Virus record (IMG/VR): IMGVR_UViG_3300045049_000286
Span: 43,981 to 107,980 of that record
DNA: 64,000 bases
Reading direction: 5' to 3' (one strand)
From: a virus
In this document: piece by piece, positions 1 through 64,000 of the stretch
Layout of the letters: each line of letters opens with the position of its first letter
Numbering within the stretch: position 1 is the stretch's first letter
Made by a program: the position numbers and the translations under genes
The notes under the pieces: generated by a model
Told to the model about the DNA's origin: nothing
Databases searched by the model: none
What the model saw: the letters and a program-made list of their open reading frames with translations, nothing else

Positions 1-50
1 GCGGTGATCGTGTTGTCCTCGCCGATGACGGCCTTCATGACCACGTACAT
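1..50 (-). CDS. hypothetical protein, 5' part (runs off window)
   Basis: ATG at 50 overlaps stop of preceding gene; MYVVMKAVIGEDNTIT with high GC3. Confidence 0.55.
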   Translation of the reverse strand, partial: MYVVMKAVIGEDNTIT

Positions 51-340
51 CAGGGGTTCATTCCCTTCTCCAGGCGACGGTAGAAGTCGCGCAGCTCTTC
101 CTCGGCCGCGTTCTGCGCCCGCTGCGTGGCCGTGTGGCCGGCTCCGTCGGGGCTGCAGCGCACACCGTCCGGGGTGGTGCGGCTGCTGGGGAACAGGACG
201 AACAGCCGGACGTCGGTGGGTTCGTCGAACGGCTCCCTCGGCTTGCCGATGCGGAACAGTTCAAGGTCACCGACGGTTCCGATCGTGACGCCGCTCTTGT
301 TCACGGCCCAGGTGATCTTGGGTGCCGGGCGGGGGCTCAA
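50..340 (-). CDS. hypothetical protein
   Basis: ORF in leftward gene chain, overlapping stop/start. Confidence 0.7.
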   Translation of the reverse strand: MSPRPAPKITWAVNKSGVTIGTVGDLELFRIGKPREPFDEPTDVRLFVLFPSSRTTPDGVRCSPDGAGHTATQRAQNAAEEELRDFYRRLEKGMNP

Positions 341-642
341 TCTACGCTCTCCTTCTTCTCTCGAAGCGGGATGTACATGCGGCGTCCATCGACGATGACC
401 TTGCGGGTGAAGCCGGTCATGTGGGCGCCGTTTTCGACGTCGGGGACGATACCGCCGGCCGAGGCGAAGCGGTCGTTGATCGCCTCGGCCGCCTCATCGG
501 CCTCACTCCAGTCCTCGTAGACGACGCCGCAGTGCTGGGTGATCTTGGCGCGCAGCACGGCCCCGGTGAAGGCGACCGCGACGACGCAGCCGGGGACGTT
601 CTCGTGCTCGGCGAGGGTGTAGTACGAGGGCCTCTCGGCCAT
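337..642 (-). CDS. hypothetical protein
   Basis: GGAGG RBS before ATG 642 (MAERPSYY), high GC3. Confidence 0.75.
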   Translation of the reverse strand: MAERPSYYTLAEHENVPGCVVAVAFTGAVLRAKITQHCGVVYEDWSEADEAAEAINDRFASAGGIVPDVENGAHMTGFTRKVIVDGRRMYIPLREKKESVD

Positions 643-679
643 CGGCTGGCCTCCGTTTCTGTTGCGTCCTTGCGGTCCG

Positions 680-1414
680 CTAGAAGCGGATGTGCCGCTC
701 GAACGCGGCCGGCACCAGGTAGGGCAGGCTCGCGTGGGCGGCGGCGCGGTGCTCGTCGCACAGGCCGCCCTCGGCGATGTCACCGCAGCGCTGGACGCCG
801 TCGGCGTCGCCGGTGACCCAGGTGCAGTTCCCGTCCTCGGCCAGCGTCCAGATCTCCTCGAACCGAGCCTGGGTCAACGGCTTCTCGGTCCACCACTTCG
901 GAGTGTGCTTCGTGCTGGCGAACTTCGGGTCGAACTCCTCCCCGTCCTCGGCCGTCAGTCCGTGCCAGCCGTACTCCATCGAGCCATCCGGGTAGACCAG
1001 GACGCGCCGCCGCTCCTCCTGGTCGTCCTTGCGCTCGTTCTCGATGTACACCTCGACGGGGTAGCCGAGCTGCGGGGTGTCGCGGACGAAGTGGCGCCAG
1101 ACGCCGGGGAAGCCGCCTGCCTTCTCGATGCGCTTGCACTCCATGTACTCGTCGAACTGCGCGGCGGTGATGTCGCCCCAGTTCATCGTCTGGCCGATGG
1201 TGCGCCGGCACTCCTCCTCGGTGGCGACGCTGATGAGTTGGCCCTCAGCGTCCTTGTACATCAGCCCGTAGAGGTCCTCGATTGCTGCGACGCGGCGCTG
1301 CAGCTCGGGCCAGTTGTCCTCGGTGACGTGGCGCATCTGGACGTGCGCGGCGACGGCCGGGAAGACGATGGGGTACTCGCCGATGTTCGGCATGAGGTTG
1401 AAGGTCTCGGTCAT
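680..1414 (-). CDS. hypothetical protein, C-terminal Cys/His cluster
   Basis: 244 aa ORF, GAGGAG RBS, high GC3. Confidence 0.8.
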   Translation of the reverse strand: MTETFNLMPNIGEYPIVFPAVAAHVQMRHVTEDNWPELQRRVAAIEDLYGLMYKDAEGQLISVATEEECRRTIGQTMNWGDITAAQFDEYMECKRIEKAGGFPGVWRHFVRDTPQLGYPVEVYIENERKDDQEERRRVLVYPDGSMEYGWHGLTAEDGEEFDPKFASTKHTPKWWTEKPLTQARFEEIWTLAEDGNCTWVTGDADGVQRCGDIAEGGLCDEHRAAAHASLPYLVPAAFERHIRF

Positions 1415-1416
1415 GA

Positions 1417-1734
1417 TCAGTTCTCCTCGGGCAGTAGGCCGTGCTCGGTGAGGTACTGGCGGTCGGCGGTGTTCTGGTTGAGCTTGGTCTGGTAGGTGCT
1501 GGTCGCGCCGGTGGCGGCGTGCCGTTGGATGGCGGCTTGGACGAGATTGCCGAGGGCGTCCCAGGCGTCGTGCTCCATCTCGAAGGGGCGGCAGTCCATG
1601 GTGGAGATCCGGCGGAAGAGGTCGGCTGCGGTGACGAGGTCCTTCACTTCCGGCGAGGGGTCGGGCAGGAAGTGGTGGGCTACGCCCCAGGGCTTGTCGT
1701 GCAGCTCGCTGGACATCACGGTCTTGATCTTCAT
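1417..1734 (-). CDS. hypothetical protein
   Basis: 105 aa ORF, high GC3. Confidence 0.75.
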   Translation of the reverse strand: MKIKTVMSSELHDKPWGVAHHFLPDPSPEVKDLVTAADLFRRISTMDCRPFEMEHDAWDALGNLVQAAIQRHAATGATSTYQTKLNQNTADRQYLTEHGLLPEEN

Positions 1735-2038
1735 CCCCAGATCACCCCGGCTTCGTGGCGGTTGAAGGAGTCCATGTAGAAGTGGTGGTGCTCGGAGGAG
1801 CCGGCGTCCTTGGCCTTCTTGGGTGGGCGTTCTGCCAGTCGTAGACGCCCTCGGCGATGCCGTTGCGCTTGTCGGCGAGCTGCCACGGGGAACGTGCGCC
1901 GCAGGTGCGGTAGATGCTCGACATGTACGTGCCGGTCTTCTCGGGGAAGGCGATGGAGCCGCCCGTACCGGGCGGGGTCTCCAGGTTGGTTCCGTGCTCG
2001 TTGGGCATGCGCCTCATCCTTGCATCACTGGCCGACAA
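1731..2038 (-). pseudogene. hypothetical gene with one-base frameshift near 1821
   Basis: After ...WQNAH the high-GC3 frame switches to KKAKDAGSSEHHHFYMDSFNRHEAGVIWG*, whose TGA overlaps the next ATG (ATGA). Confidence 0.6.
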
Positions 2039-2100
2039 TGGCGGCTGACTTGCGCTTATCCGTTTTTTGTGCGGAATTCTCAGGGCCTATCCGGCCTCGG

Positions 2101-2445
2101 TCAGTAGTCCTGGACGTACACCACGAAGGGGTGCCGGGCGTTGGGCCCCTCGGCGGGGCGCAGGCGGTAGATCTGGTCGGGCTTCTCGCTGGGCTGGGGC
2201 GCGCCATCGGCCGCGCCGCGTTTCCACACGAGCATGAGGGCGGCGCCGGTGGCGTCGGGCCAGGTCTCGCGGCGGCGGTGCTCATCGCGGGTGAGCTTGG
2301 GGACGCCCTGCTCGAACAGGACGCCCTCCTTCTCTACCGCGCGCCGACGCAGGACGCGGTGGGCGACCTCGACGCTGGGGAACTCCTCGATCGGCCGCAC
2401 GACCGGAACGTTGCCGGGGCGTGGGTGGAACTGGGCGTAGATCAC
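2101..2445 (-). CDS. hypothetical protein
   Basis: AGGAGG RBS before GTG 2445. Confidence 0.75.
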   Translation of the reverse strand: MIYAQFHPRPGNVPVVRPIEEFPSVEVAHRVLRRRAVEKEGVLFEQGVPKLTRDEHRRRETWPDATGAALMLVWKRGAADGAPQPSEKPDQIYRLRPAEGPNARHPFVVYVQDY

Positions 2446-2482
2446 GGCGCTGCCTCCTGTCGGGGTCCTGCGGTGGAAATGA

Positions 2483-2512
2483 CGAAAGCCCCCACCTGGG
2501 CGGGGGCTTTCG
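2483..2512 (-). terminator. intrinsic terminator-like hairpin
   Basis: CGAAAGCCCCC...GGGGGCTTTCG inverted repeat just after stop at 2525. Confidence 0.7.
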
Positions 2513-2524
2513 CGGGCGCGGTGG

Positions 2525-2848
2525 CTATTGCTTGACCGGGGTGACCGGGACGTAGGTGCCGACGCTGCACGACGCGACACCGCTGGCGGAGATCACTGGG
2601 GAGGTGACGGTGTCGACGTAGTTGATGTTGACGTACGGCCCGCTGTTGTAGCTGCTGGACACGCACACGCCGAGCGCGGCCGGGGTGCTGTCCTTGGGCG
2701 CCGGCGCGGCGTCGCCCTGCGGACCTCGGGGGCCGGCGACTCCCCTTGCGCCCTGCACGCCACGGGGGCCGGCGTGGGTGAGAGAGACGGTGAGCGATGC
2801 GGCAGACAAGGCCACCGCGACGGCGGCGAGGCTTATGAGGGCCTTCAT
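2525..2848 (-). CDS. small secreted/membrane protein with short collagen-like Gly-X-Y run
   Basis: Hydrophobic N-terminus then GPRGVQGARGVAGPRGPQGDA. Confidence 0.75.
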   Translation of the reverse strand: MKALISLAAVAVALSAASLTVSLTHAGPRGVQGARGVAGPRGPQGDAAPAPKDSTPAALGVCVSSSYNSGPYVNINYVDTVTSPVISASGVASCSVGTYVPVTPVKQ

Positions 2849-2935
2849 GAATGCTCCGTGGAGAGGCGGTGAGGTGAATGTGCGTGGATGTTATCGGGTG
2901 AGCGGGGAAATGCGCCGCCGTTCCTTGGCGATGGG

Positions 2936-3586
2936 TCAGGACTGCTGCGTGGCCGTGGTGAGGTCGATGTGCTCCATCCAGCGGCGGTGCCAGGTGGTGG
3001 ACTCGCGGCTCATGATGTTCGCGGCCCACATGCGGACGACGTCGGCGGTGAAGGCGGCGCCGCCGGTGTCGGCGTCCTCGGAGTACTTCGCGGCGATGCT
3101 GGTGATGGACCAGGCGCGGGTGGTGGGCTCGTACTTGGCGACGCCCAGGGTCCTGCCGTTGACCTCGACGTTGAAAAGGCGCTCGTTGGTCCAGGGGTCC
3201 GGGTTGGGGCTGGGGACCAGGTCGATGCCGGCCAGGTGCTGGGAGGGGGTGGGCAAGATGGTGTCGCCGTACCAGTCGTGGCCCCGGATGTCGATGACGC
3301 ACACCGCCTGGTCGGCGTGCTTGGGGTCGAACACGCCCGGGATGCCGCCCTTGGCGGCGAGGTGGCTCGGGTCGAGCGGGTCGGACATGTCGGGGCTGAT
3401 GAAGCGGGACGCGACCTCGGCGACGGCGGCGGTCCAGGCGCGCAGCCAGGCGGTCTGGAAGTCCTCGCCGTCGGCGGTGACAGCGAACTCCAGCCGGTTG
3501 TTGTTGTGGGGGCGGGCGAACACGAAGATCCACGAGGGGTGCGCGTCGACCTTGAAGTCGAGCTGCTCGGGCTGGGCGTTGCTCAT
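2936..3586 (-). CDS. hypothetical protein
   Basis: AAAGGAG RBS, 216 aa. Confidence 0.8.
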   Translation of the reverse strand: MSNAQPEQLDFKVDAHPSWIFVFARPHNNNRLEFAVTADGEDFQTAWLRAWTAAVAEVASRFISPDMSDPLDPSHLAAKGGIPGVFDPKHADQAVCVIDIRGHDWYGDTILPTPSQHLAGIDLVPSPNPDPWTNERLFNVEVNGRTLGVAKYEPTTRAWSITSIAAKYSEDADTGGAAFTADVVRMWAANIMSRESTTWHRRWMEHIDLTTATQQS

Positions 3587-3608
3587 GGTGCTCTCCTTTG
3601 AAAGGGGA

Positions 3609-3662
3609 CTGGACGTACACGGCCCCCCACCCCCGGGATGCTTGCGGGGATGGAGGGCCGTG
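3609..3662 (-). promoter_or_regulatory. intergenic hairpin plus GTGTACGTCCAG element, copy 1
   Basis: Long G-U-containing stem followed by a 12-nt motif shared with 3921-3967. Confidence 0.6.
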
Positions 3663-3672
3663 AGCGTGCAGG

Positions 3673-3897
3673 TCAGCTCGGCGTCGGCTTGGCGGTGACG
3701 GGGGTGATGATGGGGCGGGTGAAGTCGAACTCCATGTCGTCCGTCTCCTGCGGGTGGATGAGGTTGTGGTAGACCTCGTGCGCCAAGCCGCGCGCGCCGC
3801 GCGGGATGTCGAAGGAGACCTCGACCTCGATGACCTGGGTGTCGTCGCCGCGCACGGGGAAGCCGACGTTGTAGGTGCCGGGCTCAAGCATCTGCAT
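3673..3897 (-). CDS. hypothetical protein
   Basis: GGGAG RBS, MQMLEPG start. Confidence 0.7.
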   Translation of the reverse strand: MQMLEPGTYNVGFPVRGDDTQVIEVEVSFDIPRGARGLAHEVYHNLIHPQETDDMEFDFTRPIITPVTAKPTPS

Positions 3898-3920
3898 GGT
3901 GGTGCTCCCATTGGTGTGGT

Positions 3921-3967
3921 CTGGACGTACACGGGGCCCCACCCCGAGAAGGGATGGAGCCCCGGTG
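3921..3967 (-). promoter_or_regulatory. intergenic hairpin plus GTGTACGTCCAG element, copy 2
   Basis: Same architecture as 3609-3662 with different stem sequence. Confidence 0.6.
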
Positions 3968-3977
3968 CGCGAGCAGA

Positions 3978-4376
3978 TCAGAGGTGGACCGTCTCACCGT
4001 TGATCATGGTGAGCCCCGCGCCGCCCTCGTACTGGAGGACCGCGATGTTGGCCGCGTTGCAGTAGTCGGTGTCCTCGGCGGGGAGGTCGTGGCCGAGGTG
4101 GAGGAAGCGGCCCTCCCAGGCCCGGACCTGCTGGGTGGCCTGCTCCCAGGTCTCAGCGGTGACGGTGAACGTCGCCACCATCTTGGCCTGGAATGTGTAG
4201 GTCTGCTGTGCCACGGTCTTCTTCTTCTCCTCGGGTGGTTGGTGCTTGATGGGCACCCAGTCACGGGGGTGCCAGGAGATGCAGTGGATGCCGCTCCAGT
4301 CGTCCTCGACGGTGAGGCCGTTGGTGAACAGCCGCGCGCCGCAGCGGGTGCAGTCTCCGAGCGGCTTCCAGGTCAT
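3978..4376 (-). CDS. hypothetical protein (alternative start GTG 4214)
   Basis: ATGA overlap with upstream gene; N-terminal CxxC. Confidence 0.7.
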   Translation of the reverse strand: MTWKPLGDCTRCGARLFTNGLTVEDDWSGIHCISWHPRDWVPIKHQPPEEKKKTVAQQTYTFQAKMVATFTVTAETWEQATQQVRAWEGRFLHLGHDLPAEDTDYCNAANIAVLQYEGGAGLTMINGETVHL

Positions 4377-4738
4377 GATTCGGGCCGGATGCAGTAGGCC
4401 CAGTCCTTCGGGCTGCACTTGTCGCCGCGATCCAAAGCCCACGGCCGCAGTTCGCGACCGCAGCGCGGGCAGGTCTTCACGACGGTGGTGGTGCCGGTCA
4501 GGGCGTCGCTGGTGCGCTGGACCATCGGCATGAGCGCGTCGATGTCGGCCATGGTCAGGTCGACCTCGTGACTGGCTTCAAGGCCGTCGCCGTCAGGCAC
4601 GAAGTGCTGGACGACCAGGAGGTCGGCGGCGTCGAGCTGCATCAGGCTGAGCCGTCCCGTCGGGGTGCCGGTGAGGACGGCGTGGACGAGGACCTCGATG
4701 CGGCCGTTCTCGTCGCAGTGGTCGATGGTGCAGGCCAT
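4373..4738 (-). CDS. hypothetical protein with C-terminal Cys cluster
   Basis: AAGGAG RBS; CPRC...C...C. Confidence 0.75.
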   Translation of the reverse strand: MACTIDHCDENGRIEVLVHAVLTGTPTGRLSLMQLDAADLLVVQHFVPDGDGLEASHEVDLTMADIDALMPMVQRTSDALTGTTTVVKTCPRCGRELRPWALDRGDKCSPKDWAYCIRPES

Positions 4739-4740
4739 GG

Positions 4741-5340
4741 TCAGCTCTCCTTGTCGATGCGGACGTACGGGTGGTGGGCGTTGGCGGTGTAGCGCAGGTG
4801 CACCCAGCGGTCGTCGAGGTCGGCCGGCGTCTCGGTGGTGAAGAACGACGTCTCCCAGTGCTGCCCGTCCTCGGCATGCCGGCTCTCGCGGATCGAGCCG
4901 GTGACCTTGTAGGCGTCGTTGTCGGTCGCGGCCTGGATCGCGAAGTGCCGGGAGACGCCGTCGGCGCGGGTCAAGGTGGCGTAGTAGGTCCGCAGCGGCA
5001 TGGTGCCTTCGGCGTTGAGGATGATCCGCTGGTCGACCCAGCCGCCGGTGTGGTGCCGCTGGTGCTGGAGTGGTGCGGTCACGCAGTCGCCGGTGAACAC
5101 GAACTCGATCCGGAAGATCGGGTCGCCGCCGTCGTCGCCGAACACGCCGTCCGGGTGGAGGTTCTCGATGTCGAACTCGTCCCAGTCGCCGTCGTCGCGA
5201 AGTCCCTGCTTGGCGACCGGCAACAGGGACTTGGCGACCAGGCGGCACGCGTCCTCGTAGGTGGGGGCGGTGACGACGTAGACGTAAGAGCCGTCCCAGT
5301 AGGAGCTGTCCGGCTGGATGCACAGGGTGAAGGTGTTCAC
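4741..5340 (-). CDS. hypothetical protein
   Basis: AAGGAG RBS before GTG 5340. Confidence 0.75.
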   Translation of the reverse strand: MNTFTLCIQPDSSYWDGSYVYVVTAPTYEDACRLVAKSLLPVAKQGLRDDGDWDEFDIENLHPDGVFGDDGGDPIFRIEFVFTGDCVTAPLQHQRHHTGGWVDQRIILNAEGTMPLRTYYATLTRADGVSRHFAIQAATDNDAYKVTGSIRESRHAEDGQHWETSFFTTETPADLDDRWVHLRYTANAHHPYVRIDKES

Positions 5341-5342
5341 GG

Positions 5343-5732
5343 TCAGCTCTCCTTGGTGGTGTCTGTGGGCACCCAGCGCCCGTCCTTGTAGGTCGCTCCG
5401 GCCGCGAGCCGTCGGGCGAACTCGACGCTTGCGGCGGGGTAGTCCTCGGGGTCGATCGGCGTGTAGTAGATGCCGTTGATCTCGTGCTCGGGGATCGAGG
5501 AGCACCCGCGCCCGGTGATCTCGCCGAACGCGTCGGATGCCCAGAAGTCGTAGCCGCCGGGGTTGTGGCCGTTGATCTTGCCTCGGGGCTCGCCGATCAG
5601 GCCCCACGAGGTCCAGCCCTTCGGCATGTAGTGCATCTTGACCCACATGCCGGTGGTGAGCTGCTCATGGGGAATGCGGTCGTCGGGCATGTCGTAGTTC
5701 GGCATGATGGGCGGAATCCTGCGCTGCGGCAT
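5343..5732 (-). CDS. hypothetical protein
   Basis: 129 aa ORF with RBS. Confidence 0.75.
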   Translation of the reverse strand: MPQRRIPPIMPNYDMPDDRIPHEQLTTGMWVKMHYMPKGWTSWGLIGEPRGKINGHNPGGYDFWASDAFGEITGRGCSSIPEHEINGIYYTPIDPEDYPAASVEFARRLAAGATYKDGRWVPTDTTKES

Positions 5733-5745
5733 GGTGGGTTCTCCT

Positions 5746-6048
5746 CTACTCGACGCGGGTGCCGTCGCCGTACACGACCGGCATGGGCTCGCAGGTGGCG
5801 TTGTTCTTCGCGGCGAACTGGTTCAGAAGCCGCACGATCATCTGGTGCTGCTCGTCAGCTGGGTCGATCTCGGTGCTGCACTCCTTGCACGTCACCGAGA
5901 ACTTCTCGTTGAACAGGCCGTCGAAGACCAGCTCGGGCGGGGGCGGCGTGTCCGTCTCGGACAGCGGCTCGTAGGTCTCGACGGTGAACATCGCGCCGAC
6001 GTTGACGTCGAAGGCGGTGTTGGTGCACTCGGGGTTGGTGCAGCGCAT
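5746..6048 (-). CDS. hypothetical zinc-ribbon-like protein
   Basis: CxxxxC...CxxC, AAGGAG RBS. Confidence 0.75.
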   Translation of the reverse strand: MRCTNPECTNTAFDVNVGAMFTVETYEPLSETDTPPPPELVFDGLFNEKFSVTCKECSTEIDPADEQHQMIVRLLNQFAAKNNATCEPMPVVYGDGTRVE

Positions 6049-6050
6049 GG

Positions 6051-6590
6051 TCAGTTCTCCTTGTTCTCGATGGCGCCCAGGCAGTCGTCGTCGTGGTAGG
6101 TGTAGTCGTGGACGGACTCCACCTGCGCTTGGTAGGCGTCGGCCACGGCGGGCGGCATGTCGGCGTCCCAGCCGGGGGCGAGCTGCTCAAGGAACCAGTC
6201 GCAGCCGCTGCCGGAGCGGCCGGGGTCGATGTCGTGCTGGTTGAAGCTGTCGACCTGCACGCCGTTGACGAAGAGCGTGCAGGTGGTGTCGCCGTCCGGG
6301 TCGCGGTTGACGATCAGGTCGTAGCGAGGGGGGTTCTTGGCGTCGAACACGTCGGTGTCGTTGATGCTGACGCGGAGGTTGACCAACTCGTGGTCGGGGT
6401 TCCCGAAGTGCAGTTCCTCGGGCCACGCCTCTTCCAGCTCGATGGTGACCTGGTAGCGCGGCTCGGGGTCATCGGTGACGTAGGCGAACACGCGGTCGCC
6501 GTTCGGCATCATCAGGCGGGGCAGGGGCGTTGCCGCGCTGCCCTTGAGCGCTCGGATCGTGCGGTTGAACTGACGGGCGTCGAAGCTCAC
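6051..6590 (-). CDS. hypothetical protein
   Basis: GGAGG RBS, 179 aa. Confidence 0.8.
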   Translation of the reverse strand: MSFDARQFNRTIRALKGSAATPLPRLMMPNGDRVFAYVTDDPEPRYQVTIELEEAWPEELHFGNPDHELVNLRVSINDTDVFDAKNPPRYDLIVNRDPDGDTTCTLFVNGVQVDSFNQHDIDPGRSGSGCDWFLEQLAPGWDADMPPAVADAYQAQVESVHDYTYHDDDCLGAIENKEN

Positions 6591-6696
6591 GGGAATGCCT
6601 CCAGTAAATGCGGATGGGCAGCCCCGACATTCTGGGACTGCCCTGCGTCGAAAATGCGTGACCGTGCGGCCGGCGGAACGGCCGGCGTGTCGGCGG

Positions 6697-7227
6697 TCAG
6701 GTGGTCGGCTGGTTGGCCCAGTGCTCCAGGTAGCCGCGTGCGAGGTCGCTGGAGGGGAAGCCGCCGTAGCCGATGATGTCGAGGCCGTCGGTGGACAGGA
6801 CCGCCGCGAGGACGTCGAGACCGCCCTGCACGCGGGCCTCCGCCGCCTGGTAGAACCTTGTGCGCAGCGGGTGCTCGGTGGTCTTCTTGGCCCGCTCCCA
6901 CGCCTCGTCGTGGTCCTTCATGAGCTGGGCCACGCGGCGCAGCGCGGCTTGGGCGGTCGGGGAGGGCTGGTAGCTGATTGTGGTTGCGTCCTTGCGCAGG
7001 CCGGGGATGGCCGTGGTGCGCAGGCGCTCGCCGTTCTGCGAGACGACTCTGCCGTCCTCGTACCGGACGTCGTACCAGCCCTCGAAGTACGGGCCGCCGG
7101 GGTCGGTGGAGCGGCCCCGGGTGAACTGCTCGGGGTCGATGATGCCCCATCGGGCTTCGTTGGTCATGACCCACATGCCGGGCCTGATCACGACTCCGTC
7201 GGACGTGCGGTGCTCGGTGGGCTTCAC
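6697..7227 (-). CDS. hypothetical protein, N-domain paralogous to 7224-7493
   Basis: HRTSDGVVIRPGMWVMTNEARWG...PGGPYFEG. Confidence 0.8.
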   Translation of the reverse strand: MKPTEHRTSDGVVIRPGMWVMTNEARWGIIDPEQFTRGRSTDPGGPYFEGWYDVRYEDGRVVSQNGERLRTTAIPGLRKDATTISYQPSPTAQAALRRVAQLMKDHDEAWERAKKTTEHPLRTRFYQAAEARVQGGLDVLAAVLSTDGLDIIGYGGFPSSDLARGYLEHWANQPTT

Positions 7228-7493
7228 TGGTTCACCTGCTCGTGTGTGGTTTCGGTGGTGGTCATGTCGACGCCCAGGCACATGCGGTGGCGGCGGAAGA
7301 GGCCGATGCGGTGGTCGAGTCGGACCTCGAACCGGCCGTTGAAGTAGGGGCCGCCGGGCTCGGCCAGCGGCATGACCCGGGAGAATTGGCCCGGGGTCAC
7401 GGTCCCCCACCCGTGCTCGGTGTGGACGCGCAGACCGGGGGTGATCTTGACGCCGTCGCGGGTGGTGTGAAGTGGGTTGACCGGCGCTCGCAT
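7224..7493 (-). CDS. hypothetical protein, paralogous to 6697-7227
   Basis: HTTRDGVKITPGLRVHTEHGWG...PGGPYFNG; GGAGG RBS. Confidence 0.8.
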   Translation of the reverse strand: MRAPVNPLHTTRDGVKITPGLRVHTEHGWGTVTPGQFSRVMPLAEPGGPYFNGRFEVRLDHRIGLFRRHRMCLGVDMTTTETTHEQVNQ

Positions 7494-7520
7494 CACGCCT
7501 CCTTCCGTCTTGCGGGCATG

Positions 7521-7566
7521 AAAAAGCCCCGCACCGGTCTCGATGCGGGGTCGGGCGTGCGGGGCC
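7521..7566 (-). terminator. intrinsic terminator
   Basis: GCCCCGCAC...GTGCGGGGC stem followed by TTTTT on minus strand. Confidence 0.7.
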
Positions 7567-7569
7567 GAG

Positions 7570-7920
7570 TCAGGCGAGCTTGGCTGCCTTCTGGCTGTCG
7601 GGGTGGTGGATCGCGTCGCGACCTTCGAGGGCGATGGACTGCCAGATGAGCTTCTCAACGCCGTCGCGGTGCTTGGCGGCGCCGAGCGGCTTGGGCTCGT
7701 ACGGTTCCTCCTGGTCCCAGCGGCGGAACCACAGGCGGCCCACGATGTAGCCGCTGTCGCCGAACCGCACGTCGAACTTGGCATCGTTGTTCATGACCCG
7801 CTGGCCGACAACCCAGTGGAAGTCGTCCTCGGGGTCCTGCTCCCACACCAGCTCCATGTCGGTGCGCTCCTGCACGACAGCGGCCAGCGCCCGCGTCGCG
7901 TCCTGGTTGACGTCGCTCAC
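7570..7920 (-). CDS. hypothetical protein
   Basis: GTGA overlap, AAGGAG RBS. Confidence 0.75.
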   Translation of the reverse strand: MSDVNQDATRALAAVVQERTDMELVWEQDPEDDFHWVVGQRVMNNDAKFDVRFGDSGYIVGRLWFRRWDQEEPYEPKPLGAAKHRDGVEKLIWQSIALEGRDAIHHPDSQKAAKLA

Positions 7921-8366
7921 GCGCTCTCCTTCATGTCGAACCAGTAGACGGAGATGTGGTCGCCGAAGCCGTTGTCGGAGTCGGCGGAGTCCACGTACAG
8001 CGAGTCGCCGACGGCCATCTTCTTGACCTCCGACAGGCCCTGGTCGTTGAGCCACTCCATCGGGATCTCGTTCCGGCCGCCGCAGTGGTCGTCCAGCCAC
8101 TCCTGGATCACGTCGCCCCAGCCGTCGTCGATTCGGCTGGTGTTGTACATGCCGACGACCTCGGCGAACTGGAGGGTGTCGATCTCGTTGATGTTGTGGT
8201 GCTTGAACGCGGCCAGGACGCACGCGTGGACCGCGTTGTCGTCGCGGTCCACGTGGGTGTACGCCTCGACCAGGGCCTCCTGGATCGGCGGGATGTCGAT
8301 GTCGTCCCAGCCGTTCGCGTCGCAGTCCTCCAGCGCCTGCATCCACTCGTCGAGTGTGTACGTCAT
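7917..8366 (-). CDS. acidic hypothetical protein
   Basis: MTYTLDEW start, ATGA overlap, Asp/Glu-rich. Confidence 0.75.
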   Translation of the reverse strand: MTYTLDEWMQALEDCDANGWDDIDIPPIQEALVEAYTHVDRDDNAVHACVLAAFKHHNINEIDTLQFAEVVGMYNTSRIDDGWGDVIQEWLDDHCGGRNEIPMEWLNDQGLSEVKKMAVGDSLYVDSADSDNGFGDHISVYWFDMKESA

Positions 8367-8611
8367 CCCTCGGTCTCCTTGTAGTCGTCGCTGTCGTAGA
8401 CGACGTTCTCGGTCATCACGTGCACGGCGACCACCCGGGCGCCCTGCTCCTCGGCCCACCGCTCGGTGCGCGGCTGCCAGTTGTCGGTGAGCGCGAACTC
8501 GTCGAACGGGCCATCGGCCGTGCGGCGCCGGAGGATGACGAACTGCTTGTCCGTGTAGTCGATGGCCTCGTTGACCGTGGGGGTGACTTCGAGGTCGCTG
8601 AGCTTCTTCAC
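8363..8611 (-). CDS. hypothetical protein
   Basis: 82 aa ORF in chain. Confidence 0.7.
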   Translation of the reverse strand: MKKLSDLEVTPTVNEAIDYTDKQFVILRRRTADGPFDEFALTDNWQPRTERWAEEQGARVVAVHVMTENVVYDSDDYKETEG

Positions 8612-8623
8612 TGTGGCTGGCTC

Positions 8624-8911
8624 CTACATGTTGGCGCGGGTGTCGGCGCCCTCGCGCCGGGCCCACGCGCGCAGCTCGTCCTTGACGTACTGCTCGGGGT
8701 CGTCCTCGTCGACCTCGTCGCCGGTGGTGTTGATGACCGAGACGGAGGGGAAGTCGCCGGTGTTCTCCCCGGCCGCGTCCAGGCGCGCGCCCTCCTCAGC
8801 GGCGAAGACGTCGATGTACTCGCCGCCGTGCCAGGTGGCCCACCATCCTGCGGCCTCCACGACGATCGGCTCGTCGAGCTTGAGCCAGGTGTCTCCGCCG
8901 AGCTTGATCAT
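8624..8911 (-). CDS. hypothetical protein
   Basis: AAGGAG RBS, 95 aa. Confidence 0.75.
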   Translation of the reverse strand: MIKLGGDTWLKLDEPIVVEAAGWWATWHGGEYIDVFAAEEGARLDAAGENTGDFPSVSVINTTGDEVDEDDPEQYVKDELRAWARREGADTRANM

Positions 8912-8950
8912 GCTTTCTCCTTATGCACGGGTTGTGGTTGGGTCCTTGAG

Positions 8951-8997
8951 TGCGCCGTGCCCGGAATCGAACCGGGCAGCTTCCCTCGTGACGGCGC
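8951..8997 (-). ncRNA. minimal tRNA-like element (acceptor-type stem plus T-arm, no anticodon arm)
   Basis: GCGCCGT/ACGGCGC stem enclosing GCCCGG-TTCGATT-CCGGGC; intergenic. Confidence 0.5.
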
Positions 8998-9024
8998 CCG
9001 CTATTCAGTTGTTGGTCCTGCGTC

Positions 9025-9537
9025 TCACGCGTCCCACTCCGTCTTCCACAGGAACTCGTCGAAGTGCTCGCCGAGGAACTGGCGCACCCTGATGGTCTGG
9101 GCGGTGTGGATGGTGAACAGGTCGTATGCCCGCGCCAGCTCGGCTGCGGTGATCTGGCCTAGGTCGCCGAACCAGTTGCTGACCCAGTCGTTGTAGTTGC
9201 CCTGGGCGTTGATGATGTCGACCGTCTGGTGGCAGACGGTCTGGACCAGCTCGTAGACGTCGGGCTGCTCGTTGTCCTGGTAGGCCGCCGACGATCCCTG
9301 GTTCTGCACGATCATCGTGCGGCCGGTGTAGTTGGACAGGCCGATGATCTCGCCCTCGTCGCGGTCCTCGATCGGGCTCGGCAGGTAGAGGTCGGGCGCG
9401 TCGGTGTCGGCGGGGAAGCACAGCACGCTGATCCACTCGTGGTGCTTGCGGCCGTCGGCCTCGCGTGTGGTGCCACCGTAGTAGTTCACGACGTAGATGC
9501 CGTGCTCGTCCACGCGCTCGCGAAGCGACTGGGTCAT
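9025..9537 (-). CDS. hypothetical protein
   Basis: 170 aa, GGAGG RBS. Confidence 0.8.
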   Translation of the reverse strand: MTQSLRERVDEHGIYVVNYYGGTTREADGRKHHEWISVLCFPADTDAPDLYLPSPIEDRDEGEIIGLSNYTGRTMIVQNQGSSAAYQDNEQPDVYELVQTVCHQTVDIINAQGNYNDWVSNWFGDLGQITAAELARAYDLFTIHTAQTIRVRQFLGEHFDEFLWKTEWDA

Positions 9538-9845
9538 GGGGTGGTGTCCTCCGAGTTCTGCTGGGCCTTCTGCTTGCGCAGCGCGTTGATCAGTTGCCGC
9601 ATGGTGCTGATCTCGTCCTCACGGGCCGCGATCATGTCGAACAGGGTCGAGATCTGGATGGAGTCGCCCGGCTGACGCTCGGGAACCGTCTCCGGCTCGT
9701 GGGCCTCAAGGTGCGCCACATAGGCGCGCTCGTCGGCGTCGCGCATCTGCTCGGTCCACCCGCTGATCGTGCGGGGGTCGGTCATCCGGTGCCGGCCGGC
9801 CTCGTCGTGCCAGTGCTTCGGTTCTCGGCCAGTAAGCCGAGTCAC
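9534..9845 (-). CDS. hypothetical protein, coiled-coil C-terminus
   Basis: Overlapping start/stop on both sides. Confidence 0.7.
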   Translation of the reverse strand: MTRLTGREPKHWHDEAGRHRMTDPRTISGWTEQMRDADERAYVAHLEAHEPETVPERQPGDSIQISTLFDMIAAREDEISTMRQLINALRKQKAQQNSEDTTP

Positions 9846-10207
9846 TGGCCCTGCTCCTCCGCCTCGGCGAGGGCCTCGGCGGTCAGCTCGGCCTCGACCA
9901 CGCGGCGGTACGGGCTGTGCTCATCGGCGTCGATCTGGCCGAGGTTCGCGAGATCGTTCCCGTCGCGGTCGTACAGAGTCGCGATGTAACCCTGCTCCGA
10001 GCCGTCGTGCACGTCGTCGTCGAACGGCTCCGGGTCCTCAGACCAGACCACGTACCAGTCGGCCGACAGACGGTGCAGCTCGGCCGCCGCAAGCGCACGC
10101 GCACCTCGGACGCGCCCCTCCTCCGGGGTCTCGGTCGCCGGGTCGTACGACGTCCCGGCGTGGTCGTAAAAGAACTGCTCGCGCTGGTCCAGCGCTGCTC
10201 CGCTCAC
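9842..10207 (-). CDS. hypothetical protein
   Basis: GTGA overlap, high GC3. Confidence 0.75.
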   Translation of the reverse strand: MSGAALDQREQFFYDHAGTSYDPATETPEEGRVRGARALAAAELHRLSADWYVVWSEDPEPFDDDVHDGSEQGYIATLYDRDGNDLANLGQIDADEHSPYRRVVEAELTAEALAEAEEQGQ

Positions 10208-10710
10208 TGCTGCTTCTCCTTGTTGATCTCGTCGGCGATCCGCTGCGCCGCCCCGGGCATCAGGGCGCCATCCTCGTCGTAGTCCTCTTCGCGGACCAAA
10301 GCCTCGACCTGCTCGCCGGTAACGACGATCTTGGCGTCGGGATGCCGGGCGTGCCAGGAACCATTGATGCCGTAGACCTCGGCTACACCGTCGTGCGCCA
10401 TCAGGGCGAGGGGCCCGGCCAGCGCAACCAGCTCGGTCACCTGCTCGGGCGTGACGGGCACCACGGGGTGCCGGTCGTCCAGCCACTGCTTGCAGCGGGC
10501 CACGAACGTGTCGTAGAGCTCGGGCCGGTTAGTGATGCCGGACTCCTGGTGGTGCAGGTTGATGCACTGGTCCCAGACGCGGCCGTTGACCTCCTGCCGC
10601 CCGATCTCGATCACCGAGGCCCCGACGGTTTGCTTGAACATCAGGTTGCTGGCCTTGTCGTACCACTCCATCGGCGCCAGCTCGCGGGGGTCGACGTAGT
10701 CGCCGCTCAT
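10204..10710 (-). CDS. hypothetical protein
   Basis: GAGGAG RBS, MSGDYVDP start. Confidence 0.75.
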   Translation of the reverse strand: MSGDYVDPRELAPMEWYDKASNLMFKQTVGASVIEIGRQEVNGRVWDQCINLHHQESGITNRPELYDTFVARCKQWLDDRHPVVPVTPEQVTELVALAGPLALMAHDGVAEVYGINGSWHARHPDAKIVVTGEQVEALVREEDYDEDGALMPGAAQRIADEINKEKQQ

Positions 10711-10907
10711 GTCTCCTCGATCGGTCGGATGGTGGCCTGGAGCGCCGGGCGGCGGGTGTAGCTCTCGCCGCACGGCTGGCACACCCGCTCGCTGACCGGC
10801 TCCCGCTCCCCCGTGTCGGGGTTGCGCTCGCTGTAGTCGAGCGTGTGCGTTGCGATACCGGTACACGTACCGCCATCGCCCCTGATTGTGGCGCATCGCA
10901 CTGTCAT
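10707..10907 (-). CDS. small Cys-containing hypothetical protein
   Basis: 66 aa, ATGA overlaps. Confidence 0.7.
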   Translation of the reverse strand: MTVRCATIRGDGGTCTGIATHTLDYSERNPDTGEREPVSERVCQPCGESYTRRPALQATIRPIEET

Positions 10908-11419
10908 CGGGCGGGCTCCTCGATCAGAACGCCGCGCTCGCGCAGCGCCTCGACGAGCGACTCGGCGTCGTTGTAAGCCTCCTTGAGCTTGTCGATCTCC
11001 TTGTCGTTGCTGTCGCCCATCGCCAGCTCCTCCAGCTCCTCGCTGTAGCCGCTCACCGTACGGGCGTACTCAGTGATGGACTGCCGGTCGGAGTAGCGAA
11101 GGTGCACCGAGTCGCGGGGCAGGAACTCGTTGCCATATGACTCGGCGACTTTGCGCCAGTAGAAGGCGCGCGCGGTGTCCTCGTCGTCGAAGTAGTCACC
11201 CTGGTCGGCGTCCAGTTTGCCGACCGCCCAGGCGCCGTGCTGGAGGTGGTCCCCGTGGGCCAGCAGGAGCACATCCCCGGCCGGGGTGAGGAACGAGTCC
11301 ACCACCGATCGGACGCCGTAGTCCTTGGCAACGGTGTAGCGCTCTCGCCACACGTCCCAGTACTCGTGCGGCTCGGCCTCGTAGGTCGGCTCGGGCATCT
11401 CGAAGTGCGGGCGCTGCAT
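10904..11419 (-). CDS. hypothetical protein
   Basis: GGAGG RBS, MQRPHF start. Confidence 0.75.
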   Translation of the reverse strand: MQRPHFEMPEPTYEAEPHEYWDVWRERYTVAKDYGVRSVVDSFLTPAGDVLLLAHGDHLQHGAWAVGKLDADQGDYFDDEDTARAFYWRKVAESYGNEFLPRDSVHLRYSDRQSITEYARTVSGYSEELEELAMGDSNDKEIDKLKEAYNDAESLVEALRERGVLIEEPAR

Positions 11420-11880
11420 CAGTAGACCTCCTCGGGTCGGAAGATCGAGAGCGGGTACAGGCCCCGGTCGGTGTACTCGTCGGGGCCGTGGCGCAGCTCG
11501 GCGGTGACGTTGCCGGTCTTGTAGCCCTCGTGGTCGACCTCGGCCGCCAGGACCACCCACCGGCTGTCCTCGGCGCGCAGGAACTCGCGGCCCACGGGGT
11601 CGATGACGTCGACCCACTCGTCGATCGCGTACTGGGTCATCGGGTACGGGACCGCTCCGGGGTGGTCGTAGGTGCCGGCCGCGCCGAGCGGGCCGATGTA
11701 GCAGCCGTCAGCGTCAGTCACGTCGATCGGGCGCGTGTCGCCGTGCGGCAGGATGGCGATCACGTACGCGGCGTGCGTGCGGTGGTCGAGGATTGCGGTT
11801 GCGTCCTTGCGGTCCAGGTCGGCGGCGGGCACCTCGGAGTCGTCGAGCTGGCGCAGCACGATCTTCGGGAACTGGATCAC
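11419..11880 (-). CDS. hypothetical protein
   Basis: GGGGAG RBS before GTG 11880. Confidence 0.75.
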   Translation of the reverse strand: MIQFPKIVLRQLDDSEVPAADLDRKDATAILDHRTHAAYVIAILPHGDTRPIDVTDADGCYIGPLGAAGTYDHPGAVPYPMTQYAIDEWVDVIDPVGREFLRAEDSRWVVLAAEVDHEGYKTGNVTAELRHGPDEYTDRGLYPLSIFRPEEVY

Positions 11881-11917
11881 GGGTCTCCCCTCTCGGTTGC
11901 GGGTGGACATGGAAAAG

Positions 11918-11970
11918 CGCCCGGTGCGGGAGTCGAACCCGCTTGCGCATCGCTGCACACCCTCCGGGCG
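11918..11970 (-). ncRNA. tRNA-like element (closing stem, GNRA hairpin, T-arm)
   Basis: CGCCCGG-AGGG-TGTGCA GCGA TGCGCA-A-GCGGG TTCGACT CCCGC-A-CCGGGCG; intergenic. Confidence 0.5.
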
Positions 11971-11975
11971 ACCCG

Positions 11976-12188
11976 TTACCGCCGGGCTGCGGTCTTGCGC
12001 TCGTGCTTCGCGACAGCCGCACGCCACGCGGCCTCGTCCTCGGCCCCATAGCCGTAGGCCGGGCCCCTGAAATAGAACGCATCGCGGAAGATGCCAGCGA
12101 TGTTGTAGTTGGCCGGGTCGCGGTCCTCCATCGTCAGCGTGTCCTTGATCACCTGGCGGACCTCAGCCACGCTCCCGTACCCGCTCAC
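11976..12188 (-). CDS. hypothetical protein
   Basis: GGAGG RBS, GTGA overlap. Confidence 0.7.
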   Translation of the reverse strand: MSGYGSVAEVRQVIKDTLTMEDRDPANYNIAGIFRDAFYFRGPAYGYGAEDEAAWRAAVAKHERKTAARR

Positions 12189-12646
12189 GCGCCGACCTCC
12201 TTCGGCTCGTGGGCCATGCGGCAGCCGGGGCACGTCACCGACGCGGTCAAGCCGTAGTAGCTGTGCCGGTCGCGGTCGGAGTCGGGGACCATCTCCCCGC
12301 ACATCGAAGCCGTGTGCGTGCCGCCGTCGCCGGAGAGCGCACCGAAGCGGGTCGCCGACAGCACGTGGACCGGGTTCTCTACCTGCTCCCAGATGGCAAC
12401 CTCGACGCGGTCCCGTCCCTCACTCGCCATGCGGCATGCGCAGATCTGCGAGGTGAACTCGTTGGGCCGCTGCCACACGCGCACCGACACCACGCGCCCA
12501 CACGAGCACGGTGACATCGTGGGTGCCTCACCGACCACGAACATGGGCTTCCACCTGCGGGCCAGGGGCACGCGCACCACCAGGCGCGCGCCGACGGGCA
12601 GCGCCTCGATCTCGTCCCACGTGGCCAGGGTGATGGTCTCGTTCAT
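12185..12646 (-). CDS. hypothetical protein with Cys clusters
   Basis: GGAGG RBS, MNETITL start. Confidence 0.75.
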   Translation of the reverse strand: MNETITLATWDEIEALPVGARLVVRVPLARRWKPMFVVGEAPTMSPCSCGRVVSVRVWQRPNEFTSQICACRMASEGRDRVEVAIWEQVENPVHVLSATRFGALSGDGGTHTASMCGEMVPDSDRDRHSYYGLTASVTCPGCRMAHEPKEVGA

Positions 12647-12654
12647 AGCGCCTC

Positions 12655-13026
12655 CTAGTAGCTGTGTCCGGCGGCCTGGAGCCAGTCCGCGAACCGGTCC
12701 AGGGTGTGGAGCGCGCGGCGCAGGTCGTCGTCGGTGCTGCCTTTGGTCACGCACTCGCGCACCATCTCGACCTCGAAGCTGTCGGGGTCGGGCTCACGCT
12801 GGCCCGAGCCAGGCGTGAAGATGTCGCGCGGCACCGGGGTACCGAAGTCGAACGTCAGCACCTCGGCCACCGCTCCGAGCCACATCAGACACCACCCCCA
12901 CTGGTCGTACGGGTCGTGGTTGAACCGGGCCTCGTACATCACGGCCTGGTAGCCGTTGTGGCCCTCCGGGCCGAAGGGGTAGACGCGTCGCGGATCACCA
13001 CCGCGCGGGTGCAGCTTTGTCTTCAC
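12655..13026 (-). CDS. hypothetical protein
   Basis: GTGA overlap, high GC3. Confidence 0.75.
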   Translation of the reverse strand: MKTKLHPRGGDPRRVYPFGPEGHNGYQAVMYEARFNHDPYDQWGWCLMWLGAVAEVLTFDFGTPVPRDIFTPGSGQREPDPDSFEVEMVRECVTKGSTDDDLRRALHTLDRFADWLQAAGHSY

Positions 13027-13406
13027 CGGAAAGGCTCTCCGTTCCAGTCGATGTCGCGGTTGGGGTCGAACGCGCGAATCCATGCGCGCGCGGTTTTTGT
13101 TGCGTCCTCGATGTCCCCGTTGAACGGCAGGGTGTCCAGCGACGCGTACGTGTAGTCGCACCACTCCTCGGTGCTGCCGGGGTCCTCGATGTCGCGGCAG
13201 ATCATGAACTCGGTCATAGCGTCGACGCCGAGCGAGTCGAGGTCGTGTTCCACGTCATCATTGAGTGGCGCGGACGCGTAGGCGTACACGTTGACCACGC
13301 GACCGGGCAGATCCGGATTGACGAACCGAACCGAGCACGCCTCGCCGAGCTGCTCGTCACCGTGTTGCCCGTCGTCGTCCATGATCGGTCCGTGCATGAC
13401 CCACAT
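13023..13406 (-). CDS. acidic hypothetical protein
   Basis: TGATG overlap, GGGAG RBS. Confidence 0.75.
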   Translation of the reverse strand: MWVMHGPIMDDDGQHGDEQLGEACSVRFVNPDLPGRVVNVYAYASAPLNDDVEHDLDSLGVDAMTEFMICRDIEDPGSTEEWCDYTYASLDTLPFNGDIEDATKTARAWIRAFDPNRDIDWNGEPFR

Positions 13407-13708
13407 CAGTCGGTCTCCCTCGGCGTGCCGTCCGCGTTCAGGCCGCGCCGGTAGCGCCGCTGGCCCTCCTTGAACGCCACCTTGAAGAGGCGCCACATGG
13501 CGAAACGCTTGGTCTGCTCGCGAGGGCTGATCCGGCCCGCTCGGAACAGGTCCACGGTGACGTCTGGGTCCATTTGGGCCGGATAGTGAATCTTCGAGAC
13601 GCCTTCACTGCCGTACGCCTCGACGTAGTTGGCGTGGTCCCATCCGTATTCCCAGCCCATCTCGTTCGCGCGCTGGGTCTCTTCCTCGGTGAGCTGCCAG
13701 TAGTCCAC
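13406..13708 (-). CDS. hypothetical protein
   Basis: 100 aa, GGAGG RBS. Confidence 0.75.
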   Translation of the reverse strand: MDYWQLTEEETQRANEMGWEYGWDHANYVEAYGSEGVSKIHYPAQMDPDVTVDLFRAGRISPREQTKRFAMWRLFKVAFKEGQRRYRRGLNADGTPRETD

Positions 13709-13711
13709 CGG

Positions 13712-13969
13712 TCAGTCCTCCGTCGTCGTGTCGGCCGAGACGACCGACGTGCCGTCTCCCCGGTATGCCGTGTACAGCCCGGCCTCACCGCAGGTGATCG
13801 GGAAACTGAACGGCCTGCCGTCCACGTAGAGTTGCGCCATGCGCGCGTCGCGGCCGGTGAGCCGCTCGACCCACGCTTCCTTACCTGCGACCTGCATGTG
13901 CATGCACACCTCGGAGTAGGGCAGCCGCACGTGGACCACATCGCCAGGCGCAACGAGAATCCGGCTCAC
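13712..13969 (-). CDS. hypothetical protein
   Basis: AAGGAGG RBS before GTG 13969. Confidence 0.75.
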   Translation of the reverse strand: MSRILVAPGDVVHVRLPYSEVCMHMQVAGKEAWVERLTGRDARMAQLYVDGRPFSFPITCGEAGLYTAYRGDGTSVVSADTTTED

Positions 13970-14049
13970 TTCCGAACCTCCTTGATTGAGTTGTGGATTG
14001 GGCGGAGAAAGGGCGAGGCCGCGCGGCCACACTCCGCGCGGCCCCGTAG

Positions 14050-14544
14050 TCAGCCGACGATCGGCCCGGCCACGGTGCTCTCGGGCTTCTTGCCGATGCC
14101 CCAGTCGCGCATGCGGCGCGGTAGCTGCACGCAGAGCGTGTCGTAGCTGATCAGTCGGTCTTCGTCGCCGCCGACGTAGACGATGGTGTAGGCGCCGTTC
14201 GGGTTGATCACCACGTCCTTGACGACCTTGAACGCGAACGCGTAGGCGTACGCGGGCTGCTGCGGACTCATGTACGACGGTTCCGGCTCCAGCCAGTACG
14301 CGCGAGACACCGCGAGCCCGATCAGCGCGCTGCGGTCGTACCAGGCGTCGGCCGGGCTGATGTAGAGGTAATGCCAGAACTTGGCACCCTCGGCCTCCAC
14401 GCGTCGGTGGTTCTTCCAGACGTTCGCGTAGTGGAACACGTCGTCACGAAGCCGAACGAGATCACGCGACCGTACGAACTGCTCCTTGTACCAGGCGAGT
14501 TCATCCTCGGCCGATGCGAACTCCGGGATCTCGGTGCCGGTCAT
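14050..14544 (-). CDS. hypothetical protein
   Basis: GGAGG RBS, MTGTEIP start. Confidence 0.8.
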   Translation of the reverse strand: MTGTEIPEFASAEDELAWYKEQFVRSRDLVRLRDDVFHYANVWKNHRRVEAEGAKFWHYLYISPADAWYDRSALIGLAVSRAYWLEPEPSYMSPQQPAYAYAFAFKVVKDVVINPNGAYTIVYVGGDEDRLISYDTLCVQLPRRMRDWGIGKKPESTVAGPIVG

Positions 14545-14705
14545 AGGCCCTCCCCAGGAAAATGCGCGCGCGAGTTTTGGTTGCGTCCGCGCGCCCTCAC
14601 GCCGCCGGACATTACCGGCGCGGTGTGACATTTCGGCAATGCAACACGCGACGCACAGCCGCGCCCGGCCACGTCCCCCGACCCGTGGCCCAGCGTGGCC
14701 CCACG

Positions 14706-15062
14706 TCAGGACGAAATGTGCTGCGCGAGCGCGGCCATCTGCGACAGCACGTCGGCGCGCCCGGACGCGAGGAACGCGCGCCGGTCGTTCGTGCTCATCG
14801 CGGACGGGTTGTACACGCGGTGCCGAATCTGCGTGGCCAACTCGTCCAGCGTGGCCGCGAGGGCGAGTCCGTCGCCCATCTCGTCGATCAGGTCGAGCAG
14901 TCCGCGCAACCGGTGCGTGTCCGAGCTGTCGATGTCGCCGCGCTCGGTGTAGTTGGCGGTCATCTCGTCGATTTGCTGGTTGATCTGGCCGAGGACGCTG
15001 CCGATCTCGTCCTCGGTGCGTTGGACGGCTGGCAGGTTGATCAGGTTTCGGGGACTGGTCAT
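14706..15062 (-). CDS. hypothetical helical protein
   Basis: AAGGAGG RBS, ATGA overlap. Confidence 0.75.
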   Translation of the reverse strand: MTSPRNLINLPAVQRTEDEIGSVLGQINQQIDEMTANYTERGDIDSSDTHRLRGLLDLIDEMGDGLALAATLDELATQIRHRVYNPSAMSTNDRRAFLASGRADVLSQMAALAQHISS

Positions 15063-15238
15063 GCGTTGACCTCCTTGATGGTGTGGGTCACGGGCAGGAT
15101 GGTGGGGCGCACCACGTTGAGGGGCGGCGTGCCGAACCACAGCGGGTTCAGCAGGTTGGGGCGCAGGATGATCAGGCCCGGCAGGTCCGCTCGCGCGAAC
15201 AGCTCGGCGGCGGTGCAATGGATCGCGGGCTTGATCAC
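15059..15238 (-). CDS. small hypothetical protein
   Basis: AAAGG RBS, GTGA overlap. Confidence 0.55.
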   Translation of the reverse strand: MIKPAIHCTAAELFARADLPGLIILRPNLLNPLWFGTPPLNVVRPTILPVTHTIKEVNA

Positions 15239-15384
15239 GTCGTGGCCTTTCGACGGGGGATCTTGCGGGTGGTGGCGCTGACGATGGCGCGGAATGCGTG
15301 GCGGTCGCGCGGCTGCCACAGGAGGTTCGGCCGTTGCTGGTCGCCGACCTTGACCGAGAGCGTGACGCGCGGGCAGCCGGTCAC
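15235..15384 (-). CDS. small hypothetical protein
   Basis: GTGA overlaps at both ends fill the gap exactly. Confidence 0.45.
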   Translation of the reverse strand: MTGCPRVTLSVKVGDQQRPNLLWQPRDRHAFRAIVSATTRKIPRRKATT

Positions 15385-15821
15385 ACCGCACGCCCCATCG
15401 GGGACAGGTGCAGCGGCATGACCCGTGCGGGCGCGGCCGGCGGGGCGCCGATCACGCTCTCGACGGGGTAGCGGTCGACGTGTGTCTCGATCTCCTCGCG
15501 CCGGTACAGACCCAGTCGCAGCAGTTCGGCGATGATTTCGCGCGCCCGGTCGTGCGTGACGTGCCTGCCGCCGAATGCGGGCTTCCACACCGTGTCCTTT
15601 CGGACCGGCTGACGCACCAGCACGGTGTAGGTCTGGCGGGTACCGATGCCGAACACCACCGCGCCGGTATCGGCATCGGCCACCCGAATGCCGTGCGGGT
15701 ACGCCTTCGGGAAGGACGCGTAGAGGTCCCGCGCCATGGCGATAGCGCTGACCTTGTTCAGCGCGCCGCCGTGGTGGCCCCATCGGTTCGGGTCGGTCGG
15801 GGCAATTTCGACGTGAAACAT
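15381..15821 (-). CDS. hypothetical protein
   Basis: GGGAG RBS, MFHVEIAP start. Confidence 0.7.
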   Translation of the reverse strand: MFHVEIAPTDPNRWGHHGGALNKVSAIAMARDLYASFPKAYPHGIRVADADTGAVVFGIGTRQTYTVLVRQPVRKDTVWKPAFGGRHVTHDRAREIIAELLRLGLYRREEIETHVDRYPVESVIGAPPAAPARVMPLHLSPMGRAV

Positions 15822-15829
15822 AACGCTCC

Positions 15830-16051
15830 CTACTGGACGTAGCTCGGTTCCCACAGGTAGCGGCTCGAATGGCGGTTGTTGGGGTCGAATCCCTGGCGCT
15901 TGCGGATCACACGCGTCATGCGGTCGGGCGTCTGCCGCGTGCGCTTGTGTGGCGCGTGCAGGTGCTGAAAGATGCGGGCCCGCTCGCGGTACGTGGCGCG
16001 CTTCCACGCCTCGAATGCGGCGTGGACTTCCTTGGGGCTCGGTCGACTCAT
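15830..16051 (-). CDS. small basic hypothetical protein
   Basis: 73 aa, ATGA overlap. Confidence 0.7.
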   Translation of the reverse strand: MSRPSPKEVHAAFEAWKRATYRERARIFQHLHAPHKRTRQTPDRMTRVIRKRQGFDPNNRHSSRYLWEPSYVQ

Positions 16052-16344
16052 TGGGTGTAATCCTCCTTCGGCACCATGCCGACGATGCGGAACGTGCAGC
16101 CGCGCAACTCGCCGCGCGCGGCCGTGGTCATGCGCGCGAAAGCGGCTTCGGCTTCCTCACGCGAATTGGCGCGCGTGGATTTGGTGAACGGGTAAGCGTC
16201 GTGCGGGGACGTCATGTCCGCGCACCAGACGTCTTTGATCCCCGCCAGGGTGAGACGCGCGCGCCGTTGCTCACGCGTCTCAGGTGCGCGGTGCGCGCGC
16301 ATGAACATATGGCGGGTGAGTCTGTACGCCTGGGCGTTCTTCAC
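16048..16344 (-). CDS. hypothetical protein
   Basis: 98 aa, GTGA overlap. Confidence 0.7.
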   Translation of the reverse strand: MKNAQAYRLTRHMFMRAHRAPETREQRRARLTLAGIKDVWCADMTSPHDAYPFTKSTRANSREEAEAAFARMTTAARGELRGCTFRIVGMVPKEDYTQ

Positions 16345-17198
16345 ACCTTCCCTCCCTGCATCTTGATCAACTGCTCGGCGCGGCGGATCTTGTCGTTCGC
16401 GCGTGCGACCTTTCGCGCGTCGCCCTTAGCGGCGTGACGCTCCGCGATAGCCGTTGCCAGCAGCGCGCGACCGGTTGCGATGAGTGCGTCACGCGCGCCT
16501 TGCTCGGCGCGCATCCGCTCGAACTCCACTGCCGCGCTCTGCTGCGCCGCGAGGTCCCTTTCCGCGCGCGTGCGGTCGCGTCGCGCGTTCATTCCGCGAC
16601 CGCGCACGAAAACCACGGGCTCAGAACTCTTCGGACGCTGCCCGCCCGGATTGCGCAAGTCGCGCACGCCGTAGGTTCGCGTCGTGCTCTGCTGCTTTCC
16701 CTCACCAGCGGGACGCTGGGCGCGGAACCACTCCTCACGCGCTTTCGGGTCGGCCGGAATTTCGGGCGCGGCCGTACTCTCGAAAACGTTGTGGCGCTCC
16801 GCGATGTCCGGGGCGGGCGTGGCCATGTCCGGCACGAAACCGGCGCGCGGACGCACACCAGCGGGCAGGCCACGGTTACCGCGCCCAGGACGGTTCGGCC
16901 GGTCACGGTCGCCCGGATAGGGATTGACGGAGGGAACGCGCACGGGCGAGTTTGCGCCGGGCGACGGGGCACCCTGGTAACGCATCAAACGGCCGTTGCG
17001 CGTGCGCTTGATCACGGGGGCAGGGTTCGGCACGTGGTCCGCACGCTCCGAAGCGGGAACGTTCGCAAGGGTGCCTTTCGGCAGCTTGCCTGCCAGCGCG
17101 TCACGAATCGGCGCAGCCATGACGAAATGGCTTGTCACTCCTGCGGTCGGCTCACTGGCAAGGCCCATGCGTGCCAGTTCGAAAGCGGAAAGCGGCAT
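16341..17198 (-). CDS. basic Pro/Arg-rich hypothetical protein, first gene of leftward block
   Basis: GAGGGG RBS before ATG 17198 (MPLSAFEL). Confidence 0.7.
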   Translation of the reverse strand: MPLSAFELARMGLASEPTAGVTSHFVMAAPIRDALAGKLPKGTLANVPASERADHVPNPAPVIKRTRNGRLMRYQGAPSPGANSPVRVPSVNPYPGDRDRPNRPGRGNRGLPAGVRPRAGFVPDMATPAPDIAERHNVFESTAAPEIPADPKAREEWFRAQRPAGEGKQQSTTRTYGVRDLRNPGGQRPKSSEPVVFVRGRGMNARRDRTRAERDLAAQQSAAVEFERMRAEQGARDALIATGRALLATAIAERHAAKGDARKVARANDKIRRAEQLIKMQGGKV

Positions 17199-17199
17199 A

Positions 17200-19050
17200 G
17201 CGGTCCCCTCTCTGGTTTTCGTGGGATACGGGAATTGGTGCCTAGGTGGGTTCCGATGGTTCCCACCTACGGGCGCGGTGCGTCTAAGCCATGTCTCAGG
17301 CTCAAACCGGCGCACCGCGCCCCTAGGCGAAGGTTGTGCGTGCCTCTCGCTACGCGTTCGGCACGTCAGAGAAAGCGCGCCTGCCAAGCGCACATATCTC
17401 CCGCCCGTTTCCTCTCCTCGTTACGGGCAGAACTCACGTCACCACATGTCACCGCACGCCGTGCCAGCACGGGAGCGTGTCATTCGGCTACTTGCTTTCG
17501 CGTGGCAATGCACGGTCAGTGCGCATGTAAAAGGCGCACCGCTCCCAATGCATCGCAGACGCTATTCGCGTTCGCGTCACCTAGCCATGCGCACGGCGCA
17601 TGACTGACATGGTGGGGATGTAGCGCGGCGGACCGCGCGGGACATAGCTGTCCCGTTGTCAAGGAACTCGCGAGAGGGCAGACCCCTCCCCTTGCAGCGC
17701 TACCGGCGCGGCCGACGCGGAAGATCACGCGCCCAAACCCGCGCTCACCGGACCGGCCACTCAACCCCCCGCGTAGCGGGTGGGGAGCCTGCCTGCCGTC
17801 CGTGGTGGCGACGGGAACAACCATCCTCGCTTTTGGTCTCAGAACGAGCACACCCATATAACAGCGAGATAACTATAGGGAAGACGCAGGTCAGAGCCTA
17901 TGTGATCAAGGAAAATAATTCCGTCCGCACGCGCAGCGATGTCCCGCTATGCCGCGTATGCCCGTTTCTCCAAGATCACCGTTACATAAAAGTGATGTCG
18001 GCTTTGGGCATGAAATTCGCATATGTCTAGTCCAAAACGAACTAGGACAGACAGGGGCAAGCTGTGACACGCGCCGGGCCGCGAACTCGCGCAAGGCCCC
18101 GCCAGCGCGTCTTTTGCCCCAAAATGTCCGTCTCAAAATATGGACGCGCGGGGGACAAATAGGACACGCCCGAAACGGGCCTACAGGGTATCTCTCGCAC
18201 GCGTAACCCCTACTCAGGTACCGCGCGCCAACCGCTACCCGCGCGCGTCTGAGACGTGCCCTAGGTGCGTTTTTCGGGCCTGCTAGGTCTCCAGCCGTAC
18301 CCGCCCCTAGTCCACTTCCCCGCCTCCCCGGCGCAAGCGGACGCGCCCGCTCCATGTGACGCGGCGTCAAGCGGAGGTTCGCGCTCCGGCGGGAGTTGGT
18401 GCCAGCGCGCCATGCGGACGGCCACGCTCCGTGTGATGCCGCATCACATGGACGCAGAGCCTCCGCTATCGCTCTCCGTGACAACCGGCATTTGTCGCAT
18501 GTCGGATACGTACGATGTACGCGGGTATGAGGGAGCATGTCGGACATCGCGCGAATGTCGCGGATGCCAGGTGTGCCCGACATGTGATGACATGACGGAC
18601 ATAAGCAGTACCTCCCGCGATGTCCGTTTTTTCTCTTACCAATATTCTTACTTAAATCCTCGTGATCAAGATATGCGCGGAGAGTATTTTGATCATGGCC
18701 TAAAGTGATGCTGACGCACGGTAATGGTTATTACTGTGCGTGAGAACAGGCATTTCGGACAGCTACGCGCGTAAACGTATGATGTCCAACCATATGCACT
18801 CATGGGGGTTTGAAGTGGTGCAGAAATGGGGATTCCAGGCGTATGCGGTGATGTCCCGCTAAATACGGACATAGATGGACGACCCCCCACCATTAAGTCA
18901 TTTCCTCCCAAAACGGGCGGCCTGGTCCCGAGCGCACATCGCCGCGATACGCGCATAGGCAGTGTCCGCCGGCCGGGCAGTATCACTGTACGTGAAAATC
19001 GGCCCTCCGCACGGGCATGGGCAAAATACGCAAACCGGGCATGCGGCGGT
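17200..19050. other. large non-coding divergence region (candidate origin, genome-end or early-promoter region)
   Basis: No ORF with phage codon bias, AT-richer patches, genes diverge on both sides, repeated ATGTC(C/G) motif. Confidence 0.65.
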
Positions 19051-19067
19051 GGAATATGCTCGCCGGC

Positions 19068-19439
19068 ATGACTGACGCAGACGCTGAGCGCACCGCCCTC
19101 ACCCCCGAGCTGCTCGCCCAGGCGCTCGACGAGGTCGACGAGGAGATCGAGCGATGGAAGGACGAAGGGTCGATCGAGGAAGGCAGCGGAGCGGCCGGCT
19201 GTCTCGACCTTCTCCGCGAGGCGCTCGCCCGTCGCGGCATCGAGCTGCCAGACGCACCGGCGGAAAAGGTCGGCGAGGCCCCGCTGGTGACGATCCCGAT
19301 CCGGACGCGGAAGCCGGCGAAGTGGCGCTTCGTGGACACCGAGACGGGCGAGGTCTGGCGCTGGGACGTGGCGGCCGGCACGTTCGTGCGCGACGAGGGC
19401 ACGGTCTACATGGACGCCGGCGGCGGTCCAACTGCTTGA
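19068..19439 (+). CDS. hypothetical protein (probably leaderless)
   Basis: TATGCT 7 nt before ATG, no RBS, high GC3. Confidence 0.75.
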   Translation: MTDADAERTALTPELLAQALDEVDEEIERWKDEGSIEEGSGAAGCLDLLREALARRGIELPDAPAEKVGEAPLVTIPIRTRKPAKWRFVDTETGEVWRWDVAAGTFVRDEGTVYMDAGGGPTA

Positions 19440-19579
19440 ATAGTCAGGCCCCTAGGTCGGGGAGCATGGCGCAGGCTGGACACGCGGCCCGCCCGTTTGG
19501 GCATCGACTCGCTTCCACGTCCTGCGCCATGCTGGCGGCCACGCGCCTTTGGAGGCCGGCGCGGGCGCATAATGCGCTC

Positions 19580-19927
19580 GTGACCGATCAACTCGACTTC
19601 GACGGCTGCAGCCGCTCGTGCCGGCCTCGCAAGAAGCCCCGGAAACACACCTTCGTCTGGGGGCAGTGCGCGCACGCCGAGCGGCCCGAGCAGCGCATCA
19701 ACATCGGCCCGCGCGTGTTCAAAGCCGAGGACGGCGAGATGTCCATCGGCTACGAGACGTTCACCTTGACCCAGATGGCCGACAAGGTCGAGGCCGCGCT
19801 GCGGTCGGTGGAAGCGCGCCTCGGCCCGTACGGCTTCTCTGCGCGGGGTGCCGCCGGCGGCCTTACCGGCGCGGAGTACCAGGCGATGGCGCTGGCGGTG
19901 GCGCGGATGCTGGCCGGCGATGAGTGA
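19580..19927 (+). CDS. hypothetical protein (probably leaderless)
   Basis: CATAAT 6 nt before GTG. Confidence 0.7.
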   Translation: MTDQLDFDGCSRSCRPRKKPRKHTFVWGQCAHAERPEQRINIGPRVFKAEDGEMSIGYETFTLTQMADKVEAALRSVEARLGPYGFSARGAAGGLTGAEYQAMALAVARMLAGDE

Positions 19928-20123
19928 GCCGGCGGACTTCGTGGTGGAGACCTTCGAGGACGGCAGCCAGCGCACGCGGCTGGACCGGCTCACCGACGGT
20001 CGCGTGATGTGCTGCATCTGCTTCGAGTACGTCACCCGTGAGCGTCTCAACCTGCTGCCAGACGGGCGGGTTGAGGACGTGTGCGTGGACTGCGCCAGGG
20101 CGGAGGGGCGAGCGCTCCCGTAA
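19920..20123 (+). CDS. small zinc-binding protein
   Basis: CCIC...CVDC. Confidence 0.7.
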   Translation: MSEPADFVVETFEDGSQRTRLDRLTDGRVMCCICFEYVTRERLNLLPDGRVEDVCVDCARAEGRALP

Positions 20124-20223
20124 ATGTCGCGGCGTCACATTTTCGCAAAGGTCCGGTGCATATGCGCTGCGGTCTGGGAGGGTTGCGTCTCTACATCCCT
20201 CTCACACGTTGGGGAAGACCGTC

Positions 20224-20733
20224 ATGGCTATGCCTGGTTACACGCCGCCGGCCGCTGCTGAGCAGCCGAAGAAGAAGGGGGGCTGCGCGAAGGTCGGGTG
20301 CCTGGGCGCGGCCGGCGTCCTGGTGCTCGTCGCGGTGGTGGCCGTCGCGGCGAACTACGGGTCGTCGTCGAGTAGTTCGTCGGCTGGTGGTGCGACGTCG
20401 AAGGCTGCCGCGCCGGCGTCGGGTGCTGCGGCGCCGGTGACGTCGAAGGCTGCCGCGCCGGCGGTGGTGCTCAAGCTCGCGGGCAACGGCATCAAGAACT
20501 CGCCCCAGTTCACCACCGGCGACAACTGGACCGTCAACTACAGCTACGACTGCTCGGGCGTACTCGGGGGCCAGGGGAACTTCCAGGTCTACGTGGACTA
20601 CCCGGGCGGGGACGTCGCGGTGAACGAGCTGGGGGCGAAGGGTGCTTCGAGCAGCTCGGAGTCGGGTGCGGGGGCGCATTCGCTCAAGGTCGTGTCGGAG
20701 TGCCCGTGGACGGTGACGGTGACGAACGGCTGA
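20224..20733 (+). CDS. membrane-anchored protein (TM helix, Ser/Ala linker, beta-rich C-domain)
   Basis: KKKGGC...LVLVAVVAVAA then low-complexity linker. Confidence 0.85.
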   Translation: MAMPGYTPPAAAEQPKKKGGCAKVGCLGAAGVLVLVAVVAVAANYGSSSSSSSAGGATSKAAAPASGAAAPVTSKAAAPAVVLKLAGNGIKNSPQFTTGDNWTVNYSYDCSGVLGGQGNFQVYVDYPGGDVAVNELGAKGASSSSESGAGAHSLKVVSECPWTVTVTNG

Positions 20734-21590
20734 CTTGCCCCTGGCGTGTCGCGGTGAACCCGCAGCTCGGAGGGGTGGCGCGCGGAAATGCGCATGGTTA
20801 GGTTGCGAATGCGCACCGTGAATGCAACAGTGGTGGCCGTCCGGAAGCGGGGCCCGAATCCCTGCCAGGGACGGCTGTCACCTGCATGTATGGCTGCGTC
20901 TGGCTTTGCGTAGGTTGCAGTCCCTTTTGGGCGCCGGCGCGTCCAGCACACTCCTCAACGCGCTGGCGCCCACTTGATCGACCGCCGCGTGCATGGGTAC
21001 TCCACAAGTCCCGGAGGTGGCGGTTTGGAGGCCGGCCTTTTTCGGGAGGTCGGACGAGGCCGGCCTCCGCCCATGCTCCCGGCGAGCCGTTCGTCACCCC
21101 TTGCCTCGCCGGGCGGCGGGCGTCCTGCCGGATCGTCAGGCGGCGAAGGACGGGGCGCCCGCCATACTGATCGGCCGGCGTGCGGGGAGCCGTCGGCCGT
21201 GGGCGCCGGTTGCCCATTCCCCCCTTGGCCGGCGTCCCATGTGGCCGGTTTCCGACGCCCGGCCGCCGGCTCGCAGCGTGTGTTCGTCGTCACCGCGCTG
21301 CGAGCCGTGCATTTTTTCTCCGGCGTGGCGCGTGCGTCTGTTGCGTGTGCGTAGCGCTAGCGTTCTGGGCCGTGACCTGGGGGTTGGCGTGGGAATGGTC
21401 AACTCTCCTTACTGCCTATGAGTTTGCTCTGAGCGTGTCTCGCGGTGCGGAGGGGGCCGGTGTGAAATTTGAGAAAGGTCTTGATGTGTGCGCTGTGCGC
21501 ATTAAGCTCCGATCATCGAGCGGCTGAAAATGCTTGCACCGACTTGCGGTTCGGTGTGGCTGCCGCATGTCTTGACGCGGGATGAGGGGG
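20734..21590. ncRNA. candidate structured non-coding RNA region
   Basis: About 850 nt without a credible CDS, with a series of long GC-rich stems containing G-U pairs. Confidence 0.4.
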
Positions 21591-21595
21591 CACAG

Positions 21596-21901
21596 GTGAG
21601 CACGACACCGTTGTTGCCGCATGTCCACGAGCTGATGGCCCGTACGGAGCGGCCTGGGACGTACGAGCCGTCCTCGGCGGGCATGGCGCACGTGGCGGAG
21701 ACTCAGGAGGCGTACCACGAGACGCCGGAGGAGGTGCGGCTGTTGCTGCAGGGTGGCGCGATTGAGGCCCTGCGGCACGGGTTCTACGGCGCCGCGCACG
21801 TGTTGGTGACCGAGTTGGCGCTCGGGGAGCCGCAGTGGCGTGACTGGCTGGCGGTGGCGGCGGCGCGGGATTTCGTGACCGCGCTGCGGGATGTCGCGTA
21901 A
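21596..21901 (+). CDS. hypothetical protein
   Basis: GAGGGGG RBS before GTG. Confidence 0.7.
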   Translation: MSTTPLLPHVHELMARTERPGTYEPSSAGMAHVAETQEAYHETPEEVRLLLQGGAIEALRHGFYGAAHVLVTELALGEPQWRDWLAVAAARDFVTALRDVA

Positions 21902-21949
21902 GGGAGCGGTCCTGATGGCGTGGGACGACATCATCCGGATGGAGAGGCC

Positions 21950-22294
21950 ATGAGTGAGGAGTGGCGTCCGCAGCAGATGGTGCGGGTGCGCAGGATGTTC
22001 GAGCGGCTGCGGCAGGTGTTCGCGCCGGATGGTCAGTTCATGGAGCGTGTGAGGCGCGACACGCTGCTGTACGACAAGGACGAGGCGCAGGTTAGGGCCG
22101 TGTTGCGGGCCGGCGCGAGCATGGCACTCGAACGGGGGTTCGATGAGCAGGCGTACACTGCCACGCGGGAGCTGGTGATCCGCTCTCCGCGCCAGCGGAG
22201 CTGGAGGGTCGTGGTTGCCGTCATCCAGTGGCTGGAGAATTGGCTTGAACGCGATCAAGGGGGTTCTCCAGCGGATGTGGTGCCGGCGGTGTGA
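21950..22294 (+). CDS. hypothetical protein
   Basis: GGAGAGG RBS. Confidence 0.7.
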   Translation: MSEEWRPQQMVRVRRMFERLRQVFAPDGQFMERVRRDTLLYDKDEAQVRAVLRAGASMALERGFDEQAYTATRELVIRSPRQRSWRVVVAVIQWLENWLERDQGGSPADVVPAV

Positions 22295-22421
22295 CGGTGG
22301 GGCCGGCATCGCCATAGAGAAGGCAGTGTGTCCGGCGCGTCACCCTGTGGCGGCGTTGCGGCCGTGGGTTCCGAGGGTCTGTCCGGACTGTAAGGGGACG
22401 AATTGGATCACGCTGCGTTAG
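22276..22421 (+). CDS. small zinc-finger protein
   Basis: MWCRRCDG...CPDCKG, ends before terminator. Confidence 0.5.
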
Positions 22422-22438
22422 TTGGCGTCCTGGATGTA

Positions 22439-22473
22439 CGAAAGCTCCCGCGAGAGGTGCGCGGGGGCTTTCG
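22439..22473 (+). terminator. intrinsic terminator
   Basis: CGAAAGCTCCCGCG...CGCGGGGGCTTTCG. Confidence 0.7.
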
Positions 22474-22647
22474 TCGTTCTGGCCGTCTGATGATTTTTTC
22501 GGACGGTAGTGCTGGTCAAGCGGTTTGACGCTCCGTCAGTGCGCTGCATATGCATCACTATCTCGCGCATATGTCTTCCGATCTTGCTACTGGGAGTGCT
22601 ACCAAAGACACAGAGCGCAACACGGCGCTCGTGACCGAGGAGGCCCC

Positions 22648-22896
22648 ATGGCCCAGGACATCGACAAGATCGCGATCTACGCCGCCAGCGTGATCGGCGA
22701 GCCGGAGACGCTGTGCGGCGGCGGCCAGGACAACGACGGTTCCATGGAGTCCTGCGTCCGGTACATCCCCGTCGAGGGCGGCGTGGCGCTGCAGGACACC
22801 AAGCTCGGCGACGGCAGCCCGGAGCTGCGGTTCGACGTGGACGAGCTGCGTGCCCTGGGCCGCAAGATCCGCGACGAGCACGGCCTGGACGTGTAG
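22648..22896 (+). CDS. DUF397 (BldB/Scr2-like) family protein
   Basis: ESCVRY...GGVALQDTK...PELRFDVDELRAL matches the DUF397 CV...V.vRDSK...L.F...E pattern; GAGGAGG RBS. Confidence 0.75.
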   Translation: MAQDIDKIAIYAASVIGEPETLCGGGQDNDGSMESCVRYIPVEGGVALQDTKLGDGSPELRFDVDELRALGRKIRDEHGLDV

Positions 22897-22980
22897 TCCT
22901 GCAGTCCTTCCCGCATGAAGCAGGGCGCCCTTGCGCTAATCAAGGGCGCCCTGCGCCGTTCCCAGCGTAGGAGATCTTGC

Positions 22981-23874
22981 ATGAAGCTCGAAAGCCTCTT
23001 CCCCGGCGAGGACCTGCACACCGCGTGGCCCGCCAAGCCGCTGCTGCACCACCACGGCCCCGGCGCGTTCGACCACCTGCTCACCCTCCAGCAGGTCGAC
23101 GACCTGATCGACCACGACTGCCTGCCGATGGGCAACGTCGCGATCCTGCAGGACAACAGGCCCGTGGACGACCGCCTCTACGTGGGCGAGCAGGGCCTGC
23201 CCCGGCGCGGCGCCGTGCGCGCGTACCTGGACGCCGGTGCAACGCTGTCGGTGCGCGGCATGGAGCGCCTGTTCCCGCGCCTGGCGGAGCTGCGCGATGA
23301 GTACCAGGAGCAGACGGGGTATCTGACGCACATTAACGCGTACTACACGCCTCCTGGGCAGCAGGGCCTCAAGTACCACTACGACCCGTACGCGACGCTG
23401 GTCCTGCAGATCTCCGGGGCCAAGGTGTGGCCGTTCCACGAGCCGTTCGTGGAGAACCCGGTGCAGGAGTTCGAGAGCTTCCACACGCGTGGGTTCACCG
23501 AGGAGGAGAAGGAGATCCTGCGGACGACGAAGGCCCCGTTCACGCAGATCCTGACCCCCGGGGATGCCTTCTTTCTGCCTCGCGGGTATCCGCACTCGCC
23601 GTTCAATGGCACGCCGGACGAGCCGTCGCTGCACATCACGATCGCGCTCAAGGAGCGGCCCCGGGTGTGGTTCGTGAGGCAGCTCCTGGCCGAGGTCGAG
23701 GCGCAGGCGATCCAGCGGCCGGACATGCGGGTGGCGGTGCGGCCGTCGCGGGTCACGGACGACCCGATGCCGGCGGTCGAGGACGCGGTGGAGTGGCTGC
23801 TGGGTGCGCTGCAGGTTCTGCCGAAGGAGGACTTCGCCCGCCGCATCGTCCACGCGGCGCGGACGGAGCGCTAG
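22981..23874 (+). CDS. JmjC/cupin-4 (ROX/YcfD-like) 2OG-Fe(II) oxygenase
   Basis: NAYYTP...HYD...LVLQISGAKVW...LTPGDAFFLPRGYPH...SLHITI; HxD...H triad. Confidence 0.88.
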   Translation: MKLESLFPGEDLHTAWPAKPLLHHHGPGAFDHLLTLQQVDDLIDHDCLPMGNVAILQDNRPVDDRLYVGEQGLPRRGAVRAYLDAGATLSVRGMERLFPRLAELRDEYQEQTGYLTHINAYYTPPGQQGLKYHYDPYATLVLQISGAKVWPFHEPFVENPVQEFESFHTRGFTEEEKEILRTTKAPFTQILTPGDAFFLPRGYPHSPFNGTPDEPSLHITIALKERPRVWFVRQLLAEVEAQAIQRPDMRVAVRPSRVTDDPMPAVEDAVEWLLGALQVLPKEDFARRIVHAARTER

Positions 23875-23890
23875 CGTGGGGCCTGTGAAC

Positions 23891-24373
23891 ATGCAGGAGT
23901 ACCGCGCGCCGGCCATCGACTGGCGCTCGCGGCTGGAGGGCCCCGTCGTGCCCGGGTTGCACTACCACGGGTACACGTGGGCGGGGGACGCTGGGGATCT
24001 CGCCAGCTACAAGCTCACGAACCTGGAGCGGCGGGTGGAGGGCCCCCAGTTTCTGTCCTCGGACCTGCCGCCGGAGCTGGTCGCTCACTACCTGCTGCGA
24101 CCCGCCGGGGCGCATCGGCGGGACCAGGTGTGGCACTCGCCGGCCGAGGCGGCGGACTGGATACTGGAGCGCTACCTGGAGAACCCCGAGACCCAGCCGT
24201 ACGCGGACCCCGAGAACACGCGGCTGTTCCACGAGGTGACCCTGGAGCACGGACGCGACACGGTTTGGCGGTGGCGCGTGGTGCCCTGTCACCCGCGCAA
24301 GTTCTCCACGACCGTGGTGTGCTGTCCGAACCAATGGGACACCAGCCTCGCGTGTCCCCTGCGCATTCCGTAG
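23891..24373 (+). CDS. hypothetical protein
   Basis: High GC3 ORF directly after cupin. Confidence 0.75.
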   Translation: MQEYRAPAIDWRSRLEGPVVPGLHYHGYTWAGDAGDLASYKLTNLERRVEGPQFLSSDLPPELVAHYLLRPAGAHRRDQVWHSPAEAADWILERYLENPETQPYADPENTRLFHEVTLEHGRDTVWRWRVVPCHPRKFSTTVVCCPNQWDTSLACPLRIP

Positions 24374-24508
24374 CGACGCTGCTACATTTTCGAGGCGGCC
24401 TCCAGTGCCGCCATCCGGCGCCCGCCTGTGTGCGCCCGGGTGAACCCCCCGCTGCGTGGGACCGTCTGCGGGGGGTTCCCGCATTTCCAAGCGATACGGT
24501 CGCGGACG

Positions 24509-24967
24509 ATGACGATTACATCTGCGCAGCTCAGGATGGCTTGTTCCGGCTGTGGTGCGGTGCGGCACGCCACGTTCAAGGGCATGTCGATGAGCGCGAT
24601 CCGGCGGGAATGCATGAACAGGTACGGGTGGGATCTGGGCGACGACGAGGTCGTGTGCGCCTTCTGCCGCTCCCCGCAGGGGGCGGAGCTTCGGGAGTTC
24701 TCCCAGTACCGCGCGGAGATGCAGCGGCTTCGCGACGCGGTCGGGTACTCCTCGATGGGCACCCGCGCCTACAACACGCTGATGCGGCGCGGCGTCGCGA
24801 CGCTGGCGGACCTGCACAGGGTTTCTTCGGAGGAGGTGAAGACGTGGATGTACGTGGGTGGTGCGACGTTCGAGTTCATCGAGCGGGTGCGGCGGGAGAA
24901 TCCGCCGGCGTCGCCGGGCGGTGAGGGCGACGACCAGGTGGCGGCGGCCCAGGACGGTGGTCGCTGA
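24509..24967 (+). CDS. zinc-binding protein with RNA polymerase alpha-CTD-like domain
   Basis: CxxC...CxxC then MGTRAYNTLMRRGVATLADL...VGGATFEFI. Confidence 0.7.
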   Translation: MTITSAQLRMACSGCGAVRHATFKGMSMSAIRRECMNRYGWDLGDDEVVCAFCRSPQGAELREFSQYRAEMQRLRDAVGYSSMGTRAYNTLMRRGVATLADLHRVSSEEVKTWMYVGGATFEFIERVRRENPPASPGGEGDDQVAAAQDGGR

Positions 24968-24980
24968 GCCGGAGGCGGGG

Positions 24981-25223
24981 ATGCCTGGCTCGATCCAGGC
25001 CGCCGCGCGGCTCGGGGAGATGCTCCGGGTGGTGCGCAAGGCGATGTGGAACCTGGCCGGCGCGACCCCGCAGGACCGGAAGCTGATCGTGATGTTCGCC
25101 GTGGCGGAACGCGAGCTGATGGACCTGCAGGAGCTGAACCTGTCACACCCGGGCTGGACTCCGGTGTGGCCGGGCGGCCTGCTGGTGGCGGTGTACGAGT
25201 TGGCGAAGGGGTGGGCGTGGTGA
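24981..25223 (+). CDS. hypothetical protein
   Basis: GGAGG RBS. Confidence 0.65.
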   Translation: MPGSIQAAARLGEMLRVVRKAMWNLAGATPQDRKLIVMFAVAERELMDLQELNLSHPGWTPVWPGGLLVAVYELAKGWAW

Positions 25224-25450
25224 AAGGCAGACTGGCGCTGCAGGCGACGGTGTGGACGGCGTTCTACATGGTCGTGGGGATGGGGCTGTGGCACCTGATC
25301 GGTGTGGTGGGGGCGCAGCTTGCGGTGATGCTGGCGGTGGTGGTCGGTGCGTCGCTGTCGCTGGTGGCGGGCTGGGTGTACGAGGACTACCTGGTGCACC
25401 GGCTTCGCGAGCAGCGGCATGGCGGGGAAATGCGGCACCGTGTCCGGTAG
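25220..25450 (+). CDS. small two-TM membrane protein
   Basis: Two hydrophobic segments, GTGA overlap. Confidence 0.7.
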   Translation: MKGRLALQATVWTAFYMVVGMGLWHLIGVVGAQLAVMLAVVVGASLSLVAGWVYEDYLVHRLREQRHGGEMRHRVR

Positions 25451-25538
25451 TGGCATTTCTGCATTCGTGCGGTAGCGTCTGTGGTGCGCCGAGGTGCGGG
25501 TGATCCGCAGTCGCTCCTTCGGTGCTTTCCACGGGGGT

Positions 25539-25587
25539 AAGCCCCCTCTCTGTCCGGCTTGGGGGCCGGCGCCGGGGAGGGGGCTTC
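25539..25587 (+). terminator. terminator-like hairpin
   Basis: AAGCCCCCTC...GAGGGGGCTT. Confidence 0.5.
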
Positions 25588-25606
25588 GTCGCATCTTGGA
25601 GGCAGT

Positions 25607-25978
25607 GTGGAAGACGTTTCGCTCGGCCAGGTCGCGTATACGGCGTACGGCCGCACCACCGGTTTCAAGAACTACCAGGGCCTGCCGATGCCCTCGTGGG
25701 AGGACCTGGGGGACACGATCCGGCGGGCGTGGGAGAACGCCGCCTCGGCCGCGCAGAGCGCCACGCGGATTCTGCTGGCGGCGGCCCAGTCGAGGGCGAA
25801 CTACGCCGATGTGTGGGCCGAGCTGGAGGGCTGGGTGCAGGGCGCCTACCAGGAGAACGCGCGGATCGACCCGGCCGAGCTGCTCGGATACATGGACGAG
25901 CTGCGGCACCGGGCTCACGGCCCGCTGCGGGCCTGGATGAACAACCCCACCGGAGCCGGCGAGGAGGGTGCGCGGTGA
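25607..25978 (+). CDS. hypothetical protein
   Basis: GGAGG RBS; GQVAYTAY...MPSWEDL...AWENAA motif. Confidence 0.8.
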   Translation: MEDVSLGQVAYTAYGRTTGFKNYQGLPMPSWEDLGDTIRRAWENAASAAQSATRILLAAAQSRANYADVWAELEGWVQGAYQENARIDPAELLGYMDELRHRAHGPLRAWMNNPTGAGEEGAR

Positions 25979-26493
25979 CCGTGGACAACGGCCTGCCGGC
26001 GCCTGCGGGGCCGGACGAGATCGACGGGGCCCTGGGGCGGGCGGCCCGTGTCCCGCGCAGCGACGACTGGCCGGCGACGCTGGACGCGTTCGTCGTCACC
26101 GCTCCGAGGTGGCATCCGTTGTGGAGCCAGTACCTGCTGGCGCTGATCACGCTGTCCGACATGCCCGGGGTGGGACCGGCCTACAGGGAGTTCGAGGGGG
26201 CGACCCACCAGGTCATCGTCATGGCGATGGACCCCGACCACGGCCCTTACACCCCGGGCAGCTTCGCGGAGAACACGGTGCGGTACCTGCTCCCGGGCAA
26301 CATCGGGCACCAGTTCAAGGCCACCGACGAGCAGGCCCTGGACGTCGTGGCGCTGTGCGCGCGGGCGGTGTGCGACGGAGTGCTGAACCCGGAGACGGCC
26401 GACGCCCCGGAGCGTACCCGTGCCGTGTGGGCCAGTGCGATCCAGCAGACCCTGGACCATGACTGCGATCCGCACCACGGGCGCATGAACTGA
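25975..26493 (+). CDS. hypothetical protein
   Basis: GGAGG RBS, GTGA overlap. Confidence 0.8.
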   Translation: MTVDNGLPAPAGPDEIDGALGRAARVPRSDDWPATLDAFVVTAPRWHPLWSQYLLALITLSDMPGVGPAYREFEGATHQVIVMAMDPDHGPYTPGSFAENTVRYLLPGNIGHQFKATDEQALDVVALCARAVCDGVLNPETADAPERTRAVWASAIQQTLDHDCDPHHGRMN

Positions 26494-26599
26494 GCGTCAC
26501 CACGCGGTCCGCGCCGGCCACTGTCGAATCGGGACAAACAGGGGCTACCTGCGAGTAGAAGTGGTCGGCGCCACCGGCGGGCATATACGCGGAGCGTGA

Positions 26600-26791
26600 C
26601 TACTTGTCGGGCTTCGCGGCCTGCTCGTAGCCGCATTCCGTGCATTGGATGTGCGGGACGCCCTCGGCTGCGAGCTTGAGCTGCTCCCCTGCCAGGGAAT
26701 GCGTGCCCAAGTTCTTCGCCACCAGCCGGAAGACGATGCGCAGGGTGGTCTTCTTGCAGGTGGGGCACGGGATCTGGTCGAGCGAAGGCAC
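26600..26791 (-). CDS. small zinc-ribbon protein
   Basis: CPTC...CTEC; GGAGAGG RBS. Confidence 0.75.
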   Translation of the reverse strand: MPSLDQIPCPTCKKTTLRIVFRLVAKNLGTHSLAGEQLKLAAEGVPHIQCTECGYEQAAKPDK

Positions 26792-26889
26792 GGCGGCCTC
26801 TCCTGTCGGTCGTGTCGGGCCATACGGCCCACGGCGTGTTCCGCACGACATTCTGCGACGACATTCACGCGAGGGGTAGGTTGCGCATT

Positions 26890-27240
26890 ATGGGTGAAAC
26901 GGGCGTAGCGATGACGGACGAGCAGCGCGCGGTCCTGGCGGCGGCCTGGAAGCTGAACGAGGCGTTCACGGTGGTGGGGCTCGCGACTCAGTCGAGGATC
27001 GCGGTGTCGCAGATCAACAAGGCCCTGGGGGTGTTGTCGCTCAAGGCGCTGGTGCGGGCGGTGCCCGCGCCTCCGGAGGGCGGCGCGCGCACATACGTGG
27101 TGACGGATCTGGGCAGAGCGGAGATGGAGCGTTGGGAGAAGTACGGCCGCTGCGAGCGGGAGCTGCAGTTCCGGGCGAGCTTGATCCGCAGGACGCGGAT
27201 GGCCGTCCCGTTCCCTGGAAGCCGGGGAGCACGTCGGTGA
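26890..27240 (+). CDS. winged-helix DNA-binding protein (leaderless)
   Basis: FTVVGLATQSRIAVSQINKALGVL...LV...TYVVTDLG; TAGGTT 7 nt before ATG. Confidence 0.7.
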   Translation: MGETGVAMTDEQRAVLAAAWKLNEAFTVVGLATQSRIAVSQINKALGVLSLKALVRAVPAPPEGGARTYVVTDLGRAEMERWEKYGRCERELQFRASLIRRTRMAVPFPGSRGARR

Positions 27241-27710
27241 CGCGGTGGCTGTGGCGGCTGCAGGCGTGGCTGAACCGCCGCCAGTACCTGTCCACCGCGT
27301 GCTCGGCCGGCGACCACGAGAGCTGCCGGCTGATGAACACCTACACCGCGCAGTCGTGCGTGTGCGCGCGCTGCCACCACCAGCCGCGCCTGTTGTCGGT
27401 CGAGGCGGACTGCGGGCCGTGGCTGCACACGAAGAACCAGCCGCTGCCCGACGGTTTCGAGGTGGACGACTTCGAGTACCACGACGACTTCTTCGGGGTC
27501 CGCAAGGAGCTGATAGACGAGGCAGTGGCCGAGTTGCGCGAGCTGGGCATCCTGGGCAGGTACGCGGTGCCGCCGGCGGTGATGCGGAACGTGGTGTGGC
27601 ACGTGCTGGAGCGGGTGCTGTCCACGATGGTGCCGCGCGCCGGCTACACCCCGCCGCAGGCGCAGAAGCTGCCGAGACTGCCCGAGCAGAAGGACCGCCG
27701 GGGGCAGTAG
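27237..27710 (+). CDS. hypothetical protein with Cys/His cluster
   Basis: YLSTAC...HESC...CVCARCH. Confidence 0.75.
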   Translation: MTRWLWRLQAWLNRRQYLSTACSAGDHESCRLMNTYTAQSCVCARCHHQPRLLSVEADCGPWLHTKNQPLPDGFEVDDFEYHDDFFGVRKELIDEAVAELRELGILGRYAVPPAVMRNVVWHVLERVLSTMVPRAGYTPPQAQKLPRLPEQKDRRGQ

Positions 27711-27818
27711 CCTCACGGACGCGCATTTTCTCTCCGCTACGGGCGCGTCACGTTCGGACATTTTCGGTCGGGTGTGGAGCATTGTCGGTACAACGTCTTC
27801 CACGGAGGTGTGGAGTGC

Positions 27819-27989
27819 ATGGTGCCTACGACGACTACCGCGACCGACTCGGACAGTGGCAGGGACAGCCTGGCGGCCATGCTGCGCCGGATAGCGGTCG
27901 GCGAGCCCCGGTTGCAGGTGGCGTGGGAGGTGGCGCCGGACGGGACCGCCAGGTGTGTGTTCCAGATCCTGGCAAAGGTCCCGAAGTGA
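27819..27989 (+). CDS. small hypothetical protein
   Basis: GGAG RBS, GTGA overlap with next gene. Confidence 0.5.
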   Translation: MVPTTTTATDSDSGRDSLAAMLRRIAVGEPRLQVAWEVAPDGTARCVFQILAKVPK

Positions 27990-28381
27990 CCGAGCAGACC
28001 CCAGAACCGGCTGCGTCGGCCGGCATGAACCGGGACCTGGGCGACGTCCTCGGGTCGGCGGCCCGGCTCCTGCGCGCCACCAACCCGGTCTACCGCGAGG
28101 TCGCCCGGCTCCTGGACGTCCTCACGAGGCTCTTCCCCGCCTACATCTCCCACACCGACCCCGAGCTGCCCGACGGGCCGCTTCTGATCCTGGACACCCC
28201 GGAGGGCCAACTGTCCTGGCCCATCTCACCGCTGGACCTGCCGATCTTGGACCACGTGCCGGTGATCGAGGGCATCGAGCCGGACGGCGCCACCGGCGAG
28301 GAGAAGTACGAGCGGCTGCGGACGCTGTGCACGAAGCTGCCGAAGATGACCTACGCACACCCCGTGTACGGGCAGCCGTGA
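27986..28381 (+). CDS. WDGH-domain-like phage protein
   Basis: LDTPEGQLSW...DGATGEEKYERL resembles the GQ.SWH...WDGHT.EEKY.RL pattern. Confidence 0.65.
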   Translation: MTEQTPEPAASAGMNRDLGDVLGSAARLLRATNPVYREVARLLDVLTRLFPAYISHTDPELPDGPLLILDTPEGQLSWPISPLDLPILDHVPVIEGIEPDGATGEEKYERLRTLCTKLPKMTYAHPVYGQP

Positions 28382-28541
28382 CCCGCTACCGTTGACCACG
28401 GCTCCTCCCCCGGCATCCATCTGCTGGGAGAGGATCTGGGCCCCCACCGCGTCGACACAACCTGGTGGGGGCCTTTCGCATTACCGGACCGAAAACCGAC
28501 CTCTTGACGCTGGAGCCGTGCTCGTGTCAAGGGGGTCTGAA

Positions 28542-28844
28542 ATGCCGCTGGTCCAGCGCCCGCACTACGGGTGGCAGGCGTTCCAGGAGATCCTTCCCGG
28601 CACTGCCACCGGTGGTCCTCGTTCCACGCTCGCGGCCGGCTGGCCGACCGAGCTGCCGGGGCCGCAGCAGATGTCCGCCGCGCGCGCCGCGTCGCTGCCC
28701 CGCCTGCCCAACCAACCCGGCACCTCCCCTGTGCGCGGCCGGCCGAAGCCGGCGCAGCTCGGCCTTGGGCCAGGGACGGCGCCGACGGGCGAGCCGAGCA
28801 TGGGCAACGGCCGCGTCAGCATCTTCATGTCCTCCGCGTACTGA
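28542..28844 (+). CDS. Pro/Gly-rich hypothetical protein
   Basis: GGGGG RBS, MPLVQRPHYGWQ start. Confidence 0.7.
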   Translation: MPLVQRPHYGWQAFQEILPGTATGGPRSTLAAGWPTELPGPQQMSAARAASLPRLPNQPGTSPVRGRPKPAQLGLGPGTAPTGEPSMGNGRVSIFMSSAY

Positions 28845-28867
28845 CGGGGGCCGGGACAGTGTCAGCG

Positions 28868-29041
28868 ATGCCTGCCGGCGGCGTGCCGGGTGACCGCACG
28901 AGCGAGGGCTTCTGGAAGCCCCCCAACTCCCCCGGGCCTGTGGCGGATAGGCAGTGCCACTGCTGTGCGTGCTGTATCGCCGGCGGATGTCTCCCCGGCT
29001 GTCTGTGCCCGTGCCCCTGCTGCGAAGAGAGGTCACCATGA
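28868..29041 (+). CDS. small Cys-rich (metallothionein-like) peptide; start uncertain (ATG 28868 or GTG 28940)
   Basis: CHCCACCIAGGCLPGCLCPCPCC; TGA overlaps next ATG. Confidence 0.5.
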   Translation: MPAGGVPGDRTSEGFWKPPNSPGPVADRQCHCCACCIAGGCLPGCLCPCPCCEERSP

Positions 29042-29529
29042 GCACCGGCACCGACGGCGTCGTGCACGCGCACACCCAGATGATGACGCTGCACCTGGCC
29101 CAGCACGTCGAGGATCACGCCCCTCGCGAGGGCGACCCCCACTACCGGCTGTTCGAGCAGGCCAAGGCCCGGCTCAAGCGCCAGGGGCTGTGGCGGTGCG
29201 TCATCGACGACGAGCTGTGCGATGGCCAGGTCGAGCTGCACCACTCCGTCGCGGAGTTCTCCGAGATCAACGCCATGGACCGCGACAAGGTCGCCAAGGC
29301 CCTCGGCTTGCACTTCGAGGACGACGAAGACTTCGCCAACTGGGCTCAGAGCCCCGGCAACCTCGAATGCCTGTGCACTGCCCACCACCGCACCCGGTAC
29401 GGCATCCACGTCCTGCCCGAGCCGCTGTGGCTGGCCGTCCGGTACAAGAAGGCCGGCGTCCAGGCGCCGGCCGAGTTCATCCCAGCGCGGGAGATCGCCG
29501 CTGAGGGTACGCATCGGGCGGGTGAGTGA
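29038..29529 (+). CDS. HNH-like nuclease-fold protein
   Basis: C...C...ELHH...NLECLCTAHH...GIH. Confidence 0.65.
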   Translation: MSTGTDGVVHAHTQMMTLHLAQHVEDHAPREGDPHYRLFEQAKARLKRQGLWRCVIDDELCDGQVELHHSVAEFSEINAMDRDKVAKALGLHFEDDEDFANWAQSPGNLECLCTAHHRTRYGIHVLPEPLWLAVRYKKAGVQAPAEFIPAREIAAEGTHRAGE

Positions 29530-29798
29530 TGACGTCGCCGTTGCCAGACCCCGGTGTGTTCATCTCCACCGCCCAGATGTACGCGCAGCTCCAGGGTGTG
29601 AACGAGACGGTCCAGCGCATGGACGCGAAACTCGACGCTTTGGCGACCCAGTCCGCGCAACTCGCGGACCACGAAGGCCGGCTGCGGCATCTGGAGGAGC
29701 GCCGGCTGCCCCAGTCCACGCTGTCGTGGCTCTCCCTCGCCATCGCGGCCGTGGTAGGCGTACTGTCGCTCGTCGTCCCGCTGATCGGGCACAAGTAG
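29526..29798 (+). CDS. coiled-coil protein with C-terminal TM helix (holin/XhlA-like architecture)
   Basis: DHEGRLRHLEE then hydrophobic tail. Confidence 0.7.
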   Translation: MMTSPLPDPGVFISTAQMYAQLQGVNETVQRMDAKLDALATQSAQLADHEGRLRHLEERRLPQSTLSWLSLAIAAVVGVLSLVVPLIGHK

Positions 29799-29992
29799 CG
29801 AGAAGCCCCCTCCCGCTGTCAGCGCCGGGAGGGGGCCTGTGGGTCGAGCCCGCCTCGTGGGCCCTCGCGTAGCCACCGGCGGCACGGCACGCGGTCGCCG
29901 GCGGCTACGACACGGCCAGGGCTGCATGGTGTGAGGAACCGTCCCGGCCGCGCATCACGAAGCTAGCATATGCAGCTACGCTGCGTGCATAT

Positions 29993-30205
29993 TCAGCCGA
30001 GGAGGAAGTCGAACTCGCCGGCCTTCACGCCGGCGACGAACGCCTTGATCTCGTCGAGGTCGTAGATGACGGCGTCGGCGTCGATGCGGGTCGAAGCAAC
30101 TGCGATGTTGCCGGCCGGCGTGCGGCGCATCTTGACGCACTGCTCGTTCGGGTCACTCGCGCTCGCCTTGAACCAGCCGTCGCCGAGATGGGTAGCGTTG
30201 CTCAT
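29993..30205 (-). CDS. DUF397 family protein
   Basis: WFKASAS...CV...IAVAST...EIKAFVAGVKAGEFD. Confidence 0.9.
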   Translation of the reverse strand: MSNATHLGDGWFKASASDPNEQCVKMRRTPAGNIAVASTRIDADAVIYDLDEIKAFVAGVKAGEFDFLLG

Positions 30206-31065
30206 GAGGGCATCACTTTCTTGATCAAGTCACGAGTGTCTTCTGGAGACAGAGCGTACTGCGCCAACCGGTCGAAGAGACGCCTCAAATCACGGATTTC
30301 TCCGGGCCTGTCGGTGAAGACGACGGTCTTGGCCAGGCTGCGCGAGGCGACAGGCTTCACGTCGGGGTTGCCGAAGTCGAACAGGCTGAACGGGAAGGCA
30401 TAGAGCGCGGGTGCGCCCTCGGAGTTGGGGATGACCCGAAGGTGCACGTTGTGGCGCTCGGAGACCTCCAGCAGGTGGCGCAGTTGGGCGCGATGTGCGA
30501 CGGTGCCGCCGACGGCCGCATGCAGCGTCACCTCCAGCATCATGGCGTGGATGATCGGTGCGCCTCTGCGGGTGACGACCTCGGTGCGCAGCTCCCGCGC
30601 TTCGAGGAAGGCTTCGCGCTGCTTGGGGGTGTCCTTCTCGCGGGCGAACTCGGCGAGGCCCTTCACATACTCCTCGGCCTGCAGCAAGCCGGGGACGAAG
30701 TTTCCGCCGAAGGTTCTGATCTCGGTCGCGGCATCCTCGAAGCCGAAGATGTCCATGCCCTCGGTGAAGACACCGTTGAAGCGTGGGTGGTCATACCACC
30801 GGTCGCTCAGGTTGGCCGCCTGCTCCCACATGCCTTCGAGCCGGCCGCGTGCGCGGTTGTCGACGTCGAAGAGGTCGAGCAGCGCCGTCAGCTCGTCCCG
30901 AGTGGGGAGGGCGCGCCCGTTCTCTACGCGGGAGATCCAGTGCTGGCCGCGTTGGACGCGCGCGCCGACCTGGGCCTGCTGCAAGGTCGTCTTCTCGGTC
31001 CGGAGCTTGCGCAGGGCCATGCCGAACTCGCGCATCGCGATCTGCGACTTCGGGCTGGCTGTCAT
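30202..31065 (-). CDS. XRE-family HTH regulator with DUF5753 domain (WhiJ/Scr1-like)
   Basis: FGMALRKLR...ISRVENG; VPGLLQ...Y; QLRHLLE...LRVIP; ALSPEDTRDLI; coupled to DUF397. Confidence 0.9.
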   Translation of the reverse strand: MTASPKSQIAMREFGMALRKLRTEKTTLQQAQVGARVQRGQHWISRVENGRALPTRDELTALLDLFDVDNRARGRLEGMWEQAANLSDRWYDHPRFNGVFTEGMDIFGFEDAATEIRTFGGNFVPGLLQAEEYVKGLAEFAREKDTPKQREAFLEARELRTEVVTRRGAPIIHAMMLEVTLHAAVGGTVAHRAQLRHLLEVSERHNVHLRVIPNSEGAPALYAFPFSLFDFGNPDVKPVASRSLAKTVVFTDRPGEIRDLRRLFDRLAQYALSPEDTRDLIKKVMPS

Positions 31066-31291
31066 GGGCCTCCGTCCTATCGGGGGGTCGTCTGAGCTGG
31101 TCAAAAGATCACCCTCTTGGGGGCTTTTCGTCGAGAGGATGCGGCATATTTTTCGTTTCGTCTTGCATATGCAGCGGCATCATAGGAGAGTCGAACACGG
31201 ACGGCTCCAACTCCGCTACGGATGGCGAGATCTGATCATCTGTCGGGCTTCACGGAGTCGATGGTGTGTTCGGATCTTGATCGGAGTCGCC

Positions 31292-31726
31292 GTGAGCCTC
31301 GTGCTGCCCCAACCCACCGCGCAAGCCTATCTGTACCCCTACGCGCCGGAGTCCGTAAGCCAGGTCCGCGCCCGCGTACGCGCCACCTACCACCGGCTCG
31401 ACTCAGACCACCTGGCCCGGGTGGAGCTGGCGGCGAGCGAGCTGGCCACGAACGCGGTACGGCACGCGGCGCAGCCCGGGGAGTGCTTCGCGCTCCACTG
31501 CCACGCGCCGGACCCGAGGGACGGGGTCGTCAAGGTGGGCGTCGTCGACCACAGCCAGGACGGGCCGCTGTTCTACGCCCTGGAGCTGGTCGACACCGAG
31601 GAGGAGGGGCATCGCGGGCTCGGCATGGTGCAGCAGATGGGCTCGATAGTCCGGTGGCGGCTGGTGGACGTCGGGAAGGTCGTCGAGGTCCTGGTGCCGG
31701 CCGCCGCCAAGGAAATCGCGTGGTGA
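31292..31726 (+). CDS. HATPase_c (RsbW/AbaA-like) ATP-binding protein
   Basis: LAASELATNAVRHA...VVD...GHRGLGMV...GKVV; divergent from XRE. Confidence 0.85.
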   Translation: MSLVLPQPTAQAYLYPYAPESVSQVRARVRATYHRLDSDHLARVELAASELATNAVRHAAQPGECFALHCHAPDPRDGVVKVGVVDHSQDGPLFYALELVDTEEEGHRGLGMVQQMGSIVRWRLVDVGKVVEVLVPAAAKEIAW

Positions 31727-31926
31727 GGACGCATTTTCTGGAGGAACTGTGGGTGAGAACGCAGGCAGCGGTGAACTGGCGGAGACGTTCTGGGAGCCTT
31801 GGATGGCCGGGCACCGTGGCGCCCAGCCGTCCCCGGGGGAGGCCAGCCGGCCGAAATGGAGGCCGAAGGCGCCGCAGCCGGCCGAACCGCCGGCCGAGCC
31901 GGAGCAGGAAGAGCGGCAGTAGACCG

Positions 31927-31958
31927 AAGAGGGACGCCTCCTGGGGAGCGTCCCTCTT
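31927..31958. terminator. bidirectional terminator-like hairpin between convergent genes
   Basis: AAGAGGGACGC...GCGTCCCTCTT. Confidence 0.6.
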
Positions 31959-31969
31959 CTCGCGCCCGG

Positions 31970-32503
31970 CTACTCGTTGATGCGGCGCGGCTTCTTCGGT
32001 GTCCCCTGGGCCAGGAAGTCCCCGAACAGCTCGACGATGCGGCGCGGCCGGAAACGCTCGTCGGACTTGATCAGGTCGCCGAGGGTCCACCACCGGTGCC
32101 CGAGCATGGTCTTCTTCTCTGTCTTGGACAGCTCGACCGGCTTCTGCTTCGCGCCGCGCTTGAGGTGAGCGATGTAGACGTAGTCCTCGCGATCGTGTCC
32201 GTTTCGACGGGACTTGCAGATCCATATCGGGCCCTTGACGCGGCCGGCGAGGTCGGTGGGCGCGTAGCCGGACTCCTCGCGCAGCTCGCGTTCGGCGGCC
32301 TCCAGCATCGACTCGATCGGGCGCCCGTCGTCGTCCTTCTTGATCTTGCCTCCGGGGAGCTGCCACTCCACGGACTGCATGTCGTACCAGTCGCGGGCCT
32401 GGACCATGAACACGCGGTCGAGGTCGTCGACCAGGAGCAAGCGCACACGCTTTTTCGGCGGCCCCTTGTCGGGCTTGGTGTGCTGGAACTTCTTCTCGCC
32501 CAC
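31970..32503 (-). CDS. NUDIX hydrolase
   Basis: WQLPGG...ES..EAAERELREESG Nudix box; GGAGG RBS. Confidence 0.88.
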   Translation of the reverse strand: MGEKKFQHTKPDKGPPKKRVRLLLVDDLDRVFMVQARDWYDMQSVEWQLPGGKIKKDDDGRPIESMLEAAERELREESGYAPTDLAGRVKGPIWICKSRRNGHDREDYVYIAHLKRGAKQKPVELSKTEKKTMLGHRWWTLGDLIKSDERFRPRRIVELFGDFLAQGTPKKPRRINE

Positions 32504-32505
32504 GG

Positions 32506-32739
32506 TTACACCTCCGGCGGCCGGTGCGGCTCGGTGCAGGTGCAGCCGTCGACCGGGTTCCAGGAGGGGCAGACGCTGACGACGCCGGCGGTGCCGCAGC
32601 CGCAGGGCTGGTTCCACCAGGTCTCGTCGCAGCCGCAGGCGTCGTTGTCGTGCCAGGCGGTGACGGGACGGCGGCAGCTCGTGCAGACCAGGTAGGGGCT
32701 CGCGAACTCGATGGCGGTGTGCGTACGGGTGTGGATCAT
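32506..32739 (-). CDS. small Cys-rich protein
   Basis: CTSC...CGC...PCGC...CPSW...GCTC. Confidence 0.75.
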   Translation of the reverse strand: MIHTRTHTAIEFASPYLVCTSCRRPVTAWHDNDACGCDETWWNQPCGCGTAGVVSVCPSWNPVDGCTCTEPHRPPEV

Positions 32740-33018
32740 CTACAGCTCCTCGCGCGCCAGGCGGCGCTTCCACTCGCGGACCAGGGCGAGCTGGCCGATC
32801 GCGCCGGTCTCCAGTTCGTCCAGGACCGCGTCGGTGTCCGGGGCGGTGCGCCAGGTCTCGGTCAGGCGCATGGAGTGTCCGAGGATGGCGAGCATCCACT
32901 CATCGGCCTGGCCGGCGGACAGCTTCGCGGCCCGCTGTTTGGCCTTGTCCCAGAAGCGGTGGCTGGTGGCGGGGTCGTCCATGGCGGCGCGCCGGCGCGG
33001 GCGGAATTCGCTGAACAT
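32740..33018 (-). CDS. hypothetical protein
   Basis: GGAGG RBS, TGATG overlap. Confidence 0.7.
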   Translation of the reverse strand: MFSEFRPRRRAAMDDPATSHRFWDKAKQRAAKLSAGQADEWMLAILGHSMRLTETWRTAPDTDAVLDELETGAIGQLALVREWKRRLAREEL

Positions 33019-33314
33019 CAGGCGTCGGCCTCCTGCTCGGCGGCGGCCTTGAAGAACCGGTCTGTGAACTGCTGGGCCTCGCGGTCCCACTCGACCGGCC
33101 GGTAGCGGCCAACGTCCCAGGAGCCCAGCGCGAGGCGCAGTGCCTCGTCGGGGTCGGCGATGCGGCGGGTGACGCGGCCGAAGACGATGCCGAGGCGGAA
33201 GAGGCGGATCACGTGGGCTCGGTCGGCGCGGCGGTAGGGGGCCTTGGTCTCCTGGTGGTAGGTGACGTAGTGCAGCGGCCACTTCTTCCCGCAGCGGGTC
33301 GTCGTGATGATCAT
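33018..33314 (-). CDS. hypothetical protein
   Basis: AAGGA RBS, MIITTTR start. Confidence 0.7.
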   Translation of the reverse strand: MIITTTRCGKKWPLHYVTYHQETKAPYRRADRAHVIRLFRLGIVFGRVTRRIADPDEALRLALGSWDVGRYRPVEWDREAQQFTDRFFKAAAEQEADA

Positions 33315-33322
33315 CTGGGTCC

Positions 33323-34003
33323 TTACCAGGTCGCGGGGGTGTAGGGCTTGGCGTTGAGGACGGAGTCGATATAGCGGCCTGGTGAGGCGGTCGACTGGAA
33401 CGCGGCCCATTCCTGCGGGGAGACGTTGTAGTACTCGTAGCCGACGCCGTCGGCGAAGCTGCTGGGGCCGACCTTGGGGCCCCGGAAGCGCACGAACAGG
33501 GTCTGGCTTTGGTAGTCGTAGCCGGCGGCCAGGGTGCGCGGCCCGTACCAGGGCTTGCCGAAGTTCTTCGCCTGGGGGGCTGGCCAGGTGGTGTTGGTCG
33601 GACGCAGTGTCAGGAGCTGGGAGTCGTCCTCGAACCACTCCGCGCGGCGCAGCGCGGCGACCGTGGCCGGCGAGAGCTTGCTGGAGGCTGCGTCGATGTA
33701 GGCGCGCACCTGGACCGGGGTGTAGCCGGGGCGCGAGTTGATGCTGGTGGGGGTGCGCTGGGACTCGAAGGTGCGGCGCTCGGCGCGGGACTTGCGCGGG
33801 GTCACGCCCGTGTTGCGCAGGCGTTCGGCGCGCTGCTCGGGGGTCTCGCGGGCGCGGGGGTTGAGCGCGTTGCGGATGGTCCCGAAGATGCTGTTGCGCG
33901 GGTTGGGCTTGCCCTTGTTGCGGTTCGCGGCCGGGTTCTTGCCCTTCATAGGGTCTCGGCCGGCGTTGTTGCCGCCTGCTCCCTTGCGCCGGGCGCGTGC
34001 CAT
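33323..34003 (-). CDS. KTSC-domain protein with basic disordered N-terminus
   Basis: AAGYD..SQTLFVRF...YEYYNVSPQEWAAFQSTASPGRYI. Confidence 0.8.
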   Translation of the reverse strand: MARARRKGAGGNNAGRDPMKGKNPAANRNKGKPNPRNSIFGTIRNALNPRARETPEQRAERLRNTGVTPRKSRAERRTFESQRTPTSINSRPGYTPVQVRAYIDAASSKLSPATVAALRRAEWFEDDSQLLTLRPTNTTWPAPQAKNFGKPWYGPRTLAAGYDYQSQTLFVRFRGPKVGPSSFADGVGYEYYNVSPQEWAAFQSTASPGRYIDSVLNAKPYTPATW

Positions 34004-34071
34004 GACGAAGCCCTCCCGTTCCCTGTCCGATCGGTTCACGGTAGGGAGTGAGGGCTTTTCGCGGATATTCG

Positions 34072-35145
34072 TCAGGGGGCCTGGGTGCGCCAGTCGGGTC
34101 CGAAGATGTTGGGGTGGACGCCGGTGGTGAGCAGGTTGGCGGTGTTGTAGTACTTCATGGTCATGCGTGGGTCTTCGTGGCCGACGTAGCGGGAGAGGCG
34201 GTGGATGGTCAGGACGTCTCCGGGCTGGGTCAGGCCCAGGGTGATGAAGGTGTCGCGGGCCATGTAAGGGTTGACGAGTTCGCCGGCGGCGGGCTGGATG
34301 CCGGCGGCTTCGCCGAGGCGGTAGAAGAGCCGGCGGATGCCGGAGGTGTCGAGGGCGTTCTGTTCGAGTTCCCCGGTGTCCTTGTTACGGATCTTGCGGC
34401 CGAGGAGGAACGGCCCGCTCGTGCGGCCGGCGAGGCAGCGGTCCAGGATCGGGTAGAGCTTGTAGCCGAGGTCGATGGTCTGCCAGTAGCCGCCGCCTTT
34501 CTTGACGCGCATGAGCTTGAGGGTGCGAATCTTCCCGCCGGCGCGGGTGCCGAGGTTCTCCACGCGGGCGAGGTGCATTTCCTCGGGGCGCATTCCAGTT
34601 CCGAGGAGCATGGCGACGCACAGTTCGCTGCGCGGGTGGTCGTCGCGGGCGGCCTCGTACAGGCTCCAGTACTCGTGGGGCTGGAAGATGTCCTTCGCGC
34701 CGATCTCGGCCGCGCTGCCGCGTGGCTTACGTCCGCGCTGCTTGGGGACGGGGTTGAACTGGACGAACTCGCGGTGGCGTTCGGTGAGGTAGTCGTAGAA
34801 CTGGGAGATCGCGGTGCGGGCGTGGTCCTTGTTCTCCTTGCCGTACGGGAGGCGTTCGCATTCCTCGACACAGGGTCCGGGGTGGTGGGTCCAGTGGTTG
34901 GAGGAGAGGTACTCCAGGTGCTGGTCGATGTCGTCCGGGCTGGCGTCGTAGGGGTGGAGCATGGGCCAGCGGTCGAGCCAGGCGACGTAGATTCGCAGGT
35001 GGCGGCGGTACACGCGGGCGGTCTCGGGGCTGTAGTCCTTGGTGAAGGCCGCGATCAGCTCGTGGGCTTCGGTGCGCTGGCCGGGAATGCGGATGCGTCG
35101 GGTGGCCCACGTCGGCCTGTACTCAGGACTCTGAGTGGTCGTCAT
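34072..35145 (-). CDS. tyrosine recombinase (XerC/D or integrase family)
   Basis: TGMRPEE, K, PYMARDTF, VGH.DPRMTMKYY; TACGAT 7 nt before ATG 35145 suggests leaderless start. Confidence 0.88.
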   Translation of the reverse strand: MTTTQSPEYRPTWATRRIRIPGQRTEAHELIAAFTKDYSPETARVYRRHLRIYVAWLDRWPMLHPYDASPDDIDQHLEYLSSNHWTHHPGPCVEECERLPYGKENKDHARTAISQFYDYLTERHREFVQFNPVPKQRGRKPRGSAAEIGAKDIFQPHEYWSLYEAARDDHPRSELCVAMLLGTGMRPEEMHLARVENLGTRAGGKIRTLKLMRVKKGGGYWQTIDLGYKLYPILDRCLAGRTSGPFLLGRKIRNKDTGELEQNALDTSGIRRLFYRLGEAAGIQPAAGELVNPYMARDTFITLGLTQPGDVLTIHRLSRYVGHEDPRMTMKYYNTANLLTTGVHPNIFGPDWRTQAP

Positions 35146-35212
35146 GTGCTCCATCGTAGCCTATGACGCACGACTTTTGCTGGTGTCCCAGCAGGTTGGT
35201 GAATATCCGCCA

Positions 35213-35233
35213 GAAAATGCCCACTTCTACCGT
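35213..35233 (+). promoter_or_regulatory. putative late promoter for leaderless terminase mRNA
   Basis: GAAAATGCCCACTTCTACCGT, 8 nt before ATG; similar site at 36741-36760. Confidence 0.5.
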
Positions 35234-35241
35234 CCGGCCGC

Positions 35242-36729
35242 ATGGGGAGCACCGAACAGGCCGAGCGCAAGGCCCTCATCACCGACATCGTCGAGAAGGT
35301 CCTCATGGTGGTCGACGAGCTGTCAGGTCACCCATTGCGCCCGTATCAGAGGCCGTTCGCCGCACGGGTGATCGAGTCGCTGATCGTCGAGGACAGCGCC
35401 AAGATCACCGCCCTGTGGAGCCGGCAGTCCGGCAAGTCGGAGACAGTGGCCAACACCATCGCCGGATGCATGATCATGCTGCCCCGCCTCGCGAAGCTCT
35501 TCCCCGACATGCTGGACAAGTTCCGCGAGGGCCTGTGGGTGGGCGTCTTCGCCCCCACCGACGAGATGAGCGAGACCCTCTTCTCCCGCGTCGCCTCGCG
35601 CCTCACCTCCGACCGGGCCATGGAGATCTACGCCGACCCCGAGATCGACGAGAAGCTCGAAGGACGCGGCAAGGTCATCAAGATGAAGCGCTGCGGGTCG
35701 CTGGTGCGTAAGCAAACCGCGCACCCGAAGGCGGCCATCGAAGGCCAGACCTACCACATCGTGTTCATCGACGAGTGTCAGCAGGCGGACGAGAAAGTCG
35801 TCAACAAGTCCATCGCGCCGATGCTCACCGCGACCGCCGGCACGATGTGCATGACCGGCACGCCGACGTATCACAAGAGCGTCTTCTACGAGCAGATCAA
35901 GCTGAACAAGCGCAAGGCCATCAACACCCCGAACTCGGACCATTTCGAGGTCGCGTGGAAGGAAGTGGCCAAGCACTACCCGCGTTACGGCAAGTTCGTC
36001 CGCAGTGAGATGGACCGATTGGGCGAAGACAGTGACGAGTTCAAGTTGAGCTACCGCCTGGTGTGGATGCTCGACAAGGGAATGCTCGTCACCTCCGACC
36101 GGTTCGAGGCCCTCGGCGACACGTCCATGAAGACAGTGCCCGAGTTCCACAAGTCCCCCGTCATCGTCGGCATCGACCCCGCCCGCAAGACGGACTCCAC
36201 CGTGGTCACCGTCGTGTGGGTCAACTGGGACTACGCCGACGAATTCGGCCACTTCGAGCACCGCGTCCTCAACTGGCTCGACCTCACCGGCATGCACTGG
36301 GAAGAGCAGTACTTCCGGATCGTTGAGTTCCTCTCCCACTACAACGTCCACGCCATCGGCATCGACGCCGGCGGCCTCGGCGACGTCGTCTCCCAGCGCC
36401 TGCGCGTCCTCATGCCGTACGCCGACATACGCGACCTCAAGTCCGATCGCGGAGCCCAGACAAAGCGTTGGGGCCACATGATGGACCTCATGTCCAAGGG
36501 TCTTCTCGTGTGGCCGGCACACGCCAAGACCCGGCAGACCCGCAACTGGAAGAAGTTCCGCGCGCAGATGGAGGACGCGGAACTCAACTACGTGGGCCCG
36601 CACATCATCGTCGCCGCCCCGCAGGTCGACTCCGCGCACGACGACTACGTCGACTCCCTTTCCAACGCACTGTGGCTGACGGCCGAACTGCAGATGCCGA
36701 CCGCCGAGATCATCAACACTCCATGGTGA
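35242..36729 (+). CDS. terL: terminase large subunit
   Basis: RPYQ, Walker A SRQSGKS, Walker B VFIDE, TGT, nuclease GIDPA...D...HDDYVDS. Confidence 0.95.
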   Translation: MGSTEQAERKALITDIVEKVLMVVDELSGHPLRPYQRPFAARVIESLIVEDSAKITALWSRQSGKSETVANTIAGCMIMLPRLAKLFPDMLDKFREGLWVGVFAPTDEMSETLFSRVASRLTSDRAMEIYADPEIDEKLEGRGKVIKMKRCGSLVRKQTAHPKAAIEGQTYHIVFIDECQQADEKVVNKSIAPMLTATAGTMCMTGTPTYHKSVFYEQIKLNKRKAINTPNSDHFEVAWKEVAKHYPRYGKFVRSEMDRLGEDSDEFKLSYRLVWMLDKGMLVTSDRFEALGDTSMKTVPEFHKSPVIVGIDPARKTDSTVVTVVWVNWDYADEFGHFEHRVLNWLDLTGMHWEEQYFRIVEFLSHYNVHAIGIDAGGLGDVVSQRLRVLMPYADIRDLKSDRGAQTKRWGHMMDLMSKGLLVWPAHAKTRQTRNWKKFRAQMEDAELNYVGPHIIVAAPQVDSAHDDYVDSLSNALWLTAELQMPTAEIINTPW

Positions 36730-36797
36730 TTATCCGGCCCGAAATGCCGCTTCCTACGGTCCCGGTTCAAGACGTCTTGAACAGGAGGCCAACCCAC

Positions 36798-37193
36798 ATG
36801 GCCACATCCCCCCTCGCTCCGGACCCGGAGTTCCGCGAGAGCGCGGACCGCTTCTACGAGACGAAGACCGGCAACAACACCGCCCGCCGAGGCCCCCTGC
36901 GCTTCCAGGAAGGCTTGGGAAGCGACACCGATGTGCCGTCGGAGTTCGCGCGGGGCGCCATGCAGGGCTACGTCACCCCGCCCGGCCGCGCCAACCACAA
37001 CATGAACGTCTTCGAGAAGCCCCCGGCGGAGACCATGCGCGAGCGCGCCCACGTCGGCTCCGCCTCGTGGCCCGAGGCTCCCACCTACCTGTCCGAGTAC
37101 GCCGCCGGCGCCTCCGAGGCCGAGCAGAAGTACCTGCAGGTCGACCGGGGCGAGGGCCACCACAACCGCCACAACTACGCCCGGGTGGACTGA
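36798..37193 (+). CDS. conserved phage protein between terminase and portal
   Basis: AGGAGG RBS; RRGPLRFQEG...RERAHVGSASW. Confidence 0.85.
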   Translation: MATSPLAPDPEFRESADRFYETKTGNNTARRGPLRFQEGLGSDTDVPSEFARGAMQGYVTPPGRANHNMNVFEKPPAETMRERAHVGSASWPEAPTYLSEYAAGASEAEQKYLQVDRGEGHHNRHNYARVD

Positions 37194-37195
37194 GC

Positions 37196-37939
37196 ATGCC
37201 GGGTACGCCCACCCCGTTCGCAGGTCTCCCCCAGCCAGCCGAGGGAGACCTGCCGGACGTGCCGCACGACATCGGGGCCCTGGCTACCCGCGTAGACACC
37301 GTCCTCGCGCTGCTGTGCCAGAACACCTCCGGTTCGCCGGCAACGATGCCGACCACGGCGCAGAACCTGCTCGGTGTCGGCCCCTCGATCTCCTCCCTGC
37401 AGTCCACCCAGTCCACCCAGGCAGGGCAGATCACCACCCTGCAGGGCCAGGTCTCCACGCTGCAGACCAACACCGCGATCCTCGCGAACACCCCCCAGGT
37501 CAAGCAGCACCAGCCAAGCAGCAGCGTCACCGTAGCCAGTACCGGCATCATCAACGTGGACAACGTCACCCTGCCCACGGCCTCCTACAAGCGGCTGATG
37601 ATCTGCAACATCACCGTCCAGGCCGGCTGGACCGACTACGCCACCAAGACCCCGCTGTCGCTCCAGGTCTACGGCAACATCAACAGCCAGCCGATCTCCT
37701 TGCCAGCCATCGGCGGCCCCAGCGTGCCCGTCCAGGCCATCCAGACCAGCTTCATGTGCACCGTGCCCGCCGGGAACTCGACCTCGGACTACGTCCAATA
37801 CAACGTCCAGGTCGACCCCTACACCACGCCCCCGTCCGGGAAGTCGTTCCAGAGCTTCACCGGCCCCGGCGGAAGCCTCCTGCAGATGATCTTCATCCCC
37901 TGGAGCAACGGCCCCGACCTGATCATGCCGCACTACTGA
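37196..37939 (+). CDS. putative virion fibre-like protein
   Basis: DLPDVPHDIGALA N-terminus, heptad segment, beta-rich C-domain. Confidence 0.7.
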   Translation: MPGTPTPFAGLPQPAEGDLPDVPHDIGALATRVDTVLALLCQNTSGSPATMPTTAQNLLGVGPSISSLQSTQSTQAGQITTLQGQVSTLQTNTAILANTPQVKQHQPSSSVTVASTGIINVDNVTLPTASYKRLMICNITVQAGWTDYATKTPLSLQVYGNINSQPISLPAIGGPSVPVQAIQTSFMCTVPAGNSTSDYVQYNVQVDPYTTPPSGKSFQSFTGPGGSLLQMIFIPWSNGPDLIMPHY

Positions 37940-37975
37940 GCCGTCGCATTCGGAACCAGGAAGGGAGGTGATGCC

Positions 37976-39700
37976 ATGTCGATCGCCTTTGTCTCGCCGA
38001 GCATGAGGGCCGCCGCAAGCGACCTCACCGTCTCCGTCAGCCCCCTCGGGCTGGTGGAACTCGCAGACGAGGAGTTCGAGTTAGGTAGGTACACGGACCA
38101 CGCCTGACCCGCTACGCTAACCACTGGGCGTTCTACCTCGGCTACCACTGGGCCTACAAGCGTGAGGCCGGCGAGCCGAACATCACCGTGAACTACACCG
38201 GCGCCCTGTCCCGGTACATAACGAACTTCACCTTCGGACGCGGCGTCAACTTCATGTCCGACAAGAAGTTCGAGCACATCATCCCTGCCCTCCTCGACCG
38301 CGCCTGGACCGTCGACAACGACAAGAAGTCCACGCTGTGGCAGATGGGCGAGAACGGCTCCGTCGCGGGCGACTGCTTCGTCAAGATTGCCTACGAAGCC
38401 CCCTGGCAAGACCCGGCAGGAGGTGATCACCCCGGACGAGTGAGGATTCTGCCGCTGAACGCGGCGCAGTGCTTCCCTGAGTACCACCCCCACGACCGGG
38501 ACCGATTACCGCCTCCTCCGGTTCAAGCTCAAGTACAAGTTCTGGGGGACGAGCCTCGAAGGCACCCGCCAGGTGTACACCTACACCGAGATCATCACCG
38601 ACGAGTACATCGAGGAGTACGTCAACGACGAACTGCTCGACGCCCGTGACAACCCCCTCGGCGCCATCCCGATCGTACACATCCGCAACATCTCCATCTC
38701 CGGCTCGCCGTGGGGACTCGCGGACATCGTCGACCTCATCCCGCTGAACCGAGAGTTCAACGAAAAGGCGACCGAGATATCGGACATCGTCAACTACCAT
38801 GCCGCCCCGCTGACCATCGTCACCGGCGCCAAAGTTTCACAGCTTGAGCGCGGCGCCAAGAAGGTCATCGGGGGCCTCCCGAAAGACGCCAACGTCTTCA
38901 ACCTGGAGAACGGCGTCGACCTCAACGGGCCTCTCGCCTACCTCGACCTCATCAAGAGGGCGATGCACGAGCTGACCGGCGTCCCCGAGACCGCACTCGG
39001 CATGGCACAGCCGATCTCCAACACCTCCGGGGTGGCTCTCCAAATCCAGTTCCTGCCGCTCATGAACCGGTACGAACTCAAGAAGGTCAACTACACCCTC
39101 GGCCTCAAGCGCATCAACGAACTGATCCTGCGCACGCTCTTCCTCTACGAGCCGAACACCCTGCGCTACGACCCCGACTCCCAGGGCATGAAGACGCAGG
39201 ACGACCAGCCCGACGTCCTCGACCCAGCCGACCCGGCCGTCTACAACGTCGACATCGACTGGCCGCCACCGCTGCCCATCGACCAGCTCGTCAAGCTCAA
39301 CGAGATCCAGGCCAAGCTCGCCCTCGGCCTGGAATCCAAGCGCGGCGCGCTCCGCGAACTCGGCGTCGAGTTCGTCGACGAGAAGATGTCCGAGATCTTC
39401 GACGAGCAACTGCGCGAGGCGAAGGAGGAAGGCGCGCTCGAACTTATTCGGGCGGAAATAACCTCTGCCATCCTCCAGGCCACCGGGGTTACTCCTGACG
39501 GAGAAACTCCGACACCTGCTGCGAGCGCCACCGGCGCCTCTTCTGGAGGCAGTGCCGGCACGGAAGGCGCAGGACCCCTTCCCGGTCTCCCCGGAGTCGG
39601 GGGGACAACGGACACACAGTCGATGCTGAACGAACTCACGACCCTGTCCAAGGGCACCAAACTCGCCCAGTACAGGAATCCGGACAAAAACTCGGACTGA
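37976..39700 (+). CDS. portal protein in three segments (37976-38080, 38089-38505, 38513-39700; 569 aa joined) separated by two TTA-initiated gaps
   Basis: GGAGG RBS at ATG 37976; joined reading SPLGLVELADEEFE|VHGPRLTRY...HPHDRDR|LLRFKLKYKFWG; portal-like IPIVHIRN...WGLADI and SNTSGVAL; lies between terL and scaffold. Confidence 0.88.
38078..38091 (+). other. candidate translational bypass site 1 (GAG / TTAGGTAG / GTA)
   Basis: 8-nt gap begins with in-frame TTA and ends with TAG (2/3 match to take-off GAG). Confidence 0.7.
38503..38515 (+). other. candidate translational bypass site 2 (CGA / TTACCGC / CTC)
   Basis: 7-nt gap begins with in-frame TTA and ends with CGC, read by the same tRNA-Arg(ICG) as take-off CGA. 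Confidence 0.75.
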
Positions 39701-39722
39701 AACCCACGTCTAAGGAAAGCAA

Positions 39723-40553
39723 GTGGAACCCCAGAGCACTGAGACCCAGCCGCCGGCCACGTTCACCGCGACCAGCATCCCCACCACCGCATGGAACGGC
39801 GGACCGACCCTCGGCACCGCCACCAGCACCGCACCCCAGACCTTCACGGCACAGGACATGGAACGGGCCCGCCAGGAGGAGAAGGAGAAGCTCTACGGCC
39901 GCCTCACCAAGGCCGAAGAGCGCGCCGCAGCGGTGGAGCAGGAGATGGCCCGCTGGAAGGCCGAGGCCGACCAGCGCGAAGCCGAGCGACAGGCCAAGCT
40001 CAACGAGAAGGCCCAGCGCAAGCAGGCCAAGCTCGCCGAGAAGGCCGAGCGCGACCGCGCCGCCGCCGAGGCCGACATGAGCGCCCGCCAGCTCCTCGCG
40101 GAGCGAACCCGGGAGTTCGAGGAGCGCTTCCAGTCCATGGAGGCGCGCCAGGCCGCCGAGAAGGCCGCGCTGGCGAAGGAGGCCGAGTTCAACCGACTCA
40201 GCGCCTACATCCAGCAGCGGATCAACCAGGAGGCGGGCAGCATCGCCCCCCAGCTCATCGACCTGATCTCCGGCGACACGCAGGAGGAAGTCGACCGCTC
40301 CATCGAGCTGATGAAGGCCAAGACCGCCGAGATCGTGCAGTCCGTCGCCAACGGACAGGCGCAGAACCGCGCACAGCTTCGGGGAACCGCGCCCACGGGC
40401 TTCACCGCGAACGGGCCAGTGGACTCCGAGAACAACTCCCAGCAGCTCACCGCCGAGCAGATCGCAGCGATGCCCATGCGGGAATTCGCTCGATACCGGG
40501 GTCAGCTCCTGGGGGCTGCGTCGAGGTCCGGCAATCGCGGGCTCTTCGACTAA
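39723..40553 (+). CDS. capsid scaffolding protein
   Basis: Coiled coil, ARQEEKEKLY, directly upstream of capsid gene. Confidence 0.85.
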   Translation: MEPQSTETQPPATFTATSIPTTAWNGGPTLGTATSTAPQTFTAQDMERARQEEKEKLYGRLTKAEERAAAVEQEMARWKAEADQREAERQAKLNEKAQRKQAKLAEKAERDRAAAEADMSARQLLAERTREFEERFQSMEARQAAEKAALAKEAEFNRLSAYIQQRINQEAGSIAPQLIDLISGDTQEEVDRSIELMKAKTAEIVQSVANGQAQNRAQLRGTAPTGFTANGPVDSENNSQQLTAEQIAAMPMREFARYRGQLLGAASRSGNRGLFD

Positions 40554-40583
40554 GACCCATCACCCAGAGAAAGGCTGCCGCAC

Positions 40584-42013
40584 ATGGCATCCGGAATCAC
40601 GGGGACTCCGCTTCTGTCCCCGACCCCGACGGCGTACACCGCGTCGTCCTCGTCGATGCTCACGCCGGCGATCCAGACCATCTGGTCCAAGGAGATCCTC
40701 AAGGGTTAAGGGGACCTCGTGCGGTGACGTACGAGTAAACACCACGCTGTATCGGTGAACCCCTCCAAGAGCACGTCAGGGGAATACCGAGGGAACCCTC
40801 ACCGGGGACTCCGTAGAGACTACACGCGAGGCATCTCCAACGAGGCCGGCCGAACGGTGACGTAGGTCGGGGACTCACACGGACTGGGAGATGAAGATAT
40901 AGTCCGGTCTGCACTCGATGGCAAAGGTGCAGAGCCAGGCAGAAATGACCTGGCCCCAACTGATCGGCTTGGGTAACAAACCGCTTCCAGGCAATGCCGA
41001 TCCTGCGGTTCGAGCAGTTCATGGTCAAGAAGACCGAACTCGGAACCGCGCCCGGCCTGTCCGTGAACTTCATGAGGTATCGGGCGCTCGATGGGGCTCA
41101 GCAGCTCGTCGAGGGCGTCCGCATGGAGACCCACGCGCTGACGGCCGAGCAGATCACCATCACGGTCGCCGAGCAGGGCTTCGCGGTCGCCGTGACGGAG
41201 CTTCTCCTCAACTCCAGCTTCGACGACGTGATGGCGAGCGCAGCCCGCCTCCTGGGCCGCAACATGGCCACCTACCTCGACGGGCAGTGCCGCGACACCC
41301 TCCTGGGTGCCCCGTCGGTGCTCTACGGCTACGACAAGCTCGCGTCGTGGGCGGCCGGCGAGACCCGCACTCCTCTGTCCCCGTACGACCGTGGCATGTT
41401 CGCCGACTCCGAGGCGACCATGACCACGAACGGCGGCTTCTACTTCACGGCGGCGCTCGTCAAGGACGCCGTAGAAACTTTGGCCACGAAGAATGTCCCG
41501 CGACTCGGCGAGACGTACGTGGCCTTCGTGCACCCACACCAGAGCCGCCGCCTTCGTGACGACCCGGAGTTCATCGAGGTCACCAAGTACGCGGCGCCCG
41601 GCAATTTCATGCTGGGTGAGATCGGCCGGCTCAACGACGTCGTCTTCATCGAGACGACCCAGGTGTTCCAGGGCACGTTCAACCCGCCGCCGCCCACCAC
41701 CCAGCTCGGCACGACCATTCCGGTCGGCAACAGCCAGGTGTGGCAGGGGCAGCCTGCGCGGACGGCTTCCGGTTCGATTCCGGCGATTCCTGCGGTGACG
41801 CAGGTTCCGTCGAACCCGAACGCCCCGACCAACTCCATCTACCGCGCTCTCGTCATCGGCGACAACGCGGCCGGCCACGCGATTTCGCTGCCGGTGGAGC
41901 TGCGCGATGGCGGCGTGCTCGACTTCGGCCGTGAGCACGCGCTGGCGTGGTACTCGATCTGGGGCCTCGGCCTCATCACGGACTACGCCGTCGTGCAGTG
42001 CGCGACGAACTGA
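40584..42013 (+). CDS. major capsid protein, two exons (40584-40699 and 40984-42013; 381 aa spliced)
   Basis: AAAGG RBS; spliced IQTIWSKEIL|FQAMPILRFEQF; N4-gp56-like motifs YVAFVHP, GEIGRL..V.FIET, DFGR...AWY. Confidence 0.92.
40700..40983 (+). mobile_element. group I self-splicing intron, 284 nt, no homing endonuclease ORF
   Basis: 5' exon ends in U with U-G in P1 (UCCUC/GGGGA 40710-14), terminal G 40983, P2 with GUGA loop, P4 UCGGU/ACCGA, R AGAGACUAC 40815-23, S AAGAUAUAGUCC 40894-905, P8 CAUCUCC/GGAGAUG, three P9 hairpins. Confidence 0.93.
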
Positions 42014-42030
42014 TTCGGGTACAAATTCGT

Positions 42031-42056
42031 GGGGCGCAGACTCCGCTCTGCGCCCC
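42031..42056 (+). terminator. hairpin after capsid gene
   Basis: GGGGCGCAGA-CTCCGC-TCTGCGCCCC. Confidence 0.55.
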
Positions 42057-42081
42057 GCCCCCAATTCGCTAGGAGAAACAG

Positions 42082-42480
42082 ATGGTCGCGTCTCCGCGTT
42101 CCAAGCCCAACCCGAAGGACTTCACCGGCAACCGCAAGCGCATCCTCGCCGAGCAGCACCGTGAGGAGCTGCTGGAGAAGCAGGCTCAGCTCTCCATGCG
42201 GACGCAGGTGATGCAGGAGAACCTGGACACGCCGATCGACGTGCTGACAGGTCTTCCCGTGGAGGGCGCCGCGTCGGCGCCGGTCGACGGTGACGACGAC
42301 GTGGCCACGCCGGTGTACGTGGCTCCCGAGTTCGCGACCATCCGCGTCGCGTGCGACCTGGAGAAAGTGACGATCGGCCAGGGGAAGGTCTACGAGTTCC
42401 GGGAGGGCCAGGTCTACCGGGTGCCGTACAACGTGGCGGTTCACCTGTGGAACCTGGGATACGTCTGGCAGTGGCTCTAA
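42082..42480 (+). CDS. hypothetical head-module protein
   Basis: AGGAG RBS; YEFREGQVYRVP..VA.HL...GYVW. Confidence 0.8.
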   Translation: MVASPRSKPNPKDFTGNRKRILAEQHREELLEKQAQLSMRTQVMQENLDTPIDVLTGLPVEGAASAPVDGDDDVATPVYVAPEFATIRVACDLEKVTIGQGKVYEFREGQVYRVPYNVAVHLWNLGYVWQWL

Positions 42481-42493
42481 GGGAGGCAGTGCC

Positions 42494-42847
42494 GTGGCGC
42501 GTGCGCCGAAGTCCCTCAAGGACGTGGACAAGCAGCCCGTGGTCGGCGGCTGGTACCGGCTGCTGGAGCCGATCGGCTCTGGGCCCGGTCACCTGTCGGT
42601 GACGCATTTCGCCGGCGAGGAGGAGCGGGAGCGGCACGTTCAGGTCGTCGCCATCCCCGAGCCAGGGACGGCCGGCACCGGGCGCGTGTCGGAGGCGTCG
42701 CCGCTGGTGCGCTGGTTCCAGCACACCCCCGAGGGCGTCTGTGAGCACATCTCGCAGGTGCCGATGGAGATGTTCCGTGCGCGGGTAGCGCCTGGCCAGG
42801 AGCCGCCTGAGCACGAGGTCGTCGAGGCCCGTAAGAGAGGTGCCTGA
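42494..42847 (+). CDS. hypothetical protein
   Basis: GGAGG RBS. Confidence 0.75.
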   Translation: MARAPKSLKDVDKQPVVGGWYRLLEPIGSGPGHLSVTHFAGEEERERHVQVVAIPEPGTAGTGRVSEASPLVRWFQHTPEGVCEHISQVPMEMFRARVAPGQEPPEHEVVEARKRGA

Positions 42848-43320
42848 TGTCGGGGTTCATCGCGATGCAGGGCTGCCTGTCGGACCTGTCCTATCTGGTG
42901 GGGCAGTCCACGCCGCTGGCTGCGGAGTGGGCGGCCAAGACGGCGGCCGGCGATCCCAACCCCATGACGACCTACCTGATGCTGCTGTCGGCCGCGCCGA
43001 CGGACTCAGGCAGTGACATGGGCACCTTGGCGGGGATCGAGGTCACCGGCACCGGGTACGCGCGGCAGCCGGTGTCGTGGGCGTCGCCGGTGTCGACGAC
43101 CCGGTCGATCGCGAACGGGCTGCTGACGCAGTTCGGGCCGTTCACGGACGCGAGCGGGTTGAACCTGCCCGTGATGGGGGCGGCGCTGGTAACCCGGGCG
43201 ACCGGAACCTCCGGCATCTCGCTGATGCTGTGGAGTTTGGCCAGTGGTTTGACCACTGCACAAAACCAGGTCCTGCAGGTCGCGGCCGGCAACCTGGTGA
43301 TGACTCTCGCGACGAGCTGA
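42847..43320 (+). CDS. virion structural protein
   Basis: YLMLLSAAP...EVTGTGYARQPVSW...AAGNL motif typical of small phage structural proteins. Confidence 0.75.
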   Translation: MSGFIAMQGCLSDLSYLVGQSTPLAAEWAAKTAAGDPNPMTTYLMLLSAAPTDSGSDMGTLAGIEVTGTGYARQPVSWASPVSTTRSIANGLLTQFGPFTDASGLNLPVMGAALVTRATGTSGISLMLWSLASGLTTAQNQVLQVAAGNLVMTLATS

Positions 43321-43322
43321 GC

Positions 43323-44165
43323 ATGGCTGACTATGCGAACCTGATCACCCGTATCCGCAGCGAGGTCGGCGACTTCGGGTCGCCGTTCGTCGACACCTTC
43401 CTCGGCGCGGACGAGCTGTCCTCCTACGACCTGTCGCAGGTCAACGTGTCGCAGTGCACGGCCACGGTGTCGGCCGGCGACCCGCCGGCGGCCGTGGTGC
43501 TGCGGCCTGGGCAGGACTACTTCCTGGACGCGCACGAGGGCCGGATCGTGTTGTCGAACCCGGCGTACTCGCCGCTCCACCAGGGCCAGACGCTGCGGGT
43601 CACCGGCATGGCCGAGGGCATGTTCTCGGACAGCGACCTGCACCAGTACATCGACGACGCTTTCGCCCAACACACCTACGGGCGCACCATCCAGACGCGG
43701 TACAAGGACCAGTACGGTTTCATCCGCTACACCGACGCGCCGATGACGCTGGCGACGCTGCCGGCGGTGGAGACGCCGCTGGTGGCGTACCTGGCGACGA
43801 TCAACGTGCTGTGGACGCTGGCGACGGACGCGGCCACCGACATCGACATCTCGACGGCAGAGGGCACCTTCGTCGCCCGGTCGCAGCGGTACCGGCAGCT
43901 CATGGAGCACATCGGCACGCCGACGACCGGGCTGCAGGGCCGGTACAACCAGCTCGCCGAGCAGCTCAACGTGGGCCTGTCGCGGATCGAGGTGTTCACG
44001 ATGCGCAGGGTGTCGCGGACGACGAACCGGCTGGTGCCCGTGTTCAAGGACCGGGAGTACGACGACGCGTCCATGCCGGTGCGGCTGCTGCCGCCGATCG
44101 ACGGCGCCGAGATCGAGGACCACTCGGGGATTCCGTCCCCGCTCATGCCTGGCGTCTGGGGGTAG
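43323..44165 (+). CDS. putative head-tail adaptor
   Basis: LITRIRSEVGD...LATDAA.DIDI...RSQRYRQL; position after capsid. Confidence 0.7.
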   Translation: MADYANLITRIRSEVGDFGSPFVDTFLGADELSSYDLSQVNVSQCTATVSAGDPPAAVVLRPGQDYFLDAHEGRIVLSNPAYSPLHQGQTLRVTGMAEGMFSDSDLHQYIDDAFAQHTYGRTIQTRYKDQYGFIRYTDAPMTLATLPAVETPLVAYLATINVLWTLATDAATDIDISTAEGTFVARSQRYRQLMEHIGTPTTGLQGRYNQLAEQLNVGLSRIEVFTMRRVSRTTNRLVPVFKDREYDDASMPVRLLPPIDGAEIEDHSGIPSPLMPGVWG

Positions 44166-44167
44166 CC

Positions 44168-44800
44168 ATGTGGTCTCGACTGGACTGGAAGCGCGGCCGG
44201 TTCAACGTGAACTCCGAGACGACGTTCATCCATCGCGGGCTTCGCGGGTGGCAGCGCGGCTGGGGCGACTCGATCACGTACTGGCGCTACGAGGATGACC
44301 TGTCGGCGGAGAACATGCACCCTGTCTACGACGAGGCGACCGGCGCTGGGAAGGTCTTCTACGGGGCGTGGCAGATCCCGGTCTTGCACGTGAACCACAA
44401 CGAGGCGACTGACACGGAGCCGCGCGACGCTGGTCTGTACGTGACGGATTCGCTGGAGGTGGTGTGCGAGTTCGACCAGCTCATGCGGATCGGGCTGTCG
44501 GAGGTCGATCTCAAGCACGGCGTGTTCCAGCGTGACCGCATCACCTACGACAACCTCGTCTTCGGGGTGCGGCATGTGGACATCCAGGGTCAGATGCGGC
44601 GCCGTGATGTGATCGTGACGATTTCCGCGACGCAGCTCATGAACGATGAGATCGTCAACGACCCACAGTTCAAGGACTACCTGGACGACGTGAACTTCGA
44701 CAACAGCTTCACGAAGTCGACGTTCACGAAGCCTGCGTCTTCGATGCCCAAGGGGCCGACGCACGGGGCGAGCTACCACGACCAGGGGACCTGGCACTGA
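44168..44800 (+). CDS. putative head closure/neck protein
   Basis: PVYDE...DRITYDNLVF; position. Confidence 0.65.
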   Translation: MWSRLDWKRGRFNVNSETTFIHRGLRGWQRGWGDSITYWRYEDDLSAENMHPVYDEATGAGKVFYGAWQIPVLHVNHNEATDTEPRDAGLYVTDSLEVVCEFDQLMRIGLSEVDLKHGVFQRDRITYDNLVFGVRHVDIQGQMRRRDVIVTISATQLMNDEIVNDPQFKDYLDDVNFDNSFTKSTFTKPASSMPKGPTHGASYHDQGTWH

Positions 44801-44869
44801 CATTACCGGCGGGAAAACCAAAGCACAGAGCCTGGGCGCAGAATTCAACGAGCTGCGCGGAGGCGGGCT

Positions 44870-47515
44870 GTGACTGGTTTTCCCGCTGGTGTTTCTGTCA
44901 CCACGCTGACAGGCACCTATCTGGACCCAGAGGGTAACCCGCTCGCGGGAACGATCACTTTCTCGCCGCCATCGGCGCTCACCCTCAAGGGCGCGTCGAT
45001 GTTCTCGATGCTGCCGGCGACGGCGACTCTGGATGTGAATGGGCGGTTCTCGGTCCAGCTCATCGCGACCGACAACGCGAACATGTCCCCGAGCGGGTGG
45101 ACCTACCAGGTCACCGAGACGATCTCGGCCGCTGGTGCGCAGACGGCGGTGACGGGGCCGACCGTGACGGCGCCGATGCGGCAGTACTACATCTTCCTGC
45201 CGTACTCGGCGACGCCGGTGGATCTGTCGTCGCTGGCTCCGGTGCAGCCGTACTCGGGCGTGTACCTGCCTGCGCCCACCGGTGTGGCGAGCGGGGATCT
45301 GTCGGGGAACTTCCCGGGGCCGACGGTCGCGAAGATCCAGGGCGTTTCGGTGTCGGGGACGCCGGCTGCTGGGCAGGTGCTGACGGCGACGTCGCCGACG
45401 GCTGCGACGTGGCAGGCCGGCGGGGGTGGCAGCGGTACGCCGACGGGGCCGGCGAGCGGGGACCTGTCGGGCGTGTACCCGGGCCCGAGCGTGGCGAAGG
45501 TCAACGGTGTTGCTGTGGCTGGCTCGCCGGCAGCGGGTCAGGTGCTGACGGCCAGTTCGGGGACGGCCGCGACGTGGGTGACGCCGCCGGGCGCGTTGCC
45601 GCCGACTGGCACCGCCGGCGGTGACCTCGGCGGGTCCTACCCGAACCCGAGCGTGGGCAAGGTCAACGGCGTGTCCATCACGGGGACTCCGTCCGCCGGG
45701 CAGGTTCCGGTGGCGACCTCGGCCATCGCGGCAGCGTGGGGGCCGGCGCCTGGCGGTGCGCCGACCGGCGCGGCAAGCGGTGACCTGTCGGGGACCTACC
45801 CCGGGCCGACGGTCGCGAAGATCAACGGGGTGTCGGTCAGCGGGACGCCGGCGGCAGGCAACGCGATCATGGCGTCGTCCGCGACGGCGTCGGCGTGGGC
45901 TGGGGCGGCCGGCATCGGCGAGTGGATCTTCAATGTCCGCTCGTACGGGGCGGTCGGCGACGGCGTGATGGTCTCCGACGGCGCGATCACCGCCGGCACC
46001 ACCGCGCTGGCGTGCACGACGTCGCTGCCGTTCGTGTCCACCGACGTCGGCAAGGCCATCATGATCAAGGGTGCGGGCGGGACCGGCATCACCACCCACG
46101 TCGCCACCATCACCGGCTTCACCGACAGCGGCCATGTCTCCATCTCCGCCCCGGCCGTGACCACCATCACTGGCGCGCTGGTGTTCTTCGGCACGGACGA
46201 CACGCCGCACTTCATCAACGCGGTCAACACCGCAACCGCCTTCGGCCAGGCGCACGGCGCGGCGAAGGTGTTCATCCCGGCGCCCAGCAAGCAGTTCTAC
46301 TGCATCGCCGGTGCCCTGCAGACAGGCGGCACCACCAAGGGCAACGCCCAGATCCCGCTGCCCATCATCGCGGACACGGCGAGCAAGGTCACGCTCACGT
46401 TCGAGGGCGTCGCCAACGGCTCGGGTGTGCAGTTCTGGCAGCAGACCGGGCCGACGTTCTCCGGCTCGACGCTGGTCTCTTTCGGAGTGTGGACGGCCGC
46501 GTCGGCGCAGACCAACTCGATCAACACCAACGGCAACCCGTGCGTGATCGGAGGCCCGACCCAGCCGAACGGGTACGGCACCTCGGCGACGGTGTACTCG
46601 AACATGATCGTCACGCTCAAGGACATGTCGATCCTGAACGCCTACTCCAGCCAGGGGCTCTCCTACGGTGCGGCTGACTTCTCCGGCGTGGCGAACGCGA
46701 ACCTGATCGACTTCGCCTACGGCACCTGCGGTTCGGTCGCGGCGAACGACTACGTGGCCACGAGCGGGTTCGCCGCGAACGAGGTCATCGGTGTCCTGAT
46801 GCCGGCGAACGGCAACAACGACAACTGCGCAATCCGCAACGTCACCTGCCACGGGGGCTACACCTGGGGTATCTACGCGACCGAGCACACCGTCATCGAC
46901 TCGATGCGCATCCTGTACTGCTGGTCCGGGTTCTGCCCCGTCGGGCAGTACTACCAGTCCGCCGGGTCGACCCATGGCATCTATGCGGCGAACCTCTCCG
47001 TCGAGGCGTGCAACAACGTCATCTACGTCGTCGGCATCGGCTCGTCCGGCATCGGCCCGTTCCTGGAGATCGTGCAGCTCGACACCGAGGGCGGCGCGCC
47101 GACCTTCACGGACAACAGCAGCGGCTCCGGGCTCGCGGCGCTTCGCGGGCACGTGCAGATGACGGGCTTGTTCACGGCGTCCAGCGTCGTGGTGTCGCAC
47201 CCGACCGGACTCAAGATCACCAACGGGCAGGTTCCGCGCGCGATCTCCACGGTCACGGCCAACTACACCGTGACCGTGCTCGACGAGACGATCCTGGTCA
47301 ACGCCGCGTCAGGCGCGGTCGCCGTGACGCTGATCTCGGCGGCGAACACCCCGAACCGCTACCTCGTGAAGAAGATCGACAGCTCCGCGAACAACGTCAC
47401 CGTCACCGCCGCCGGCACCGACACGATCGACGGCGCGGCCACGAAGGTCCTGTCCACGCAGTGGCAGTCGGTGGACCTCGTCTCGGACGGGGCGTCCCAC
47501 TGGTACTCGGTCTGA
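44870..47515 (+). CDS. fibre/tailspike-like protein with internal repeats and pectate-lyase-like beta-helix
   Basis: [12 protein letters not shown]...GTDDT..FINA motif, Gly/Thr/Ser-rich, C-terminal fibre module. Confidence 0.8.
45275..45905 (+). repeat. four ~54-aa in-frame repeats (GDLSGxYPGPxVAKxNGVxxxGTPxAGQ)
   Basis: Units begin near 45293, 45458, 45620, 45779. Confidence 0.85.
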
Positions 47516-47591
47516 TCCATTACTCGGGCGATTTTCGCGGCCCCCACATTGGGGGCTGCGAACAACAACTGCCTATACCGGAGTATCGCCC

Positions 47592-48530
47592 ATGCCTTTC
47601 CTCGCGAATGAGGACCAGGCCCTCAAGCAGAAGCTGAGCGGCCTGTTTGTGCATGATGCCACCTCCGGTACACAGCAGGGCCGCCCGGTTGTGGTGCGGT
47701 TCAAGAATCCCGAGTACGAGCTGTCCCAGTCGCAGTATCCGCTGATCATGCTCTCGCACACGAGCATCTCGAAGGCGGACGAACGCGAGTCGCGCGGATA
47801 TGTGCGCATCGGATACGCGCCCGAGGGCTATGCGGGCTGGGCGGACATGACCGACCCGGGCCAGTCTCCCTATTTCTCGCAGACGCCGATCCCGGTGAAC
47901 GTCGACTACCGGATCGACGTCTTCGCGCGCAAGCAGACGCACCTGATCGACCTGACCGCGCAGTTGATGAGCTTCGCGTTCCTCCCGGATCGGCTCGGTT
48001 TCCTGGTCATCCCGCAGGACGGCACCACGCGGCGCCTGGACGTCCTCGGCGGGCCGGAATACATCGAGTCCAAGGACGAACTGGGCAAGCGCCTTTTCAC
48101 CGCCGTGTGGTCGATCCGCATCAGCTCCGAAATCTTCCTGGCCACCATCGACCAGCTCACGCCGGCGCAGAAGACGATCATCAACCTGGTCGACCTGGAG
48201 CAGTTCCAGGACGGATACCTCACCCCGCTCGATCCCCCGCTGACCGTCACCCGGCCCAAGCTCGTGCCGGCCACGACGACGCTGCCGGCCGGTCACGTCG
48301 GGGTGCCCTACCAGCAGTCGCTCAGCGCCACCGGCGGCATCGCGCCGTACCAGTGGGTGCTTCAAAACGGCGCGCTACCAGCGGGGCTGTACCTCGCCCC
48401 GGAGGGCGTGATCTTCGGAACCCCCACCGTGCCCACAACCGCGCAGACGTTCACGGTCGCCTGCACCGACTCGGCCGTCTACGGGCCGCAGACGGCTCCG
48501 CAGCTACTCACGCTCACGATCGGGAGCTGA
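47592..48530 (+). CDS. tail completion/terminator-like protein with C-terminal Ig-like domain
   Basis: Upstream of sheath; C-terminal LPAGHVGVPYQQSLSATGG...LPAGL...G.I.GTP. Confidence 0.7.
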   Translation: MPFLANEDQALKQKLSGLFVHDATSGTQQGRPVVVRFKNPEYELSQSQYPLIMLSHTSISKADERESRGYVRIGYAPEGYAGWADMTDPGQSPYFSQTPIPVNVDYRIDVFARKQTHLIDLTAQLMSFAFLPDRLGFLVIPQDGTTRRLDVLGGPEYIESKDELGKRLFTAVWSIRISSEIFLATIDQLTPAQKTIINLVDLEQFQDGYLTPLDPPLTVTRPKLVPATTTLPAGHVGVPYQQSLSATGGIAPYQWVLQNGALPAGLYLAPEGVIFGTPTVPTTAQTFTVACTDSAVYGPQTAPQLLTLTIGS

Positions 48531-48533
48531 CCT

Positions 48534-50537
48534 ATGACCACACCCGTCTACCCGTACAAGCGGCCCGGCGTCTACGTGTCGGAGACGCTGCTGCCGCTTC
48601 CCACGCCGGCCGTCGCCCCCGGGACAGCGGTCGCGGCATTCGTGGGCACCCACAACGCCGGCCCCACCACGCCGACGCTGATCTCGTCCTGGGCTCAGTT
48701 CCTGTCGCTGTATGGCGGGTTCGGCTCCGGCATCGACGTGCTCCCGTTCAGCGTCTACGAGTACTTCGCGAACGGCGGCAACCGGGCCTACATACTGCGG
48801 GCGGTCGCCTCGGACGCGGCGGCGGCTTCCGTCACGCTGAACAACGTCCCGATCCCGCCGGCGAGCACCCAGACGCCGACGCCTCCCGGAACGGCGCCTA
48901 CGGGCTCGGGTACCGCGCCGTCGAACCCGGTCGCCGGCGTGACGCTGACGTCCGTCACCTCGCCGGTGATCAACCCCGAGCAGACCGCGCTCGGGGTGAC
49001 GTTCCAGTCGCTGACCGGCACGGGCAACGCGATCGACGCCTACCTGGTGACCTGCACGCCCCCGGCGGGTTCGGGTCTGACGACGCAGCAGGTGTGGTTC
49101 CCGCAGCCGGGCACCCAGGGCGCCTGCAACATCGTCTTCGGCGGCCTGCAGCCCGGGACGACGTACACCATCCAGGTCGTGCCCTACAAGGGCACCAGCG
49201 CCGGGCCGGGCATCGCGAGCCCGCCGACGTTCTCCACCCTGGCTCCCTACACGGCGGTGCCCGCGCTCAAGATCACTGCGCTGGGGCTCGGGGCTTACGG
49301 CAACAACATCTACATCGACACCGCCGCGTCGTGGACGAGCGGCCGGTTCCACCTGTTCGTGAAGGTCGGCAGCGACGCTGCGGCGAGCCTGGTGGAGACC
49401 TGGCAGGACGTCTCGCTGAACCCCACCGACCCGCGCTACGTGGTGTCGATGCTGAACGCCCCGCAGGGCGGGTCTGCGTACATCCAGGTGCAGAACATGC
49501 TGCCGCCGGCGTCCCCGCAGCCCGGCACCGGGCAGACCCCGGACGGCTCCTGGTTCCCCGTGCTCGGCAACGGGTTCCGGCTCGCGAGCGGCTCCGACGG
49601 CGTGCAGGCGGTGAACCTGTCGACGTCGCTGACCAACCAGTTCGCCTCCATCGCGGACGTGCTGCTGCTGAACCTGTGCGGTCAGTTCACCGCGAACTCC
49701 GGCATCCCCGCGCAGACGGTCATCAACGCGGCCCTGTCGTGGGTGATCAACCGGGGCCGGGCGTTCATGGTGCTGGACGCGCCGCAGGTGCCGGCGCCGG
49801 CGGACTCCACCGCCGCGACGTCCGCGTACCTGTCCCTGCTGCCGTCCGCGACGCCACCCGGCTCCTACCAGCCCACGACCTCGTACGCGGCGATGTACGG
49901 GCCGTGGCTGCAGTGCTCGGACCCCGCCGGCGCCTCGGTGCAGGCCACCCGGATGCTGCCGCCGGCTGGCGCGGTGATGGGCCAGTTCGCGCAGGCCGAC
50001 GCGAAGGTGGGCCCCAACCAGGCCCCAGCCGGTGTCGGTTACCCCCTGATCGGCGTCGTCGGGGTGGAGCACCAGTTCACCAACGACCAGCTCGACAGCC
50101 TCAACATCGCCGGCATGGACGTCATCCGGCCGGTCCCGGCGTCGGGGTTCTGCATTATGGGCGTGCGCACCCTCAAGGCCGGAATGCCGGACCGGTACAT
50201 CCCGATCCGCCGCATGCTGACCTACCTGGAGGACCTGCTCACCAAGGCCACCCAGTTCGCGCTTTTCGCGCCGAACGGGCCGCAGCTTTGGCAGACCATC
50301 ACGGCGGTGTGCCAGCAGCAGCTCAACGTGGCGATGATGTCCGGACAGCTCGCCGGCAGCACGCCCGACCAGGCGTTCTTCGTGATCTGCGACGACACGA
50401 ACAACACGCCGGCCTCCGTCGCCAACGGGGAGATCCACATCAGCGTCGGCGCCGCGCTGGAGACGCCCGGCGAATTCATCGTCCTGCAGATCTCGCAGTA
50501 CCAGGGCGGCATCTCCACCACGACCACGAGCCTGTAA
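48534..50537 (+). CDS. contractile tail sheath protein with FN3-like insertion
   Basis: YKRPGVYVSE, YFANGG, PPAGAVMG, RYIPIRR, FFVICD.TNNT, PGEFIV; insert GLQPGTTYTIQV. Confidence 0.93.
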   Translation: MTTPVYPYKRPGVYVSETLLPLPTPAVAPGTAVAAFVGTHNAGPTTPTLISSWAQFLSLYGGFGSGIDVLPFSVYEYFANGGNRAYILRAVASDAAAASVTLNNVPIPPASTQTPTPPGTAPTGSGTAPSNPVAGVTLTSVTSPVINPEQTALGVTFQSLTGTGNAIDAYLVTCTPPAGSGLTTQQVWFPQPGTQGACNIVFGGLQPGTTYTIQVVPYKGTSAGPGIASPPTFSTLAPYTAVPALKITALGLGAYGNNIYIDTAASWTSGRFHLFVKVGSDAAASLVETWQDVSLNPTDPRYVVSMLNAPQGGSAYIQVQNMLPPASPQPGTGQTPDGSWFPVLGNGFRLASGSDGVQAVNLSTSLTNQFASIADVLLLNLCGQFTANSGIPAQTVINAALSWVINRGRAFMVLDAPQVPAPADSTAATSAYLSLLPSATPPGSYQPTTSYAAMYGPWLQCSDPAGASVQATRMLPPAGAVMGQFAQADAKVGPNQAPAGVGYPLIGVVGVEHQFTNDQLDSLNIAGMDVIRPVPASGFCIMGVRTLKAGMPDRYIPIRRMLTYLEDLLTKATQFALFAPNGPQLWQTITAVCQQQLNVAMMSGQLAGSTPDQAFFVICDDTNNTPASVANGEIHISVGAALETPGEFIVLQISQYQGGISTTTTSL

Positions 50538-50553
50538 GGGCAGGTGAATTCAG

Positions 50554-51141
50554 ATGGCCACGGCGACAACCACCCAGCAGTCCAGCTCTTTCGCGCACAT
50601 CCAGACCGACCCGCTTCGGACGTTCAAGTTCCAGGTGCTCATCCACCACGGCAACCTGGACTCCTCCAAGCGCGTCCCGCAGATGGGCTTCATGTCCGTG
50701 TCCGGCCTGTCGATGACCACGGACGTCGTGGTCTACCGCCAGGGCGGGATGAACACGACTACCCAGAAGATGCCCGGTCAGAGCGACTACGCCCCACTCA
50801 CGCTCTCGCGCGGACTGATATGCGGCGACGCGGACCTGTTCGCGTGGACGCAGCAGATGTTCGCGGTCGTGCAGGGCACCGGGTCGCAGTCCGGCGCGAG
50901 CGAGTTCCGCTCCACGATCGACATCTTCCTGCTCGACCACCCGGTCAACACCCGCACCGTCACCTACAAGGCGGGCTGGCGCGTCTACAACGCCTGGCCC
51001 ACGTCCGTGGCCTTCGGCGACCTCGACGCGGGAAGCAACGGCGTCGAACTGCAGCAGATCACCTTCGCCCACGAGGGCTGGGACTTCAAGATCGCGAACA
51101 CCTACGGGCCCAACGGCAAGATCAGCCCCTTCGCCGCGTAA
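50554..51141 (+). CDS. tail tube protein (T4 gp19-like)
   Basis: DPLRTFKF, GFMSVSGL, KMPG...LTLSRG, YNAWP...DLDA, HEG. Confidence 0.93.
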   Translation: MATATTTQQSSSFAHIQTDPLRTFKFQVLIHHGNLDSSKRVPQMGFMSVSGLSMTTDVVVYRQGGMNTTTQKMPGQSDYAPLTLSRGLICGDADLFAWTQQMFAVVQGTGSQSGASEFRSTIDIFLLDHPVNTRTVTYKAGWRVYNAWPTSVAFGDLDAGSNGVELQQITFAHEGWDFKIANTYGPNGKISPFAA

Positions 51142-51162
51142 CCACACGGAAGAGACTCGGAA

Positions 51163-52023
51163 ATGGAACAGGTACCGGACTTCACCACATTCGGAGATCA
51201 GACCTTCTCGGCCGCCTCCTCACCGCAGGAGGCGGTCGCCGCCAGCCAGGCATTCCTCAAGGAGGACCGCGCCTCCGGAATGCCCACCATGCAGGCCGCC
51301 CCAGACGTCTTCGTCACCCTCCACCACGGCATCAAGAACCCCACCTCACTGGAGTTCCTGCGCGACGCCGAGGTCCGCGAACTGAACGGACAGGACGAGG
51401 AAGCCATCGCGCGCTGCAACGGCAACCTCGCCCGCGTCATGGACACCATCGTCGTGCGCGGCACCCGCCGCATCGGCTCCCAGTTCATGACCCGCGAACT
51501 GGCCGACCAGCTCCTGATCGGGGATCGCGAACAGCTCCTGCTCGCGATCCGCGAGGCCACCTTCGGCCCCACCGTGGAATTCGAGAAGCTCCCCTGCCCG
51601 CACTGCGGCGACAAGGTCGACCTGTCCTACGCCCTGTCCGACGTGCCCGTGGTGAAGCTCAAGGACCCCGACCAGGTCGAGTACAGGGTCGACCTGCGCC
51701 AGGGCGCCGTAGCCGTGGTGCGCCTGCCCAACGGCGCGGACCAGATGAAGATCCTTTCCCACGCCGACGAACCCGACGCCGTGCAAAACACCCGGATGCT
51801 CTCCCAGTGCCTGCTGCGCGTGGAATACCCCGACGGCGACACCGTCCCCGGCTCCCCCAAGCTCGCGCTGGAGCTGTCCATGGCCGACCGGCGTACCCTG
51901 CTCGACTTCCTGATGGCCACCCAGCCCGGCCCCCGCTTCAACCAGGCTGCTTTCGTGCACGACGGGTGCGGACAGGAGGTCCGCCTGCCACTCAACCTGG
52001 CGATCCTGTTTCGCGGACTGTAA
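51163..52023 (+). CDS. tail assembly chaperone / baseplate hub assembly protein
   Basis: VRELNG.DEE, LLIGDR..LLLAIR.ATFG, CPHC; follows tube gene. Confidence 0.8.
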   Translation: MEQVPDFTTFGDQTFSAASSPQEAVAASQAFLKEDRASGMPTMQAAPDVFVTLHHGIKNPTSLEFLRDAEVRELNGQDEEAIARCNGNLARVMDTIVVRGTRRIGSQFMTRELADQLLIGDREQLLLAIREATFGPTVEFEKLPCPHCGDKVDLSYALSDVPVVKLKDPDQVEYRVDLRQGAVAVVRLPNGADQMKILSHADEPDAVQNTRMLSQCLLRVEYPDGDTVPGSPKLALELSMADRRTLLDFLMATQPGPRFNQAAFVHDGCGQEVRLPLNLAILFRGL

Positions 52024-52159
52024 CCACCGGCGCGCATTCCTCGACTACCAGCTCCTCACCCGCGTCCACCCCGGATGGCCGCTGACGCAGATCAAGGAGT
52101 TGAGCATCCGCGAACGGGCGCACTGGGTGCGACTGGCCAGGTGGGAAATGAACCGATAA
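52010..52159 (+). CDS. start-less +1-frame extension of tail assembly chaperone
   Basis: FADCNHRRAFLDYQLLTRVHPGWPLTQIKELSIRERAHW..., high GC3, no start codon; overlaps TTT-CGC at 52009-14. Confidence 0.65.
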   Translation, partial: FADCNHRRAFLDYQLLTRVHPGWPLTQIKELSIRERAHWVRLARWEMNR

Positions 52160-52217
52160 TCGCCGTTCCTACAATCCGGAGGAACGGCTCGCCCACGAAT
52201 CCAAATGCGAGGTCACC

Positions 52218-52433
52218 ATGGCTTTTCTCGCTCCCCTCGCGGAAGTCGCTGCCGAAGGCGGCGCGGCGGAGGCGGCCGGCGGCGCGGCGGCCGAGGGCGG
52301 CAGCGGCGGAGGCGGATTCGCCTCCCGTATGCTCTCCGGCCTCCAGTTCGGCGGCGGCGGAAAGAAGAAGCAGTCCAGCCCGTCCCAGAGCACCGGCGGC
52401 GGCACTGTCGAGAACGACGCGAGCCTTTCATGA
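52218..52433 (+). CDS. small Gly/Ala-rich protein
   Basis: GAGG RBS, ATGA overlap with next gene. Confidence 0.6.
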   Translation: MAFLAPLAEVAAEGGAAEAAGGAAAEGGSGGGGFASRMLSGLQFGGGGKKKQSSPSQSTGGGTVENDASLS

Positions 52434-53359
52434 CGTCCCCCGCGCACCCGTCGCTGTTCGCGCACATGGTGGATGGGGCCTCCGTGCACACCGCAGGCAG
52501 TCACGCGCTGGCCACCGCCGTGGCGCACCACGAGGCGCAGCAGCGCAATCACCACGTGCTGGTCGAGCACAACCGCAGCCAGCTCCAGTCCGCGCAGGCG
52601 AACGTCCAGCACGAGCGCGACGCCCACGCCAGGCGCATGGAGTCGCACCCGAAGCTGGTGCGCGCCCGCACGGAGGAAGAGAACGCGAGCACTGCGCGTG
52701 AAGGCGCCCGCCACGCCCACCGGCTCAACCAGAACGACGTCGCCGACGCACGCAACAAGGCGAAGGCGGCGCGGCGCAAGGCGGAAGCCGCGAAGCAGAG
52801 CTTCGGGGAGGGCTCGGCCGAGCACAAGGCTGCTGCCAAGAAGGCCGCCGCCGCGCGCACCGCGCACGAGAAGGCGCAGGCGAAGGCGGACGAGTCCCTC
52901 AAGGCGCTGCGCGCGGTGTCCGAGCACAAGCGCAGGGTCACCATCGACCGGCAGAAGGCGGAGAAGAAGCAGAGCGAGAAGGGGAGGACGGCGGTCCGCG
53001 CGGCGCAGCAGGCCGAGCGCGCCGAGCGGCGCACCGGGCGCGCTGCCGAGGGCGCGTCCAAGGCCGCCCTTGGGCACGCCAAGAGCCAGGTCGCCAAGGC
53101 CAAGGTCGAGCACAAGCACGAGGCCGCCCAGATCCGGCATATCCAGCGCCTGGACCGCGAGATCAACAAGGTGCACCAGATCGCGGCCCGTCACCACGAG
53201 AAGGTGGCGCGGATGCAGGCCAAGCACGAGCAGCAGGTCCACCGGCGTCTCGGCAACATCCACAAGAGCGCCCACAAGCTGGTCAAGCACACCGTGTCGA
53301 AGATGACCGAGCAGAAGAAGCCGGGCGCCGCTCTTCACAACGGGGCGAGGCTGACCTGA
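52430..53359 (+). CDS. His/Ala/Lys-rich helical protein
   Basis: 309 aa, about 30 His, high GC3. Confidence 0.75.
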   Translation: MTSPAHPSLFAHMVDGASVHTAGSHALATAVAHHEAQQRNHHVLVEHNRSQLQSAQANVQHERDAHARRMESHPKLVRARTEEENASTAREGARHAHRLNQNDVADARNKAKAARRKAEAAKQSFGEGSAEHKAAAKKAAAARTAHEKAQAKADESLKALRAVSEHKRRVTIDRQKAEKKQSEKGRTAVRAAQQAERAERRTGRAAEGASKAALGHAKSQVAKAKVEHKHEAAQIRHIQRLDREINKVHQIAARHHEKVARMQAKHEQQVHRRLGNIHKSAHKLVKHTVSKMTEQKKPGAALHNGARLT

Positions 53360-53360
53360 T

Positions 53361-56138
53361 ATGGCGACGCCGCCGCAGAACCCCATGCCCAATCCCCAGC
53401 AGGCCCAGAACGCGCAGAACCTCGCGCAAGGGACTCTGCTGGGGACGGCCGCTTTCCAGCGCACCATCGACCAGCTCGAACGGTTCCTAACGGACCTGAC
53501 GAACAAGGTCTCGCGGCAGACCGGGCTTGGTACCACGGGCATGGGAGCAGCGTCGCTGGGGCTGCCGACTGCGGGAGCCGGCGGCCTGCACGGCACACAG
53601 TCGACGATGTCGTCTGGGGCTTCCCAGCAGGCGCAACTGGCGGCGTGGCAGAGGGTATCGCCGACCCCCACGATGAAGCAGCAGTTCCTCAACGGCCTCT
53701 CGCCCACGCTGTTCGGCGGCAGCTTCCGCACCGGCAACTGGCGCGGCATGGGCGCGCGGCTCGCCGGCATGGGCGCACGCAGCGGACTGGACCTCGGCGG
53801 CGGCCTGGTCTCCGGCTACGGGTCCGGTCTTGGCGGCTTCGCCACGGCCGCCGACGCCTACGCCCGGCAGGCGATGCTGTGGCAGAACTCCTTCGGGCTG
53901 TCCGGCGGGACGCTCGCGCAGTCCTACGCCGGCAGGCTGATGCGGTTCGGCGGCCAGTACTGGGGCCAGGGGGCCGCCGACATGTTCTCCGCCGGGCTGA
54001 CCATCACCCAGCAGGCCGGCGCCCAGAACGCGGGCCGGCTGCTGAATGCCGCGTCGACCACGGCGATGCTCAACCCGGGCATGAGCCTGTCCCAGGTCGC
54101 CCAGATGCAGGCGAAGTTCACCGGAGCGCAGGGCTTCTACGCGCAGCAGATGTTCGGCATCACCCCGACCCGAGCGCCGGGCGGTGTGATCCGCGACCCG
54201 CTGCAGACGGTGCTGTCCCTGGCGAACCGTGTCAACGCGAACATCGGCGGCTTCGGCGCGCTCTCCCAGCAGGGCTTCACGGCCGAGATGATGCAGGGCG
54301 GCTCGCTGTCCACGTCGCTGGCCAACTTCGGGCGGGCGCAGGGCATGAGCGGCATGGAGCAGCAGGCCATGGCCAACCAGCTCGCCGCCGTGAACACGCT
54401 GGTGGCGAACGGGAAGATGAGCCCCGACCAGGCGGTGAAGCTCCTCAACACCTTCTCCGCCAGCCCGACCAGCGCGGCGGGAAAGGCCGCCTACGCGCAG
54501 ATGAAGTCGGCCGGCCTGTCGATCGCGGACACGCTCTCGGGCGCCCAGAACATCCTGCAGGGGCGCCAGGCCAACGGGTACCTCGGGGCGACGGCCGACT
54601 ACCTCGACGCGGCGAGGACGACCGCGAACACGCTGCAGGACATCTACGACCTGCTGAACAAGGTCCTCACGCCGTTCGCCGGACTCGCCGGCGCCTACGC
54701 CTCCGGCGGCGTTCTTGGCGCGGTGGGCAACATGTTCGGCCTCGGGACGAAGGCCCCTAACGCGGGCAGCTCCGTGCAGTCCAGCGAGCCGGCGGCCGTG
54801 CGCGCTTCGCAGGCGAGGTACGCCCAGTCCTACGCCGCCCAGCAGAAGTCCATCGCATCGAAGTACGGCCACTCCAGCATGCCCACCAGGGGCGGCGGCG
54901 CGTCCAGCGCATCCGGCGGCGGACAGGGCGGCTCCGGCTCCGTGGACGGCTCCGGCAGCCCCGCCGCGAACGCGTCCGCCGCGCTCGGCTTCGCGCAAAA
55001 GCAACTCGGCGACCCCTACGTCTGGGGCGGCACCGGCCCGAACGTGTGGGACTGCTCGGGTCTGACCCAGGCGGCCTGGGCGGCGGCCGGCGTCAAGCTG
55101 CCGCGCACCTCCGAGGAGCAGTCCAACGTCGGCATCATGATGTCGCTCGACCAGGCCGGCCCGGGTGACCTGATCTTCTACGGCTCCCCTGGTTCGGCGC
55201 CGCACGTCGGTATCGTGTCCGGCCCGGATCAGGTCCTGGAGGCGCCGCACACCGGCGACGTCGTCAAGTACGAGCGCATCAGCGCCGACCCGAACTGGAA
55301 GTTCGCCCGCCGCGTCTCCGGGGGACTTGGAGCTGCGACCTCCAACCTGTCCGGCGGCACCCCGGGCAACGCGGCGAACAAGCAGTCCGGGATCGGCTCG
55401 GGCGGCTCAGTGCTCGGCGGCGAAGAGGTCGACATCCTCTCGGCCATCCTCGGGGGTAAGGGTTCCGGCGTCTCGTGGGGCAGCGCGGCCGGCGACTCCT
55501 CCGGGTCGCAGACCCAGCAGGCCGCCAACACCGCCAGCACCTCCGGCGCCGGCGGCGGGGTCAACACCAACGGCTACTCCTCCTCCGCGAAGGACGCGGT
55601 TGCGCTCGGCCAGCAGATGGCCGCCGCCTATGGATGGACTGGCAGCGAGTGGACCGCCCTGTTCAAGCTGTGGAACCAGGAATCGTCGTGGAACGCGAAC
55701 GCCGTCAACCCCAGCAGCGGCGCGTACGGCATCCCGCAGGCCCTCGGCCACGGCCACCCCTACAACCTCGGGGACGCCAAGGCGCAGATCGCGTGGGGCC
55801 TGGACTACATCAAGGGCCGCTACGGAGACCCCGCCACCGCGTGGGCGCACGAGGTCGCCCAGGGCTGGTACTCCGGCGGCATCAGTGAGGTCGTCGGCGA
55901 CAAGCTCGCCATGCTCCACGACGGCGAGATGGTGCTGACCGCCAACCAGGCCCGCGACGCCCGCCGGCGCGCGGCAGCCGGCGCCCCGAACGCGGGCGGC
56001 AACGTCACGATCCACATGGGCGGCGTCACGATCCAGATGGCCTCCGCCAGCACGAGCGAAGCCCAGAGCGCGGCGAAGACGTTCGTCGACTTCGTCGCCG
56101 CCGACGACCGCATCAAGACCTTGATGGGAGGCTGGTGA
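53361..56138 (+). CDS. tape measure-like protein with NlpC/P60 peptidase and lytic transglycosylase-like domains
   Basis: QLGDPYVWGG...DCSGL...HVGI; LWNQESSWN...GAYGIPQAL...YIKGRYG; AMLHDGEMVL. Confidence 0.88.
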   Translation: MATPPQNPMPNPQQAQNAQNLAQGTLLGTAAFQRTIDQLERFLTDLTNKVSRQTGLGTTGMGAASLGLPTAGAGGLHGTQSTMSSGASQQAQLAAWQRVSPTPTMKQQFLNGLSPTLFGGSFRTGNWRGMGARLAGMGARSGLDLGGGLVSGYGSGLGGFATAADAYARQAMLWQNSFGLSGGTLAQSYAGRLMRFGGQYWGQGAADMFSAGLTITQQAGAQNAGRLLNAASTTAMLNPGMSLSQVAQMQAKFTGAQGFYAQQMFGITPTRAPGGVIRDPLQTVLSLANRVNANIGGFGALSQQGFTAEMMQGGSLSTSLANFGRAQGMSGMEQQAMANQLAAVNTLVANGKMSPDQAVKLLNTFSASPTSAAGKAAYAQMKSAGLSIADTLSGAQNILQGRQANGYLGATADYLDAARTTANTLQDIYDLLNKVLTPFAGLAGAYASGGVLGAVGNMFGLGTKAPNAGSSVQSSEPAAVRASQARYAQSYAAQQKSIASKYGHSSMPTRGGGASSASGGGQGGSGSVDGSGSPAANASAALGFAQKQLGDPYVWGGTGPNVWDCSGLTQAAWAAAGVKLPRTSEEQSNVGIMMSLDQAGPGDLIFYGSPGSAPHVGIVSGPDQVLEAPHTGDVVKYERISADPNWKFARRVSGGLGAATSNLSGGTPGNAANKQSGIGSGGSVLGGEEVDILSAILGGKGSGVSWGSAAGDSSGSQTQQAANTASTSGAGGGVNTNGYSSSAKDAVALGQQMAAAYGWTGSEWTALFKLWNQESSWNANAVNPSSGAYGIPQALGHGHPYNLGDAKAQIAWGLDYIKGRYGDPATAWAHEVAQGWYSGGISEVVGDKLAMLHDGEMVLTANQARDARRRAAAGAPNAGGNVTIHMGGVTIQMASASTSEAQSAAKTFVDFVAADDRIKTLMGGW

Positions 56139-57004
56139 TGGCCACGAACACCAGCTCGCCGGCGCCGCTTGGGCCCACGACCAACCCCGACTTCGACAAC
56201 CGCATCCTCGCTTACCCTCCGACGGCCGCGCTCGACGACAGCGCCTACGCGCCGATCCAGCTCGGCGGCGGTACTCAGCGGGCCCGCATCGCGCGCGGCT
56301 TCATGCAGTCGGCTGTCGGCCCCACCTACACCTCGGCCGGCACCGTGGCGACCACCGGGTACGGGGCGCCGATCTACTCCAGCCTGGGCACCCAGTACAC
56401 ACTGAACTTCCTGTACAACCCGTCCTCGATCGACGTGAGCTACAGCCTGGACTCCAACGCGCAGGTCATCCCGCCCTACCTGCGCTCCACCGCCGACACG
56501 GGCGTGGCGCTGACCGCGACCGGCGGCGCGCTGTCGTTCTCGCTTTTGTTCGACCGCACCTACGAGGTCAACGACAGCTCCAAGGTCGGCACCTACGCGC
56601 ACGACATCGGCGTCGGGGTCGACGCGCACGTGCTGTACGGGCTGTGCGGGATCACGATGCCGCTGCAGCAGACCGTCGACCTGAACTCCAGCAGCAAGTC
56701 CTCGGTGGCTCCGACGAGCGGGCAGACGACGTCGGTGAACCAGGCCATCAAGCTCACCCCGAACGCCATCGCCGGCACGATGCAGATGCTGCCCGTGTGG
56801 GTCACCTTCGCGCAGATCCCCTGGTCGCAGTACGGCACCGCCAACGGGGGCCGGATGACGATGCCGGACATCTCCCTGCAGCGGTACTTCGGCTACATCA
56901 CCAGCATCCAGGTGTCGTTCACGCACTTCAACCAGCGCATGGTGCCGTTCCGCTGCGGGATGCAGATCACCGTCGCCCTGCTGTCGTCGGCCGGCTACAC
57001 GTAA
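56138..57004 (+). CDS. baseplate/tube-initiator-like protein
   Basis: FLYNPSSI, SFSLLFDRT, GYITSIQVSFTHFNQRMVP.RC. Confidence 0.75.
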   Translation: MATNTSSPAPLGPTTNPDFDNRILAYPPTAALDDSAYAPIQLGGGTQRARIARGFMQSAVGPTYTSAGTVATTGYGAPIYSSLGTQYTLNFLYNPSSIDVSYSLDSNAQVIPPYLRSTADTGVALTATGGALSFSLLFDRTYEVNDSSKVGTYAHDIGVGVDAHVLYGLCGITMPLQQTVDLNSSSKSSVAPTSGQTTSVNQAIKLTPNAIAGTMQMLPVWVTFAQIPWSQYGTANGGRMTMPDISLQRYFGYITSIQVSFTHFNQRMVPFRCGMQITVALLSSAGYT

Positions 57005-57014
57005 GGAGCCAGGT

Positions 57015-57299
57015 ATGTCCGTCTCCCGCACCTCGCGCTACCAGACTTGGCAGCAGGCGCTGTTCACCGACCGCAACGGCAACCCGCAGCTCGCCCTGGT
57101 CCACCACGCCCCGGCGGCAGCCCGGCTGACGGTGCGCGACTACCTGTGGCGGGTGCACGACCGCGTCGACTCCGTGGCCGCGAAGTTCTACCTCGCCGAG
57201 GACTCCTGGTGGCTGTTCGCGCAGGCCAACCCGAACACCCTCGACTGGACCCAGCCCACCCCAGGAACGGCGGTGATCATCCCCCATGGCGTGGCGTAA
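57015..57299 (+). CDS. LysM/tail-X-like baseplate protein
   Basis: DRVDSVAAKFY...WWLFAQANP...PGT..IIP. Confidence 0.8.
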   Translation: MSVSRTSRYQTWQQALFTDRNGNPQLALVHHAPAAARLTVRDYLWRVHDRVDSVAAKFYLAEDSWWLFAQANPNTLDWTQPTPGTAVIIPHGVA

Positions 57300-58482
57300 C
57301 GTCTACCGGCCGCACGTCAACGTGGTTACCCCTGCGTACGGCGACAGTCAGCGGTTCTGGGTGGAAGACCTCACCTGCTGGATGGCCGAGCAAGCGCACC
57401 AGGTCGTCGAGCTGACGGTTGTGCACGTGCTGAACAAGGCGCTGCCGACCCAGACCGCGCTGACGCCGGCCGGCGTGGTGTGGCCGGAGAACTCCCCCGT
57501 CCACCTGCAATACGGATGGTGGGCGGACGACTCCGGCGACTTCTTCGGGTACGTGGTGTCCCACCGCGTCGCTTCCTCGGAGACGCAGGCCCGCTACGGC
57601 CACGCCATCGCGCTCACGGTGGTGTACACCTGCGTCGGCGCGAGCCTGCCCATGCAGAGCTACACCAGCAGACTGTGGCAGGACGTCTCCCCCTCCTACA
57701 TCGCCACCACGATCGCGCGCAGCTATCACCTGCAGCCGCACGTCGACTATTCGCTGGTGCACTTCACCTCCCGGATGCAGACCGCCTCCGACTGGCACTT
57801 CCTGGCCGACCTGACGACCCGCGCGAACTACCGGCTGTTCCTGGACGGGGTGAACCTGTGGTTCGCCGACCGGCACACCGTCATGCCCGCCACGGACAAC
57901 AGCGTGCCGGTGTTCCAGATGAGCAAGGAGCCGGGCCAAGTCAACTCACTGCGCGAGTTCTCCGCCGTCGTCGGTGACACTGACCCCGCCGGCGGCGTAC
58001 GCGCCACCTACCAGACCACCTCACTGAACAGGTCGAGCGGCGTCATGATGCCAGCGCAGCTCGCCCGCGCCCGCACCGACCTGCTAGGCAACCAGGTCGA
58101 CCCGATGATCACGCGGCACTACAGCAACCGGCCCGTCCACTCCTACAGCGAAGCCCAGACGCTGCTGGACGCCGACACCACGCTTTTGTGGGTGGAGTCC
58201 CGCGCGGTCACCAACGGCGACCCGCGCATCAAGCCTGGCAGCATCGTCGACCTCGAAGGCGACGCGGTCGGCTCCCAAAACCAGGGCATTTGGATGGTCC
58301 GAGCGGCAACCCACAAGCTCACCGTGAACCACTCCGACCCGCGCAAGACCGAGTACACCACCCACGCGGTCCTGGGCCGAGACAACGCGCAGTCCCTGAT
58401 CCTGCCCATCCAGAAGCCTGCCACCCCCGCCCCGCCCACCGTGCTGGTGTCGGGGCGATGGCGCGCCCAGTACACGACGTGA
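57286..58482 (+). CDS. baseplate hub (gp27/gpD-like)
   Basis: SDWHFLADL, GDPRIKPG...G.WMV...H. Confidence 0.8.
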   Translation: MAWRNVYRPHVNVVTPAYGDSQRFWVEDLTCWMAEQAHQVVELTVVHVLNKALPTQTALTPAGVVWPENSPVHLQYGWWADDSGDFFGYVVSHRVASSETQARYGHAIALTVVYTCVGASLPMQSYTSRLWQDVSPSYIATTIARSYHLQPHVDYSLVHFTSRMQTASDWHFLADLTTRANYRLFLDGVNLWFADRHTVMPATDNSVPVFQMSKEPGQVNSLREFSAVVGDTDPAGGVRATYQTTSLNRSSGVMMPAQLARARTDLLGNQVDPMITRHYSNRPVHSYSEAQTLLDADTTLLWVESRAVTNGDPRIKPGSIVDLEGDAVGSQNQGIWMVRAATHKLTVNHSDPRKTEYTTHAVLGRDNAQSLILPIQKPATPAPPTVLVSGRWRAQYTT

Positions 58483-58490
58483 GGTGAGCG

Positions 58491-59261
58491 GTGGACCACA
58501 TCCTGGGCGTGTACAACGCCGTCGTCGCCGACACCAACGACCCGACAGGTGCCGGCCGGGTGCGCCTGTACGTGCCTCAGGTCACCGGCTCCGCCGTCTC
58601 CGGCTGGGCGCACCCGGCCGGCACCGGCACCGTCCAGCCCGGCGACAAGGTCTACATGAGCTACGCCGGCGGCGACCGCAACTACCCACAGTTTTGGCCG
58701 CTCACCCCGACCGTGCAGTCCGTGCAGGGTCAAACAGGGCAGGTCTCCCTCGCCCTGCAGGCCGGCTCGCACGCCACCGTCACCGGCGCCGGCACCCCAG
58801 CCTCCCCATGGGTGGTCACGGCGCAAACCCCCACCCAGGTCGCTTGCAAAGCGCAGGGCACCAGCAGCGTCAGCTTGACCACGAACGTGCTCACGGCAGT
58901 GCCGCTGTCCTCGATCGTGACGCAGAACGCGACCGGTCCGCAGTGGTCGCTCAGCGGCAGCAACCTCATCGTCCCGGTCTCCGGGGTGTACTGGGTCTCC
59001 CTGGAGGGCGGCTACACCGCCACCGGCTCAGCCAACCCCTTTCGTACCAACGGCATGCAGCAAAACGGAACCACCGTCATCAGCGGCGGCTACCAGGCCC
59101 AGAACGTCGCCAGCGTCCTTTGGACCGACATGGTGCACCTCAACGCCGGCGACGCCCTGACCTTCCTGGGCCGCTCCTCCTTCACCACCGGCAGCGGCAA
59201 CGGCGACTCCTGCACGCACGCGGAGATCCGCATCGCCTGCGTCGCTCCCGACAGCCCCTGA
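58491..59261 (+). CDS. baseplate spike (gp5/gpV OB-fold) with C-terminal beta domain
   Basis: GVYNAVVADTNDP...GRVRLYVPQV...WA.P...GD.VY..Y.GGD..YP. Confidence 0.85.
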   Translation: MDHILGVYNAVVADTNDPTGAGRVRLYVPQVTGSAVSGWAHPAGTGTVQPGDKVYMSYAGGDRNYPQFWPLTPTVQSVQGQTGQVSLALQAGSHATVTGAGTPASPWVVTAQTPTQVACKAQGTSSVSLTTNVLTAVPLSSIVTQNATGPQWSLSGSNLIVPVSGVYWVSLEGGYTATGSANPFRTNGMQQNGTTVISGGYQAQNVASVLWTDMVHLNAGDALTFLGRSSFTTGSGNGDSCTHAEIRIACVAPDSP

Positions 59262-59277
59262 CAGAAAGGCACAGCCG

Positions 59278-59823
59278 ATGCCCGGCTTCACCGGAATGCA
59301 GGTCGTCTCCGCGACCGGCCCCTACTCGATCACACTGCCCAGCACCGTCACGTCCGTCTACGTCCTGCTCGCCGGCGCCGGCGGCGGCGGTGGCGGCGCG
59401 CCGGACGACTCGGGCATGTACAGCGGCCAGCAGGGCGGCAGCGCCGCCGTCGTCTGGGGCATCCAGAGCGTCCCGGCCGGCGCGACCATCAGCGGCACCG
59501 TCGGCTCCGGCGGCGCGGGAGGCGCGGGAGGCGCAACCCCGACCGCCGGCAGTGCTGGCGGCGACACAACCTTCGCGATCAACGGCACCGTCACCATCAC
59601 CGCAGGAGGCGGCCAGGGTGGCGCCGCCTACCCCGCGCCGAGCTACGGGGCCAACAACGGTGTCCTGACCGGGTTCCCCGACAGCGGCGGCAGTACGGGC
59701 GTCGGCGGCATCAGCGCCCCCATCACCACCGGCGACTTCGGGGCCCCCGGCGGCGGAAGCGGCTGGTCGACTCTGGCGGCTGGCCAGCCCGGCGACAACG
59801 GCGGCGCCTTCTTCATGTGGTAA
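59278..59823 (+). CDS. glycine-rich-domain virion protein
   Basis: V.V.LAGAGGGGGG...TVGSGGAGG. Confidence 0.8.
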   Translation: MPGFTGMQVVSATGPYSITLPSTVTSVYVLLAGAGGGGGGAPDDSGMYSGQQGGSAAVVWGIQSVPAGATISGTVGSGGAGGAGGATPTAGSAGGDTTFAINGTVTITAGGGQGGAAYPAPSYGANNGVLTGFPDSGGSTGVGGISAPITTGDFGAPGGGSGWSTLAAGQPGDNGGAFFMW

Positions 59824-59862
59824 CCCCGCCCGCCCGATGCGACTCACCGTGAGGATCAAAAC

Positions 59863-60966
59863 GTGGCAGACCTCTACAGCAGCTACGCCCAGCTCGCCGC
59901 AGCCCGCAACCTCGGCATCGACTACGACGTCCTGAACCAGAACGGCTCAGGGGACTACGTCCTGCACATCGCCATCCACGGCGGCGGCATCGAGCCCCCC
60001 ACCCTGCAGCTCGCGCAGGCGGCCACCGGCACCGGCGGGCCCTTCTACGGCTTCAACGCCAAGATGGCCTCCGGCAACTCCCAGCTCCACATCTCCGCGC
60101 TCACCTTCGACGAGCCGCTGTGCCTCTACAACGTCGCGCACTCGCTGCGGACCGTGTCCTGGCACGGCGTCCCCGACCAGACCACCGGGCAGCAGGCCGT
60201 CTACCTCAGCGGCCTGGACCTGGGCCTGCTCACCTCCGTCGGCTCTACGCTCAAGGCCGCCGGCTACACCGTACTGCCCGGTTACGGCGAGGTCGACGGC
60301 GCGAACCCGGCCAACATCTGCAACCGCAACCGGATCGGCGCCGGCCTGCAACTCGGGCTGACCAACGCGCTGCGCACCACCTTCTACACCGGCGGCGATC
60401 TGTCGCTGGGCTCGATCTCCAACCCGGCCAACCGCACGGCCGCGTTCTTCAAGTTCGTGGACACCGTGCGCGCGGGCATCGCCGCCGCGCCTTCGGTCGC
60501 AGCTCCCGTGGCCCAGCCCGCGAACAGTTACGCGCCGTCCACGATGCCGCAAATCCCGGCTGGCTCCACGGTGGCGGTCGCGCTGCCATTCGACGTCGAC
60601 CAGACCGGCGCCATCCAGGTCACCACCGACCCGTCCCAGCAGATGCTCGACCGGGTCCAGGCCCTGGTCGGCACCCTGCCCGGCCAGCGCGTCATGCGCG
60701 CCACCTACGGCGTGCCCACCTCACAGTTCCTTTTCATGCCCGAGGACATGGCCAACGCCGCCCTGCAGCTCGCAGTGAAAGACGCGGTCGCCACCTGGGA
60801 GCCGTCCGCCGTGGTGACGGCCGTGACCGGAACCGTGAACGAAGCCATGGGCGTGGTCAACGTGCAGGTCCAGGTGGCGCGCACCGACACCCCGAGTGCG
60901 GAGTCCGCGAACACCCGCGTGGTCGAAGTCGCCGTCGGCGGCCAGGTCAGCCCCATCGGAGTGTGA
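59863..60966 (+). CDS. poly-gamma-glutamate hydrolase (PghP/DUF867)-like domain fused to gp25/gpW-like baseplate wedge domain
   Basis: N: IAIHGGGIE, HIS..FDEP, VSWHG, NICNR..GLQL; C: LPF...LVGTLPGQRVMRATYGV...WEP. Confidence 0.82.
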   Translation: MADLYSSYAQLAAARNLGIDYDVLNQNGSGDYVLHIAIHGGGIEPPTLQLAQAATGTGGPFYGFNAKMASGNSQLHISALTFDEPLCLYNVAHSLRTVSWHGVPDQTTGQQAVYLSGLDLGLLTSVGSTLKAAGYTVLPGYGEVDGANPANICNRNRIGAGLQLGLTNALRTTFYTGGDLSLGSISNPANRTAAFFKFVDTVRAGIAAAPSVAAPVAQPANSYAPSTMPQIPAGSTVAVALPFDVDQTGAIQVTTDPSQQMLDRVQALVGTLPGQRVMRATYGVPTSQFLFMPEDMANAALQLAVKDAVATWEPSAVVTAVTGTVNEAMGVVNVQVQVARTDTPSAESANTRVVEVAVGGQVSPIGV

Positions 60967-61069
60967 ATACCTGCGAAAAACAGGCCATTCCTACCCTGCA
61001 GATATTCATCGGACCAGCATTCGGATTTCCACTCGGCCCCGCTGGTGACACCAGAAAGGGCGCCGTGGC

Positions 61070-62581
61070 ATGGTCGACCCCGGGCTACTCGCGCAGATCG
61101 ACTACACCTCGCGCGACTACGCGGGATACCGCGACTCCCTGCTGACGTATGCCAGCCAGATCATGCCGCAGTGGACGTCACGGTCGCCTGCGGACTTCGG
61201 CGTCATGATGGTCGAGCTGTTCTCGTACATGGGCGACATCATCAGCTTCTACCAGGACCGGATCGTTGACGAAGGGTTCCTCGCGACGGCCACCCAGCGG
61301 TCCTCGGTCGTAGCCATCGCCCAGCAGCTCGGCTACACCCCGTTCCCGGCGGCGCCGGCCACCGGCTACGTGAACTTCTCGCCCACCCCGGCGCTCACCA
61401 GTGCGTACACCCTGCCGCAGGGCACCCAGGTCGTCACCGCGTTCCAGACCGCGTACGACGCGCCGATCTTCTTCGAGACCAGCGCGGCGGCCGTCATCCC
61501 CGCCTACACCACGCCGGTGCCGGTCGTGACGGTCCCCGTGGTCGAGGGCCGCACCCAGGGCACACGCCAGCTCTCCCTCTACGTGGGCGGCACGATCGCG
61601 GTGGAGGACCTGGGCACCTCCAACGGGACCGTCTCGCAGACCTTCGCCCTGGCCCAGCAGCCAGTGATCTTGTCCACGGTGCGTGTGTTCATCGACGACG
61701 GCACCGGCGGCACCGAGTGGATCGTGCAGCCCGACTTCCTGCTGCAGCCGGCCACAGCGCAGATCTTCACCGTGTCCACCGACGACAACGGCGTCGCGCA
61801 CATCGCCTTCGGCGACGGCGTCAACGGCGCCATCCCCCAGTCCAACATGAAGATCACCGCGTCGTACCGGATCGGCGGCGGCTCCTACGGCAACGTGCCC
61901 GCCAACTCCATCGTCGACCTGGCAGCGCCCATCAGCGGCATCGCGGTCGCCACGCCAAACACCTCCTCGGCGATGACCGGGGGCGCCAACCAAGAGAGCC
62001 TGGACTCCATCCGCGCGAACGCCCCCCGGCAGTTCTCCGCGCAGGGGCGCGCCGTAGCGCTCGCGGACTACGCCAACCTCGCCCTGAACGTCCCCGGCAT
62101 CGTGGACGCCAACGCGGTCGGCAACTCAAGCGCGTCGGTCACCATCTACTGCCTCGGCCCCGGCGGCACCCAGCTATCCCAGCAGCAGCTCGACGCCGTG
62201 GTGAACTACGTCCAGCCGCTGGGGCTTGCCGGCGTCACCGTGACCGCCTTCAACGGCACCTACGTCTACATCAACCTCGGCACCAGCTCCGCCCCGGTGA
62301 ACCTAGGTGTGCTGCCCCGCTACAGCCGAGCCGCTGTCGTCGCGGCCGTCACCAGCGCCTGGCAGGGCATGTGGGCGCCCGGAGTCGGCGCCTTCGGGCA
62401 GCGGATCTCGCTGTCGCACATCTACGAGACGCTGCAGGAAGTCCCCGGCGTCGACTACATCCAGATCCCGGTCATGGCCCGCTACGACATGCCGCAGTCC
62501 GGGACGGTCGACATCTTGCTGAAAGCAGGCGAGTTCCCGGCGTACGGGACGCTGAACATGACCGCCAGCGGCGGGGTGTGA
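61070..62581 (+). CDS. baseplate J-like wedge protein
   Basis: IDYTSRDY, WT.RS.ADFG, FGDGVNG.IP, GGA.QES, RAV.LADY. Confidence 0.9.
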   Translation: MVDPGLLAQIDYTSRDYAGYRDSLLTYASQIMPQWTSRSPADFGVMMVELFSYMGDIISFYQDRIVDEGFLATATQRSSVVAIAQQLGYTPFPAAPATGYVNFSPTPALTSAYTLPQGTQVVTAFQTAYDAPIFFETSAAAVIPAYTTPVPVVTVPVVEGRTQGTRQLSLYVGGTIAVEDLGTSNGTVSQTFALAQQPVILSTVRVFIDDGTGGTEWIVQPDFLLQPATAQIFTVSTDDNGVAHIAFGDGVNGAIPQSNMKITASYRIGGGSYGNVPANSIVDLAAPISGIAVATPNTSSAMTGGANQESLDSIRANAPRQFSAQGRAVALADYANLALNVPGIVDANAVGNSSASVTIYCLGPGGTQLSQQQLDAVVNYVQPLGLAGVTVTAFNGTYVYINLGTSSAPVNLGVLPRYSRAAVVAAVTSAWQGMWAPGVGAFGQRISLSHIYETLQEVPGVDYIQIPVMARYDMPQSGTVDILLKAGEFPAYGTLNMTASGGV

Positions 62582-62591
62582 GGAGCAACTG

Positions 62592-63368
62592 ATGGGTTCG
62601 TCTGTCTACCCCGCCAACGTCAAGTCGTTCGTCAACCGCACCGACGGCGTCGACACGGTCTACGCAGCCAACGTGGACGACCTGCAAAACGAGGTCAACG
62701 CGGTCGAGTCCACCGTCGGCGTCAATCCCCACGTGTGGGGCGGCTACACCCCGCGCTACCAGGCGGTGTACCCCCTCGCGGCCCTGTCCGGGTCGCTGCC
62801 GCTCGCCCCGTACGCGTCGATGACCTCCCCGCAGACCTACCTGTCGGTCGCGGACCGCCTCAACCAGCTCCAGACGCAGGTGGCGTGGCTGACGGCAGTG
62901 AACAACCGCTCGGTGACCCCTGGGCCGCCGATCTGGCGCGGCCCAGTCGGCATCATCCGCTGCCCCGGAGCGCCGTTCCTCGGCGGCTTCAACACCTGGG
63001 CCTACTTCCCCTGGGGCAGCGCCGACTACGACCCGAACGGCATGTTCCAGGGCGGCACCACGATCTCGTGCCCACAGACCGGCTGGTACCGCTTCTCCCT
63101 GCAGGTGTGGTCCGACGTCGCGGTGATCTCCGGCGTCCACCACGCCAACACCCGGCTGATGGTCAACGGCGTCGAGGCCGGCACGCACGGCTCCCAGGTG
63201 CAGTACGGCGTCGTCGACCAGCACCGCATGAACCTGTCCTACGAAGGGCCGTGGACCGCCGGGCAGACGGTGGCGGTCCAGTTCAACCACACCCCGCCGG
63301 ACGCGAACAACTCCACCGTCACCGCCAGGTCGACGATCTCCATCTCCTACCTGCGCGACGTGAGCTGA
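62592..63368 (+). CDS. putative tail fibre/baseplate-associated protein
   Basis: YPANVKSF...V.A.NV.DLQNEV.AVE; beta-rich C-domain. Confidence 0.7.
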   Translation: MGSSVYPANVKSFVNRTDGVDTVYAANVDDLQNEVNAVESTVGVNPHVWGGYTPRYQAVYPLAALSGSLPLAPYASMTSPQTYLSVADRLNQLQTQVAWLTAVNNRSVTPGPPIWRGPVGIIRCPGAPFLGGFNTWAYFPWGSADYDPNGMFQGGTTISCPQTGWYRFSLQVWSDVAVISGVHHANTRLMVNGVEAGTHGSQVQYGVVDQHRMNLSYEGPWTAGQTVAVQFNHTPPDANNSTVTARSTISISYLRDVS

Positions 63369-63378
63369 GAGGCGTCGT

Positions 63379-64000
63379 ATGGCTACGTACGGCATCACGG
63401 TCTACGGGCGCGACCTCTACGGCGACGGCGGCCAGCTCCCCTACTTCTCCGTCGCGCCCATGGCGGCCAACCAGACCGACTACGGCGTCCTGCAGATCAC
63501 ATGGGCCACCCCCTCCCAGGCCGGCGGCGCCACGGTGGGCTCGTGGACGCGGCAGCGCCTGGTGCGCAACTCCTACGGCGTCCCCGACACCGAGGCCGAC
63601 GGTGTGATCCTGCTGGACGAGGCGGCCGGGTCGACGTCCAACCAGTACCTGGACAACCAGGTCACGTCAGGCAACGTCTACTACTACGCCGTCTTCGTCG
63701 CCACCGGCATCAACACCTACAGCGCCACGGTCACCTACCAGCCAGGCGACCTGGTCGTGTACTCCGGCGCCACCTACCAGTGCCTCGCGGCCAACACCGT
63801 CGGTGTCACCCCCGGCACGAACTCCGCCATCTGGGGTTCCAGTTCGGTCACCACCCCGTGGGTGCGCTGCGGCACAGGCTGCGTCGGCCTGGTGGTCAAG
63901 GACGCCGGCTACCGGCCGATGCTCTACAACCTGGTGCCGCTGCCCTACAAGGCCGCCACCGTGGAGACGACGTCGTCGAACGTGCCGGTCAACGACGACC
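63379..64000 (+). CDS. tail/baseplate protein, partial, with carbohydrate-binding-like module
   Basis: MATYGITVYG...YG; TYQPGDLVVYSGATYQC...TPGT...W; open to window end. Confidence 0.75.
   Translation, partial: MATYGITVYGRDLYGDGGQLPYFSVAPMAANQTDYGVLQITWATPSQAGGATVGSWTRQRLVRNSYGVPDTEADGVILLDEAAGSTSNQYLDNQVTSGNVYYYAVFVATGINTYSATVTYQPGDLVVYSGATYQCLAANTVGVTPGTNSAIWGSSSVTTPWVRCGTGCVGLVVKDAGYRPMLYNLVPLPYKAATVETTSSNVPVNDD

Follow-up and report, generated by a model that had tools for sequence, protein, structure and literature searches.

Two short UUA-led gaps in the portal gene of a predicted Streptomyces-type phage are probably bypassed by the ribosome

The window analysed here is a 64,000-nt stretch of phage DNA corresponding to bases 43981-107980 of IMGVR_UViG_3300045049_000286, a 107,980-bp virus record of IMG/VR. 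The record carries direct terminal repeats and is rated complete, and the G+C content of the genome is 67.7%. A tyrosine integrase gene (34141-34683, minus strand) is adjoined by an uninterrupted large terminase gene (35242-36729), and the portal gene lies at 37976-39700 on the plus strand. The capsid gene, a neighbour of the portal gene, contains a group I intron. No tRNA genes were found in the phage genome. The nearest cultured relatives were the Streptomyces phages BRock, pSt2308, Alone3, LuckySocke, and GiJojo (112-116 kb), and other relatives were prophages of Streptomyces, Kitasatospora, Saccharothrix, and Actinomadura. These relatives suggest a Streptomyces-type host and, together with the integrase gene, indicate that the phage is temperate. 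The portal gene was split over three reading frames by gaps of 8 nt and 7 nt, exactly as a sequence-only reading of the window had described it. The features of the gene are listed below.

37963-37968, plus strand: Shine-Dalgarno (SD) sequence GGGAGG, 7 nt upstream of the portal ATG at 37976, as read from the sequence
37976-38080, plus strand: portal segment 1, 35 codons (M...LVELADEEFE), with the take-off codon GAG (38078-80) as its last
38069-38074, plus strand: SD-like GAGGAG, a candidate stimulator of putative function, its 3' end exactly 6 nt upstream of TTA
38081-38088, plus strand: coding gap 1, TTAGGTAG, 8 nt, with hungry codon TTA at 38081-83 and landing triplet TAG at 38086-88
38089-38505, plus strand: portal segment 2, 139 codons (VHGPRLTRY...HPHDRDR), starting at GTA 38089, with the take-off codon CGA (38503-05) as its last
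38105-38107, plus strand: TGA that ends frame 1 if the first TTA is decoded normally, giving a 43-aa product
38506-38512, plus strand: coding gap 2, TTACCGC, 7 nt, with hungry codon TTA at 38506-08 and landing codon CGC at 38510-12
38513-39700, plus strand: portal segment 3, 395 codons and a stop (39698-700), LLRFKLKYKFWGT..., starting at CTC 38513
38647-38649, plus strand: TGA that ends frame 2 if the second TTA is decoded normally, as read from the frame

Both gaps opened on an in-frame TTA and ended in a triplet resembling the codon before it, and the early stops expected upon normal decoding of UUA were both present, all as had been noticed from the letters alone. The landing TAG of gap 1 matched the take-off GAG in two of three bases and reads as a stop in the resume frame, and the CGC and CGA of gap 2 are presumably both read by tRNA-Arg(ICG). 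Gap 1 shifts the frame by -1 and gap 2 by +1, segment 3 being in the phase of segment 1. At site 2 alone, the +1 frame is open in the window sequence, and reading through it would add two residues.

When both gaps were left out, the three segments joined into 35 + 139 + 395 = 569 codons. Segment 2 matched positions 12-131 of the Pfam profile SPP1_portal (PF05133) with 22.6 bits, under the cut-off of 25.5 when taken alone, and segment 3 matched positions 148-415 with 46.4 bits. Identity to annotated portal proteins was 55-63%. By profile and homology, the joined protein is thus predicted to be an SPP1 Gp6-like portal protein. The sequence-only reading had expected the joined protein to align with homologous portals without gaps at EEFE|VHGP and HDRDR|LLRF, and this was borne out in two ways. 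In tblastn with the intact portals of pSt2308, Alone3, and GiJojo, the three pieces abutted with no residue lost or gained, and the junctions read EEFE|(V/M)HGPRL and HDRDR|(L/M)L.FKLKY. In an alignment of 65 intact homologues, no indel occurred across 45 columns round site 1 or across 31 columns round site 2. An intact portal gene elsewhere, which would speak against recoding, was looked for in the complete genome, and no second copy was there.

We further compared the codons of the portal gene with those of relatives. Between the window and locus L006, segment 1 differed by 18 synonymous codons and 1 non-synonymous codon, segment 2 by 39 and 22, and segment 3 by 74 and 36. The ratios were similar for the other six relatives compared with the window. 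These differences indicate that all three segments are under purifying selection; since they are mostly synonymous in each segment, each is translated in its own frame.

It had also been claimed, from a scan by eye, that no other called gene holds an in-frame TTA. Our own gene call (169 genes) agreed, with none outside the portal gaps in 31,065 codons. A codon-bias scan, which covered all 164 TTA triplets on either strand of the 108-kb genome, gave the same result, in that only two of them lay in a coding frame that then switched, and these two were the openers of gap 1 and gap 2. In the long ORFs of the genome, no sense codons were rarer than TTA and ATA, and AGA ranked fourth from the bottom. 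Codons of the take-off type were likewise minor in these ORFs, with 25 TAT versus 420 TAC, 13 TTT versus 386 TTC, and 88 CGA versus 552 CGC.

Portal loci of relatives were then compared, 80 from IMG/VR and 15 in GTDB genomes. Short portal interruptions were carried by 21 loci, comprising viral contigs and prophages, and amounted to 32 junctions (30 of them outside the window) at 10 positions of the portal gene. Most portal sites had their take-off at codons 29-56. The trigger codon was TTA in 27 junctions, AGA in one (L023/L094), ATA in one (L097), and a stop in three (L015, L039, and L096). Gap lengths were 4 nt (four junctions), 5 nt (one), 6 nt (four), 7 nt (ten), 8 nt (ten), 9 nt (one), 13 nt (one), and 25 nt (one), the 6-nt and 9-nt junctions being in-frame gaps. 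Once the stretch from the rare codon through the last triplet was taken out, each of the 13 rebuilt IMG/VR carriers, the window included, regained an open frame of 554-578 residues, and SPLGLVELADEEFEVHGPRL was perfectly conserved across these 13. Since 30 further junctions of the same build recur in relatives, a chance origin of the gaps is excluded. Since AGA, ATA, or stop codons replace TTA in relatives, the trigger appears to be a slow A-site codon in general, and not bldA alone.

The last triplet of the gap was cognate to the tRNA on the preceding codon in 27 of the 32 junctions; the landing was imperfect at site 1 of the window and at four other junctions of the family. The cognate pairs, from take-off to landing, were GAA or GAG to GAA or GAG, CGA to CGC or CGT, CTT to CTC, TAT to TAC, TTT to TTC, CAC to CAC, TTC to TTC, and GTT to GTA. 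Take-off codons were mainly minor NNA/NNT synonyms (CGA, CTT, TAT, TTT, AAT, GTT, and GAA), and landing codons were mainly NNC/NNG. Where the two triplets differed, they did so at the wobble base and from weak to strong pairing, which points to junctions shaped by selection on tRNA re-pairing and not by DNA duplication. UUA itself was considered as the take-off codon. It fits site 1 of the window (UUA to GUA) and site 2 of L087 and fails most other junctions, whereas the codon before TTA fits 27 of 32 and was therefore preferred.

Several individual loci deserve mention. Gap 2 of L006 was identical to gap 2 of the window. The Kitasatospora prophage L088 had a 25-nt gap at site 2 that used CGA and CGC as in the window; since a TGA lies in the resume frame inside this gap, slipping by one base cannot work there. 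The gap of L087 was 5 nt long and had a poor landing site.

On a maximum-likelihood tree, gaps were found in 10 of the 11 members of the window's clade and in three more distant lineages. Near-identical portals carried unlike gap sets (L005, L007, and L008), L010 was gapped and its sister L012 intact, and both window sites were shared by L006 and not by the sister L009. Since near-identical portals and sisters differ in this way, gaps are gained, lost, or exchanged fast. The terminase, scaffold, and capsid genes at these loci were free of similar gaps, and so was the remainder of the window genome and of the complete relative G001. Across these genes and the two complete genomes, the gaps thus appear specific to the portal gene. 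A search of the phage collection turned up no isolated phage whose portal is gapped, and the portals of BRock, pSt2308, Alone3, LuckySocke, and GiJojo were uninterrupted. In isolate genomes of Streptomyces, Kitasatospora, Saccharothrix, and Actinomadura, the contigs with carriers reach 7.6 Mb, which marks the clade as temperate and actinobacterial.

Together, these findings make it probable, in our judgement, that two short translational bypasses in series, or ribosome hops, produce the complete 569-aa portal. At site 1, peptidyl-tRNA-Glu would sit on GAG (38078-80) with UUA in the A site. In Streptomyces, the one tRNA that reads UUA is that of bldA, which is scarce and under developmental control; because the phage brings no tRNA genes of its own and bldA tRNA is scarce, the A site would stay empty. 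The peptidyl-tRNA would then release, the mRNA would slide by 8 nt, and after imperfect re-pairing on UAG (38086-88) decoding would restart at GUA (Val). No shift at UUA can rescue the frame here because the TAG at 38086-88 lies in the resume frame; the P-site tRNA must therefore reach or pass the TAG triplet. At site 2, 139 codons on, peptidyl-tRNA-Arg would leave the weakly paired CGA (38503-05) facing the second UUA, re-pair on CGC 7 nt downstream, and restart decoding at CUC. Bypass of site 1 would give the junction ...LADEEFEVHGPR, and bypass of site 2 would give ...HDRDRLLRF. Ribosomes that decode either UUA would run out of frame and end at 38105-07 or 38647-49. The weakest point of the bypass case is the landing UAG at site 1, a two-thirds match to GAG and itself a stop. 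We infer the hop, how efficient it is, and that it depends on bldA tRNA; portal yield is likely low and would drop as the capacity to decode UUA rises.

We also examined both sites for stimulatory elements. GAGGAG, within GAC GAG GAG, was present in all five carriers of the site 1 gap versus 2 of 27 other high-GC relatives, most of the 27 non-carriers having GAA at one of these codons, and these sequences are related to one another. The association is suggestive, and GAGGAG 6 nt before UUA probably helps the hop at site 1. The 6-nt spacing from SD element to A site is that of the prfB site (PMC10732093). RNA folding beside either site gave no structure beyond that of shuffled sequence (z from -0.64 to +1.47), and neither site matched an Rfam family.

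Four other explanations were weighed, and three of them dispense with the hop. Ordinary programmed frameshifting, which we regard as improbable, would consist of a +1 shift at CGA-UUA at site 2 (DRDR-YR-LLRF) and a -1 shift at site 1 after decoding of UUA-GGU-AGG (EEFE-LGR-VHGPRL). It is favoured by the +1 frame being open through gap 2, by AGG at 38087-89 being likewise an uncommon codon, and by the SD-like GAGGAG at prfB spacing. However, the product would gain 2-3 residues at places where no indel occurs in 65 homologues, and frameshifting leaves the cognate last gap triplet of 27 of 32 junctions unexplained. Moreover, at site 1 the slipping tRNA-Arg would pair with UAG at only one of three positions and UUA must be decoded first, and at site 2 a shift from CGA to GAU allows no re-pairing, while L088 has a TGA in the +1 frame within its gap. 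The claim that two serial recoding events are needed held in our analysis, and hopping fitted better than frameshifting given colinearity, the stop in gap 1, the cognate landings, selection, and the single portal gene. A dead or mis-assembled gene, whether it is a pseudogene of a defective element or owes its breaks to indel errors in a metagenome assembly, is very unlikely. The record is indeed an uncultured IMG/VR assembly, the site 1 landing is imperfect, and the landing site of the 5-nt gap in L087 is poor. Yet synonymous changes prevail in all three segments, an identical gap 2 was recovered in the independent assembly L006, and the 30 further junctions of the same build come from independent metagenomes and isolate genomes. 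Inserts of 7-8 nt that open exactly on the rarest codon match no known type of sequencing error, and the rest of the window genome showed no broken genes when compared with a complete relative. Least probable of all is removal of the gaps from DNA or RNA before translation by micro-excision, editing, or splicing. Head-gene transcripts do undergo RNA processing, to judge from the group I intron in the neighbouring capsid gene, but no known mechanism takes out 4-25 nt, the sites lack an Rfam family, the ends of that intron are unlike the gaps, and there are no homopolymer runs to permit transcriptional slippage.

The remaining explanation accepts the hops and denies them a sensing role. The interruptions would be tolerated or mildly useful, with near-neutral turnover or a benefit at the DNA level (for example a spoiled target of a nuclease or homing endonuclease where the protein cannot change), and a virion's need for no more than 12 portal subunits would let them persist. 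We consider this a serious contender that falls short of being probable. It accords with near-identical portals that differ in gaps (L005, L007, and L008, and L010 versus the intact L012), with stop, AGA, and ATA standing in for TTA, and with the clustering of gaps where the gene is most conserved. The gap of T4 gene 60 is part of a mobile cassette that includes a homing endonuclease; see for comparison bioRxiv 10.1101/2022.08.31.505936. Against the same explanation, no homing endonuclease gene lies beside the portal gene, the sole HNH_3 gene (G000:29826-29960) being 52 kb off, and selection on decoding is suggested by the almost exclusive use of TTA in Streptomyces-type genomes, by the temperate lifestyle, and by codon pairs that go from weak to strong pairing.

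Three narrower ideas were rejected. That the gaps are what deleted group I introns left behind did not agree with the intron ends in the capsid gene, which are unlike the gaps. A homing endonuclease beside the portal gene was not found, since the upstream ORF (within 37067-37939) had no nuclease match and no HNH or GIY-YIG gene was nearby. Internal restart was set aside in view of the conserved N-terminus under selection and the lack of an in-frame start codon at 38089-38188.

Bypassing of the proposed kind was compared with known systems. The phiHau3 terminase, named as the precedent by the sequence-only reading, does carry two TTA-led 10-nt gaps (PMC10732093). According to a proposal by Smith et al. 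2013, as cited in PMC10732093, these two UUA-led inserts are bypassed when bldA tRNA is lacking. UUA-led gaps in the large terminase are described for phiHau3 (g6/g7/g8) and for the StrepC.1 and S. catenulae prophages, and Antonov et al. 2023 found 3 of 100 terminases to be gapped, with 4 sites (PMC10732093). In S. coelicolor, phiHau3 terminase of full length was observed, and in E. coli mass spectrometry of a variant that has UAA for UUA identified a junction peptide; the argument from homologues without indels was used for phiHau3 likewise (PMC10732093). PMC10732093 makes no mention of portal genes, and a full-text literature search found no report of a gapped portal gene.

The two systems are alike in several respects. 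Both have UUA-led, frame-breaking inserts in a genome otherwise without UUA, with a stop soon reached if UUA is decoded; both have two serial sites in one essential packaging or head gene and invoke a landing codon plus an SD-like element; and both belong to a temperate phage with a Streptomyces-type host, presumed from relatives for the phage of the window. They differ in that the gapped gene here is the portal gene, with the terminase intact, that the gaps are 8 and 7 nt instead of 10 nt and move the frame by -1 and +1, respectively, and that the significant flanking RNA structure reported for phiHau3 was not found at the portal sites. In addition, the 4 sites in 3 of 100 terminases compare with 32 junctions at 10 positions in the portal family, which also has AGA, ATA, and stop triggers and in-frame variants, unlike the phiHau3-type terminases.

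Similarly, T4 gene 60 resembles the portal genes in that a peptidyl-tRNA leaves its take-off codon when the neighbouring A-site codon is slow and pairs anew with a landing codon that matches, that take-off is early (codon 46 in T4 versus codons 29-56 for most portal sites), and that the protein is colinear with uninterrupted homologues. Its gap, however, is 50 nt long versus 4-25 nt in portal genes (8 and 7 nt in the window), the portal sites have no detected take-off stem-loop and are usually triggered by a sense codon instead of a stop, and no homing endonuclease adjoins the window portal. The +1 frameshift of prfB (RF2) shares with site 1 an SD-like element 6 nt before a slow A-site codon and with both portal sites the need for the P-site tRNA to release, and it responds to how much of the factor for its A-site codon is available, as the portal hops might. 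In contrast to its 1-nt shift, the portal gene needs a shift of 8 nt at site 1 and of 7 nt at site 2, and a simple slip is barred by the stop in the resume frame within gap 1.

Hops over 'hungry' codons were reportedly observed in E. coli reporters by Weiss et al. in 1987 and by Gallant and Lindsley in 1998. These share with the portal sites the short-range re-pairing of peptidyl-tRNA on a cognate codon under A-site starvation, whereas the portal sites are natural and lie in an essential phage gene, not in reporter constructs. Lang et al. are said to have described in 2014 the byp elements of Magnusiomyces capitatus mitochondria, which are 27-55 nt long. Like the portal gaps, byp elements are many and fast-evolving within one lineage, but the portal gaps are much shorter and concentrated in one gene.

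A double gate that ties head assembly to the developmental state of the host, and that could also keep portal at low stoichiometry, had been suggested from the sequence. This idea gains some plausibility because the phage is temperate. A link to host development through bldA is plausible, and in a temperate phage the dependence on UUA could disfavour virion assembly in ageing, differentiating hyphae. Overall, we hold a true sensing role of the hops to be possible, at somewhat less than even chances. A more specific reading is tentative: portal codons 1 to ~56 and ~175 would harbour fast-turnover bypass cassettes built on one grammar, which act as an inverse sensor of bldA tRNA, one to three of them tuning the gate. 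As part of this same tentative reading, the grammar would consist of a weak NNA/NNU take-off codon, a rare sense codon or stop in the A site, a spacer of 0-22 nt, and a strong cognate landing, to which one hot spot would add a prfB-like SD. If this were true, portal would be made only while UUA is unreadable, and virion assembly would be gated by host development.

The proposed portal bypass is of a known decoding type, seen in a few Streptomyces phage terminases, to which portal genes are newly added. UUA-triggered bypassing in the literature so far comprises four sites in three terminase genes with partial experiments. Portal would be the second essential gene family with UUA-led bypass, and it comes with more comparative evidence than the terminases offered. 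The 32 junctions form a large natural 'mutant series' from which comparison alone yields the rules for trigger codon, take-off and landing tRNAs, gap length, and weak-to-strong wobble preference. At present, portal genes of this kind are annotated as split genes or labelled as pseudogenes. Several gapped-portal prophages sit in cultured, named strains, among them Streptomyces mangrovi CGMCC 4.7117, Streptomyces sp. HMX87, and Actinomadura atramentaria DSM 43919, and make the hop and its bldA dependence directly testable.

Portal gaps led by AGA, ATA or an in-frame stop were identical in type of build to those led by TTA, and the ATA-led and stop-led examples listed below (L097 and L096) came from metagenome bins labelled Armatimonadota and Microthrixaceae. 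The longest gap in the series (25 nt) lay in a Kitasatospora sp. NPDC052896 prophage (L088), at the same position as the second gap of the window (site 2). Its interior contained a CCCC/GGGG self-complement, and the resume frame was closed by a TGA. Coordinates are those of each viral contig or prophage locus.
L023 and L094, 2591-2604: AGA-led gap, CGA-AGACC-CGC
L097, about 2621-2634: ATA-led gap, TTT-ATAGG-TTC
L096, about 2621-2635: stop-led gap, TTC-TAGCGG-TTC
L088, 3024-3055: 25-nt gap, CGA-TTACCCCTCGGGGTGATCAAAC-CGC

Four relatives (L005, L008, L013, and L089) carried an in-frame 6-nt insert between portal residues HGPR and LTRY, reading CGA-TTA-CGC (CGT replacing CGC in L089). Decoding of this insert would add Leu-Arg and hopping would add nothing, and searches for frame breaks would be blind to such sites. 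In L082, the portal frame underwent a -1 break in a C run (2895-2915) without a rare codon; an error of assembly, or an event of another kind, is the probable cause, and the break was left out of the junction count.

The major capsid gene was interrupted by group I introns, of which relatives had one to three (44-72 bits) at positions in this gene other than that of the window's intron.
Window 40687-40932, plus strand: group I intron (Rfam RF00028, E 2.9e-8; 41.6 bits, below the gathering score of 50)
L013, 5198-5439, 5744-5996, and 6698-6955: group I introns
L005, 3717-3974 and 4943-5196: group I introns
L007, 6075-6352: group I intron
Together with the portal gaps, the head genes of this clade were therefore interrupted in two different ways.

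Two further window features flanked the terminase gene.
37067-37939, plus strand: ORF separating terminase and portal
34141-34683, minus strand, within ORF 34072-35160: tyrosine integrase (PF00589, 36.2 bits)
The ORF 5' to the portal gene, for which no family match was found, contained Ser/Thr/Gln-rich repeats (STQSTQAGQITTLQGQVSTLQ) and was fast-evolving, with 29-44% identity in relatives versus 73-80% for the last segment of their portals. The integrase gene, divergent from the terminase gene, and the prophage relatives in Streptomyces genomes mark the phage as temperate.

Follow-up and report, generated by a model that had tools for sequence, protein, structure and literature searches.

The portal gene of an uncultured soil actinophage, known from a metagenome-derived genome of 107,980 bp (~108 kb), is interrupted by two short blocks of bases, each opening with an in-frame TTA. 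We suggest that the first of them, site 1, is a UUA-triggered programmed bypass of 8 nt, the first of two that would be needed to make a portal protein of 569 aa. The probability of this reading is put at about 0.65; it is drawn from sequence comparison, and there are no RNA, ribosome-profiling or protein data for the phage. The window, the whole stretch of DNA that was analyzed, comprises 64,000 nucleotides of this genome, and all coordinates below refer to it unless stated otherwise.

Anatomy of the interrupted portal gene

The features of the gene, all on the + strand, are as follows.

37976 to 38080, +: portal segment 1, ATG plus 34 codons, from the open reading frame list and its translation; aligns to residues 1 to 36 of intact portals
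38069 to 38074, +: SD-like GAGGAG (Glu-Glu codons), ending 3 nt before the take-off codon
38069 to 38080, +: GAG GAG TTC GAG, read directly from the sequence
38078 to 38080, +: putative take-off codon GAG, the last codon of segment 1 (codon 35)
38081 to 38083, +: in-frame TTA (UUA), the proposed slow A-site codon, read from the sequence; TTA is very rare in the genome
38081 to 38085, +: gap TTAGG, read directly
38081 to 38088, +: the 8 bases (TTAGG plus TAG) missing from intact relatives in the alignment; their removal restores an open frame
38086 to 38088, +: putative landing triplet TAG, read directly
38089 to 38097, +: GTA CAC GGA, with the resume codon GTA first, read directly
38105 to 38107, +: TGA at which the zero frame would stop with TTA decoded in the normal way, giving a 43-aa product (open reading frame list, translation)
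38089 to 38505, +: portal segment 2, 139 codons, the first being GTA and the last the take-off codon CGA (38503 to 38505); SPP1_portal profile positions 13 to 133
38506 to 38512, +: second insert, 7 bases, consisting of TTA, C and the landing triplet CGC (38510 to 38512), from sequence and alignment; the same cassette occurs in the relative L009
38513 to 39700, +: portal segment 3, 395 codons and a stop; SPP1_portal positions 148 to 415, phrog_64 with E=3e-28

The letters from 38069 to 38107 are those given in an earlier sequence-only reading of this DNA, namely GAG GAG TTC GAG, TTA GG, TAG and GTA CAC GGA in succession. The frame that starts at ATG 37976 runs for 43 codons to the TGA at 38105 to 38107, and from TTA on it remains open for 8 codons. 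The TAG at 38086 to 38088 shares its frame with the downstream portal segment, and that frame can therefore be entered only at or after 38089; the earlier inference that a −1 slip before this TAG cannot rescue the protein is correct. The codon that follows the take-off codon into the A site is a sense codon, TTA. The putative landing triplet is not cognate to the take-off GAG, from which it is one substitution away: positions 2 and 3 match, and position 1 is mismatched. The same triplet, TAG, also occurs 4 nt past the take-off codon, where a landing would give the wrong frame.

Site 2 lies deep within the conserved portal domain and reads CGA, TTAC, CGC, CTC, with a landing CGC that is cognate to the take-off CGA. 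Deleting exactly 38081 to 38088 and 38506 to 38512 yields a single open portal frame of 569 codons, which is colinear with intact portals with zero extra residues and in which no further lesion was found besides the two cassettes. The joined segments match the SPP1-type portal profile (PF05133/phrog_64), and the protein is ~61% identical to the annotated portals of the phages Alone3 and BRock. The terminase of the phage is intact.

Alignment to the intact portals of the Streptomyces phages pSt2308, Alone3 and BRock places the first break exactly between ...EEFE and HGPRL..., a position at which intact relatives read E-V/M-H. The net excess at site 1 is 8 bases relative to these three phages and to L012 and L146, two uninterrupted close relatives. 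The hop-corrected sequence, ...LVELADEEFE-VHGPRL..., has the same length and sequence as L012, L146 and the hop-corrected relatives, among which the EEFEVHGPRL junction is invariant. Take-off from GAG, a skip over TTAGG and TAG and resumption at GTA, as had been proposed from the sequence alone, is the only reading that matches the junction of intact relatives in both length and sequence, and the comparison supports it.

Inserts in related portal genes

Among ~145 related loci, drawn from viral, metagenome and isolate-genome collections, we found ~28 insert variants at at least 12 codon positions of the portal gene. Isolate genomes also have them; the prophage in the chromosome of HMX87 (Streptomyces sp.), for example, carries two. 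At the very codon junction of site 1, relatives have the inserts GAA TTACC GAA GTC, GAA TTAT GAA GTT and GAA TAAGT GCA GTC, so that their take-off codon is GAA, whereas that of site 1 is the strongly pairing GAG; the take-off/landing match of site 1 is the worst of the four variants at this EEFE^V junction. The presence or absence of inserts turns over rapidly between close relatives, and gap length in the family ranges from 2 to 13 nt.

The inserts share a design. Nearly all of the ~28 variants have a slow codon in the A site: TTA in 13, a stop codon in 6 and one of AGA, ATA and CTA in 7. In 16/28, the final triplet of the insert is a cognate of the take-off tRNA, against 3.6% expected (binomial tail <2e-9), and the two triplets agree at at least two of three positions in 24/28. 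Two-of-three matches occur in 9 variants other than site 1, out of 12 non-cognate landings in all. A landing with a first-position mismatch recurs as TGG to AGG in four sequence variants on several branches of the tree, the landing triplet of L096 is a stop (TGA), and some relatives show the geometry TGG, TAG, TGG (+6). Where the take-off and landing triplets are synonymous, the second always pairs more strongly than the first (NNT or NNA giving way to NNC or NNG). Breaks of such like design in related phages suggest, as far as sequences can, that ribosomes stall and hop over the insert.

Two relatives, L113 and L125, have +4 inserts without a rare A-site codon, which may be +1 frameshifts or errors, and the tally is slightly weakened by them. 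Compensating indels were considered and ruled out, as contigs with a single insert stay out of frame (the sum of shifts is not a multiple of 3).

TTA codons, tRNA genes and RNA signals

UUA is the rarest codon in Streptomyces-type hosts, and the only tRNA that reads it, that of bldA, works poorly during vegetative growth. In the phage genome, TTA was observed 71 times on the + strand against ~445 expected from base composition, and in-frame TTA has a frequency of ~0.25 per 1,000 codons. That TTA stands directly after the last in-frame codon at both portal breaks exceeds chance. The hop-corrected portal of the window contains zero TTA codons, and in ten portal coding sequences of the clade the only others are the in-frame cassette CGA, TTA, CGC (L007, L010 and L013) and one ordinary TTA (L012). 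A genome-wide scan for frame-breaking TTA cassettes found them only in the portal gene and none elsewhere; a CGG-TTAC-CGC motif that lies beyond the window, at genome position 38718, was rejected, being near a gene end and without a convincing downstream frame. A tRNA search of the window and the whole genome found no tRNA gene, so a phage tRNA-Leu(UAA) is not involved. The host and its bldA status are inferred only from GC content, TTA rarity and the Streptomyces relatives.

The SD-like GAGGAG noted earlier upstream of site 1 is present, and its anti-SD duplex is predicted at about −8.2 kcal/mol, compared with a background mean of −2.75. The motif is dictated by conserved Asp-Glu-Glu codons, is shared by intact relatives and is missing at most of the other inserts, and for these reasons its role cannot be judged. 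A hairpin that begins at the last base of GAG has a predicted energy of −11.7 kcal/mol (z −0.8) and is not conserved. Folding of both sites and three relatives gave no significant or conserved RNA structure, with z values at sites 1 and 2 of −0.8 and +0.2 for 45-nt windows and of −0.2 and +1.2 for 80-nt windows. An Rfam scan of 36000 to 43000 found a group I intron in the capsid gene only, with no match at the bypass sites.

The proposed hop

What the comparison shows is the layout of the gene, its colinearity with intact portals, the common design of the inserts across the family and purifying selection on all three segments; the hop and its landing triplet are inferred. In the hop that we infer, a ribosome initiating at ATG 37976 would arrive at site 1 with codon 35, GAG, in the P site and UUA in the A site. 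The A site would stay empty at UUA because, in vegetative growth, the bldA tRNA functions poorly, and the phage has no tRNA genes of its own. Peptidyl-tRNA-Glu would then release GAG, the mRNA would slide by 8 nt, and the anticodon would re-pair through the second and third positions with the inferred landing triplet UAG (38086 to 38088); that UAG is a stop codon would be irrelevant, as the triplet would occupy the P site. Decoding would restart at GUA (38089) to give ...EEFE-VHGPRL..., and the junction tryptic peptide of this product would end ...LVELADEEFEVHGPR. If UUA were read as Leu instead, a stop would follow 8 codons on and a 43-aa peptide would be released.

The efficiency of the hop is likewise a matter of inference. 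With its mismatched landing, its strong GAG take-off pairing and a wrong-frame TAG 4 nt on, site 1 seems to be a weaker version of the bypass and may be inefficient or recently damaged. As to an inferred purpose, the hop could gate or throttle portal synthesis according to the tRNA state of the host, or it could serve to tolerate an insert that protects against a homing endonuclease.

Alternative explanations

The alternative that survives best, which we nevertheless regard as unlikely, is that site 1 is a decayed cassette whose landing GAG has mutated to TAG, in which case the portal would no longer be made and the genome would be defective or helper-dependent. Its having the poorest match of the four junction variants would fit this, and the genome, which is uncultured and encodes an integrase, could persist as a prophage. 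Upstream of site 1 (35 codons, compared with 9 relatives), dN/dS was 0.005 to 0.155 with dS saturated; it was 0.07 to 0.19 between the sites and 0.18 to 0.25 downstream of site 2. Judged by these ratios, purifying selection is acting on all three portal segments, but pairwise dN/dS is blind to a very recent inactivation in the window's own lineage, and so a loss of that kind would be invisible. What argues against decay is that the 569 codons hold no lesion beyond the two cassettes, that two-of-three landings are found in the 9 other variants, that TGG to AGG occurs in four sequence variants on several branches, and that the genome is complete with terminal repeats at ~27x depth. In addition, work by Herr and co-workers from 2004 (J Biol Chem) is reported to have shown that a ribosome may land with very little pairing in the P site, which also counts against decay.

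A frameshift is slightly less credible still. UUA would be decoded as Leu, and a −1 or +2 slip between 38087 and 38104 would follow, leaving one to three extra or altered residues (EEFELGRVHGPR or EEFELHGPR); the tRNA-Arg might slip from AGG back onto TAG, or the tRNA-Leu might hop from TTA to GTA. Such a shift is formally possible, as the net 8 nt equals −1 and the zero frame is open for 8 codons after TTA, and for phiHau3 the authors themselves initially could not exclude +1 frameshifting (PMC10732093). However, no slippery heptamer (X XXY YYZ) was found in 38069 to 38107, and the invariant junction makes it unlikely that extra residues would be tolerated. A fixed +1 or −1 frameshift cannot serve all the inserts of the family, because lengths at the same position differ by 1 to 2 nt (8 and 7 nt at EEFE^V; 9, 11 and 13 nt at WAW^Y) and in-frame inserts, whose length is a multiple of 3, contain stop codons; the enriched cognate landing triplets would have no role. 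By the same comparison, a hop to the triplet preceding the resume codon can in principle rescue all these insert lengths.

Synthesis of separate polypeptides by re-initiation after the breaks is very improbable. GTG starts are present in the right frames at 38188 and 38573 in the open reading frame list, but their use would remove 33 and 20 strongly conserved codons; the breaks in relatives fall at many positions and are followed by neither a conserved start codon nor a conserved ribosome-binding site, and the cognate landing triplets would be left unexplained. Initiation at GTG 38188 without use of the first 35 codons, named earlier as the outcome that would refute a bypass, is contradicted by the low upstream dN/dS and by the position of site 2 in the conserved domain.

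That the insert is an error of sequencing or assembly, or a minority variant, is conceivable in a metagenome assembly compared by contigs and not by raw reads, but it is scarcely tenable, as an independent Logan assembly of the probable source run (107,868-bp contig, depth 26.7) is identical over 37800 to 39000, an 8-nt non-homopolymer insert would be atypical of an error, and dozens of independent contigs, as well as isolate genomes, have inserts of like design. The agreement of the two assemblies means that the insert is not an assembler artefact, but the contigs of the runs X3 and X4 (2x depth) do not cover 38053 to 38097, so there is no independent sample for site 1.

Endonuclease genes and wider meaning

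No Endonuclease_7 or HNH match was found near the portal gene in the window, where adjacency of the T4 type is thus not met; two upstream open reading frames, of 290 and 241 aa, had no Pfam match and are present in relatives with and without inserts. In several relatives, an Endonuclease_7 gene ends 12 to 69 nt before the portal start, and an endonuclease gene lies upstream of the portal gene in 7 distinct cassette-bearing relatives. Across relatives, the endonuclease-insert association gave a Fisher p of 2.5e-4; on phylogenetically independent pairs it was not significant (6 pairs, p about 0.38). It is a lead only.

A broader proposal, which we offer tentatively and with the balance leaning against it, is that the conserved N-terminal motifs of the portal family are a natural hot-spot of fast-turnover bypass cassettes with a possible purpose, and that landing at site 1 needs only two-of-three pairing on a stop triplet. 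Each cassette would consist of a slow codon, 0 to 10 spacer bases and a copy of the take-off codon. One possible purpose is an inverse bldA switch, by which virion assembly would be confined to times when the host has no functional tRNA-Leu(UAA); another, by analogy with T4 gene 60 and mobE, is a self-protective disruption of homing-endonuclease targets, repeated many times. If the hot-spot proposal is true, the landing point would be set by something other than cognate re-pairing, such as the distance to GAGGAG or a local hairpin.

We found no publication on such bypassing in portal genes; it has been published only for a few Streptomyces phage terminase genes. Natural obligatory bypassing is known in very few genes, namely T4 gene 60 and its homologues, the byps of yeast mitochondria and three Streptomyces phage or prophage terminases, and experimental support for the last appeared only in 2023. 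The portal family offers dozens of natural variants in take-off codon, slow codon, gap (2 to 13 nt) and landing triplet, including near-cognate landings like that of site 1, and so already provides a series of mutants from which the rules that govern short hops could be worked out. In practice, portal genes of this kind are cut short or divided by gene callers, so that catalogues of phages and prophages list essential genes as fragments or pseudogenes. Provided that UUA is indeed linked to bldA, the portal gene would be a second structural gene by which temperate actinophages sense the developmental state of the host.

Comparison with known bypass systems

The closest parallel is the UUA-mediated bypassing described for the terminase of phiHau3 (g6/g7/g8) and of the StrepC.1 and S. 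catenulae prophages (Smith et al. 2013; Antonov et al. 2023, PMC10732093). In these genes, gaps of 10 nt and 7 nt are led by UUA, a full-length product was obtained in S. coelicolor and a junction peptide was identified by MS in E. coli, and bypass variants were found in 3/100 ter genes (PMC10732093). As in phiHau3, short non-coding blocks interrupt an essential gene that a temperate, high-GC actinophage uses for virion assembly or packaging, and each block opens with an in-frame UUA directly behind the take-off codon; two serial hops would be required, the gap is preceded by an SD-like element (at site 1 one that the coding sequence dictates), and removal of the blocks restores a conserved junction without extra residues. 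A short block, an in-frame UUA, the rarity of UUA and the restored junction are thus all present at site 1; a cognate landing is not, although site 2 (CGA/CGC) and the 16/28 family variants have it. Unlike in phiHau3, the gene is that of the portal and not the terminase, the gaps are of 8 and 7 nt instead of 10 and 10, site 1 shifts the frame in the opposite sense, and its landing is near-cognate only and is itself a stop triplet. The portal variants number ~28, against the 3/100 ter genes, and include inserts led by stop codons, AGA, ATA and CTA; no experimental evidence exists for the portal.

In T4 gene 60, as proposed here, the peptidyl-tRNA leaves its take-off codon beside a slow A-site codon and re-pairs downstream, and two frames give one protein. 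The T4 insert is linked to a neighbouring homing endonuclease (mobE), and 50 nt are skipped between matched GGA codons; a UAG stop, a stem-loop at take-off and a signal in the nascent peptide are further features. Site 1 does not meet this long-gap pattern: 8 nt would be skipped, the landing is near-cognate (GAG/TAG), a sense TTA follows the take-off codon and no significant structure was found. Nor do the portal sites share a nascent peptide, since the sites differ.

In E. coli, Weiss and co-workers (1987) and Gallant and Lindsley (1998), whose work is referred to in PMC10732093, reportedly saw ribosomes hop at a low level past stop or "hungry" codons. The likeness lies in a forward jump of a few nucleotides to a matching codon at a slow A-site codon, and the relatives with TGG, TAG, TGG fit the textbook geometry; but the E. 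coli hops are engineered or spontaneous and of low efficiency, whereas the portal hop would be obligatory in an essential gene and kept by selection. With the +1 frameshift of RF2 (prfB), site 1 has in common a slow A-site codon and an SD-like element set 3 nt ahead of the shift codon, a spacing associated with forward shifts (PMC5009743); RF2 moves by one base on CUU U, whereas the portal ribosome would pass over 8 nt and conserved Glu codons dictate the SD-like element there. The mitochondrial byps of Magnusiomyces capitatus are many short inserts in coding genes with relaxed, two-out-of-three landing pairing (PMC5009743). The portal inserts resemble them in being many and scattered, with a rapid turnover of presence and absence, and differ in that byps are mitochondrial, of 27 to 55 nt and derived from GC clusters, whereas the portal inserts are of 2 to 13 nt and would be passed by bacterial ribosomes.

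Organization of the portal region

The genome is a single virus record of 107,980 bp (67.7% G+C) from a soil or rhizosphere metagenome, with direct terminal repeats and a completeness rating of 100%; the window is its last 64 kb. The genes that bear on the analysis are as follows.

34072-35154, minus strand (opposite to the structural genes): tyrosine integrase
35242-36729, plus strand: large terminase, intact
between the large terminase and portal genes, plus strand: ORF of 290 aa, unknown
37976-39700, plus strand: portal gene in three pieces, followed by the major capsid gene
ATG 37976 to TGA 38105-38107, plus strand: portal piece 1, 43 codons
about 38089-38505, plus strand: portal piece 2, in the second frame
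38513 to the stop at 39698-39700, plus strand: portal piece 3, back in the first frame

Piece 2 matches positions 13-133 of the SPP1_portal profile and piece 3 positions 148-415, and the pieces also match phrog_64. The major capsid gene (40584-42013) is split as well: residues 4-41 of the capsid protein of the Streptomyces phage Alone3 correspond to 40584-40700 and residues 42-343 to 40985-42010. The insert of about 284 nt (about 40701-40984) matches the group I intron model RF00028 (Rfam match 40687-40932; 41.6 bits, E = 3.7e-8, under the gathering score of 50). When the Alone3 ORFs were compared with the whole genome, 2 of the 90 with a match were split across frames, namely, the portal and the intron-split capsid.

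Anatomy of the two breaks

Cassettes are written here as take-off codon, skipped bases, landing triplet and, where given, resume codon. In an alignment with the uninterrupted portals of the Streptomyces phages pSt2308, Alone3, and BRock (about 61% identity), the first break lies between LVELADEEFE and HGPRL, where 11 window bases stand against one codon, a net gain of 8, and the second lies between HPHDRDR and LLRFKLKY, where the window has CGA-TTAC-CGC-CTC, a net gain of 7. The sequence-only reading had proposed that ribosomes bypass the first break (site 1) by leaving GAG, landing on TAG, and resuming at GTA. Its bases are exact: GAG GAG TTC GAG occupies 38069-38080, TTAGG 38081-38085, and TAG 38086-38088, with GTA CAC GGA from 38089. 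The TAG is, as it stated, in the downstream frame, which can therefore be entered only at 38089 or beyond. The first-position mismatch is also real, since TAG matches GAG at positions 2 and 3 only. Release factors do not read a stop triplet sitting in the P site. The take-off codon is the strong GAG, not GAA, and a second, identical TAG lies at +4, where landing would lead into a dead frame. Folding predicted no significant structure at site 1; a hairpin from the last base of GAG (-11.7 kcal/mol, z of -0.8) is not conserved. The Shine-Dalgarno (SD)-like GAGGAG that had been pointed out is present at 38069-38074. Its predicted pairing with the anti-SD amounts to -8.2 kcal/mol, and 3 nt separate the element from the take-off codon, a distance that reportedly stimulates forward shifts (PMC5009743). 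The element encodes a conserved Asp-Glu-Glu and is also found in intact relatives, and anti-SD complementarity is only at background level at most other cassettes. At site 2 (38503-38515), a 7-nt hop would join two Arg codons that can both be read by one tRNA-Arg(ICG); the cassette is identical in the related portal locus L009.

Insert variants in related portals

We compared 145 related loci (80 viral, 57 metagenome, and 8 genome contigs) by a frame-aware comparison and a start-anchored ORF check, and the N-terminal region of the portal was interrupted in roughly a quarter of them. At the position of site 1, relatives carry GAA-TTACC-GAA-GTC (L009), GAA-TTAT-GAA-GTT (L011), and GAA-TAAGT-GCA-GTC (L014), and three codons 5' of it GAG-TTACC-GAG-GAA occurs in L008 and L144. 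Cassettes elsewhere include CTT-TTAC-CTC, TAT-T-TAC, CAC-TTAG-CAC, CAA-TTACG-CAG, TTT-ATAGG-TTC, GCT-TA-GCC, and TGG-AGACCCTA-AGG, the last also in a form two bases longer. Some inserts are in frame and contain a stop (TGG-TAG-TGG, TTC-TAGCGG-TTC, and TGG-ATATAA-AGG). Normal decoding of the in-frame 6-nt cassette CGA-TTA-CGC, present at portal codon 41 of three relatives (L007, L010, and L013), would insert Leu-Arg, and a hop would insert no residue; the same design thus occurs in a frame-preserving form too. One prophage portal, in the chromosome of the cultured isolate Streptomyces sp. HMX87 (NZ_JBKKQY010000001.1; L144:1055-1150), carries GAG-TTACC-GAG together with CAC-TTAG-CAC (8 + 7 nt); these cassettes escaped the frame-based tblastn screen because their total is a multiple of 3.

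The tally comprised 28 insert variants, not all mutually independent. The A-site codon is TTA in 13, a stop in 6, AGA, ATA, or CTA in 7, and another codon in 2. The landing triplet is cognate to the take-off tRNA in 16 of the 28 (3.6% expected; binomial tail <2e-9) and shares at least two of three positions with the take-off codon in 24. All synonymous but non-identical pairs (TAT to TAC, CTT to CTC, CGA to CGC, TTT to TTC, GCT to GCC, and CAA to CAG) go from weaker to stronger third-position pairing. Of the 12 non-cognate landings, eight have a first-position mismatch (TGG to AGG in four of them), and a stop serves as the landing triplet only once besides site 1 (TGA in L096). Hop lengths range from 2 to 13 nt and are spread over all three residue classes modulo 3.

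Proposed bypass and the alternative explanations

When the skipped bases and landing triplet are removed, the window and every close relative corrected yield one open portal of 566-576 codons. All corrected portals read LVELADEEFEVHGPRL, as do the uninterrupted portals of L012 and L146. Insert length varies at a single junction, 8 versus 7 nt between EEFE and V and 9, 11, or 13 nt between WAW and Y. These differences, together with out-of-frame single inserts and in-frame stops, mean that no fixed slip of +1 or -1 could rescue every variant. Judged from the sequences, a hop to the triplet preceding the resume codon can serve all of them. The bypass in the phiHau3 terminase was likewise argued from an invariant junction without room for extra residues (PMC10732093).

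The bypass interpretation put forward in the sequence-only reading is thus supported by comparative evidence, in the absence of experimental data, and we give bypass at site 1 a probability of roughly 0.65. Considering the strong GAG take-off, the TAG at +4, and the lack of significant predicted structure, the hop is graded as probable but possibly inefficient. That site 1 has instead decayed remains conceivable but improbable. The perfect cassette GAG-TTAGG-GAG is one substitution away, and the 569 portal codons have no lesion besides the two cassettes. Independent initiation at GTG 38188, which would leave the first 35 codons unused, is spoken against by the constraint on those codons. In Nei-Gojobori comparisons of the window with nine relatives, dN/dS was 0.005-0.155 for the 35 codons 5' of site 1 (dS about 1 or saturated), 0.07-0.19 between sites 1 and 2, and 0.18-0.25 3' of site 2. 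The first 35 codons are thus translated, and their product belongs to a protein under constraint. Compensating indels were rejected since single-insert contigs remain out of frame, and an assembly artefact was rejected since an independent Logan assembly of the probable source run (107,868-bp contig, depth of 26.7) is identical over 37800-39000.

TTA codons, tRNA genes, and host

UUA is read only by the developmentally regulated bldA tRNA (summarized in PMC10732093). TTA is strongly avoided across this genome, and the hop-corrected window portal has none. ARAGORN found no tRNA gene in the 108-kb genome (the window plus the 44 kb before it). Alone3, a lytic relative with an intact portal, has about 30 tRNA genes, and no annotated one reads UUA. 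Prophages within Streptomyces genomes are among the closest relatives, and the clade with interrupted portals also includes prophages. Two further TTA codons are in frame within long open frames without breaking them (21899, minus strand, CCC TTA CGC; 19863, plus strand, GCC TTA CCG GCG), and their dependence on bldA is probably of the ordinary kind. A motif resembling the site 2 cassette, CGG-TTAC-CGC, occurs outside the window (G000:C1:38700-38740 of the whole genome, 5.2 kb ahead of the window); it sits close to the 3' end of a 197-codon ORF rich in Cys, and the frame after the putative hop is not convincingly coding.

Cassette turnover and neighboring endonucleases

On a tree built from the uninterrupted C-terminal part of the portal, the cassette state changes at least 14 times. 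Near-identical portals differ in content (none in L012, one in L011, two in L009, and two others in L144), and a cassette is present in L074 but missing from L081, whose C-terminal part is identical. Seven distinct cassette-bearing relatives have an Endonuclease_7 (PF02945) gene, probably encoding a free-standing homing endonuclease, whose end lies 21-69 nt upstream of the portal start; among insert-free loci only one has such a gene, at a distance of 12 nt (Fisher p = 2.5e-4; the eight loci are L033, L049, L061, L082, L091, L131, L148, and L151). The association was not significant on phylogenetically independent pairs, and no such gene adjoins the window portal. The arrangement in these relatives recalls the T4 gene 60/mobE cassette, and the endonuclease-cassette link is only a lead.

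Comparison with known recoding systems

Among published systems the nearest is the UUA-mediated bypassing described for the terminase genes of phiHau3 and of two prophages (Smith et al. 2013; Antonov et al. 2023, PMC10732093). It is supported by a full-length product in S. coelicolor, by a junction peptide detected by mass spectrometry in E. coli with UAA replacing UUA, and by the finding that introducing a +1-frame stop into the gap caused no loss of product (PMC10732093). Another candidate for bypassing, suggested in PMC12646305, is a UUA near the overlap of Bxb1 gp50/51. Our literature searches found no published report of such bypassing in portal genes. Compared with known UUA bypassing, the bypass proposed for the window affects another gene, spans shorter gaps, and at site 1 would land on a stop triplet that is only near-cognate. 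It is classed as a variant form of a known recoding type.

Follow-up and report, generated by a model that had tools for sequence, protein, structure and literature searches.

Layout of the portal gene and its genome

A portal gene read in three open segments, separated by two short gaps, lies on the plus strand of the window, the 64-kb stretch that forms the right-hand part of a 107,980-bp virus record from a soil metagenome (67.7% GC). Its parts are as follows.

37976-38080, plus strand: portal segment 1, 35 codons from the ATG at 37976, matching residues 1-35 of intact portals
38081-38088, plus strand: portal gap 1, 8 nt (TTAGGTAG), made of an in-frame TTA, the spacer GG and TAG as an imperfect putative landing triplet
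38089-38505, plus strand: portal segment 2, 139 codons in a frame that differs from that of segment 1
38503-38505, plus strand: putative take-off codon CGA (Arg175), a rare Arg codon, also CGA in L007
38506-38508, plus strand: in-frame TTA that opens gap 2, the proposed slow A-site codon
38506-38512, plus strand: portal gap 2, 7 nt (TTACCGC), the proposed hopped-over non-coding stretch, identical in L007 and missing from all other homologues
38510-38512, plus strand: putative landing codon CGC, synonymous with the take-off CGA
38513-39700, plus strand: portal segment 3, 395 codons and a stop (coding part 38513-39697), resuming at CTC 38513

A GGGAGG ribosome-binding site precedes the ATG at 37976, and segment 1 ends on GAG (38078-38080), the putative take-off codon of gap 1. 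Segment 3 is in the same frame as segment 1, with segment 2 in another. The letters at gap 2 are GAC (38494), CGG (38497), GAC (38500), CGA (38503-38505), TTA (38506-38508), C (38509) and CGC (38510-38512), followed by CTC (38513), CTC, CGG, TTC and AAG; the letters and coordinates of the original prediction agreed exactly with the sequence here. A 4-nt direct repeat, ACCG, flanks the gap (ACCG ATT ACCG).

Excision of both gaps (8 nt at 38081-38088 and 7 nt at 38506-38512) gives a 569-aa portal ORF, and all three segments are stop-free and align without gaps to intact relatives. Segment 3 matched the Pfam family PF05133 (SPP1_portal) with 46.4 bits (cut-off 25.5) at model positions 148-415, and segment 2 gave 22.4 bits at the adjoining model positions 13-131. 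With the PF05133 match running across the joined segments, the predicted product is an SPP1 Gp6-like portal protein. Segment 2 is 58-60% identical to the portals of phages Alone3 and pSt2308. In the frame of segment 3 there is a stop at 38456-38458, and ATG, GTG and TTG are absent between this stop and 38513, so segment 3 cannot initiate alone; independent initiation was ruled out on these grounds. Normal decoding of the UUA leads to out-of-frame translation up to a stop at 38647-38649.

Direct terminal repeats are present and CheckV rates the genome as 100% complete; the soil run it came from was also assembled independently in Logan, with the identical sequence at ~27x depth. The packaging and head genes share 50-60% protein identity with those of the Streptomyces phages Alone3, LuckySocke, GiJojo and pSt2308, and relatives sit in Streptomyces chromosomes. 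From the 67.7% GC, these phage relatives and the prophages in Streptomyces genomes, we infer a Streptomyces-like host. A tyrosine recombinase (PF00589) is encoded at 34072-35154 on the minus strand, directly upstream of the terminase gene, and a 606-aa serine recombinase (PF00239) at G000:35994-37814, also on the minus strand and outside the window; the two suggest a temperate way of life.

In-frame TTA was found in 0 of 29,742 codons across 158 other called genes of the whole genome, a count taken from a codon-usage gene call. Frame scanning based on GC3 was too noisy, and a codon-usage model was applied instead. The 108-kb genome holds 164 TTA trinucleotides on both strands together, and the two at the portal gap starts are the only ones that come after a coding frame and also precede coding sequence in a different one. 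CGA makes up 100 of 1931 Arg codons (5.2%), which bears out the original prediction that it is uncommon in the phage genes; CTT makes up 3.5% of Leu codons and TAT 3.6% of Tyr codons. ARAGORN found no tRNA genes in the 108-kb genome, whereas its relative Alone3 encodes more than 30. The gap-free close relative L010 has one ordinary in-frame TTA (L010:4072, GGG CCC TTA CCG GGG) in the variable C-terminal part of the portal.

Frame breaks detected through homology to Alone3 were confined to the portal and a capsid gene split by a putative intron. This major capsid gene is interrupted by a ~284-nt insert (40701-40984), and exon 1 would otherwise stop at TAA 40707-40709. The Rfam model Intron_gpI matched 40687-40932 in a local search with 41.6 bits (E 2.6e-9), which is under the gathering score of 50, and the insert looks like a small ORF-less group I intron. 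At gathering thresholds the 64-kb window gave no Rfam match. Fold z-scores at both sites in the window, in L007 and at the empty L085 site were +0.9 to -0.5, no better than shuffles. GAGGAG precedes site 1, and a Shine-Dalgarno-like stretch was not evident before site 2. Homing endonucleases were sought beside the portal, and the two ORFs between terminase and portal matched no Pfam family.

Gap lengths and gaps in related portals

A metagenome scan for relatives gave one match, the contig L085, which is the closest relative found and has an uninterrupted portal. Its empty site 2 reads GAT CGC CTG CTC. The predicted hop product of the window is 79% identical to the L085 portal with 0 gaps over 567 residues, and both junctions are identical in protein. 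Gap 1 is absent in the intact relatives L085, L010 and L088. The length of gap 2 demanded by the homologues is exactly 7 nt. This is the length named in the original prediction, in which the hop gives HDRDRLLRFKLKY; that product is the conserved homologue sequence, and a homologue alignment run for any other gap length returned 7 nt, leaving the predicted length unrefuted. PHD and KYKF lie 16 residues apart in all related loci whose site is uninterrupted (88 of 88), and because this spacing is invariant, a portal one or two residues longer would be without precedent. In a DNA alignment of 12 close portals the inserts appear as clean blocks.

Such gaps are carried by about 20 of ~90 related portal loci from IMG/VR, GTDB genomes and one metagenome contig. 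Related portals had been suggested as a place to look for further TTA gaps, and close relatives did hold gaps of the same build, at seven sites in the 12 close portals. The common build is a codon, a slow or stop codon, 0-5 nt and a synonymous codon. The gaps in the close portals are listed below, with a slash where the gap begins.

After L30: CTT/TTAC CTC, in L008
After E33: GAG/TTACC GAG, in L006 and L086
After E36: GAG/TTAGG TAG, in the window (gap 1, 38081-38088; next codon GTA)
After E36: GAA/TTACC GAA, insert TTACCGAA, in L007
After E36: GAA/TTAT GAA, insert TTATGAA, in L009
After E36: GAA/TAAGT GCA, insert TAAGTGCA, in L012
After R41: CGA/TTA CGC, an in-frame 6-nt gap, in L005, L008 and L011
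After Y52: TAT/T TAC, in L005, L008 and L011
After H56: CAC/TTAG CAC (TTAGCAC), in L086
After R175: CGA/TTAC CGC, in the window and L007 only

At E36, the putative landing triplet TAG of the window has a first-position mismatch and is also a stop triplet; L007 and L009 have a perfect GAA in this place. In exact-pattern scans, L007 was the only carrier of the site-2 gap besides the window. It comes from another source, an isolate with the IMG genome 2857096214, and has the identical CGATTACCGC at site 2. A looser pattern, PHDRDR followed by TTA, was also tried and set aside; its hits were mostly low-GC relatives that encode Leu176 by an ordinary TTA, plus unrelated genes.

In distant relatives, some of them at ~50% GC, the gaps lie around residues 51-57.

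TGG/AGACCCTA AGG, in L047-L049
TGG/CTATAA AGG (then TAC), in L059, L071, L072 and L075
TGG/ATATAA AGG, in L031
TTC/TAGCGG TTC, in L090
TTT/ATAGG TTC, in L091
TGG/TAG TGG, in L077

Every gap opens on a stop or on a sense codon that is used very rarely, and the slow codons of the distant relatives are a stop, ATA, AGA or CTA. The last gap triplet is the take-off codon or a synonym in most independent cases, with a match at two of three positions in the rest. Where take-off and landing codons are not identical, the take-off codon is a rare, wobble-read one and the landing codon ends in C in 5 of 5 pairs (CTT to CTC, CGA to CGC twice, TAT to TAC and TTT to TTC). The idea of a weak take-off and a better-paired landing, put forward in the original prediction for site 2, thus appears to recur independently in every related gap with differing codons.

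Two side observations were made among these loci. L059, L071, L072, L075, L031, L077 and L090 have in-frame micro-gaps holding a stop codon at portal residues 51-57, and in the L059 group pS is 0-0.10 in the 50 codons upstream of the gap versus 0.27-0.55 downstream. L086 is a prophage portal in the chromosome of Streptomyces sp. HMX87 (NZ_JBKKQY010000001.1, ~4.445 Mb), with two gaps 24 codons apart (GAG/TTACCGAG and CAC/TTAGCAC) across which tblastn gave one continuous match; it is a culturable candidate for work on the portal protein.

Lone gaps of 4, 7 or 8 nt in L005, L006, L009 and L012 shift more than 500 downstream codons out of the start-codon frame, and these codons remain open and conserved. 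For pairs sharing a gap, dN/dS downstream of it is 0.01-0.26 with dS 0.35-1.0. Judged by these ratios, the segments downstream of shared gaps are under purifying selection and are not pseudogenes. Four phages whose DNA differs at 158-204 of 1200 aligned positions (13-17%) share one and the same 9-nt gap, which includes an in-frame TAA. A tree built from the C-terminal 335 residues shows a patchy distribution of gaps; L085 and L010, both gap-free, are near neighbours of L007, L009 and L086, and the window is not sister to L007. Because of this patchiness, gaps may be gained, lost or exchanged quickly, and the low dN/dS of the window and L007 may predate the insertion. Short direct repeats flanking the gaps would favour precise loss via replication slippage. 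The in-frame 6-nt CGA TTA CGC has the same build and needs no bypass, so part of the build could reflect the origin of the inserts.

The proposed bypass and its rivals

At the single site after E36 the gap measures 8 nt in the window, in L007 and in L012 versus 7 nt in L009, and L090 and L091, with 93.7% DNA identity, have gaps of 9 nt versus 8 nt. A fixed +1 or -1 shift is unable to serve both lengths and a hop between matching codons is able to do so; the comparison therefore fits hopping. We consider gap 2 to be probably a programmed short translational bypass of the phiHau3 type, with a probability of roughly 0.7. The probability was set against four other accounts.

Slow A-site codons promote +1 shifts, as in prfB, Ty1 and Ty3. 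A +1 frameshift at CGA-UUA-C, with Tyr-tRNA on the out-of-frame UAC or with one base skipped after UUA is decoded, is unlikely here. A 7-nt gap does equal +1 in frame terms, the +1 frame through the gap (GAT TAC CGC) is open, and the authors of PMC10732093 were at first unable to exclude such a shift for phiHau3. Against this, the portal would carry two extra residues (DRDR-YR-LLRF or DRDR-LR-LLRF), where homologue length varies at the site in 0 of 88 loci, and peptidyl-tRNA-Arg cannot re-pair on GAU. The same build elsewhere needs +2 or -1 (8-nt gaps) or +1 after 4 nt, the E36 site would take a +1 shift in L009 and a +2 shift in L007 and the window, and the conserved synonymous landing codon would be left without a role. 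In another account the portal gene is simply broken, by a recent inactivating insertion, in a phage that is defective or relies on a co-infecting relative for its portal. The genome is known from metagenome data alone, gaps are patchy among close relatives so that the one in the window could be young, and the landing triplet at site 1 is imperfect. Two independent insertions would, however, both have to open on an in-frame copy of the rarest codon and close on a triplet resembling the codon before them, in a genome otherwise complete with terminal repeats and in a gene whose three segments are open and gapless against intact relatives. With about 20 related phages carrying gaps and the low downstream dN/dS given above, a broken gene is quite improbable.

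Removal of the 7 nt before translation, by RNA cutting, editing or polymerase slippage, or a mixture of DNA that includes gap-free copies, has very little probability. The ACCG repeat could favour precise deletion by replication slippage, and this would explain the patchy distribution. A homopolymer run for transcriptional slippage is absent, and to our knowledge no bacterial system cuts 4-11 nt out of mRNA. The assemblies contain one form only, with the reservation that contigs hide minor variants, and only a process at the ribosome would account for the tie to the rarest codon in its in-frame position. A sequencing or assembly artefact is the least credible account, with a probability close to nil; nothing beyond the metagenomic origin speaks for it, the independent Logan assembly and L007 reproduce the site, and indels of 7 and 8 nt are an atypical error type. 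A variant of hopping in which TTA is read as Leu176 and the tRNA moves from TTA onto CTC was also considered and was ruled out, as these codons are not cognate.

The preferred reading, a bypass from CGA to CGC, can be laid out in steps. In bacteria, CGA and CGC are both read by one inosine-bearing tRNA-Arg(ICG), with CGA read via I:A wobble, and in Streptomyces-like hosts UUA is read solely by the developmentally regulated bldA tRNA. The ribosome would read segment 2 up to CGA (Arg175) and meet UUA, a codon otherwise unused by the phage and for which it has no tRNA, so the A site would stay empty. Peptidyl-tRNA-Arg, weakly held on CGA through the I:A wobble, would detach, the mRNA would slip by 7 nt, and the tRNA would re-pair on CGC, with decoding restarting at CUC. 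The product would read ...HPHDRDR-LLRFKLKY..., as in every intact homologue, and together with an 8-nt hop at 38081-38088 a single 569-aa portal would result. This scheme supposes that UUA is "hungry" in the host and that one tRNA-Arg(ICG) there serves both codons.

Since normal UUA decoding ends at 38647-38649, portal yield would be expected to fall when tRNA-Leu(UAA) is plentiful, and the portal hop could tie virion assembly to the growth stage of the host. The idea put forward for phiHau3, in which bypass works as long as bldA tRNA is in short supply and abundant bldA tRNA shuts assembly down, would fit this phage in view of its recombinase genes and its relatives in Streptomyces chromosomes. 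Two serial hops could leave very little portal if each were as inefficient as in laboratory reporters. Low-yield decoding may be tolerable, because portal and terminase are needed in few copies per virion.

A wider reading covers the portal gaps together and is tentative, at somewhat less than even odds. The gaps would form a large series with fast turnover, at 10 or more sites (at least), of 4-11 nt, mostly in the first 60 codons, and gained or lost between near-identical phages. TTA would be the stall codon in high-GC actinophages, with a stop, ATA, AGA or CTA in others, and the rule would be a weak wobble take-off followed by landing on a synonym with Watson-Crick pairing.

Relation to known bypass systems

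As related in PMC10732093 and PMC5009743, Smith et al. (2013, J Bacteriol 195:4924) put forward the UUA-led gaps of the phiHau3 terminase as bypass sites. Antonov et al. (2023, PMC10732093) lent support to this idea, finding the g6/7/8 product in contiguous form in Streptomyces and, with UAA in place of UUA in the first phiHau3 gap, a junction peptide by mass spectrometry in E. coli. Their survey was of terminases only; the UUA-led terminase gaps of phiHau3 (g6/g7/g8) and of the StrepC.1 and S. catenulae prophages are still called candidates. For the Bxb1 primase, a bypass linked to UUA is raised as a possibility in a 2025 paper (PMC12646305). Our literature search found no report of gaps in portal genes.

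The phiHau3 record has two 10-nt gaps, GGC/TTACTCC GGT/AAG and TCT/TTAACGG TCC/ACG (slashes mark both ends). As in the phiHau3 terminase, the window has a short frame-breaking insert with flanks that are adjacent in homologues and an in-frame TTA directly after the take-off codon, and the insert of gap 2 ends in a synonym of that codon, like GGC and GGT or TCT and TCC. Both phages have two gaps in series in a low-copy DNA-packaging gene, otherwise avoid TTA and belong to the temperate actinophages, and a published terminase prophage gap is, like gap 2, 7 nt long. The window differs from phiHau3 in that the gene is a portal, in an unrelated 108-kb lineage with contractile-tailed relatives (Alone3 and pSt2308), and in a spacer of 1-2 nt versus 4 nt. 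A 5' stem-loop and an internal Shine-Dalgarno were proposed for phiHau3, and neither is evident at site 2 of the window. The portal gaps also occur at many more sites, with relatives using a stop, ATA, AGA or CTA as the slow codon. From these sequence features, gap 2 appears to belong with the published phiHau3-type UUA-led gaps, with the portal gene as a carrier being the addition.

The proposed hop resembles that of T4 gene 60 in take-off followed by re-pairing on a matching codon, a non-coding skip, a slow A-site triplet and one protein from two frames. T4 gene 60 has a 50-nt gap, a take-off hairpin, a nascent-peptide signal, a UAG stop and identical GGA codons; the window, in contrast, has a gap of 7 nt, the rare sense codon TTA and synonymous, non-identical codons, and no hairpin signal was found at its sites. 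Weiss et al. in 1987 and Gallant and Lindsley in 1998 reportedly saw tRNAs hop over short distances in E. coli reporters, at stop or "hungry" codons. Those hops are alike in covering a few nt onto a cognate codon with an empty A site as trigger, but they were low-level events in laboratory constructs, whereas the arrangement in the window is natural, conserved and required for an essential gene. The mitochondrial "byp" elements of Magnusiomyces capitatus are structured and 27-55 nt long (PMC5009743). Like them, the portal gaps are numerous and dispersed, differ from one relative to the next and have take-off and landing codons with some mismatches; unlike them, they are 4-11 nt long and lie in phage genes.

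Programmed bypassing is among the rarest ways of reading genes, with T4 gene 60 as the only well-studied case. The portal series, with ~20 differently built relatives, variable length at one site and the asymmetry of weak and strong pairing, separates hopping from frameshifting by comparison. Its gap variants are a natural set for reporter tests, and the value lies more in the series than in site 2 alone; if the series is true, it would offer data, already at hand, from which to work out how short ribosome hopping is governed. The series also bears on annotation, in which the gapped portals end up split into two or three fragments or labelled pseudogenes. If the series holds, the gaps would also sense tRNA availability (bldA in Streptomyces) and gate the assembly of virions in temperate phages; temperate actinophages may thereby couple capsid assembly to the bldA-controlled developmental state of the host.
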